Below the pieces are notes generated by a model that ran no database searches, was not told the origin of the DNA, and saw only the letters and a program-made list of their open reading frames with translations. Both the position numbers and the translations under genes were made by a program. 32,000 nucleotides of DNA from Halogeometricum borinquense DSM 11551 (GTDB lineage: Archaea; Halobacteriota; Halobacteria; Halobacteriales; Haloferacaceae): contig NC_014729.1 in NCBI RefSeq assembly GCF_000172995.2, forward strand, positions 420,001 through 452,000, given 5' to 3'. This document shows, piece by piece, positions 1-32,000 of the stretch. The stretch's first letter is position 1, and each line of letters starts with the position of its first letter.

Positions 1-164
1 CCGTCAACGCCCACCTCGACGAACCCCTCAACGACCATATCTGTCAAGTCGCATCCGCAGAAATCCGGGTCCGGAAAGCGCCAGAGTTCACTCACGCTCA
101 CCTTCCGGTCGTCGTTGACGGATATCCACGCGCCGTCGTCGAGGATGCGAAGCGCAACTGCCAT
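1..164 (-). CDS. hypothetical protein, N-terminal part only (gene runs off the left edge)
   Basis: Hand translation of the minus strand from ATG (cat at 162-164) gives MAVALRILDDGAWISVNDDRKVSVSELWRFPDPDFCGCDLTDMVVEGFVEVGVDG..., open to position 1. Third codon positions are mostly G/C, like neighbouring genes. No family recognised. Confidence 0.4.
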   Translation of the reverse strand, partial: MAVALRILDDGAWISVNDDRKVSVSELWRFPDPDFCGCDLTDMVVEGFVEVGVD

Positions 165-476
165 GCCTCTACTAGGTACTCGCGCTACCCCACTTTGACG
201 GCGCGAGCAAAGGCAGACTCAGTCGGTGACGCAGCTTACTGGGGCAAACGGACTGCAGTCCCACGGTTTTCCTGATACTGGTGCGTCGAAGGTATCGGCA
301 ATCGGTTCTGGTTTCCTGGAGTAAAGGTACGGATTACATCCGAAGCGTTGCTTATCCGGGTGCCGCCCATTCGGGGGAATGATGACTGACGCACACCACC
401 GACATTCGGGTCGGCGACAACACGTCTCAGCAGACGTAGCTCCTGAACTGTATCCACCAGACATCGATGATAACGA

Positions 477-647
477 ATGAACTCGGGCGACTACGACTCC
501 GAACAAGAGACCGACACAGAGGAGGACACAGCAGACGTGAGTGAGAACGATACCACGGACGACGACTACGAGCATCTCAAATCGCTTGACGACGGCGTTG
601 GGTGTACCGAAATTTGGGAACACCTCTCGGAAAGCCGCGACGGCTGA
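477..647 (+). CDS. small acidic hypothetical protein (56 aa)
   Basis: Hand translation, ATG 477 to TGA 645-647: MNSGDYDSEQETDTEEDTADVSENDTTDDDYEHLKSLDDGVGCTEIWEHLSESRDG. About 40 of 56 third positions are G/C and the composition is haloarchaeal-style acidic. Below the 60-aa cutoff of the ORF track. It overlaps the track ORF 219..623(-), which is hydrophobic/Cys-rich and looks spurious. Confidence 0.5.
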   Translation: MNSGDYDSEQETDTEEDTADVSENDTTDDDYEHLKSLDDGVGCTEIWEHLSESRDG

Positions 648-824
648 CGCGGTGTCGAGCGAACTCTCTCCCCCTCGTCTTTCGCTTCGACGCTCGTCTT
701 CGCCTGCCCCGGCCGCCGGTCGCCAGCTTCCATCCGCCCCGACCGTTAGTCACTCGTCTCCGCCCGCAGACGTTGCCGGGCGGGGAGATGCTTTTACCGG
801 CCGGTCCGTTACTGAGGTGTACGA

Positions 825-1511
825 ATGACGGATGACGACTCGGTGACCGACGGTGGCCGCCGCAACTCCCTACCTGCGGACCGTGAGGAACCGGTCGGTG
901 AACCGGTCGTCCGCGCGGACCCGGCGGTTACCGGCGAGCGGGCGCGTGAGGCTGTCGGCTTCGATCCGGACGACCCAGAGAGCGTCGCCGAGGCCGCCGA
1001 AACGGTTCGCGCCTTCTCGGAGAACACCATCGGCTCGGAGGACAACGTCTACATGCTCCGCGGTGCCGCGGCGTGTGCCGCGCTCGTCCGCGGCGTTGGG
1101 TCGTATAAGGCCGCCGCCGCCCGGGCCGGCGGTGACGTATCCGTCTCCTTTATCCGCAAGTGGGCGCGGGTCCACGACTTACCGCAGGCCGTCCGACGAC
1201 ACGTCGCCCGCGGCCACATCGCACCAACCGCCGCAAAGCACATCGCTCGCGTCTCCGGACCCGACCGATTCGATCTCGCGTGGGCCGTTCTTGACGGCGA
1301 CCTGACCGTCAGAGAAGTCCGTCGCGTTGCCAGCGAGGTGAACGACGGGCGACCGGTCGCGGACGCACTTACTGAGCGCGGTGTCCGACCCGGCCGTCTC
1401 GAACTCTCGATATCGACGGATCACTACCGTGAACTCCGTCGGCGCGCATCGCTCGAAAATCGGACGCCCGGAGACATCGTTGACGAAGCACTTGATGACT
1501 ATCTCGGCTGA
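825..1511 (+). CDS. conserved-looking hypothetical DNA-binding protein (ParB-like helix-turn-helix segment, C-terminal ribbon-helix-helix-like tail)
   Basis: 228-aa ORF with acidic composition. The central segment VSFIRKWARVHDLPQAVRRHVARGHIAPTAAKHIARV resembles ParB/Spo0J-type HTH regions. The C-terminus YRELRRRASLENRTPGDIVDEALDDYLG resembles RHH/CopG-like tails. Overlapping alternative-frame ORFs are Arg/Pro/Ser-rich shadows. Confidence 0.6.
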   Translation: MTDDDSVTDGGRRNSLPADREEPVGEPVVRADPAVTGERAREAVGFDPDDPESVAEAAETVRAFSENTIGSEDNVYMLRGAAACAALVRGVGSYKAAAARAGGDVSVSFIRKWARVHDLPQAVRRHVARGHIAPTAAKHIARVSGPDRFDLAWAVLDGDLTVREVRRVASEVNDGRPVADALTERGVRPGRLELSISTDHYRELRRRASLENRTPGDIVDEALDDYLG

Positions 1512-1545
1512 CGAGACGACTGCCGACTATCTCGATTGACGAACG

Positions 1546-2814
1546 CTATCCCGATAGAAGAAATTCCGCCGCCGCTTCGGTATACGTTTCTCTCGCTGTC
1601 TCTACGTCGTCCCAGTTGATGGTTTCGTCGGGGAAGTGCGCCTGTTCGATAGACCCCGGCCCGTAGAGGACGGTCGGTATCCCGGCGGCGACGTAGTGCC
1701 GCGAGTCCGCACCGTACGTCGCTCCGACCGGGTCCGTCGTGTCGTGCCCAGTTACACCCATCGCTGTCTGAAGCGACCGTACTACGTCTTCGTCGGCGTC
1801 TATCTCGGCTGGTTCGAATTGGATACTGAACCGCTCGAACGTCGGCGGCTGTTCCGAGAGCCAGTCGCTCTCTGCTACTACTTCAGCCAGACGCGCCTCG
1901 TACGCTTCTTCCACTTCGTCTACTGTCTCGCCGGGCGCGACGCCGAAGCGACACTCGGCGGTGAGCGTCCCCGCGACTGACGAGGCCCACGACCCGGCGC
2001 GGACGGTCCCGATGCAGACGGGCCACGGAATAGGGAACGCATCGTACAGCGGATGCGACACCGACTCGCTCCGTTCGGATTCGAGTTCGAAGAACGCCTT
2101 CCGGATACGCTCGAAGTGCGGCAACACGTCCTCACCGTTCCATCGCGTCGCCGCGTGCGCCGCCCGACCACGGAGACGCAGGCGCTTCATCACCGTCCCC
2201 TCTGTCGCCGTCACACAGCGAAGTTCGGTCGGTTCGGCGACGATTGCCGCGTCTCTGTCGAACGGATACGGGTTGTCGAGTGCGGCCGCGGCCGCACCGA
2301 TTCCACCCTCTTCCTCGCCGACGACGCTCTCGACCACTACGCGGCCGTCGAGTCCGTCCAGTTCGCCGTCTCCCACTCGCTCCTGCAGGTCTCGTACGGC
2401 GAAGACGCACGCCGCCAGACCGGATTTCATGTCGGCCGCCCCGCGGGCGGTAACTTCTCCATCGGACCACACTGGATCGAACGGATCCGACGACCAGTTC
2501 TCTCGGTCAACGGGCACCACGTCGCAGTGGCCGTTCAGGACGAGCGTCGGCCCCGCGTCAGGATCACCGAACGTCACGACCCCGGCGACACTCGGTCTGT
2601 CGGCGACGCGAATCTCGGCGGAGTCGTCCGGAAACGACGGATGCGAGGCGAGTCGGTCGGCGTCGGCAGTCCACTCGTAGGTGTCGAAACCGAACGCCTC
2701 GAACTGGTCTCGCAACCACGACTGTGCCTCTGCTTCGTCGCCGTCGGTGGTCTCAAAGCGGAGAAATCGGTCTACGAACTCGGTTAGTGGGACTTCATTC
2801 GAATGCTCTCGCAT
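1546..2814 (-). CDS. M20 family metallopeptidase (ArgE/DapE-type acetylornithine deacetylase / succinyl-diaminopimelate desuccinylase family)
   Basis: Track ORF 1546..2841. Motifs LNGHCDVVP and [10 protein letters not shown] are typical of M20 ArgE/DapE enzymes. The start is probably the internal ATG at 2814 (MREHSNEV...) rather than 2841. Confidence 0.85.
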
Positions 2815-2862
2815 AGTTCGCCGGACGACGCGGTGATACAAGAGCGTACGCGAGAGTAAACG

Positions 2863-2870
2863 CTTATAAG
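2863..2870 (+). promoter_or_regulatory. putative TATA box of the tRNA-Lys gene
   Basis: cttataag is centred about 28 nt upstream of tRNA position 1 (2895), the usual archaeal TATA spacing. Confidence 0.45.
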
Positions 2871-2894
2871 TACCCGACAGTTATGAACGGTCGA

Positions 2895-2968
<74 letters not shown>

Positions 2969-2973
2969 TTTTT
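2969..2973 (+). terminator. T5 run directly after the tRNA (archaeal oligo-T terminator)
   Basis: ttttt immediately follows the discriminator base. Confidence 0.5.
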
Positions 2974-3124
2974 AGATCCGTGAGCGACAGTGAGCGGTGT
3001 CGTTGCTTGTCGGACGGTTCTACTCACATCTGTCACAGCCACGAGTGACATCCAAAAGTGAACTCGACCGGGATTGGTTCAAGCCCCTCCAGCGAAACTC
3101 TTCTCTGCGGCCGACGCGACGGCG

Positions 3125-4924
3125 TTATTCGGTATCTAACAGACCAGCCATCTCGTCGAGGTAGTCGCCGTACACGGACAGCGCCGACTCGATGGGTTCG
3201 GGCGAGGCCATATCGACGCCAGCGGTCTCAAGCACTTCGATGGGGTACTTCGCCCCGCCGAGTGCGAGGGCGTCGCGGTAGTCGGCGGCGGCGTCTTCGC
3301 CCTCGTTCAGGATGCGTTCGACGATGGCGACGGCGGCGGAGATGCCCGTCGAGTACTGGTAGACGTAGTAGTTGTAGTAGAAGTGCGGAATGCGCATCCA
3401 CTCGCGTGCGATTCGGTCGTCTACGTTCGCTGGCGCGTAGAACTCCCGTTTCAGGTCGCCGTACAGTTGGTCGAGACGGTCCGGCGTGAGCGCGCCGCCC
3501 TCCTCGGAGATGGTGTGCATCTGGTGTTCGAAGTCGGCGAACATCGTCTGCCGGTACAGCGTCGAGCGGAAGCGTTCGAGATACTCATCGAGGACGTGCA
3601 TCCGGAACTCGTCGTCTTCGACGTTCTCCAAGAGATACTGCGTGAGAAGCGTCTCGTTCACCGTAGAGGCGACTTCTGCGACGAAAATCGTGTAATCCGC
3701 GTAGTGCCACGGTTGCTCTTCTTTCGCCAACTCCGAGTGCAGCGAGTGACCGAGTTCGTGTGCGAGGGTGAACATCGAGGAGATGTCTTCCTGATAGTTC
3801 ATCATGATGAACGGCTGGGTGTCGTACGTGCCGGAGGAGAACGCGCCCGACCGCTTCCCGCGGTTTTCGTACACGTCAACCCAGCGGTCCTCTAACCCCT
3901 GTGCGAGTTGCGACTGGTACTCCTCGCCGAGCGGGGCGACAGCCTCGATGATGTACTCTTTGGCCTCCTCGTAGGTGATCTCCGGACCTTCGTCCCCGGT
4001 CAGCGACATGTAGAGGTCCCACATCTCCAACTCCTCGACGCCGAGCGCACCGCGCTTCAGTTCGGCGTGTCGGTGGAGGTAGTCGAGGTTGTCACGGACA
4101 GTCTCCACGAGGTTGTCGTACACTTCGACGGGGACGTTCGTGCCGTCGAGTGCGGCCTCGCGGGCCGTCTCGTAGTTTCGCGCGTTGGCGTACTTCACGT
4201 CCTTTTTGACGCTGTTTTTCAGTGCCGTGCCAACGGTGTTGCGCACGTCACCCCACTCGTCGTAGAACTGCTGGTACACTTCGCGGCGGAACTGTCGGTT
4301 CGGGTGTTTCTGGAGTTTCGTGAAGTTGCCCTGTGATATTTCAACCTCTTCACCCTCGGGGTTCTCGACGGTGGGAAACGTCATGTCCGCGTTCGAGAGC
4401 ATGCCGAAAATGTCGCTCGGGGCACTGGCGACTTCACCCAACTCGGCGAGGACTTCCTCGACTTCGGCCGACCGAGTGTGCGGTTTCATCCGCAGCACGT
4501 CGTCAAAGTAGTGTTCGTAGTCGACGAGTTCGGGTTCTGTCTCGATGAACGACTCCACGTCCGCCTCGCTCAGTTCCTGCAGTTCGGGCTCGACGAAACT
4601 CACCGTCGATTGGGCTTCCGAGGAGAGCGATTCGGCCTTTGCTTGGAGTGCCTGATACTCCTGATCTCGGGTGTCTTCGGCGCTTCGCAAACTGGCGTAG
4701 TTGGCGACTTTCGAGACCTCACGCATGATCTCCTCTTGGAGTTCGAGGAGTTCGAGAAGCGTCTCTGGACTCTCCGTCACGCGCCCTTCGTAGGCGGCAA
4801 TCTCGGACAGTCGTTCCTGCACGTCTTCGAACGCCGTCTCCCACTCGTCGTCGCTAGCGTAGATACTCTCTAAATCCCACTTGTATTCGGAGTCGATTTC
4901 ACTCCGTTCGGGAACCGAACTCAT
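3125..4924 (-). CDS. pepF: oligoendopeptidase F (M3B family)
   Basis: Track ORF 3125..4963. Zinc motif HELGHSLH and overall PepF-like length and layout. The likely start is ATG at 4924 (MSSVPERSEIDSEYKWDLESIY...), verified as cat at 4922-4924. Confidence 0.9.
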   Translation of the reverse strand: MSSVPERSEIDSEYKWDLESIYASDDEWETAFEDVQERLSEIAAYEGRVTESPETLLELLELQEEIMREVSKVANYASLRSAEDTRDQEYQALQAKAESLSSEAQSTVSFVEPELQELSEADVESFIETEPELVDYEHYFDDVLRMKPHTRSAEVEEVLAELGEVASAPSDIFGMLSNADMTFPTVENPEGEEVEISQGNFTKLQKHPNRQFRREVYQQFYDEWGDVRNTVGTALKNSVKKDVKYANARNYETAREAALDGTNVPVEVYDNLVETVRDNLDYLHRHAELKRGALGVEELEMWDLYMSLTGDEGPEITYEEAKEYIIEAVAPLGEEYQSQLAQGLEDRWVDVYENRGKRSGAFSSGTYDTQPFIMMNYQEDISSMFTLAHELGHSLHSELAKEEQPWHYADYTIFVAEVASTVNETLLTQYLLENVEDDEFRMHVLDEYLERFRSTLYRQTMFADFEHQMHTISEEGGALTPDRLDQLYGDLKREFYAPANVDDRIAREWMRIPHFYYNYYVYQYSTGISAAVAIVERILNEGEDAAADYRDALALGGAKYPIEVLETAGVDMASPEPIESALSVYGDYLDEMAGLLDTE

Positions 4925-5057
4925 ACCTCGTGAGAACGGCGGTGTCGTGGTAAACTTTGCCAATTGTCGCTGCGTCTGCTAGTTTCTCACGGATACACTC
5001 GGTCAAGCGAATCAATCACAAACGGTATCGGCACAGCTCTAGGGGTTCGTGAAAGGT

Positions 5058-5193
5058 GTGGGGGGGAGGGCTGCAGACAACGGTCGGCCCACGCGCCATG
5101 GTGGGGTGGGGGGGAAGCGGCGCGCAGGCCGTGGGTGGGCGGGGGGTGTCCAGGGATCGGATGGGTGGGGTGTGGGATGGTGGGGTTGGGGGG
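5058..5193 (+). repeat. dense G-run cluster (G-quadruplex-prone on the + strand, C-rich on the - strand) in the pepF upstream intergenic region
   Basis: G runs counted by hand: G7 5060-5066, G3 5068-5070, G4 5103-5106, G7 5108-5114. Nine further runs of G3-G6 lie between 5133 and 5193, separated by loops of 1-7 nt. Confidence 0.8.
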
Positions 5194-5326
5194 CACCTAC
5201 CCACGAATCACGCCCGATAGGGGCGTATTCGCACGTGTTCCGACAGGGTGTCGGTTCGTGGCGGGACACGAACGCCGTCGCGCCCGTGCCGCACCTGTTG
5301 GTAATATGGGAGGTGACGTATTCGTG

Positions 5327-5464
5327 ATGCCTAACCACTTTGGGTCCTCAGAGAACCAGACGGATAGTATCGCTCGCCTGTACAACGATTGGTGCCGCGT
5401 TAGGGGGCAGATCACGGCATCCCCCGTCGAGATGGAGATCGACGGAGTGCTTGATTTCTACTGA
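5327..5464 (+). CDS. possible small protein (45 aa; alternative ATG at 5306 gives 52 aa)
   Basis: This is the C-terminal part of track ORF 4964..5464: MPNHFGSSENQTDSIARLYNDWCRVRGQITASPVEMEIDGVLDFY. About 33 of 45 third positions are G/C. The upstream part of the track ORF is only a translation of the G-tract. No family recognised. Confidence 0.3.
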   Translation: MPNHFGSSENQTDSIARLYNDWCRVRGQITASPVEMEIDGVLDFY

Positions 5465-5471
5465 TTCGCGG

Positions 5472-5627
5472 CTAATGTCTTGTCGCGCGGGCTTCTCTCA
5501 CGTCACCACCGTCTCTGACCTTGTCTTCGCAACTCGGGCACACTCGGGGGTTGTTCATCCCTTCGGGGGCGAAGACGCGGACGTACTCCGTTGTTACGAA
5601 CGAACCGCAGTTGTCACACTTCGGCAT
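5472..5627 (-). CDS. small zinc-finger protein (two CxxC pairs, haloarchaeal CPxCG-related type), 51 aa
   Basis: Base-by-base reverse translation from ATG (cat 5625-5627) to TAG (cta 5472-5474): MPKCDNCGSFVTTEYVRVFAPEGMNNPRVCPSCEDKVRDGGDVREARATRH. The pairs are CDNC and CPSC. Below the ORF-track size cutoff. Confidence 0.75.
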   Translation of the reverse strand: MPKCDNCGSFVTTEYVRVFAPEGMNNPRVCPSCEDKVRDGGDVREARATRH

Positions 5628-5791
5628 CGGACTGTTCTTAGCAGTTACTGTGAATAAAATTTAGGGCCATTGTCAGGTTGAGTCGGAATTCGTTCAGTCT
5701 GAGACCCCTTCCATCAACGGTGTGTCTCCGATTCTCGGCAGACGCTGTTGTCACCCCCAACTTCTTTCGTACTTTCCGTCAACGGCGTGAT

Positions 5792-7117
5792 ATGGACAAC
5801 CACAACAAAGAGAGAAACGCCGCACTTGGTCGGGCGTGGACCGACGACGAATCGTGGGACTTTCTCACCCGTCTGACTCGCATCGGCAATCGGATGGGCG
5901 GCAGCAATGGCGAACGGCGTGCAGCGACACTTGTCGCCGAGGCTTTCCGGGATGCTGGCGTCTGCGATGTCCACACGGACCCGTTCGAGATGCAGGCGTG
6001 GTCTCGTGGGCGGTCGAGACTCTCGCTCGAAGCCGATGGCAGAGCGTTCGACACCGTCGCACTCCCGTACTCTCCGTCGGGTGACGTGACCGGCGAACTC
6101 GTCTACGTCGGCCACGGGACACCTGACGAGGTGGACGAACACGACGTCGCGGGGAAGATTGTCGTCGCATCAACAACGACGCCGCCCGGCGGTCGATTCG
6201 TTCACCGCATGGAGAAGTTCGGTTACGCCATCGATGCGGGCGCGGAGGCGTTCGTCTTCGTCAACCACGTCCCCGGACAACTTCCGCCGACGGGGGCGTT
6301 GAAGTTCGGCGAGGAGGCGGTCGCCCCCGCTGTCGGTGTCAGCAAGGAGTCCGGCGCGTGGCTGAAAGACGACGCGGAGGACGGTACAATGGCGCGATTG
6401 ACTGTTGAGGCTGAGACGACGACCGGGGAGAGCCAGAACGTCGTCGGCCGACTTGGTCCCGACACTGACGAGGAGATACTGTTGCTGGCTCACTACGACG
6501 CCCACGACATCGCTGAGGGGGCACTCGACAACGGGTGCGGTATCGCCGTCGTCGTCACTGCGGCGCGAATTCTCGCACAATTCGATCTCTCTGTCGGCGT
6601 CCGTATCGCAGGCGTCGGATGCGAAGAGACCGGTTTGACCGGTTCGGAACACCTTGCTGAACAACTTGCCCACGACCGAATCAAGGCCGTCGTGAACGTG
6701 GACGGCGCGGGTCGGTTCCGCGATTTGATTGCGATGACGCACACCTCAGAGGCGACAGCGTCGGTTGCCGAACGCGTCGCCGACGAGACGCGACACCCGA
6801 TTCAGATCGAAACGGAACCGCACCCGTTCAGCGATCAGTGGCCGTTCGCCCGTGCAGGCGTCCCCGCCTTGCAACTGCACAGCGACAGCGGCGAACGCGG
6901 ACGGGGGTGGGGGCATACCCACGCCGACACCCGCGATAAGGTGGACGACCGAAACATCCGCGAACACGCGATGCTCACGGCGTTACTCGTCGCAGAACTC
7001 GCTGGCGAGGACGAGGTGCCGCGCCTTGACACCGAGGAACTCGCCGCGGCGTTCCGCGATGCAGGTTTCGAGACGGGGATGCGCGCGGCGGACCTGTGGC
7101 CCGACGCGTGGGAGTGA
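5792..7117 (+). CDS. M28 family aminopeptidase
   Basis: Track ORF 5678..7117 starts at a TTG. Motifs HYDAHDIAEGALDNGCGIAVV and GCEETGLTGSEH are typical M28 metal-ligand regions. The likely start is ATG 5792 (MDNHNKERN...). Confidence 0.85.
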   Translation: MDNHNKERNAALGRAWTDDESWDFLTRLTRIGNRMGGSNGERRAATLVAEAFRDAGVCDVHTDPFEMQAWSRGRSRLSLEADGRAFDTVALPYSPSGDVTGELVYVGHGTPDEVDEHDVAGKIVVASTTTPPGGRFVHRMEKFGYAIDAGAEAFVFVNHVPGQLPPTGALKFGEEAVAPAVGVSKESGAWLKDDAEDGTMARLTVEAETTTGESQNVVGRLGPDTDEEILLLAHYDAHDIAEGALDNGCGIAVVVTAARILAQFDLSVGVRIAGVGCEETGLTGSEHLAEQLAHDRIKAVVNVDGAGRFRDLIAMTHTSEATASVAERVADETRHPIQIETEPHPFSDQWPFARAGVPALQLHSDSGERGRGWGHTHADTRDKVDDRNIREHAMLTALLVAELAGEDEVPRLDTEELAAAFRDAGFETGMRAADLWPDAWE

Positions 7118-7157
7118 ATGAAAGAGTGAGGTTTCGTCGGCTACGAGCGGATGAGAC

Positions 7158-7403
7158 TTATCGGACACCGTCCACGGCGATGGCAATTCCTCTGAGAAAC
7201 TGCCGCGCCGCAAAGTACACAACCGGGATCATAATGATGGCGTACACGAAAACGCCGAAACCGATTTCGTCCGCAATACCGCCGATTCGTTCGGCGACGA
7301 AGTTCCCGACGGCAAAGATGACAAACGCGACCGTGAGGTGGCGGGCTCCGACGCTAATGGCCGACTCTGAGACGGCGAACGAGTCCGCCGGGTCGTCGCT
7401 CAT
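7158..7403 (-). CDS. small membrane protein (two predicted TM helices), unknown function
   Basis: 81-aa ORF with an acidic N-terminus followed by hydrophobic stretches HLTVAFVIFAVGNFVA and FGVFVYAIIMIPVVYFAA. Confidence 0.6.
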   Translation of the reverse strand: MSDDPADSFAVSESAISVGARHLTVAFVIFAVGNFVAERIGGIADEIGFGVFVYAIIMIPVVYFAARQFLRGIAIAVDGVR

Positions 7404-7520
7404 CGAGTCCCACCTGCCGACATAACGGCGGCTGGGATTCGACTGCGTACTACATCATTCCGTGTTCGGGTCACCGATTGGAGGATCACACCTGATGTTC
7501 ACCGACATCGTCTAAAAGCA

Positions 7521-8168
7521 TTAACAGATTGCTACCACGTCATCCAGCGACTCCACTTCGTACGTCGGGTTGGCGGCCAACTGGTAGTCGTCGCGGTGTG
7601 GGCGGCGGATAAATGCTGAGTCGGCACCGGCCCGGGTGGCGGCTAACACGTCCACATTACTGTCACCGACGTAGAGAACGCTCTCGGCGTCGAGTTCGTC
7701 GATAGCGCGTTCGAGGTAGTGCGGTGAGGGCTTGCGGTTCCGATAGCCTTCGACCGTCGGTGACCGACCGTACGCGACCTCGAACTGATCGCGGAGTTCG
7801 AACGCGTCGAGTATTGTTTCGACTGTTTCGTGTTGGTTGTTGCTCACCACCCCCATCGTCCGGTCGAGATCCGAAAGGACCGACACATCGTCGTACAGCG
7901 TCTTTTCACCGCGTTCGATGGCGGCGGCTTGGGCGGCCGCCGCGTTCGCCTCGCGGCGAGGCCAGAACGCTTCGTAGTCCACGTCGTGAATCTCACAAAT
8001 GCGTTGGACGCGTGCGAAACTCCCGTGGATGACGCTGTCTACGCCCTCTGTCGTCGGTTCGACGCCGAACTCCGAGAACGCCGCGCGAACCGCCTCGCGG
8101 TGGACGGTCGTCGCCGTCGGTCTCGTCAGGACGCCGTCGTTGTCGAAGATGACCGCGTCGTAGCACAT
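7521..8168 (-). CDS. HAD-superfamily hydrolase (phosphatase-like)
   Basis: Motif I VIFDNDGVL lies near the N-terminus and motif IV YVGDSNVDV near the C-terminus. Start chosen at ATG 8168 (MCYDAVIFDNDGVL); the track start at 8183 is also possible. Confidence 0.85.
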   Translation of the reverse strand: MCYDAVIFDNDGVLTRPTATTVHREAVRAAFSEFGVEPTTEGVDSVIHGSFARVQRICEIHDVDYEAFWPRREANAAAAQAAAIERGEKTLYDDVSVLSDLDRTMGVVSNNQHETVETILDAFELRDQFEVAYGRSPTVEGYRNRKPSPHYLERAIDELDAESVLYVGDSNVDVLAATRAGADSAFIRRPHRDDYQLAANPTYEVESLDDVVAIC

Positions 8169-8297
8169 ACGCGCGTGTCGCATCTGCGACGACCAAGAGG
8201 TTGCTATGAGTGGTGTGTTCTCCTCTGTTCGGCTACAGAGTCTATATTCGGTCGCAACTGCGATGCTCTCTTTCGCCGTCGCTCGACAACCGGGGCG

Positions 8298-9116
8298 CTA
8301 TCTCTCGCTGTCGCCTTCGATTCCGCGGCGGATGCGTCCGGCAACCCGGGTGCGAATGAGACCGTCACGCCGCCGCTTCTCGAAGACGCCTGCGGCACTT
8401 TCGACGGCCTCTGGGTCGCGTTCGAACGTCACACCGGGATAGACAACGCGTTCGAGGACGAGCGGCTCTGCCGGAGCAGTCGGTACGCCTTCCGGTCCCG
8501 GAACCGTTTCGGGTCCAAGAACCGTCTCGATGTCGGCAAGCGGCCGGTCGCCGGTTGCGACGCTGTGGACGATGCTGGCGAGACGGCGGACGAGGTTGTA
8601 CGGGAATCCGCCCGCGGCGACCGAGAGGACGAGAAACTCACCGTCGGCTTCGACGGAGACGGTCACGTCTCGGACTGTGCCGGTGTCATCGGGCGTGAGA
8701 TTGTGGAAGTCGTGTTCGCCCGTCAGCGCGTCGGCGGCCGCCTGCGCTTTGGACTCGTCCGCTTCAGGGGCGTAGAGGTCGTAGACGTATGCCCGACGAG
8801 CGGCATCGTGCGTCGCGTGGAATCGCTCACCTACGTCGGCTGCGGCCCACGCCCGGACGCTTTCGGGCAGTTCGGCGTTCATCGCGCGTGGCGTACACCA
8901 CTCTGGACAGTCGAACGCGACGGTCTGTGCGAGCGCCGACACTCCGGCATCGGTGCGGCCGGCGGCGGCGTATCCGGTCGGTTTCCGTGCGTCCTCGTCG
9001 AGAACACCGAGCGACCGGAGGGCGTCGAAGATGCTATCTTCGACTGTCGGCACTGACGGCTGTCGCTGGAATCCGTAAAACGGTCGGCCGTCGTAGGCGA
9101 TACGGAAAGCGCGCAC
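8298..9116 (-). CDS. truA: tRNA pseudouridine synthase A
   Basis: N-terminus MRAFRIAYDGRPFYGFQRQP and the catalytic-Asp motif GRTDAGVSA. Confidence 0.9.
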   Translation of the reverse strand: MRAFRIAYDGRPFYGFQRQPSVPTVEDSIFDALRSLGVLDEDARKPTGYAAAGRTDAGVSALAQTVAFDCPEWCTPRAMNAELPESVRAWAAADVGERFHATHDAARRAYVYDLYAPEADESKAQAAADALTGEHDFHNLTPDDTGTVRDVTVSVEADGEFLVLSVAAGGFPYNLVRRLASIVHSVATGDRPLADIETVLGPETVPGPEGVPTAPAEPLVLERVVYPGVTFERDPEAVESAAGVFEKRRRDGLIRTRVAGRIRRGIEGDSER

Positions 9117-9203
9117 GAGTTGCTCTCGTCGGCATTCGGACTTATCGCCCGCGATTCTCGTCCCGGTTCGGGATGATTCGCGCGAACTCGTCGTTCGGCG
9201 GAT

Positions 9204-10499
9204 TTAGGCGAAGTCGTCGTACGTCGGACGGTCTCTGTCGCCCGGGAAGTCCGAGACGGGTGCGGTCGTCTGGTCGCCGGTGTCCATATCTTTCACTGTC
9301 ACTTCGTCGTTCTCTAAGTCCTGCTCCCCGACGATGACGACCGTCTCGGCGTTGATGGAGTCCGCATAGCCCATCTGTGCGCCGAAACTACGGTCTGCAA
9401 CGTCCATCTCCACGACGTTGCCGCGGTCGCGCAGGTCGCGGGCGACGCGGGAGGCGACAGCGCGCGTGTCGCCGACGGTGAGGACGTAGTAGTCCGTCTG
9501 GAGTTCCTCTTCGGGCCAGACATCCGCGCGTTCACAGAGCAGTTGGAGCGTCGCGTCACCGAGTGCGACACCGACGGCGGGTGTCGGTTGGCCGCCGAAG
9601 TCCTCGATGAGGTTGTCGTAGCGACCGCCGCCAAACGCCGCCCGCGACACGTCGCCGGTGGAGTCGAAGCACTCGAAGACGACGCCCGTGTAGTAGTCGA
9701 GACCGCGGGCCGTCGTCAGGGAGATGTCGCAGTACTGCCGCACGCCGAAGTCTTCGGTCGCCGCGAGAACGGCACGGAGATTCTCGACGGCGTCTTTCAC
9801 GTCGTCGCCGCCGAACTCGGCGATGGCGTCGAGGTCGCCCGCTACGATGAGGTTGTCGAACTCGCGGGCTTGGTCGTAGGAGAGACCGGCGTCAGAGAGC
9901 AGTCCGAGGTATTCCTCGTCTTCGACCTTCGCGCGCTTGTCAACGGCGCGGATGGCATTCCGGGTGTCTACGTCGGCGTCGAACGAATCGAGGAGACCGC
10001 CGAGGATGTCGCGGTGGGAGACGCGGAACTCGAAGTCGTCAGCTGTCAGGCCCAGAGAAGTAAGCGCGTCCGCCGCGAACGCCAGAATCTCCGCGTCGGC
10101 CTCGGGTTCCGACGAGCCGAAGATGTCGACGTTCGTCTGGTAGAACTCGCGGAAACGGCCCTGTTGGACCTGCTCGAAGCGCCAGAACGGGCGGGAAGAG
10201 ACCCACTTGATCGGCTTCGATAGCGCCTGTTGCTTGGCGACGACCATCCGGGCGACGGTCGGCGTCAGTTCCGGCGTCAACGACACCTCGCGGCCGCCTT
10301 TGTCCTCGAAGGCGTACAGTTCTTCGACGATTTCCTCGCCGCTTTTGTCCACGTACATCTGCGTCCGTTCGAGTCGCGGCGTCGCTATCTCGCGGAAGCC
10401 GTATCGGGCCGCCGCATCCTCGACAGCGTCGAATACCTGCCGCCGAGCGGACATCTCGTCGGGGTAGAAGTCACGAAACCCCTTGAGTCGGTCATACAT
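9204..10499 (-). CDS. hisS: histidine--tRNA ligase
   Basis: Class II aaRS motifs (FRFEQVQQGRFREFYQ, GGGRYDNL) and N-terminus MYDRLKGFRDFYPDEM. The track ORF extends 65 codons further (to 10694) through Arg/Lys-rich non-coding-looking sequence. ATG verified as cat at 10497-10499. Confidence 0.9.
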   Translation of the reverse strand: MYDRLKGFRDFYPDEMSARRQVFDAVEDAAARYGFREIATPRLERTQMYVDKSGEEIVEELYAFEDKGGREVSLTPELTPTVARMVVAKQQALSKPIKWVSSRPFWRFEQVQQGRFREFYQTNVDIFGSSEPEADAEILAFAADALTSLGLTADDFEFRVSHRDILGGLLDSFDADVDTRNAIRAVDKRAKVEDEEYLGLLSDAGLSYDQAREFDNLIVAGDLDAIAEFGGDDVKDAVENLRAVLAATEDFGVRQYCDISLTTARGLDYYTGVVFECFDSTGDVSRAAFGGGRYDNLIEDFGGQPTPAVGVALGDATLQLLCERADVWPEEELQTDYYVLTVGDTRAVASRVARDLRDRGNVVEMDVADRSFGAQMGYADSINAETVVIVGEQDLENDEVTVKDMDTGDQTTAPVSDFPGDRDRPTYDDFA

Positions 10500-10584
10500 A
10501 GGCGGTGATTCGGTGTAATCGCGCTTGAAACTGTTGAAGCCCGCTCTTCTTCGCTTCTTGTTCCGCCGCTGTTTGCTCCGATTC

Positions 10585-11781
10585 TCACACGTCGCCCACG
10601 TCGAATGGGCGCACCCACCCGACTGTGGAGACATACAACCACGACCGCCAGCTATCGAGATGGGCACTCTCAATTTTCTCGTCGGGGCTATCAATCATCC
10701 ATCCACACCGGTCCTCGTACCGACTCTCGACCAATGGGACTCGGTTCCCGCGTCGGCCTTCGTCCGTCACACGGTGGAGGTAACCGGACTGGTCAACCAC
10801 GAACACGCCCGCGTCGCCTGCGGCGATAGCACCAACCGAGATCTCGGCGTCGTACTCCCACTTGACCGACCATTCGGATGTCTCGGCTTCGGGCGTCGCC
10901 GTGAGTGCGACAACACGTCCCGACGTTCCGCCGAGGTAGACGGTGTCCTCGTCGTGGTCGAACGACGCCATTTCATCGAGGGGGTTTTTCGTTTGCTGAA
11001 CTGTCCCCTCGGCGGCGTTCACCTTCGCCACTGTTTCGGTCGTGGCGAAAACGAGGCTTTCATTGACGAAGACGGGTTGCCACCACGTCTTTCCGGGGAG
11101 GCTAACCGTCCAGCGAACGTCTCCAGTCTCCGGATTGAACCCGCGTAGAACACTGTCTTCGGACCCTGAAACGACGATATCTGAGGCGAGGGCTGGTCCG
11201 TGTTCAACCATCGCCGTCACTTCGGTAGCCCACAGTTCGGATCCGTCTGTGGAATCCAACGCGACGACGCGGTGGGTGTACTGCGACTCGTCGCTCGGAT
11301 CTGGGTCCGGTTTGTTTGAGTGGGAGATGCCGACGTAGACGCGGCCGTCAGCGACCAGCGGTTGGCCCCACGCACCGCCGCCGTACTCTTCGACACCGCC
11401 AGCGTCGTACGTCCACTCGATGCGTCCGGTCGCGGCGTCGAGTGCGCGGACGGTATCGTCACCAGTCCCGATGTAGACTCGGTTTTCGTGCACGGCGGGG
11501 ACGCCAAATCCGCCACCCTCAGAAACGGTGGTCCACTCGGCCTGTCCATGATGGTTGAGGGCAGCGAGTCGGTGCTGGTCGCCGCCGGTAGTGCCGTATC
11601 CTTCAGGAACGAGAAGGGCGTTTTCCGTCTCTACTACCGGTCCCCAGTAGTCTCCGTGGTACGTCCATCCCGGTTCCAACGGCGACGCGCAGTGCGGTTC
11701 TTCGGCAAGGTACCAGCCACCACCGGCGGTGCCGGTGACGCCGAGCGCGAGGAGGATATCTCTTCGGGACCAATCGGGCAT
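10585..11781 (-). CDS. PQQ-like (BamB-type) beta-propeller repeat protein with Tat-like signal
   Basis: N-terminus MPDWSRRDILLALGVTGTAGG (twin-arginine-like). Repeated W/G-rich blades follow (RVYIGT.DDTVRALDAATG, GRVYVG, VVALDSTDGSELW, LRGFNPETGDVRW). Confidence 0.8.
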   Translation of the reverse strand: MPDWSRRDILLALGVTGTAGGGWYLAEEPHCASPLEPGWTYHGDYWGPVVETENALLVPEGYGTTGGDQHRLAALNHHGQAEWTTVSEGGGFGVPAVHENRVYIGTGDDTVRALDAATGRIEWTYDAGGVEEYGGGAWGQPLVADGRVYVGISHSNKPDPDPSDESQYTHRVVALDSTDGSELWATEVTAMVEHGPALASDIVVSGSEDSVLRGFNPETGDVRWTVSLPGKTWWQPVFVNESLVFATTETVAKVNAAEGTVQQTKNPLDEMASFDHDEDTVYLGGTSGRVVALTATPEAETSEWSVKWEYDAEISVGAIAAGDAGVFVVDQSGYLHRVTDEGRRGNRVPLVESRYEDRCGWMIDSPDEKIESAHLDSWRSWLYVSTVGWVRPFDVGDV

Positions 11782-11828
11782 CGTCTCGAATTTTCATCAC
11801 GACCGGATATGTCTTCTGAACAACTATT

Positions 11829-12746
11829 TCACAGCGCGATGAGGGCGACGCCGATGACGGCGAGCGCCGCGGCGACGAGGCGCGTCCCGAACGCTCGTTC
11901 GCGGAGGAGGACGCCGCCGAGGAGGACGGCGACGACAGCTTGGGTGTTGACGACCGGTGAGGCGATGCTGGCGGGGGCGACGGCGAACGCCAACGACGTG
12001 AGATGTTCACCGAGCGCGACGCCCGCGCCGGCGAGGGCAAACTTCGGTAGATCTCCACGGACAGACACCCAGTCACGGACGACGAGTGGCAGGAGTACGA
12101 CGACGACGCCCCCGAGGAGCGTCGGCACCCATATCGTCGGTGGAATGTTCATCTCCTGCAGGACGAGGCGTTTTCCAACGTCGCCGATGGCGTAGCAGAG
12201 GGCACTCACGAGTGCCAACTGGGCCGGTCGCGCGGTGGCCGCCTTCTTCAACGGATCCAGCAATGAACCGCTCCGGTAGTTGGCGACGTAGACGGCGAGT
12301 GTGGCGACGCCGACGCCGACTAGCTGAATCGGTCTGAGCTGTTCGTGTAAGAACAGAATCTCGATCGGGAGAACGAACACCGGGACGATTTTGTTTATCG
12401 GCGCGACGTACGACACCTCTCCCGCGTCGAGGGCGGACAGAAAGACGAGGAAGGCGGTCGCTGTCATGACGACCGTTAGGAGGATGATTCCCGCGTCGCC
12501 AATGCCGAACGTCCCCGCGTCGGGAATCTCCGCGGTAGGCGTCGAGAGTGTGATCGGAAGGTACCACAGGACCGCCGCGACGTTGACGACGACGGTAAAC
12601 ACGGTCCCGGGGTAGTCGTCGAAATACCGCTTGAGTGCGAAAATATACGTTCCCCAGACGAACGCGGCGACGACGGCGTAGGCGATGCCCGGCGGGAGCG
12701 AGAGCGCACCCGACTGGAGCGCGGCAGCATCGAAAAGCAGGTCCAT
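11829..12746 (-). CDS. EamA/DMT-family transporter
   Basis: 305 aa, about 10 hydrophobic helices, two-fold internal EamA-like organisation. Confidence 0.8.
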   Translation of the reverse strand: MDLLFDAAALQSGALSLPPGIAYAVVAAFVWGTYIFALKRYFDDYPGTVFTVVVNVAAVLWYLPITLSTPTAEIPDAGTFGIGDAGIILLTVVMTATAFLVFLSALDAGEVSYVAPINKIVPVFVLPIEILFLHEQLRPIQLVGVGVATLAVYVANYRSGSLLDPLKKAATARPAQLALVSALCYAIGDVGKRLVLQEMNIPPTIWVPTLLGGVVVVLLPLVVRDWVSVRGDLPKFALAGAGVALGEHLTSLAFAVAPASIASPVVNTQAVVAVLLGGVLLRERAFGTRLVAAALAVIGVALIAL

Positions 12747-12828
12747 CTACTCCGTGTCTGGCCTCGGCCAGTAGGAAAACGGTTCGATTACGCCGCTCGG
12801 GTCGTTCAGTGCGGCGGCCGAATACCGC

Positions 12829-13419
12829 TCACTTCAGTCCGCGAACGTACGTCTGTACGTGATCGGGGAACACCGATTCGACGGTGTCTTGTCCGTGTTT
12901 GTCGGCGATCATCGCACGGAGTTCCGCCTCGTAGTCGCCTTTCGTAATCCGCTCTGACGGGCCGCTCTCAACGTTGAGCGTGGAATCGACCAGTCGATCA
13001 ACTGCTCGGCGACCGAATCCCGACAGCGGTGCCAAGTAATCTACGTCGTGTCGGTCTTCGAGACTCTGCGCTTGCGCGCGCGAGATGGTCGGCACCCGGT
13101 CGTCGCGCCGCGTTCCGTCGGCGATAGCGGCGACGTCCAACTCGGCGATGCGCTCAAGCGCGTGTTCGTGGACCTGTTGGATGCCGTTCCGCGGATAGCC
13201 GTCGTTGACCATCTGTTCGGCGGCCTCTCGGGCCACCGCCTCGTCGAGTTCGACTACATCGAACTCGTAGCCAAGTCTGTCGGCGGCGTCGCGGGCGTGA
13301 ACCCAATCGTCCGTGATGCCGAAGTGGGCTGTTACGAGCGTCACGTCGTAAAACGAATCGAGCAAGAGGGCGGCAAGCGTCGAATCTTTGCCGCCGCTGT
13401 AGAGAAGCGCGAGCTCCAC
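12829..13419 (-). CDS. PP-loop ATP pyrophosphatase family protein (adenine nucleotide alpha-hydrolase superfamily)
   Basis: N-terminal SGGKDS PP-loop motif (MELALLYSGGKDSTLAALLL). It starts 5 nt downstream of the preceding gene in an rps19e / DNA-binding protein / PP-loop co-directional string. Confidence 0.8.
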   Translation of the reverse strand: MELALLYSGGKDSTLAALLLDSFYDVTLVTAHFGITDDWVHARDAADRLGYEFDVVELDEAVAREAAEQMVNDGYPRNGIQQVHEHALERIAELDVAAIADGTRRDDRVPTISRAQAQSLEDRHDVDYLAPLSGFGRRAVDRLVDSTLNVESGPSERITKGDYEAELRAMIADKHGQDTVESVFPDHVQTYVRGLK

Positions 13420-13424
13420 GTCGT

Positions 13425-13790
13425 CTATCGCCGCCGAATGTTGAAGCTCTTCGAGTCGGGCTGAAGCTCTCGAAGCAGGTCTTTCATCTGGTCTTCATCG
13501 ATGCGGTCTTGGATCCGGCCGCTCTGTGCGAGTGCGACGAGTTGCTGTTTCACCTTCTCTGCGAAGTCGGGCTTCGACATCTCGACGGCGTTCAGGCGTT
13601 GCCGTGCCCCGTCGGTGAGATACTGCTTGAGGAGCGCGTCTTTTTGCGCCTCGGCACGTTCACGGGCGGCTTCTTGAGCGGCCTCGTTCTGTTGGCCCCC
13701 TTGACCCTCTGCCCGCTCTTGTAGCTCCTCCATCTTCTCTTGTCGAAGTTTTTCGAGCCGTTCGTCGTCGGGATTCCCACTCATACCCAC
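13425..13790 (-). CDS. PDCD5/TFAR19-like double-stranded DNA-binding protein
   Basis: 121 aa, charged coiled N-terminus, conserved segment ILSQILTPEARERL-like ([41 protein letters not shown]). Confidence 0.8.
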
Positions 13791-13889
13791 AGATTCTCTC
13801 GCAGTTCTGAAAACGATTACGGAGGCTTCGGAACAGTGCCGACGCTCTTGATGTTGCGTCTGAGAAAACGTGACTCGTGGAAAACGGCG

Positions 13890-14345
13890 TTACGCGTAGC
13901 GTTCGAGTTCCGGCCGGTCGAGCGATTCGAAGACGTCGGCGGCGGCGTTGTCGAGGAAGCTACGACCCTCGTCGGTGATGACGCGACCCTCGCCCTGTGC
14001 GGTGCGGATGAGACCCTCTTCTTCCAGTTGCTGGAGCGCGGTACGGATGATGTTCTTGCTGCCGGTGTCGGAGTGTTTGCCCGAGACGACGTAGCGGTTG
14101 GTACCGCGCTTGCGGCCGCCGTACTCCGTCGAGAGTCGGTCAACGCCGACAGGTCCGTTCATCGCTACCTTTCGCAGGAGCGATGCCGTTCGGACGTACC
14201 AGAAGTTGTCCTGCTGCGGCGGAAGCTCTCGGGTCTGGCCCGTCTTTGCGAAGGCCATCCACTCCGGTTCTTCGATACGGTCTTCGAGGCGGTCGGCGAC
14301 GTCCTCAATGAGGGCGTCGGCCGGAACGTCATAGAGGGTTACCAT
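13890..14345 (-). CDS. rps19e: 30S ribosomal protein S19e
   Basis: MVTLYDVPADALIEDVADRL...FAKTGQTRELPPQQDNFWYVRTASLLRKV... is characteristic of the archaeal S19e family; 151 aa. Confidence 0.9.
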   Translation of the reverse strand: MVTLYDVPADALIEDVADRLEDRIEEPEWMAFAKTGQTRELPPQQDNFWYVRTASLLRKVAMNGPVGVDRLSTEYGGRKRGTNRYVVSGKHSDTGSKNIIRTALQQLEEEGLIRTAQGEGRVITDEGRSFLDNAAADVFESLDRPELERYA

Positions 14346-14369
14346 GGGTGTCTCTTCCGGATGGCGTCG

Positions 14370-14375
14370 TTTAAA
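14370..14375 (-). promoter_or_regulatory. putative TATA box for rps19e (leaderless-type spacing)
   Basis: tttaaa lies 25-30 nt upstream of the rps19e ATG (14345). Confidence 0.4.
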
Positions 14376-14432
14376 GCCATCGTATCGGTGCTACGGAAGG
14401 GTACGGGCCGCTGGCGCCGCTTCGAGACCGTC

Positions 14433-15470
14433 TTACGACCTCGACCCACCGAGGCTTACCCACGCCATCACGCCGCCGCCGAGGAGTGTCGGCAGCCAGT
14501 ACACCGCTCCACGGAAGATGACGATAGCTGCGACGGCGACAGACTTCGTGACGGAGGGTAACGGAACGGCCAGCAGGAGGACGACGAGGACGCTCTCGAT
14601 ACCGCCAGCACCACCGGGGAGCGGCGTCACACCCGCGATAGCGCCGATTGGAACGACGAGCATCGCGATCGAGAGCGGGACCTCGATACCGATGGCGCGG
14701 AAGGAGAGCCACAGACCGAGCATCTGACAGAACCAGCCGATAGCGGATCCCCCAAGTGCCAGTGCGAGTCCGCGCGGGTTCGTTGCGATCCGTTCGATAG
14801 CGCGGAAGAAGCCGTTGATGCGGCGTTCGATGCCGTCTTCGGTTGGGACTGGAACACGCGGTGCGTACCGTGCGACCGTTTGGATGAGCGGGACAAACGC
14901 CGAGACGACTCGGTCTTCGAGGCGGTAGCGGCGTTGCCACGCTACGTATCCCACAGATGGAACCACAACTGCGAGGGCGACGACGGCGACGAGTGCCAAA
15001 AGCAGGTTGCGGTTCGTTCCGAGTGTCACCTCGGTAGCGTAGTAGCCTGCCCCGACGAGGGCAATCGTTATCGAGGGGACGAAGTTCAGCGTGTCAACGC
15101 TGGCGATAGCCGCGAGGCTCGTCTCGTATTCGGCGTCTGATGCCTGCGAAATGAGGTAGGCGGTCACCGGTTCGCCGCCCGCCTGTCCGAACGGGGTAAC
15201 GTTGTTCGAGAACATCGCGCCCGCGAAGATGAAGAATGCCTTCGGGAACGTCACGCTGACACCGAGAATGTCGAGAACCGTTTTGAGCGAGAAACTCCAC
15301 GCCGCCAACCACACGAGCGTCACGAGAATGACCAGCCCCACAGGGGCGGCTTCGGCCTTCTGAAACGTATCGATCAACTCGTCAACGCCCGCAAAGTAAA
15401 ACAGGAGGACGAACACCACAAACGCGCCGAGGAAACCAAGGGCTGTGGCGCGGAGGTTCTCGCGGGCCAT
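14433..15470 (-). CDS. UPF0104 / lysylphosphatidylglycerol-synthase-TM-like (flippase-like) membrane protein
   Basis: Polytopic membrane protein. The likely start is ATG 15470 (MARENLRATALGFLGAFVVFVLLFYF...). The 119 upstream codons of the track ORF (to 15827) are Arg/Pro-rich and antisense to thiL. Confidence 0.75.
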   Translation of the reverse strand: MARENLRATALGFLGAFVVFVLLFYFAGVDELIDTFQKAEAAPVGLVILVTLVWLAAWSFSLKTVLDILGVSVTFPKAFFIFAGAMFSNNVTPFGQAGGEPVTAYLISQASDAEYETSLAAIASVDTLNFVPSITIALVGAGYYATEVTLGTNRNLLLALVAVVALAVVVPSVGYVAWQRRYRLEDRVVSAFVPLIQTVARYAPRVPVPTEDGIERRINGFFRAIERIATNPRGLALALGGSAIGWFCQMLGLWLSFRAIGIEVPLSIAMLVVPIGAIAGVTPLPGGAGGIESVLVVLLLAVPLPSVTKSVAVAAIVIFRGAVYWLPTLLGGGVMAWVSLGGSRS

Positions 15471-15589
15471 GTCCCGCACGTTGGCCGTGGTCGCAATCAA
15501 CCCATCGAAACCGCACCGCATCGTGCGAGTTGGTATCGTATATGGCCGTGGACGGCGAGTTTTTTGTCGGTCGGGTGGTGAGAAGGGAC

Positions 15590-16468
15590 ATGGACGAACG
15601 TTCGGCACTTCGCCTCCTCGCGGCGGACCTCCCCGACGCGGGTGACGATGCTGCCGTCGTGGACGGACTGGTGGTGACGACCGATATGCTCCACGAGTCC
15701 ACCGACTTTCCGGCGGGAACGACGCGCTACACCGCCGGATGGCGTTCTGTTGCCGCTTCGCTCTCGGACGTGGCCGCAATGGGTGCCGACGCCACGGCCG
15801 CCGTTGCCGCCTACGGCGCGCCGTCACTGGAGGAATCTGAGTTACGCGACTTCGTTCGCGGCGCGCGCGAGGTGTGCGCGGCAGTTGGTGCCGAGTACGT
15901 CGGCGGCGACCTCGACACCCATGAAGAGTTTACCGTGGCGACGACCGCCCTCGGTGAGACCGATAATCCGCTGTTGCGGTCGGGAGCGACACCCGGAAAC
16001 GTGGTTTGCGTCACGGGCGCTCTCGGCCGAAGCGCCGCTGCACTTCGTGCGTTCGAGGCAGGCGACTGTGACCGGGCGAACGACCTCTTTCGATTCACGC
16101 CGCGCGTCGCCGCCGGTGTTGCACTCCGGCCGTACGCAACCGCGATGATGGACTCCTCGGACGGTCTCGCCCGATCACTCCACCAGATTGCAGAGGCGTC
16201 CGACTGCGGGTTTGCGTTCGAGTGGGACGCGCTTCCGGTTCACGACGCCGTGACGGAGTACGCACGCGACACCGACGACGAACGCGCGATGGCCGCGTAC
16301 TTCGGTGAGGATTTCGAACTCGTGTTCACGCTGCCCGCTGACGCGGTAGACACCGCACGAGACGCGCTTTCGATTCCGATCACTGTCGTTGGGCAGGTAA
16401 CTGACGAACAAATCGTCGCGAACGGTGATCCAGTGCCCGATGAGGGGTATACCCACGCTGACGACTGA
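15590..16468 (+). CDS. thiL: thiamine-monophosphate kinase
   Basis: AIR-synthase-like N domain motifs (GDDAAVV, TTDMLHESTDFP, GGDL). Likely start ATG 15590 (MDERSALRLL...), verified. Confidence 0.85.
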   Translation: MDERSALRLLAADLPDAGDDAAVVDGLVVTTDMLHESTDFPAGTTRYTAGWRSVAASLSDVAAMGADATAAVAAYGAPSLEESELRDFVRGAREVCAAVGAEYVGGDLDTHEEFTVATTALGETDNPLLRSGATPGNVVCVTGALGRSAAALRAFEAGDCDRANDLFRFTPRVAAGVALRPYATAMMDSSDGLARSLHQIAEASDCGFAFEWDALPVHDAVTEYARDTDDERAMAAYFGEDFELVFTLPADAVDTARDALSIPITVVGQVTDEQIVANGDPVPDEGYTHADD

Positions 16469-16493
16469 TTCTTGGAGACGTACTGTGCGCCGC

Positions 16494-17636
16494 TCAGACA
16501 GTCATCATTTCGATGGGGACGAGCAGGAAACAGAGCGCGCCCAATGCGAACGTGAGGAGTCCGACCGCCATTCGCGCGGGTCCGATTGGAGCGTCGTCGA
16601 TGGGGTCGGCTGGGCCGCGATAGGCGATAAATATCGAGAGAAAGCCCCAGAACGCCCAGATTCCGACGGATTCGTTAAACGAGTAGCCGAGACCGTAGTG
16701 GAGGTACGCCGCAAGTCCGAACAGTGCGATGGGGACGAACGCCGCAAGTCGTTCCTGTGCCTCGCCGAGCATTGCGCGGATGATATGGCCGCCGTCCAGT
16801 TGTCCAACGGGCAGGAGATTCAAGACGGTGAAGAACATTCCCACCCAGCCACCGATGATAACCGGGTGAGCGGTCGTCGTCGGATCCGGGTAGCTCGTCT
16901 GTTCACCGAGTATCGCGGCGATGAGATTCAAAAGCGGCGGGTTGTTGAAGATGATGACTTGTCCGCTCCCGCGAACCATCGACTCGGGGACGGTCATCGG
17001 CGGTAGCGAGAGGCCGACAGCAGTGACGACTATCGTCGCCGCGAGTCCTGCTAGCGGTCCGGCGACGCCGATATCGAACAACGCCTTCCGGTCGGGAATC
17101 TGCCCGCGCATCTGGATAATCGCTCCGAGCGTCCCGAACGGGACGATGAAGGGAATGAGATACGGTAGCGACACGTCTACACCGTGGTAGCGACTGAGCG
17201 CGTAGTGACCGAGTTCGTGTGTCGTCAGCACGCCGAGGACGGCGGCGGTGAACGGCCACGCTTGGAGAACAGTCGCTGGATTCGATAGAATCTCCGAACC
17301 CGGAACGTGATACCACGCGAGTGCGCCCACGATCATCGTCGAGAGAACCGTGGCGAAGAACAGTCCGAGATTTTTCCACGGGATGCCGTCGGTTCCGTTC
17401 GTCACTGGCCGTGCGACGATGATATCTTCACGGCCTGCGGGCGTCGTGGCGACTTGTATCTCGTACCCCGCCTGTCGGAACGAAGGCCACACCTCACGGA
17501 CGAGCATCTGCTCCGGAACCAGCGACTCGCCGTAGTAGAGGATTCGCTCTCCATCGCGCCTCGTTTCATGGAGGCTGAAGACGGATTGAAGGGCTTCGAT
17601 CGGCGGTATTTCAGCCGAATCGACTGGGTCCATCAC
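16494..17636 (-). CDS. M50 family site-2-protease-type membrane metalloprotease (paralog 1, no PDZ insert)
   Basis: HExxH motif HELGHYAL within a TM helix, plus the second metal-ligand motif NLLPVGQLDGGHI; polytopic. Confidence 0.85.
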   Translation of the reverse strand: MMDPVDSAEIPPIEALQSVFSLHETRRDGERILYYGESLVPEQMLVREVWPSFRQAGYEIQVATTPAGREDIIVARPVTNGTDGIPWKNLGLFFATVLSTMIVGALAWYHVPGSEILSNPATVLQAWPFTAAVLGVLTTHELGHYALSRYHGVDVSLPYLIPFIVPFGTLGAIIQMRGQIPDRKALFDIGVAGPLAGLAATIVVTAVGLSLPPMTVPESMVRGSGQVIIFNNPPLLNLIAAILGEQTSYPDPTTTAHPVIIGGWVGMFFTVLNLLPVGQLDGGHIIRAMLGEAQERLAAFVPIALFGLAAYLHYGLGYSFNESVGIWAFWGFLSIFIAYRGPADPIDDAPIGPARMAVGLLTFALGALCFLLVPIEMMTV

Positions 17637-17696
17637 AACGCCGTAGGGTACACTCGGCCATAAAACTCGTGTCGGATGTGAAAACGACTGGATGAT

Positions 17697-17761
17697 GGGC
17701 GCGGGGGCCCGTTGGGCGGCACGCCGTCAGTGGGAAGTGGGGCGGCCTGTGGGGGAAGCGG
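17697..17761 (+). repeat. second, weaker G-run tract sharing the core GGGGGAAGCGG with the 5058-5193 tract
   Basis: Runs: G3 17697-99, G5 17703-07, G3 17714-16, G3 17732-34, G4 17739-42, G5 17751-55. gggggaagcgg occurs at 17751-17761 and at 5110-5120. Confidence 0.5.
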
Positions 17762-17789
17762 TTCGTTTCGAGTGATACTCAAAACGAAC
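17761..17789. terminator. 12-bp-stem hairpin (1 mismatch, 5-nt loop) between the winged-helix gene and the M50 protease gene
   Basis: gttcgtttcgag (17761-72), tgata, ctcaaaacgaac (17778-89). The element lies 68-96 nt downstream of the stop of 17857..18117(-). Its function as a terminator or attenuator is an inference. Confidence 0.35.
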
Positions 17790-17856
17790 GTCAGGGGCTA
17801 TCTGCGGGCGTTTGTCAGGGCGGTGCAGATTTCAGGGCGTGCTTTCTGAGGGGGTT

Positions 17857-18117
17857 CTATGCGGAGGGTTCGACGCGCCACGTAGTCGCGCTCGTGTACG
17901 ACCACTTCTCGATGGTGAGTTCGGTCGCGGAATCGCGGAGTTTCACCATCAGAGCGCCGATCTCTTTCGGCGAGAGTTCGACCTCGTCCGCGATGAACTT
18001 CGATTTGAAGTACATCTCGCCGTCCTGTGCCTTCTCTTGAAGGTACTGCTTCAGACGGTCTTCTTTCGAGAGCTCGTTCGCGGTGGGTTCTGTGGAGGGG
18101 TTTGCGGTTGCGCTCAT
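17857..18117 (-). CDS. small winged-helix-like protein (86 aa), conserved haloarchaeal hypothetical
   Basis: MSATANPSTEPTANELSKEDRLKQYLQEKAQDGEMYFKSKFIADEVELSPKEIGALMVKLRDS...WRVE has an HTH-plus-wing-like layout. The overlapping + strand ORF 17812..18369 is an antisense shadow. Confidence 0.7.
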   Translation of the reverse strand: MSATANPSTEPTANELSKEDRLKQYLQEKAQDGEMYFKSKFIADEVELSPKEIGALMVKLRDSATELTIEKWSYTSATTWRVEPSA

Positions 18118-18130
18118 CTGTGTCGCCTCG

Positions 18131-18275
18131 CTTCTCTCTATGCCGTTGGGGGAGAATATAAAGGGGTGAACGTTAGAGGGAATTCGACCGCTTTCAGCCG
18201 TAAATCAGTGAAAATGGTGTATTTTAAAACGCTATTAGAGAAGCTTAGATATTTTAAAAACTTCTCTAACGCTTT
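18131..18275. promoter_or_regulatory. promoter/operator-like region: TATA box (18156-18162, minus-strand tttatat) embedded among four TTAGAG-type motif copies, including an imperfect palindrome
   Basis: Motif copies: cttctctcta 18131-40 (reverse), cgttagaggg 18171-80, tattagagaag 18233-43, cttctctaacg 18261-71 (reverse). ttagagaag (18235-43) and cttctctaa (18261-69) form a perfect 9-bp inverted repeat around a 17-nt A/T spacer. Confidence 0.45.
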
Positions 18276-18428
18276 ATTTCTAGAACTAAGATGTGTTATG
18301 ATCGCCGGCAGTAAATCGACTGATTCCTCCTTTCAGCCCCTGTCATCATCACTTACTGAGACATTTTGAGCAACAAGTAGCCACGGCGCGGACCCTGTGT
18401 CTGTCGTCCGTCAGACGCGCTCGCAGAG

Positions 18429-19214
18429 TCAGTCCCGGTCGTGAACCCAGAAGTCTTCCTCGACCGTCGTCTCCTTTTTGAAAATCGGAACCTCGTCTTT
18501 CAGTCGGTCGATACCGTCTTCGACAGCGCGGAACGACTCGCGGCGGTGACCGGCGAGAACAACGACGAACACGATGTCTTCGCCGTCTTCGATGACCCCC
18601 GTTCGATGGAACATCGTCACTTCCTCGACACCATCGCGGGCGGCTATCTCCGACTCGATAGTCCGCATTTTCTCTTCTGCGACGCCGTCGTACTTCTCGA
18701 ACGTCAACTGTGTCGTTCGCGCGTCATCGTCACCTTCCTTCGCGCGAACGCGCCCGGTGAACGTCGCTATCGCTCCGGCACGGTCTGCACGCGGCGACTG
18801 CTTGACTTGCTCGACCAGCGTCGAGAGCGTGACGTGCGGTTCGCTAGCCTCCATCGCGGCGACAATGTCGTCGGTGTCAAGTTCGTCACCGTCAGCTGCC
18901 TCGAGGACTGCGTTCGCGGCGTCGGCACCGCCGAGTGCGACGGTCGGAACTGTCGCTTCGGGAAACCTGGAAAGCAATGCGTAGTCGTGTCGGGTCGAGA
19001 GGTCGTCCAGCACCCGTTCGAGCGGTCTTTCGGTCCCGGACGCCCGCCACGAACTGTCGTCACCGAGTGTGTACGCCGTCTCGACGTCCGAGAGAGGCGT
19101 CGGCTCGTCGTTCCAGTCACCCGATTCGACCGTGGCGACGCGCCCGTCGAGATGTGGGATGATCCGTTCGAGTAGCGCCGTCGCCCCCGGACCGACGGCT
19201 CCGAGTACGTGCAT
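18429..19214 (-). CDS. moaE: molybdopterin synthase catalytic subunit MoaE with an N-terminal MobB-like (degenerate P-loop) domain
   Basis: The C-terminal half (AGAIATFTGRVRAKEGD...MFHRTGVIEDGEDIVFVVVLAGHRRESFRAVEDGIDRLKDEVPIFKKE) is MoaE-like. The N-terminal roughly 120 aa begin HVLGAVGPGATALLERI, which resembles a MobB Walker-A region lacking the Lys. A minus-strand TATA (tataaag, + coordinates 19240-19246) lies about 27-32 nt upstream of the ATG. Confidence 0.8.
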   Translation of the reverse strand: MHVLGAVGPGATALLERIIPHLDGRVATVESGDWNDEPTPLSDVETAYTLGDDSSWRASGTERPLERVLDDLSTRHDYALLSRFPEATVPTVALGGADAANAVLEAADGDELDTDDIVAAMEASEPHVTLSTLVEQVKQSPRADRAGAIATFTGRVRAKEGDDDARTTQLTFEKYDGVAEEKMRTIESEIAARDGVEEVTMFHRTGVIEDGEDIVFVVVLAGHRRESFRAVEDGIDRLKDEVPIFKKETTVEEDFWVHDRD

Positions 19215-19337
19215 ACCCGAACAACCGGTGAGCGACGGGCTTTATACTGTCGGCTGGTCACATCGAGCGACAGTTCGGCTGAACGTCACGGTTGTGGTTG
19301 ATAACCCTTAAGCCCGGTTCGCGGCAACGACGCTCCA

Positions 19338-20057
19338 ATGAGAGTCGTCGTTTCTATCGGAGGGAGCGTACTCGCGCCGGACTTAGATGCACGTCGTGTA
19401 GAGGATCACGCAGATGTCATCGAACATCTTGCTCGTGAAGGCGTCGAACTCGGCGCTGTCGTCGGCGGCGGCGGCGTCGCCCGCGATTACATCACTGCGG
19501 CGCGTGACCTCGGCGCGAATGAAGTACAACTAGATCAAATCGGCATCGACGTGACGCGCATCAACGCGCGTCTGCTCATCGCTGCCCTTGGTCCCAAGGT
19601 GGACCCCAAAGTGGCGCACGACTACGAAGGGGCGGGTGACGCGATCCGCCGCGGCGATATTTCCGTCATGGGTGGCGTCATGCCCGGACAGACGACGGAC
19701 GCTGTCGCCGCCGCTCTCGCGGAGTACGTGGATGCAGACCTGCTCATCTACGCGACGAGTGCGGATGGTGTGTTCGATGCCGACCCGAACGTCGATGACG
19801 ACGCGACGCGGTACGAGGAGCTTTCGGCCTCCAAGCTCGTGGACGTGATCGCACCGATGAGCCGTGATGCCGGTGCCTCAGCACCCGTGGACCTGCTCGC
19901 CGCCAAACTTATCGAGCGCTCGCGCATGCGTACGATTGTACTCGATGGGACCGATCCCGAGAGCATCAAACAGGCAGCCCTGCACGGTGAGCACTCCGGT
20001 ACCGACATTATCCCCGAAGGAACCGACGACGAACCGAGTTACTGGGCGCAACGATAG
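19338..20057 (+). CDS. pyrH: UMP kinase (archaeal type)
   Basis: MRVVVSIGGSVLAP... amino-acid-kinase fold with an archaeal PyrH-like length (239 aa). Its stop TAG (20055-57) abuts the lysS ATG (20058). Confidence 0.9.
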   Translation: MRVVVSIGGSVLAPDLDARRVEDHADVIEHLAREGVELGAVVGGGGVARDYITAARDLGANEVQLDQIGIDVTRINARLLIAALGPKVDPKVAHDYEGAGDAIRRGDISVMGGVMPGQTTDAVAAALAEYVDADLLIYATSADGVFDADPNVDDDATRYEELSASKLVDVIAPMSRDAGASAPVDLLAAKLIERSRMRTIVLDGTDPESIKQAALHGEHSGTDIIPEGTDDEPSYWAQR

Positions 20058-21707
20058 ATGACCAACGACTCCGACTCCCCCGACGACGCACCTGACGCTG
20101 GCGAGACTGCACACCACGCCTTCTGGGCGGACAGCGTCGCTGACGATATCGAGGCGCGCGACCCCGACGAGCCAATTGTGATCAAAGGCGGCGTCTCGCC
20201 GTCCGGCGTTGCTCACCTCGGCAACTTCAACGAGATTATGCGCGGCTACTTCGTCGCCGAAGTGCTCCGCGAACGCGGTCACGAAGTCCGGCAGGTGTTC
20301 ACCAGCGACGACAAAGACCCGCTCCGGAAACTCCCGCGCAAACTCGCTGACGCAGAGGGTAATATTGTCGGCCTCGGCGACGTAGACGCCGGTGCGCTCG
20401 GCCGCAACCTCGGAAAACCGTACACGGAGATTCCGGATCCGTTCGGCGAGGCTGACTCGTACGCGGCCCACTTTGCCGACCTACTGAAAGCCGATGCCGA
20501 CAGACTCGGCGTCCCGGTCGAGATGGTGTCGAACACCGAGTTGTACGACGACGGGACGTTCGATCCCGTGGTCGAACGCGTCCTTTCGGACATCGACAAC
20601 GCGCGGGACGTTCTCGGGAAGTACCAGCGCAAGGTAGACGAGGAGTACGTGCCGTTTAATCCGGTCTGCGAGGAGTGCGGCAAGATAACTGAGACCGTGA
20701 CGGATATCGACCTCGATGCGAAGACGGTCGAGTACGCCTGTACCGACATGACTGTCGGCGACGAAACCATCGAGGGATGCGGCCACGAGGGAACCGCGAC
20801 GTTCCGTCAAGGTAAGCTTCCGTGGCGGTTCGAGTGGCCCGGCCAGTGGCAGGTGCTGGGCGTAGACTTCGAACCGTTCGGTAAGGACCACGCCGAAGGG
20901 TCGTGGCCGTCCGGCAAGGACATCGCTGAGAACGTCCTCACCATCGAACCGCCGGTGCCGATGACGTACGAGTGGTTTACGCTCAACGGCGAAGCCCTCT
21001 CCTCGTCGGCGGGGAACATCGTCACCGTTCCCGAGATTCTCGAACTCCTCGAACCCGAAGTGCTGCGCTACTTCTTCGCGCTGAACCCGCGAAAGGCGCG
21101 CGACCTCGATCTCTCGCGTTTGGATCAACTCGTAGACGACTTCGACCGGTTCGAACGCGCGTACTTCGGTGACGTAGACGACGAGACGCTGACCGAGTTC
21201 GCAGAACGCGCGTATCCGTTCGTCGTAGACGAGGTGCGCGAAGACCGGGTTCGTTTCCCGTATACGTTCGCGGCGGTTCTCGGCATGACCGACGACCGCG
21301 AGGTACGCATCCAGATGGCGCGTAACGAAGGGCACATCATCGACGACACGCCCGAGTGGGCGGTCGAAGAAGCGCTCGAACGCGTCGAGAAAGCGCGTGC
21401 GTGGGCCGAGCGGATGGACAACGCGTACAACTACCGGCTACAGGTCGAGATGCCCGAAACCGACTTCGACGACGATGTGGTCGCGGCGTTGGACGACCTC
21501 GCGGACTTCGTGGATGCGGGCCACGACGGCGAGGAGATTCAAGGCGAGATATACGAAACTGCGCGGCGACACGATATCGAGGTCAGCGACCTGTTCGGCG
21601 CGGGCTACCGCCTGTTCTTCGACCAACCGCAGGGACCGCGTCTCGGCGAATTCCTCGGTGACCTTGACCGGACGTTCGTCGTCAAGCGACTGCGGCGCGA
21701 AGAGTAG
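20058..21707 (+). CDS. lysS: lysine--tRNA ligase, class I
   Basis: Class I LysRS signatures: HLGNFNE (HIGH-like) and LSSSAGN (KMSKS-like); 549 aa. Confidence 0.9.
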   Translation: MTNDSDSPDDAPDAGETAHHAFWADSVADDIEARDPDEPIVIKGGVSPSGVAHLGNFNEIMRGYFVAEVLRERGHEVRQVFTSDDKDPLRKLPRKLADAEGNIVGLGDVDAGALGRNLGKPYTEIPDPFGEADSYAAHFADLLKADADRLGVPVEMVSNTELYDDGTFDPVVERVLSDIDNARDVLGKYQRKVDEEYVPFNPVCEECGKITETVTDIDLDAKTVEYACTDMTVGDETIEGCGHEGTATFRQGKLPWRFEWPGQWQVLGVDFEPFGKDHAEGSWPSGKDIAENVLTIEPPVPMTYEWFTLNGEALSSSAGNIVTVPEILELLEPEVLRYFFALNPRKARDLDLSRLDQLVDDFDRFERAYFGDVDDETLTEFAERAYPFVVDEVREDRVRFPYTFAAVLGMTDDREVRIQMARNEGHIIDDTPEWAVEEALERVEKARAWAERMDNAYNYRLQVEMPETDFDDDVVAALDDLADFVDAGHDGEEIQGEIYETARRHDIEVSDLFGAGYRLFFDQPQGPRLGEFLGDLDRTFVVKRLRREE

Positions 21708-21787
21708 GCGTACCGGGCGTCCGAGCACCGATTTGTTGGTTCATTTTATCCGCCGTTTCACCTCCGGAGGCTGAGTCGAGACTCCGC

Positions 21788-22324
21788 TCAGTTCTCCTCG
21801 ATGGCATCGATAACGACCATCCCGACGACGGTCAGTCGCGGATCGATGTCGCCGCGGATGTCGATACTGTATGTGTCTCGGAACGAGAACGACTCGGACG
21901 CGCTACCCAGTTTCTCTCCGGAGGGCGAAATGATGTCGTAACTGAAGGGGACGAGTGTCGTGATGAGTCGTCTGGCGAGTGCCATCGGCACGTTGTCCTC
22001 CACGACGGTAGCGACCGTCTGTCCGTCCGGTCCGAGCAGTTTGTACTCGTGTTTAAAGAACGACATCGCGCTTCGTTTGACCGAACCGACGCGCTCGCCT
22101 GTCTGCGAATCAACGATATCGTAGGCGGCGGAGATATCGAGAACGCTGTCTGCTTTTACGCGAAATCGTTCGGCTCCCGTGTCTGGGTCGGTAAAGCTGA
22201 AATCCTCTTTCAGCCGGAATTTCTTCTGTTTCGACTCCAGAATCGCGGTGTCGTTCTCGTAGATTCGGTACGCGTTCCCAACGCGTATCTTCTGTCGGAC
22301 CTCGTAGTGGCGTCCGTCGAACAT
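21788..22324 (-). CDS. LURP-one-related / tubby C-terminal-like (scramblase-fold) family protein
   Basis: 178 aa. The pattern MFDGRHYEVRQKIRVGNAYRIYEND....KQKKFRLKEDFSFTDPDTGE...I.SPSGEKLG..... resembles LOR/YxjI family proteins. This assignment is from memory of the family pattern. Confidence 0.65.
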   Translation of the reverse strand: MFDGRHYEVRQKIRVGNAYRIYENDTAILESKQKKFRLKEDFSFTDPDTGAERFRVKADSVLDISAAYDIVDSQTGERVGSVKRSAMSFFKHEYKLLGPDGQTVATVVEDNVPMALARRLITTLVPFSYDIISPSGEKLGSASESFSFRDTYSIDIRGDIDPRLTVVGMVVIDAIEEN

Positions 22325-22479
22325 GAGTCTTGTCTGGGTGTTCTCCGCTTTCGGGGATAGCGTTTGGGCTGTGCGGGCAGATTTATCAATCTCTCTCGCG
22401 TATTATTTCCCCTGCGTCGGACAATTTGGACGGCGAGCGAAACCGTCGCTTGGGTCTGCACGCCGACGCGGAGGTTACA

Positions 22480-22755
22480 ATGCCACTCATCGAATTCAAC
22501 TTCGGACGCGAACGCACCGACGATACCGCTGACACCGGCAAAGAGCAAGTCGAGATACCCATCGATGACGAGTCGTCGTCCAAGTCGTCTTCGACCGGAC
22601 GCAAACTGCTCCGTACGACGGTCCTTCTGGCACTTGTCGCCGCCGCTGGCTATCTCCTCTATCGCCGCGCGACAGCGGCCGACGACTCGGAGTTCGCGGA
22701 AATAGTGTTCGAAGACGAGACGGCGGAGGCGGGAACCGAATCGACCGACGAGTGA
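22480..22755 (+). CDS. small single-pass membrane protein with acidic tails (91 aa)
   Basis: MPLIEFNFGRERTDD...RKLLRTTVLLALVAAAGYLLYRRA...EDETAEAGTESTDE. ATG verified at 22480. The track ORF starts further upstream, at 22330. Confidence 0.55.
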   Translation: MPLIEFNFGRERTDDTADTGKEQVEIPIDDESSSKSSSTGRKLLRTTVLLALVAAAGYLLYRRATAADDSEFAEIVFEDETAEAGTESTDE

Positions 22756-22986
22756 GCGACGGCACGCACGTACTCCGCGGCGATCGCATCGTTCAGTACC
22801 TGATTCAAGCAAAACGCAAACGCTTGGTGCTATGTTTCGGCGGTGCCTGCTGAGAAGCTTCGAAATGATCGGATACCGAAGAAACAATTCCCCAGAGAAT
22901 ACAGGAACTCAGACGATTATCGCCCGGGAAACTGCCTGAAAACCGTAGTGGCAAGCACGAACGCGGGGCCGAGAATACAGCGAGTG

Positions 22987-23463
22987 ATGCAGATGTCGAG
23001 CAATGATATATTCCACATAATCAGATGGGAAAACTATGATTCGTATCGAAAAACGATCGAAAGTGTCACACTTGGAGCGGTAGATGAGAGCGGAAATAAC
23101 ATGCTCCACGTTGCTGCATCACGTGGAAAGATAGACATTGGATCTGATCTGATAGAAAGAGGTATTTTCCTAAATAGGCAAGGGAAGGAGGGGAAAACGC
23201 CGCTCCATTACGCGTTGGAGATGGGCGACAATGAGATGGCAACGCTCCTGATTTCAGCGGGAGCAGATGTCACGGTTACCGATGATTATGGAAATCAACC
23301 GCTGTGGAGTGCCGTGATGAACGAGGAAGTTGACGACAACGTAATTCGACTACTCGTCCAACACGGCGCAGATCCAGTCAATCAGAACGAAGCTGGCAAG
23401 TCTCCCCTAGATGTCGCTCGTCGCCGAGAGGAAGAAACTCTCATTGAGATATTCACGGACTGA
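22987..23463 (+). CDS. ankyrin-repeat protein (3-4 ANK repeats)
   Basis: Repeats: GNNMLHVAASRGKIDIGSDLIERG, GKTPLHYALEMGDNEMATLLISAGADV, GNQPLWSAV...VIRLLVQHGADP, GKSPLDVARRR. Start taken at ATG 22987 (MQMSSND...); the track's GTG at 22843 is an alternative. GC is clearly below its surroundings (for example 23/60 in 22981-23040 and 26/60 in 23101-23160). Confidence 0.85.
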   Translation: MQMSSNDIFHIIRWENYDSYRKTIESVTLGAVDESGNNMLHVAASRGKIDIGSDLIERGIFLNRQGKEGKTPLHYALEMGDNEMATLLISAGADVTVTDDYGNQPLWSAVMNEEVDDNVIRLLVQHGADPVNQNEAGKSPLDVARRREEETLIEIFTD

Positions 23464-23490
23464 CATCCTCCTGCTCTAGAAGACGTCCCG

Positions 23491-23575
23491 AGAAGTTAGA
23501 AGAGAGATTGGACAGAATCGATAGCTGAATCAAATATTGTGGAGTGTATTTTGAATGCGATTGCGATTCTGTCGT
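23491..23575 (+). repeat. 85-bp direct repeat, copy 1 (3-prime gene stub + T-run + short-ORF start)
   Basis: Aligns to 23977-24062 with 3 substitutions and 1 single-base indel. It encodes ...KLEERLDRIDS-stop in a frame open only from 23448 with no start codon, so it is a gene remnant. Confidence 0.9.
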
Positions 23576-23717
23576 AAGCAGCCAGCAGTTCATTACTATA
23601 ATCCGCAAACAAAAAACAACGTTATGATATATCCTGATGGAGAATTCTGGTCGGCATGGAAACTCAGCGGGGAGCAAGAAAAGCACCTGCTTACCACAGG
23701 AGATCTCTGAGAACAAC

Positions 23718-24014
23718 ATGGCTGAAAAAACAATAATTAAAAAATATATCAATCCCCTTCAAAGATACACTGAGGGAGAGATGTCCGCTTCAGAACTCTC
23801 CACGGGATACTTAGAAGAGTTCAAAAATGAATCTCAGGGATTTTCTGAAGAAACATACCAAATATTGCAGAATATGTTTAGAAAATCTGATGCATATTGT
23901 GAACCGGAGATACGAGAAGATGTGAGAGGGAGCATTGGTGAGCAGGAACTGCTGGAGGCAGCAACCCAGACTATCAAGAAGTTAGAAGAAAGATTAGAAA
24001 GAATCGATAGCTGA
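23718..24014 (+). CDS. colicin-D-immunity (ImmD)-like / colicin-like self-protection immunity family protein (98 aa), tentative
   Basis: MAEKTIIKKYINPLQRYTEGEMSASELSTGYLEEFKNESQGFSEETYQILQNMFRKSDAYCEPEIREDVRGSIGEQELLEAATQTIKKLEERLERIDS. The pattern G-x-[IM]-[ST]-A-x-E-[FL], then L..[LM]F...D/E.[FY].P[DE]..R....I.E.EL....L..L, matches my memory of ImmD-type immunity proteins. ATG verified at 23718. The most AT-rich coding region in the window. Confidence 0.55.
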   Translation: MAEKTIIKKYINPLQRYTEGEMSASELSTGYLEEFKNESQGFSEETYQILQNMFRKSDAYCEPEIREDVRGSIGEQELLEAATQTIKKLEERLERIDS

Positions 24015-24062
24015 ATCAAATATTGTGGAGTGTATTTTGATATGCGATTGCGATTCTGTCGT
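23977..24062 (+). repeat. 85-bp direct repeat, copy 2 (overlaps the true 3-prime end of the ImmD-like gene)
   Basis: See copy 1. The low-GC tract ends exactly at the end of this copy (22/60 G+C in 24001-24060 versus 37/60 in 24061-24120). Confidence 0.9.
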
Positions 24063-24215
24063 GGCGGGACCAATCAGCGAGACCAACACGGAGTCGATGG
24101 GTCCAACTCCTCGTTCACCCACTAAGCTGACATCTGCCTCATTCTACCACCACTCTGAACACTGCCCACGTCGATAACCCGAACGTCTTTCAGCGCTGCC
24201 CCCTTTCTTCCGACG

Positions 24216-26054
24216 ATGAATACCCTCATATGGGTTCTCGTCGGTTTGCTGGCGTACTCTCTCGTCGCCCTCCTCTTGCGGCAGTACGGTCTGCTTCCTT
24301 CGTCGGTCCGACTCCAAGGACCGCTTGCGACCATTCATACCAAGCGGGGGCGCGACTTCATCGATTGGGTTGCCACACCGAAGCGCTTCTGGAGAGCGTG
24401 GACCAATTTCGGCCTCGGAATCACCCTCGTCATCATGGTGGGGATGTTCCTGTTCCTCTTTGTGCAGGGCATCTTCATCCTCCTGAACCCGCCTGCACCC
24501 TCTGTGGCTAACCAACCGCAGAACTTCCTCGTCATTCCGGGGGTCAACGATTTCCTCCCGCTGTCTGTCGCTCCCGAAATCGTCTTCGGCCTCCTCGTCG
24601 GCCTCGTCGTCCACGAGGGCGGTCACGGCATCCTCTGCCGCGTTGAAGACATCGAAATCGAGTCGATGGGGCTCGTCCTGTTCACGCTCCTCCCACTCGG
24701 CGCGTTCGTCGAACCGGACGAGGAGAGCCAACGGAACGCCGACCGAGGGGGCAAATCGCGGATGTTCGCCGCGGGCGTCACGAACAACTTCGCGGTCACT
24801 ATCGTCGCGTTCGCCCTCCTGTTCGGTCCCGTTATCGCTTCGATTTCTGTCGCGCCCGGGATGGCTATTTCCGGAGCATACGACGGGTCGCCCGCCGCCA
24901 CGGCCGATATCAGCCAAGGCGACAGAATCACTGCAGTCGCCGGGATGCCCGTGAACAACGAGACGACGCTCGATGCGGCGCTCTATTCGACGAGTGATCA
25001 GCGCGTTGAAGTCGAACTCAACGGCGGTGAGAGCGCTGCCGACCGGGAGAAACGGACTGTCTCGGTCGAACGGTCGCTCATCGTTGCCGGCACCGTCGCC
25101 GGTAACCCAGCAGGTCTCTCCGTGGGCGATGACGATTCAGCAGCATCACAGAACGACGACCCCATACGCGTCACACAGGTGAACGGCACCGCCGTCCACA
25201 CGCAACGCGGCTTCTCGGAGGCTGTCGGTGACGGCCGGTTTGCCACCATCACTACTTCGCGCGGAACGGTAACGATCCCCGTCGGCGCGTATCTCACGCG
25301 CGTCTCCGCCGACGGTCCGCTGGGAAGCACCGGTGCGCCGACCGACGGGGGCGCAATTGTCACCGCCATCGGTGACGAACGCGTCACTTCGTCGGCCAGT
25401 CTCAGTCGGGTTATGGGTGACACGCAACCCGGCGAGACGGTCCCTGTCGAACTCTATCACGACGGAGCGTTCAAGACGTACGATGTGACTCTCGGAGAGA
25501 ACCCCCGTGATAACGGTGGCTTCCTCGGAGTCAACCTGTTCCCCGGAACGAGCGGACTGCTGCTTACGGACTTCGGTGTGCAGTCGTACCCCGCAGGGAC
25601 GTACGTCTCTCTTCTCGGGGGTGACGGCGGTCCCGACGCGCTCGGACTCTCGGGTGCCGTCGCCGACTCGCCGCTCAGCGCGGTCTACGTCGCGCTCATT
25701 CTCCCCCTCGCGTCGCTCGTCCTCGGGATTCCGAACTTCCCGGGCTTTACGGACAGCGTCGCTAACTTCTATGCAGTATCCGGACCGTTCGGATTCCTCG
25801 GATCGGGAGTGTTCCTCCTCGCCAACGTCTGCTTCTGGATGGCGTGGATAAACCTCCAACTCGGGCTGTTCAACTGTATCCCCGGCTATCCGCTTGACGG
25901 CGGCCGCATCCTGCGGACGAGCGTGGAGGCAGTCGTCTCTCGGCTCCCCGTTTCGGAACCGTACACTGTCGTCCGAACCATCACGACGGGTATCGGGGTG
26001 ACGATGTTACTGTCGCTGCTCCTCTTGGTGTTCGGGCCGACGGTTCTCAACTAA
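24216..26054 (+). CDS. M50 family site-2 protease with inserted PDZ-like region (paralog 2)
   Basis: HExxH motif HEGGHGILC within a TM segment and the C-terminal ligand motif NCIPGYPLDGGRIL. The long central soluble insert has PDZ-like stretches (GDRITAVAGMPVNNETTLDAAL; GETVPVELYHDGAFKTYDVTL). Confidence 0.85.
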   Translation: MNTLIWVLVGLLAYSLVALLLRQYGLLPSSVRLQGPLATIHTKRGRDFIDWVATPKRFWRAWTNFGLGITLVIMVGMFLFLFVQGIFILLNPPAPSVANQPQNFLVIPGVNDFLPLSVAPEIVFGLLVGLVVHEGGHGILCRVEDIEIESMGLVLFTLLPLGAFVEPDEESQRNADRGGKSRMFAAGVTNNFAVTIVAFALLFGPVIASISVAPGMAISGAYDGSPAATADISQGDRITAVAGMPVNNETTLDAALYSTSDQRVEVELNGGESAADREKRTVSVERSLIVAGTVAGNPAGLSVGDDDSAASQNDDPIRVTQVNGTAVHTQRGFSEAVGDGRFATITTSRGTVTIPVGAYLTRVSADGPLGSTGAPTDGGAIVTAIGDERVTSSASLSRVMGDTQPGETVPVELYHDGAFKTYDVTLGENPRDNGGFLGVNLFPGTSGLLLTDFGVQSYPAGTYVSLLGGDGGPDALGLSGAVADSPLSAVYVALILPLASLVLGIPNFPGFTDSVANFYAVSGPFGFLGSGVFLLANVCFWMAWINLQLGLFNCIPGYPLDGGRILRTSVEAVVSRLPVSEPYTVVRTITTGIGVTMLLSLLLLVFGPTVLN

Positions 26055-26579
26055 TCAGGAATCGTCGAACTCGACGCCTTCGCGCTCGTAGAACTCTGCT
26101 GGCGTCTCGTCGATACGCTCGAACGTTCCGAAGTCGCGTTCGTGATGACGAATGAGTTGCTCGATGATCCACGAACTGAACGTTTCATCGAAGCGCCACA
26201 CGTCGTCTGGCGTCTCCACCTCGAACCGGTCGTCGGTAGCGAACGCGACGTAGACGTGGTAGAAACCGAGAATGATGTCCGCGAAATCGGCCGCCTTACC
26301 GCCGGACTCCCGGCGCTTCTCCGCGAGTTCCTCTCGACCGGAGTCGGTGAGTTCGAAGTACTTGCGGTCGGATTCTGTCTCGCGTTCGATTCGGGTGGCC
26401 CAACCTTTGTCCTCGAACTTGTAGAGGATCGGATAGACAGATCCGTACGAGGGTTCCCAGTGGCCGCCACTGATGTCGTTTATCTCCTTTAGTATCTCGT
26501 ATCCGTATCGAGGTTTCTCGTCGAGGAGTTCGAGCACGAGGTACGAGATGAGTCCCTTTGGGGGGCCACTCTTCCGCAT
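26055..26579 (-). CDS. PadR-family transcriptional regulator with C-terminal extension
   Basis: LISYLVLELLDEKPRYGYEILKEINDISGGHWEPSYGSVYPILYKFEDKGW is a canonical PadR winged helix; 174 aa. Confidence 0.85.
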   Translation of the reverse strand: MRKSGPPKGLISYLVLELLDEKPRYGYEILKEINDISGGHWEPSYGSVYPILYKFEDKGWATRIERETESDRKYFELTDSGREELAEKRRESGGKAADFADIILGFYHVYVAFATDDRFEVETPDDVWRFDETFSSWIIEQLIRHHERDFGTFERIDETPAEFYEREGVEFDDS

Positions 26580-26808
26580 CGGGCGGAAGTTCCGACGCTC
26601 TCTGTGAAAGGGTTTCGGTCGTCGCGGGAATTTCCGGTCTCGCTATCGTGGTATCTGAACGTCGTCGCTTCCGATTTCACAAATCGACCTGTGAATCGAC
26701 CACATTCTGTGCGTCAACCACATTCCCGTCCCGGTTCGGGAGGTACGCGCGTCGTATCCACGGTGCCGACTCGCAACTCCCATACGGGAGAAACCCTAAT
26801 CGGAGGAC

Positions 26809-28341
26809 ATGACAGATGCCCCACCGACCGACGAGGGCTGGTTCGCCCTACACGACTTCCGCACTGTGGACTGGGACGCGTGGCGCGACGCGCCCGAACA
26901 CGAACGGAACCGCGCCGTCGGCGAGGGTGTCGAGTATCTCCGCACCCACGAGGCCGTCGAGGATGCAGAAGACGGAACGTCTGCCGTCTTCTCTATCCTC
27001 GGGCACAAGGCGGACTTGCTCGTCATCCACTTCCGCCCGACGCTAGACGCGCTCTCGCGTGCGGAACGGCAGTTCGAGCGAACTGCGCTCGCTGCGTACA
27101 CCGAACAGGCAACCTCGTACGTTTCGGTTACCGAGGTGTCCGGATACGTTTCTCAGGATTACTTCGAGGAGGGCGAGGACGCCGACGTAGACGAGGGGCT
27201 TCGCCGCTACATCGAAGGAAAACTCGAACCCGACGTGCCGGACGACCAGTACGTCGCATTCTACCCCATGTCGAAACGCCGCGGCGAGAAGTACAACTGG
27301 TACGACCTCTCGTTCGAGGAACGCGCCGAGATGATGTCTGTCCACGGCGATACCGGCCGCGAGTACGCCGGGAAGATAAAGCAGGTCATCGCCTCGTCCG
27401 TCGGATTCGACGACTTCGAGTGGGGCGTGACGCTGTTCTCCGAGGACCCCACGGAGATCAAGAACATCGTCTACGACATGCGGTTCGACGATGTCTCCTC
27501 GAAGTACGGCGAGTTCGGCCAGTTCTACATCGGACGTCGGTTCCCACCTGCGGACTTGGGTGCGTACCTCGACGGCGAGTCGGTTCCGACGAGCGAACAC
27601 GAGACGGCGCACGAACACGGCGCCCACGGCGAGGCTCACGGCCACGCGCACGGTGACTCTCCGCACGGCGGCAGCGACCACGGCGGGGCACACGGCGGCG
27701 GTGGCGGTCACGCACACGGCGACTCTCCGCACGGCGAATCCGACGAGGACGACGCCTCCGGCGACATCCGCGGCGAACTCGAAGATCTGAACATCTACGC
27801 AGGTCAGCCCCACGGCGAGGACGTGTACGCGACGGTTCTCTACTCAGAGGCCGACTCCGACGAGTTGTTCGAGGAAGTCGAGGGTCTGCGCGGCAACTTC
27901 GACCACTACGGCACGCACGTCAAGACGGCTGTCTACGAGGCCAAAGAACGCGGACGGTCGGCCGTCGTCTCTATCTGGGACACGCAGTCGGCGGCGGAGA
28001 CGGCCGCCGGGTTCCTCTCGGAACTTCCGGGTATCGTCTCACGCGCCGGTGAGGAGTCTGGATTCGGGACGATGGGAATGTTCTACACGGTCAAATCCGA
28101 GCACCGCGAGGATTTCGTCGAGAAGTTCGACACCGTCGGTGACGTACTCGCCGATACCGACGGCCACCAGGAGACCGACCTGATGGTCAACATCGAAGAC
28201 GAAGACGACATGTTCATCGCCAGTCAGTGGAACGCACAGGAGGACGCGATGGAGTTCTTCCGCTCGGACGCCTTCCGCGACACCGTCCAGTGGGGCCGCG
28301 ACATCCTCGCGGACCGACCACGCCACGTCTTCCTCGCGTAG
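26809..28341 (+). CDS. pitA: chlorite-dismutase-like (HemQ/Cld family) domain fused to an antibiotic-biosynthesis-monooxygenase (ABM) domain through a His-rich linker; PitA-type protein
   Basis: N-terminal Cld-like half (GWFALHDFRTVDWDAW..., YVAFYPMSKRR, WYDLSFEERAEMM). C-terminal ABM-like half (GMFYTVKSEHREDFVEKF...FIASQWNAQEDAMEFFRSDAFRD). The linker holds 13 His in 45 residues. The same architecture is described for Haloferax volcanii PitA. Confidence 0.85.
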   Translation: MTDAPPTDEGWFALHDFRTVDWDAWRDAPEHERNRAVGEGVEYLRTHEAVEDAEDGTSAVFSILGHKADLLVIHFRPTLDALSRAERQFERTALAAYTEQATSYVSVTEVSGYVSQDYFEEGEDADVDEGLRRYIEGKLEPDVPDDQYVAFYPMSKRRGEKYNWYDLSFEERAEMMSVHGDTGREYAGKIKQVIASSVGFDDFEWGVTLFSEDPTEIKNIVYDMRFDDVSSKYGEFGQFYIGRRFPPADLGAYLDGESVPTSEHETAHEHGAHGEAHGHAHGDSPHGGSDHGGAHGGGGGHAHGDSPHGESDEDDASGDIRGELEDLNIYAGQPHGEDVYATVLYSEADSDELFEEVEGLRGNFDHYGTHVKTAVYEAKERGRSAVVSIWDTQSAAETAAGFLSELPGIVSRAGEESGFGTMGMFYTVKSEHREDFVEKFDTVGDVLADTDGHQETDLMVNIEDEDDMFIASQWNAQEDAMEFFRSDAFRDTVQWGRDILADRPRHVFLA

Positions 28342-28479
28342 TCCCCGCACGACCTTGCTGACGTTTTTTCGCCCGGCCGGTCGTTGATTCTACTAGTCTC
28401 GACTTCGGCTTTCTGCCACCGCCGGATTGCGGCACCTCGGACGGAACCTGAGAGCTCCTCGAACGGATATAAGAGTACG

Positions 28480-28968
28480 TTACTGGCCCGCCTCGTTGTG
28501 ATCAAGTACTCGGGTCCGCGCTCGGTCACTTTTGTCCCCGGTGAGATCCTCTGTTTGCAAGAGAGCGTCCAACCTGCGTTCGAACTCTTCGTCGCCGATT
28601 TCTCCGGCGGCATAGCGTTCACGCAGGCGCGCGATGGCAGTTTCATCCTCTGTCGGTTCGTACGACGCAGACTCCTGCCCCTGCGTCGCCGTGCGACGCC
28701 GCGACGTCTCACGATGCGCCGCACGGTGGCTGTCTGTCGTCTTGCTCTCTTCGTCCCCGGAAGGACCGGTGAGCCTGTGAACGGCGTACGACAGCAACAT
28801 CACCGTTGGAGTGACGGTGAGAAACGTCGATACGGGATCACTAGCGCTGTTGAAACTGAGCAGGACCATCCAGAGTCCGACGACGAGGCCGGTCAGCGGT
28901 GGACTGTTCCAGACGGCGCGGGCGTTGACGGAAAGCCATCTCCCGATGCGTTCGAGAAGAGTGGTCAT
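28480..28968 (-). CDS. membrane protein with C-terminal SHOCT domain (paralog 1)
   Basis: Two N-terminal hydrophobic helices, then the SHOCT-type motif IARLRERYAAGEIGDEEFERRLDALL. Confidence 0.75.
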   Translation of the reverse strand: MTTLLERIGRWLSVNARAVWNSPPLTGLVVGLWMVLLSFNSASDPVSTFLTVTPTVMLLSYAVHRLTGPSGDEESKTTDSHRAAHRETSRRRTATQGQESASYEPTEDETAIARLRERYAAGEIGDEEFERRLDALLQTEDLTGDKSDRARTRVLDHNEAGQ

Positions 28969-29009
28969 ACGCAGATATCCGACAGCGAAATGAAAGTTAT
29001 TTTCGGTTG

Positions 29010-29816
29010 TCAGCGTACGTGAGCGCCGTCGTTCGTGATGCGCGTCGATTCGTCGAGGACACCCTCGACGCCAGTCGCCAGCACCGTTTCACCGACCATC
29101 GCCATCGTTGCCGCTCCATCGTTATCGAGCACGCGCTCGACGGTCTGTTCGACGGACTGCGTCGGGAGCTCTGTCCGTTTCGCGAACGCCCACGACGCGT
29201 TGAACCACGCTTGCAACGAGTCACCGGGGTGGAACGTCGAAAGCGCCTCAGTACCGGCGTCGGCCACTTTCGTTATCGCTCCCTCGTCTCTGAGAACGTC
29301 CTGTGTCGCGATTCCGCCCGTCGAAGTGTATTCGATGCGGTCATCTCTTTCCGTTCGGTCTCGGCCGTCGCCGGTGTTCCAGACGAGTCCGCCTTGCTCC
29401 TGTACGAACACGTCCCCGAGTCCGGTACCGGCGGCGACTTCGGCGCGATGTGCCGCAGTCAGAACGTCTTCGCGGGAAAGTTCGAGATCGAAAACGTCGG
29501 CGGCGGCGAGCGCAGTTGCGAGGGTGGCCGCGCCACTCGCACCGAATCCGCATCCGACCGGGATGTCGGCCTCCAGTGAGACGTCGGCGGTGACGCCGAT
29601 TGAGTCGAGGACGCCCGCGACCGGTTCGAAGCTGGTGACGGTACCGTCGAGTCGGATAACTGTCTCGTCGGTCGGTTTGACGGTGGCGTGAACGCCGTCT
29701 TCGACGGCGAAACTGACGCCCAACGAACCCTCTTCGGGATCCGATTGCGGCACGAAGACAGTGGTGACGCTCCCGGGTGCGTACGCAGTCGTCATACTGT
29801 TGTCATCGGTGGCCAC
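29010..29816 (-). CDS. pantoate kinase (archaeal CoA pathway, GHMP kinase superfamily)
   Basis: APGSVTTVFVP and the GHMP phosphate-binding motif PVGCGFGASGAATLATALA; size about 265 aa. An alternative start is ATG 29795 (MTTAYAPG...). Confidence 0.75.
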   Translation of the reverse strand: MATDDNSMTTAYAPGSVTTVFVPQSDPEEGSLGVSFAVEDGVHATVKPTDETVIRLDGTVTSFEPVAGVLDSIGVTADVSLEADIPVGCGFGASGAATLATALAAADVFDLELSREDVLTAAHRAEVAAGTGLGDVFVQEQGGLVWNTGDGRDRTERDDRIEYTSTGGIATQDVLRDEGAITKVADAGTEALSTFHPGDSLQAWFNASWAFAKRTELPTQSVEQTVERVLDNDGAATMAMVGETVLATGVEGVLDESTRITNDGAHVR

Positions 29817-29882
29817 GCCTCTAAGGATTGTCGAGACAGAGAACGGATTTTCGTACGGATTTCGATTGTCGGCGACGCCGTC

Positions 29883-30284
29883 TCAGGACGACTTTTCCCG
29901 GACGAACTCCGCTTCTGCGGTGTCATCGTCTTGGGTTCGGAGCAGTTGCTCGACTCGGCGTTCGAACTCTGCCTCGTCTATTTTTCCCTCGGCATAGCGT
30001 TCGCGGAGACGACCGAGAGCATCGTCATGCTGGTCTGCATTTGCTCGGCGTGGCGAGTCGAGTTGATTCGCTTCGGTCATAGCTCTCGTGAAGTCGGTCA
30101 GACGGACGTACGGGAGCGTGAGCAATGCAGTGATGATGAAGGTCCCGACGAAACCTGCGACGGGATGCTCACCGTTGATGAGTGCAATGAGAGAAACAAC
30201 GCCGGCGACGACGGCGGAGAACGTCCACGGCCGCGTGCGGATGAACTCGTCGAAGTCGAACCCGTCGGTGGAGGGCGAAGACAT
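29883..30284 (-). CDS. membrane protein with C-terminal SHOCT domain (paralog 2)
   Basis: Two hydrophobic helices (WTFSAVVAGVVSLIALI, VAGFVGTFIITALLTLPYV), then LGRLRERYAEGKIDEAEFERRVEQLL. Confidence 0.75.
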   Translation of the reverse strand: MSSPSTDGFDFDEFIRTRPWTFSAVVAGVVSLIALINGEHPVAGFVGTFIITALLTLPYVRLTDFTRAMTEANQLDSPRRANADQHDDALGRLRERYAEGKIDEAEFERRVEQLLRTQDDDTAEAEFVREKSS

Positions 30285-30337
30285 ATTAGATAGTTATCAA
30301 GTACTGTAAAAAAGTTCGATAACGCGGGGTACGGCGT

Positions 30338-30508
30338 CTACGCGTCTCGTGACCGACGGTAACCGAGAAGACCGAACACGCCAGTCAAGAGCGTCAGGAG
30401 GTCCCACGGAGACGCGTCGATGTCGCGCTTCTTGGCGTCGCGGCGGATCCACGCGGCGAGTGTGAGGTGGGCAACGGCAGTCAGGCCGACGAACGTCGTG
30501 CGCTTCAC
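30338..30508 (-). CDS. PLDc_N-like (cardiolipin-synthase N-terminal-type) small membrane protein, 56 aa, GTG start
   Basis: Base-by-base reverse translation: (M)KRTTFVGLTAVAHLTLAAWIRRDAKKRDIDASPWDLLTLLTGVFGLLGYRRSRDA-stop (cta 30338-40). The pattern W..DA.KR....W....L....G.L.Y fits the family. It starts 4 nt after the aldo/keto reductase stop. Below the ORF-track cutoff. Confidence 0.6.
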   Translation of the reverse strand: MKRTTFVGLTAVAHLTLAAWIRRDAKKRDIDASPWDLLTLLTGVFGLLGYRRSRDA

Positions 30509-30512
30509 GGCG

Positions 30513-31589
30513 TTAGTCTGCGGAGTTGCGCGGGCCGGCCGAGGCCTTTTTGTCGATGCCTGCGGCGTCGATGTCGTCGCCGCCGACTGACGAGCGAAGT
30601 TCGTCCATCCCGTCGTCGCAGTCGATTCCGAAGTTGTCCTCGTAGAGGTCGCTCACGCGCGTCATTTCCTCCTCGGAGAGTTTCGGGACGTCGCTGGCGG
30701 CGGCCCACTCGGTGATGTCTTCTTTCGTGTGGAACGTCGGCGTCACCGACGCGACGGCGTCGTGGCTCAGAAGGTAGGCGATGGCGGCTTGTCCCATCGT
30801 ACGTTCGCCGTCTCGCTCCAAGAACCGAAGCGTCTCTAGTTTCTCCCAGCCCGTCTCGTACCACGCGTCGGGGCGGAATCCGCGGTGGTCGTCAAGGTCG
30901 TGGCCCGTCTCGGGCGTCACCTGTTCGTTCAGGAGGCCCGAAGAGTGCGGCACGCGCGGGATGAGACTCGTCGGCGACCCCGTGCGCTCGACGGTGTCGA
31001 GGAAGTGGTTGCCGACTTCCTGCTCGAACATGTTCCAGACGAGTTGCAGCGAGTCGAACTCCTCTTCGATGGCCATGTCGCCCTCGGCCAACCAACCGAT
31101 GGAGGGACCGAGTGCCCAACCGATTGCGTCTACGAGGCCTTCCTCACGGAGTTCGTCGAGTGCTTCGAGAACGTCCTCGTCAACCTCGTCAACGTTCGCG
31201 TTGTGGAGTTGGAGTACTTCGACGTGGTCTACGCCGAGGCGTTCGAGACTCTTCTCCGTCGCGGAGCGAACCCACTCGCCCGTCATCTCTTTCGGTAGTT
31301 CGCCGTGGCCCGCCTGCGGGTTGTTGTAGAAGTCGTAGCCGACTTTCGTGGCGAGAGTGACTTCGTCGCGGTAGTCTGCGATAGCCTCACCGATCACTTT
31401 CTCGCTTTCGCCGTGGCCGTACACGTCGCCGGTGTCGAAGTAGGTGATTCCCTCCTCGATAGCGTGATGGATCATCTCGATGGAGTCGTCCTTCGTGCGG
31501 TCTCCCCACCAGTCGGTGCCGACAACCCACGCGCCGAACCCGACTTCGCTGACTTCGACGTCAGAGTTACCCAGCGTCCGATAGTTCAT
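30513..31589 (-). CDS. aldo/keto reductase
   Basis: MNYRTLGNSDVEVSEVGFGAW...FDTGDVYGHGESEKVIGEA... carries canonical AKR motifs; 358 aa. Confidence 0.9.
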   Translation of the reverse strand: MNYRTLGNSDVEVSEVGFGAWVVGTDWWGDRTKDDSIEMIHHAIEEGITYFDTGDVYGHGESEKVIGEAIADYRDEVTLATKVGYDFYNNPQAGHGELPKEMTGEWVRSATEKSLERLGVDHVEVLQLHNANVDEVDEDVLEALDELREEGLVDAIGWALGPSIGWLAEGDMAIEEEFDSLQLVWNMFEQEVGNHFLDTVERTGSPTSLIPRVPHSSGLLNEQVTPETGHDLDDHRGFRPDAWYETGWEKLETLRFLERDGERTMGQAAIAYLLSHDAVASVTPTFHTKEDITEWAAASDVPKLSEEEMTRVSDLYEDNFGIDCDDGMDELRSSVGGDDIDAAGIDKKASAGPRNSAD

Positions 31590-31841
31590 GTCCCGGGATT
31601 AGGAGTCGGGTCACTTAGCCCGAACGGTTCAGTAGTCGAAATTTCAACTACCAAGGCGTCAGCTATCTTCTCGTCTTGTTCTTCGTCATCTTCCAGAGTA
31701 TCCGACGAACGTCCTGTTCCGGTGTGAAAGCAGGTTTCCCGGTCGTCGTCAGTTGGACGTTCTGCCCTCGCTATCCAGACGGTCCACCGGTCGCTGCACA
31801 CAACCGAACGGATTAGTTCGCTGGGAACAAATCCGTCGTTA

Positions 31842-32000
31842 ATGACGAAAGTCCACGTCTCTCTCCCTTCGGAGGCGGAACGGAACGTACAGGCGTTCAT
31901 CGATGAGGTGGACGAACGACTCTCCTCCGAAGAAGACACGTGCGAGGTCGTCACGGAAACGCTCGTTGACCTTCACGGCGACCGGGAGGCGTACGAACGA
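31842..32000 (+). CDS. hypothetical acidic protein, N-terminal part only (runs off the right edge)
   Basis: Hand translation from ATG 31842: MTKVHVSLPSEAERNVQAFIDEVDERLSSEEDTCEVVTETLVDLHGDREAYER..., open to the window end. About 70% G/C at third positions. It competes with track ORF 31586..31954(-), which is Ser/Thr/Arg-rich across the overlap. Confidence 0.45.
   Translation, partial: MTKVHVSLPSEAERNVQAFIDEVDERLSSEEDTCEVVTETLVDLHGDREAYER

Follow-up and report, generated by a model that had tools for sequence, protein, structure and literature searches.

Features of the locus

The window analysed here is the whole 32,000-nt stretch of Halogeometricum borinquense DSM 11551 (NC_014729.1, positions 420,001 to 452,000). 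It contains a low-GC tract with two orphan genes, each behind the 3' end of a different toxin gene, and a direct repeat of about 85 bp whose first copy lies between the two genes and whose second copy includes the end of the latter gene. The parts, all on the plus strand, are:

22784..22839 (start approximate), +: left edge of the H. borinquense-specific insertion, upstream sequence common to the toxin-bearing strain
22840..22989, +: decayed, frameshifted 3' stub (about 50 codons) of a DUF4157-type GH-E (HNH/EndoVII) nuclease toxin
22990..23463, +: orphan ankyrin-repeat gene of the Imm-ank type, assigned to immunity; Pfam Ank_2 and related models
23464..23490, +: tail of the GH-E/ankyrin module, 27 nt, ending ...GACGTCCC
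23491..23575, +: repeat copy 1, probable relic of a second, diverged ImmD gene with a 47-nt tail
23576..23710, +: 3' stub of a colicin-D-family tRNase toxin, last 44 codons and stop
23718..24014, +: intact orphan ImmD gene (Hbor_04710), colicin D immunity family, 98 aa
23977..24062, +: repeat copy 2, true 3' end of ImmD (to 24014) with the 48-nt module tail (24015-24062)
24063..24176, +: right-hand rest of the species-specific insertion (R114), 114 nt, normal GC

The left edge begins just past the last stretch held in common with H. limi (..TCCGCGGC), and the sequence leading up to the first stub (21741-22839) matches positions 8771-9879 of the corresponding locus in strain CP048739 (L004) at 95.8%. 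At the other end, 24063..24176 is 93.9% identical to L004, and conserved host DNA, the M50 promoter region, restarts at 24177 when compared with H. limi, H. pallidum and Halopelagius. An earlier note on this DNA, made by a model from the letters without database searches (hereafter the sequence-only reading), had placed the end of the low-GC tract at the end of copy 2. The step is indeed there, at about 24062, with a GC content of 0.35 in the 48-nt tail and 0.56 in the next 114 nt; the segment missing from related species extends past it, to 24176.

Two orphan modules and their toxins

The left-hand module derives from a GH-E toxin and its partner. Window positions 22864-23459 share 83.8% DNA identity with the toxin end and ankyrin gene of Haloferax sp. 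S1W (locus L068, 4870-5467), whose toxin has eCIS_core and GH-E domains, and in a tblastn search residues 379-411 of the toxin align with 22864-22961, split over two frames (E 4.7e-7). Homologues of the ankyrin protein (80% and 58% identity) are encoded directly 3' of DUF4157+GH-E toxins in Haloferax sp. S1W (L068) and in DSM 11551 (L064), starting 2-5 nt past the toxin at both loci, and Imm-ank is among the immunity classes listed for toxins of the HNH fold (PMC3482391). Because of these neighbours, the GH-E stub upstream and the Imm-ank class, the ankyrin protein of the window is, by homology and context, an immunity protein. The annotated 206-aa ankyrin ORF, which starts at 22843, is an artefactual extension across the toxin stub. 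Neither the GH-E stub nor the immunity role of the ankyrin gene appears in the sequence-only reading.

The right-hand module belongs to the colicin D family. A profile search with its toxin stub gives colicin D as the top PDB matches, and the Pfam Colicin_D match is weak (profile positions 46-82 of 84); in most of the 118 homologues, which range from 47 to 1804 aa, the match lies at the extreme C-terminus. Because it begins after the KFKHANDFGI region and is without the K-x-K-H catalytic motif, the stub is predicted to be inactive. This stub, lying between copy 1 and ImmD, had likewise gone unremarked.

The ATG of ImmD lies 7 nt past the stop of the toxin stub, which is the same spacing as past the toxin stop in L004. 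Its product, likewise 98 aa in RefSeq, shares 96% identity with the ImmD encoded behind the full toxin in L004 and matches Pfam PF09204 (Colicin_immun) with 34.4 bits against a cut-off of 22. An AlphaFold model has four helices (pLDDT 84.6); Foldseek returned no significant match in the PDB, where it did not recover the solved ImmD, and a sequence search against the solved ImmD gave no match either. More distant ImmD homologues (52% identity, loci L002 and L003) are followed by unrelated sequence, and a metagenome scan with the ImmD alignment found four loci, none of them close. A 38-51-aa ORF upstream of ImmD at three loci was considered as a conserved small gene and rejected once the upstream frames had been read: it looked like a separate gene because the ORF listing starts at the first ATG, and a full ColD domain is present in both L002, where it is broken by a frameshift, and L003, where it is broken by a nonsense mutation.

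What the stub belonged to can be seen in strain CP048739. At the same chromosomal site this strain has a 399-aa effector, P0123 (WP_163488204), with an eCIS_core (DUF4157) domain, the mark of cargo of the T6SS-like contractile injection system (CIS) in this species, a Colicin_D domain (69.6 bits), and ImmD and its 48-nt tail directly 3'. The stub of the window is 97.7% identical to residues 356-399 of P0123, and toxin homology to L004 begins at 23572-23576, exactly at the end of copy 1. The C-terminus (P0005/P0123) matches colicin D (1V74_A, E 1.6e-17), with KFKHANDFGI aligned to KYKHAGDFGI. The N-terminal part of P0123, about 280 codons, is common to the GH-E toxins at 73% protein identity; the DNA identity of this region is 78% to Haloferax L068 and 88-92% to the DSM 11551 paralogue L064. 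The homology ends at about L004 10836-10843, at a VHVQR motif that coincides with a drop in GC from 0.6 to 0.4, and the sequences beyond are unrelated. One conserved N-region is combined with alternative C-terminal toxin domains, ColD in P0123 and GH-E in L064 and L068, and the window keeps two C-terminal stubs only. In the Haloferax sp. S1W array (L068), pieces of this conserved region lie in front of orphan modules. With the ColD toxin intact at the same site in CP048739, and GH-E toxins with related ankyrin partners at other sites (L064, L068), the low-GC tract is, as judged from its sequence, the remains of a DUF4157 (eCIS_core) polymorphic toxin-immunity locus from which the toxin has been lost.

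The direct repeat

The repeat consists of 23491-23575 (85 nt) and 23977-24062 (86 nt), which had been described as near-identical; alignment confirms three substitutions and one 1-nt indel, with a 41-nt block and a 21-nt block of perfect identity. Neither block occurs a third time in the 32-kb window with up to three mismatches allowed, and shuffled sequences gave zero matches. Copy 2 is what the sequence-only reading took it for, the 3' end of an ImmD-like gene with about 48 nt downstream (12 codons, stop and 48 nt), and it is 100% identical to the lone copy of the element in L004 and in L005 (strain CP050274). The claim that copy 1 follows the ankyrin gene in another frame and encodes the same peptide end also stands. 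It begins 27 nt past the ankyrin stop and reads ..EKLEERLDRIDS-stop in a frame that is open from 23448 only; its coding part (23493-23528) corresponds to ImmD codons 87-98 and stop, with ImmD residues 88-98 matched.

All three substitutions between the copies fall at third codon positions of the ImmD frame, and the tail is the same in both except for the indel, whereas the coding part differs. The stub allele, with G, G and C at three diagnostic sites (signature GAGAGATTGGACAGAATCGATAGC), is common to copy 1 and to the element in strain JAXCMF01 (L007), each of which adjoins an ankyrin gene. The differences from copy 2 that these two have in common number three at third codon positions and none in the tail (Fisher p 0.006); the tail of the L007 element has four private changes. 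Among the 68 loci compared, the element is present solely at this locus, in H. borinquense strains, and the other strains have one copy each, always at the ImmD end. An exact-pattern search of viral contigs for the element and a blastn search of the whole island against a plasmid collection both found none.

The tail contains an inverted repeat, as had been claimed, which at 10 bp in copy 1 (GACAGAATCG / CGATTCTGTC, arms 23511-23520 and 23564-23573) is longer than the 8 bp then given; in copy 2 (arms 23997-24006 and 24051-24060) 9 of the 10 positions are paired. Folding supports a structure modestly in single-stranded DNA (z -3.1 and -2.3 against shuffles) and not in RNA of the plus strand, which folds no better than shuffles (z -1.4 and +0.2). 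The suggestion of a likely terminator was rejected on these RNA folds and on a terminator consensus scan of the tail, which gave no match; the T-run is four T only. An Rfam search of the window has a single match, tRNA-Lys.

A related idea is that the repeat is a functional non-coding element, either a terminator or a regulatory hairpin, which selection keeps after each immunity gene. It would account for a tail that stays the same, apart from the indel, next to a coding part that differs, and for the conserved hairpin arms. Besides the negative terminator and RNA results, however, copy 1 sits after a dead stub and not after a gene, the ankyrin gene has a different tail, and the tail is not conserved 3' of ImmD homologues elsewhere. 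We give this idea next to no credence.

Strain series and the empty site

Five H. borinquense strains have five different structures at this site:

CP048739 (L004): full toxin and ImmD
CP050274 (L005): ankyrin gene, longer toxin remnant and ImmD
DSM 11551 (the window): GH-E stub, ankyrin gene, copy 1, colicin-D stub, ImmD with copy 2
JAXCMF01 (L007): ankyrin gene and a single stub-type 85-bp element, without ImmD
L008: microhomology deletion, ending at 24071

Cassette content therefore varies between strains, which upholds the analogy to orphan CdiI/Rhs modules drawn in the sequence-only reading. In JAXCMF01 the joint between ankyrin module and stub is the same as in the window, and the stub with its tail stands at the position that the end of ImmD takes elsewhere; 142 nt of the strain's own sequence separate the element from the shared flank (the equivalent of 24072). 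The ankyrin cassette of this strain is 4% diverged from that of the window and sits in a different genetic background. Searches with the 142-nt stretch and with the 114-nt right-hand segment gave no match among the compared loci.

In CP050274 the ankyrin cassette is joined straight to toxin sequence, with no repeat beside the ankyrin gene. The toxin remnant at the joint measures 72 nt (copy 1: 85 nt) and has a 24-nt partial duplication and deletions of 1 nt and 9 nt. A crossover with a window-type donor at ATTG[G/A]ACAG was considered as the origin of this joint and rejected, as the 17 nt upstream do not fit; the 24-nt feature is more simply read as a slippage duplication of toxin sequence. 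At 23490 the identity with L005 and the homology with L007 both stop, and different sequences lie beyond.

In related species (H. limi, H. pallidum, Halopelagius) the site is empty. H. limi has 12 nt between the stop of a 91-aa gene and the conserved M50 promoter region. The synteny query of the genome collection was the M50 protease, and no H. borinquense locus was among its results.

Origin of the repeat

In our view the 85-bp repeat is most probably, at a rough probability of 0.8, the scar of successive toxin-immunity module replacement, with no dedicated recombination site involved. The presumed course of events is as follows: a second ImmD gene, which may have been a diverged allele or else a paralogue, would have been mostly overwritten when the GH-E/ankyrin module was joined, leaving copy 1 as its remnant, and copy 2 would be the plain end of the surviving ImmD module. 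The exchanges may have proceeded by homologous recombination in the conserved N-region of the toxin or in the flanks, and by illegitimate joins and deletions as well. DSM 11551 would in this way have lost its toxin gene and kept two orphan immunity modules, each behind the 3' stub of its own toxin. The two copies of the repeat could then serve as substrate for homologous recombination deleting the 486-bp unit of stub and ImmD, and the structure of JAXCMF01 is that expected after such a deletion.

This agrees with the first of two alternatives in the sequence-only reading, that the ankyrin cassette overwrote all of an ImmD copy but its 3' stub, which appears essentially right in view of the same joint in L007 and of the third-codon differences. 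That the stub differs at third codon positions only fits descent from a once-functional, diverged copy. What counts against a module-replacement scar is that a full-length ImmD with the G/G/C signature of the stub was not found in any database searched, so that a second ImmD gene is deduced from its relic. The GH-E/ankyrin module, moreover, ends at one nucleotide in two joints and the end of the ImmD module is joined to two or three partners, neither of which is predicted by random illegitimate recombination; the end of the ImmD module also lies on the GC step, 2 nt past the 10-bp inverted repeat.

Copy 1 may instead be a templated patch that never was a second ImmD gene. In the course of repair or replication where ankyrin and toxin sequence meet, microhomology-mediated break-induced replication would have switched template to the 3' end of ImmD about 400 bp downstream, copied 85 nt and returned at ColD codon 89. 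The joint in CP050274 lends this some plausibility: there the same ankyrin end is followed by a toxin remnant nearly as long as copy 1 (72 nt and 85 nt) with marks of error-prone repair, namely the partial duplication and the two deletions. Where copy 1 has ATTGGACAG, L005 has ATTGAACAG at an equal distance from the joint, and copy 2 has ATTAGAAAG; two of the three copy 1 substitutions match the toxin remnant. However, three out of three substitutions at third codon positions are what a gene diverging under selection would show. The same stub allele also occurs in L007, with its diverged ankyrin cassette and different background, which implies that the stub is old and travels with the ankyrin module; a templated patch would need L007 to be a later deletion product. 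We regard such a patch as unlikely.

The second alternative of the sequence-only reading was an integron-like site for swapping cassettes. In this case the element, or the module ends, would form a defined, attC-like site at which a putative recombinase inserts and excises immunity cassettes, in the manner of integrons or of orphan-immunity arrays associated with a recombinase. The end of the ImmD module (...TCTGTCGT) coincides with the GC step and is joined to three sequences, R114, ColD codon 89 and the L007-specific stretch. It lies 2 nt past the 3' arm of the 10-bp inverted repeat, which is kept in three variants (single-stranded DNA z -3.1, -2.3 and -2.5), and the end of the ankyrin module is likewise reused in two joints. 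On the other hand, no integrase, transposase or other recombinase is present among the ORFs checked in the 32-kb window, in 20 kb around the locus or among the called genes of L001. Among the sequences searched the element is confined to this locus, occurs once per ImmD module in other strains and is absent from the viral contigs and plasmids searched. The tail of the ankyrin module has no hairpin (single-stranded DNA fold z +1.3) and no similarity to the ImmD tail, and the junction partners have no common motif. The unrelated sequence 3' of the ImmD homologues in L002 and L003, the private changes in the L007 tail and the CP050274 joint made without a repeat also speak against a defined site, which we hold to be quite improbable.

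A broader version takes the ends of haloarchaeal DUF4157 modules as discrete reusable joints, served by a putative mechanism encoded elsewhere in the genome that would be either independent of a recombinase or a trans-acting cassette system. The ends concerned are ...GACGTCCC behind the ankyrin gene and, behind ImmD, ...TCTGTCGT with the 10-bp hairpin that terminates it. This version is just as improbable; if it were true, CIS immunity cassettes would be mobilised as units. For the repeat itself a replacement scar is a deflationary result, as nothing was found that points to a new mobile-element site.

Relation to known systems

A displacement model for orphan immunity arrays was put forward by Kirchberger et al. 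(2017; PMC5361080), and the module replacement that we favour resembles their Vibrio cholerae T6SS arrays in several ways. Modules are exchanged there with the old immunity gene kept and the effector lost or truncated, by homologous recombination in conserved flanks with rare illegitimate joins; strains vary at one locus, and the arrays look integron-like without an integrase (PMC5361080). The H. borinquense locus differs in its archaeal host, in its DUF4157/eCIS_core cargo of a T6SS-like contractile injection system, in its place amid housekeeping genes far from the injection-system cluster, and in that no effector is left in DSM 11551. A stub of the immunity gene is preserved too, and not just the toxin stub, which gives rise to the 85-bp direct repeat.

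Orphan rhs-CT/rhsI and cdiA-CT/cdiI modules (PMC5361080, PMC3482391) share with this locus a conserved N-terminal body with variable C-terminal domains of other GC content, an immunity gene immediately 3', 5'-truncated toxin fragments before the orphans and a short switch-point motif (here ..VHVQR). The window is without Rhs/YD repeats, CdiA or CdiB. Unlike the orphans of Haloferax sp. S1W (L068), which retain pieces of the N-region, the orphan stubs of the window lack it, so re-activation by recombination with a main toxin at the locus is not expected.

The likeness to colicin D and its immunity protein (PDB 1V74, 1TFK, 1TFO) lies in the K-H-A-x-D-F-G region of the sister-strain toxin and in the PF09204 gene downstream. 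Colicin D is plasmid-borne, whereas here the domain forms the C-terminus of an archaeal DUF4157 effector of which the window keeps the last 44 residues only, and the ImmD of the window has diverged so far that neither sequence nor Foldseek searches match it to the solved one. As in integrons, a cassette has short imperfect inverted repeats at its 3' end, and a small gene unit without a promoter is flanked by a direct repeat of the cassette end; in contrast to integrons there is no IntI or other recombinase, inspection found no R''/R' core sites (GTTRRRY), and the element is on one kind of cassette only, the neighbouring ankyrin cassette ending differently.

The first demonstration that an archaeal T6SS-like weapon kills neighbours was made in DSM 11551 (PMC11566945). 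Five other DUF4157 proteins of this strain undergo CIS-dependent secretion, and two of the five (Hbor_02990 and Hbor_38900) are toxic in Haloferax volcanii and neutralised by the downstream gene (PMC11566945). Our locus is akin to these toxin-immunity pairs in species, strain and DUF4157 proteins. There is no mention of it in PMC11566945, and as the locus holds immunity genes only in DSM 11551, it would escape a search for toxins.

The strain series implies that a single effector-immunity site can be armed, can have lost its weapon but kept immunity, can confer immunity twice over or can be stripped. The ColD effector is present in CP048739; DSM 11551 and CP050274 are predicted to be resistant to it, JAXCMF01 and RZHH01 to be sensitive. 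If expressed, as we infer, the two orphan immunity genes of DSM 11551 may protect it against sister strains that still fire GH-E and colicin-D effectors. Rhs, CDI and Vibrio T6SS loci are known to contain orphan immunity genes with toxin stubs, and this locus shows that archaea have them too. Automatic annotation masks these orphans here: the ankyrin and ImmD ORFs were both extended across the toxin stubs in front of them.

Orphan immunity genes and toxin stubs beside the repeat

The window belongs to Halogeometricum borinquense DSM 11551 (AOHT01000033). The effector of this site is gone from the strain, which has kept two orphan immunity genes; they lie among the following features (window coordinates):

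22840-22989: GH-E (HNH/EndoVII-type nuclease) toxin stub, about 50 codons, frameshifted, by similarity to the Haloferax locus L068
22990-23463: ankyrin gene
23491-23575: copy 1 of the repeat (85 nt), 27 nt past the ankyrin gene and in a different frame, encoding ..EKLEERLDRIDS-stop
23576-23710: colicin-D stub (135 nt) between copy 1 and ImmD, encoding the final 44 residues of a tRNase domain of the colicin D family
23718-24014: ImmD, colicin D immunity-family gene (98 aa)
23977-24062: copy 2 of the repeat (86 nt), the last 12 codons and stop of the Colicin_immun (PF09204) gene, then 48 nt

The two copies differ by three substitutions and one 1-base indel and share identical blocks of 41 nt and 21 nt, which in the window are unique to them and in shuffled sequence gave zero matches; on recomputation, the repeat is as the sequence-only reading had described it. 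We likewise found copy 1 to hold an ImmD-type peptide end in a frame other than that of the ankyrin gene, open only from 23448, and the gene ending in copy 2 matches Pfam Colicin_immun above threshold. The inverted repeat reported in the unit is real, with 10 bp in copy 1 and 9/10 in copy 2, and its hairpin, folded as single-stranded DNA, has z scores of -3.1 and -2.3 in the two copies. A likely terminator had also been proposed in the tail; the T-run is T4 only, a terminator scan of the repeat found nothing and RNA folds of the transcribed strand at the repeat are no better than shuffles, so that proposal finds no support.

The 135 nt at 23576-23710, overlooked before, are, as judged by sequence comparison, the end of a colicin-D-family toxin. 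Pfam Colicin_D matches them weakly, over the C-terminal half of the model, and the top four PDB matches of a small profile of the stub are colicin D structures. Among 118 homologues, most, ranging from 47 to 1804 aa, have the match at the very C-terminus, a placement characteristic of the C-terminal domains of polymorphic toxins. One member of the same cluster, the 399-aa protein WP_163488204 of an H. borinquense sister strain, combines eCIS_core/DUF4157 with a complete Colicin_D domain (69.6 bits). The C-terminal domain of this protein matches colicin D (1V74_A) with an E-value of 1.6e-17, K-H catalytic region included, and its last 44 residues are 97.7% identical to the window stub, which lacks the K-H catalytic motif. 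Seven nucleotides lie between the stub and the start codon of ImmD (23718). This immunity gene is intact, with 96% identity to its counterpart in the armed strain CP048739; its structure model has four helices, confidently placed, and a Foldseek search with it did not recover the solved ImmD. An earlier annotation had overextended ImmD to 125 aa (23637-24014), the ORF running through the upstream toxin stub; the start is likely the ATG at 23718, and RefSeq now lists the 98-aa ImmD too.

The ankyrin gene is a predicted immunity gene as well: its homologues (80% and 58% identity) lie directly 3' of DUF4157+GH-E toxins in Haloferax sp. S1W (L068, CP172595) and elsewhere in DSM 11551 (L064), and ankyrin repeats (Imm-ank) are among the immunity proteins of HNH-fold toxins described by Zhang et al. 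(PMC3482391). Because 22864-23459 has 83.8% DNA identity to the Haloferax segment that spans the toxin end and the ankyrin gene, 22840-22989 is a frameshifted GH-E toxin stub. This gene, too, had been overextended, to 206 aa (22843-23463), by an ORF running through the toxin stub; its start is likely the ATG at 22990.

The same site in other strains

Exact-protein look-ups recovered the same chromosomal site in four further H. borinquense genomes, bordered on the left by LysRS, a LOR-family gene and a 91/94-aa gene and on the right by an M50 protease and PadR.

Content of the site in five H. borinquense genomes
CP048739 (L004): full toxin and ImmD
CP050274 (L005): 570 bp of the ankyrin cassette, decayed 72-nt toxin remnant, stub from codon 89, ImmD
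DSM 11551 (window): GH-E stub, ankyrin, copy 1, ColD stub, ImmD, copy 2
JAXCMF01 (L007): ankyrin cassette, single 85-bp element, a private stretch of 142 nt, host flank; both ColD stub and ImmD absent
RZHH01 (L008): 23298-24071 deleted between two AATCA pentamers

In L004 and L005 the 85-bp element occurs once, at the ImmD end. The flanks of L005 are 99.9% identical to L004 and its ankyrin segment is identical to the window at 569/569 positions; its toxin remnant contains a partial duplication of 24 nt and two deletions, of 1 nt and 9 nt. L007 also has 99.9% L004-like flanks, with an ankyrin cassette 96% identical to that of the window and the same left and ankyrin-stub joints; L008 is 99.5% identical to the window. 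The site is empty in H. limi, H. pallidum, Halopelagius and Halobellus, and conserved host DNA resumes at 24177 in comparison with these relatives, so that about 22784-24176 is specific to H. borinquense, with the low-GC module end at 24062 nested within it.

The 142 nt of L007 (6735-6876) are GC-rich, lie between the element and the equivalent of window 24072, and match nothing in the other fetched sequences; in their place the window, L004 and L005 carry just GGCGGGACC, and 24071 is also where the deletion of L008 ends. Elsewhere, a TnpB/Cas12f-like gene (PF07282) with a 44-aa partner lies between LysRS and the LOR-family gene in L004 (7286-8756) and L007 (3404-4874), at the equivalent of window 21741-21744 (approximate), and is absent from DSM 11551, L005 and L008. 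At 27604-27736 a unit of about 70 nt occurs twice in direct orientation (80% identity) inside a 510-aa Chlor_dismutase+ABM ORF; it encodes a His/Gly/Asp-rich stretch (HGxAHGDSPHGxSD) and is present in every strain compared. Neither L004 nor L005 aligns to window 30181-30260, a short stretch near SHOCT-domain genes, which indicates an indel or replacement between strains.

Origin of the repeat

In the window, toxin homology sets in precisely where copy 1 ends on its right; the window reads ..TCTGTCGT|AAGCAGCC there, against ..GTATCAT|AAGCAGCC in the intact toxin. Copy 1 is thus an ImmD end plus tail, illegitimately joined to ColD codon 89. The L007 element carries the same three diagnostic bases (G, G, C) as copy 1 and occupies the place of the ImmD end in other strains, followed by the 142 strain-specific nt and the shared flank, which implies that the stub travels with the ankyrin module and marks an ImmD gene overwritten by it. 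Copy 1 and L007 share three differences from live ImmD, all at third codon positions within the 38 coding nt; across the 48-nt tail they share none (Fisher p 0.006, third positions against tail). This pattern is consistent with an origin from a diverged but functional ImmD copy and a crossover within the element. Taking this pattern together with L007, we interpret the repeat as a scar left by module replacement; the proposal that an ImmD copy was overwritten by the ankyrin cassette, leaving its 3' stub, is largely right. Decay of a fresh ImmD duplicate does not fit the third-codon pattern. A templated patch, which would give copy 1 without any second ImmD gene, is a possibility suggested by the way L005 is joined and by a similar 9-mer at an equal offset, but both the codon-position pattern and L007 speak against it.

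Two histories need an equal number of illegitimate events. An L007-type chromosome may have been joined to an L004-type chromosome at tail-end/codon 89. Alternatively, modules were displaced serially, with toxin-ColD'-ImmD' inserted ahead of stub-ImmD and GH-E/ankyrin following as the next arrival, with later deletion of the toxin and, as the last step, homologous deletion between the two copies giving L007; the copy-1 bases on the left of L007 and the extra T of copy 2 on its right are compatible with this.

The repeat had also been proposed as a recombination site for swapping cassettes, which our searches do not support: no recombinase turned up among the ORFs checked in the window or in the 20 kb around the locus, the tail of the ankyrin module forms no hairpin, distant ImmD homologues do not share the ImmD tail, and viral contigs, a plasmid collection and 68 fetched loci yielded no element copies beyond this locus. 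We nevertheless keep a small probability that the modules have defined ends, because the ankyrin module stops at one nucleotide in two different joints and the ImmD module end, 2 nt past the hairpin, is joined to two or three partners, neither of which the scar reading explains. Homologous recombination within conserved stretches, together with rare illegitimate joins, is the mechanism put forward for Rhs, CDI and Vibrio T6SS loci (PMC5361080), and it would apply to the H. borinquense site as well.

Toxin architecture and predicted function

The ColD and GH-E toxins have their N-terminal ~280 codons in common, up to a VHVQR motif (DNA identity 78% to L068 and 88-92% to L064), past which they are unrelated and GC drops from about 0.6 to 0.4. 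Such a common body with alternative ends is the architecture of polymorphic toxins. DSM 11551 secretes five DUF4157 proteins via a T6SS-like contractile injection system, two of which are toxic in Haloferax volcanii unless the downstream gene is co-expressed (PMC11566945); the present locus is not mentioned there. We infer that the orphans would protect DSM 11551 from sister strains firing ColD (CP048739) and GH-E effectors. Orphan immunity modules that keep toxin stubs are a known kind of feature of polymorphic-toxin loci, here in an archaeon with a T6SS-like system, and it is the strain series, with its testable predictions on which strain kills which, that is of interest more than the repeat.

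The Haloferax sp. S1W locus follows the same logic as the window on a larger scale, with an orphan immunity array behind the main toxin in which two genes are preceded by conserved toxin-region fragments. There (L068 5001-8219), ankyrin, SUKH, ankyrin, ankyrin, DUF7957 and Colicin_immun genes come after the main DUF4157+GH-E toxin, and the fragments of the conserved N-region, at 6033-6152 and 7716-7812, are 75-79% direct repeats with the main gene. The second DUF4157+GH-E toxin of DSM 11551 with an ankyrin partner (L064 4099-4998) lies some 50 kb from the window on the same contig; it is short at its N-terminus (299 aa), with a 30-aa tandem duplication (AFNHGEYDPSSAEGQHILAHELAHVRQQTG, twice) within eCIS_core. 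In two hypersaline metagenome loci (L002 2608-3253, L003 492-851), ImmD homologues of 52-55% identity lie behind inactivated ColD toxins, one frameshifted after the DUF4157 part and the other with an in-frame stop at the GTY codon; L002 has SUKH immunity genes too. Finally, Halogeometricum sp. wsp3 (QKMU01000001, L006 9965-10261) carries a 298-bp ColD toxin-domain fragment, 94% identical to L004 10962-11245, without ImmD and in an unrelated region, adjoining pleolipovirus-like genes (HRPV envelope, VP3).
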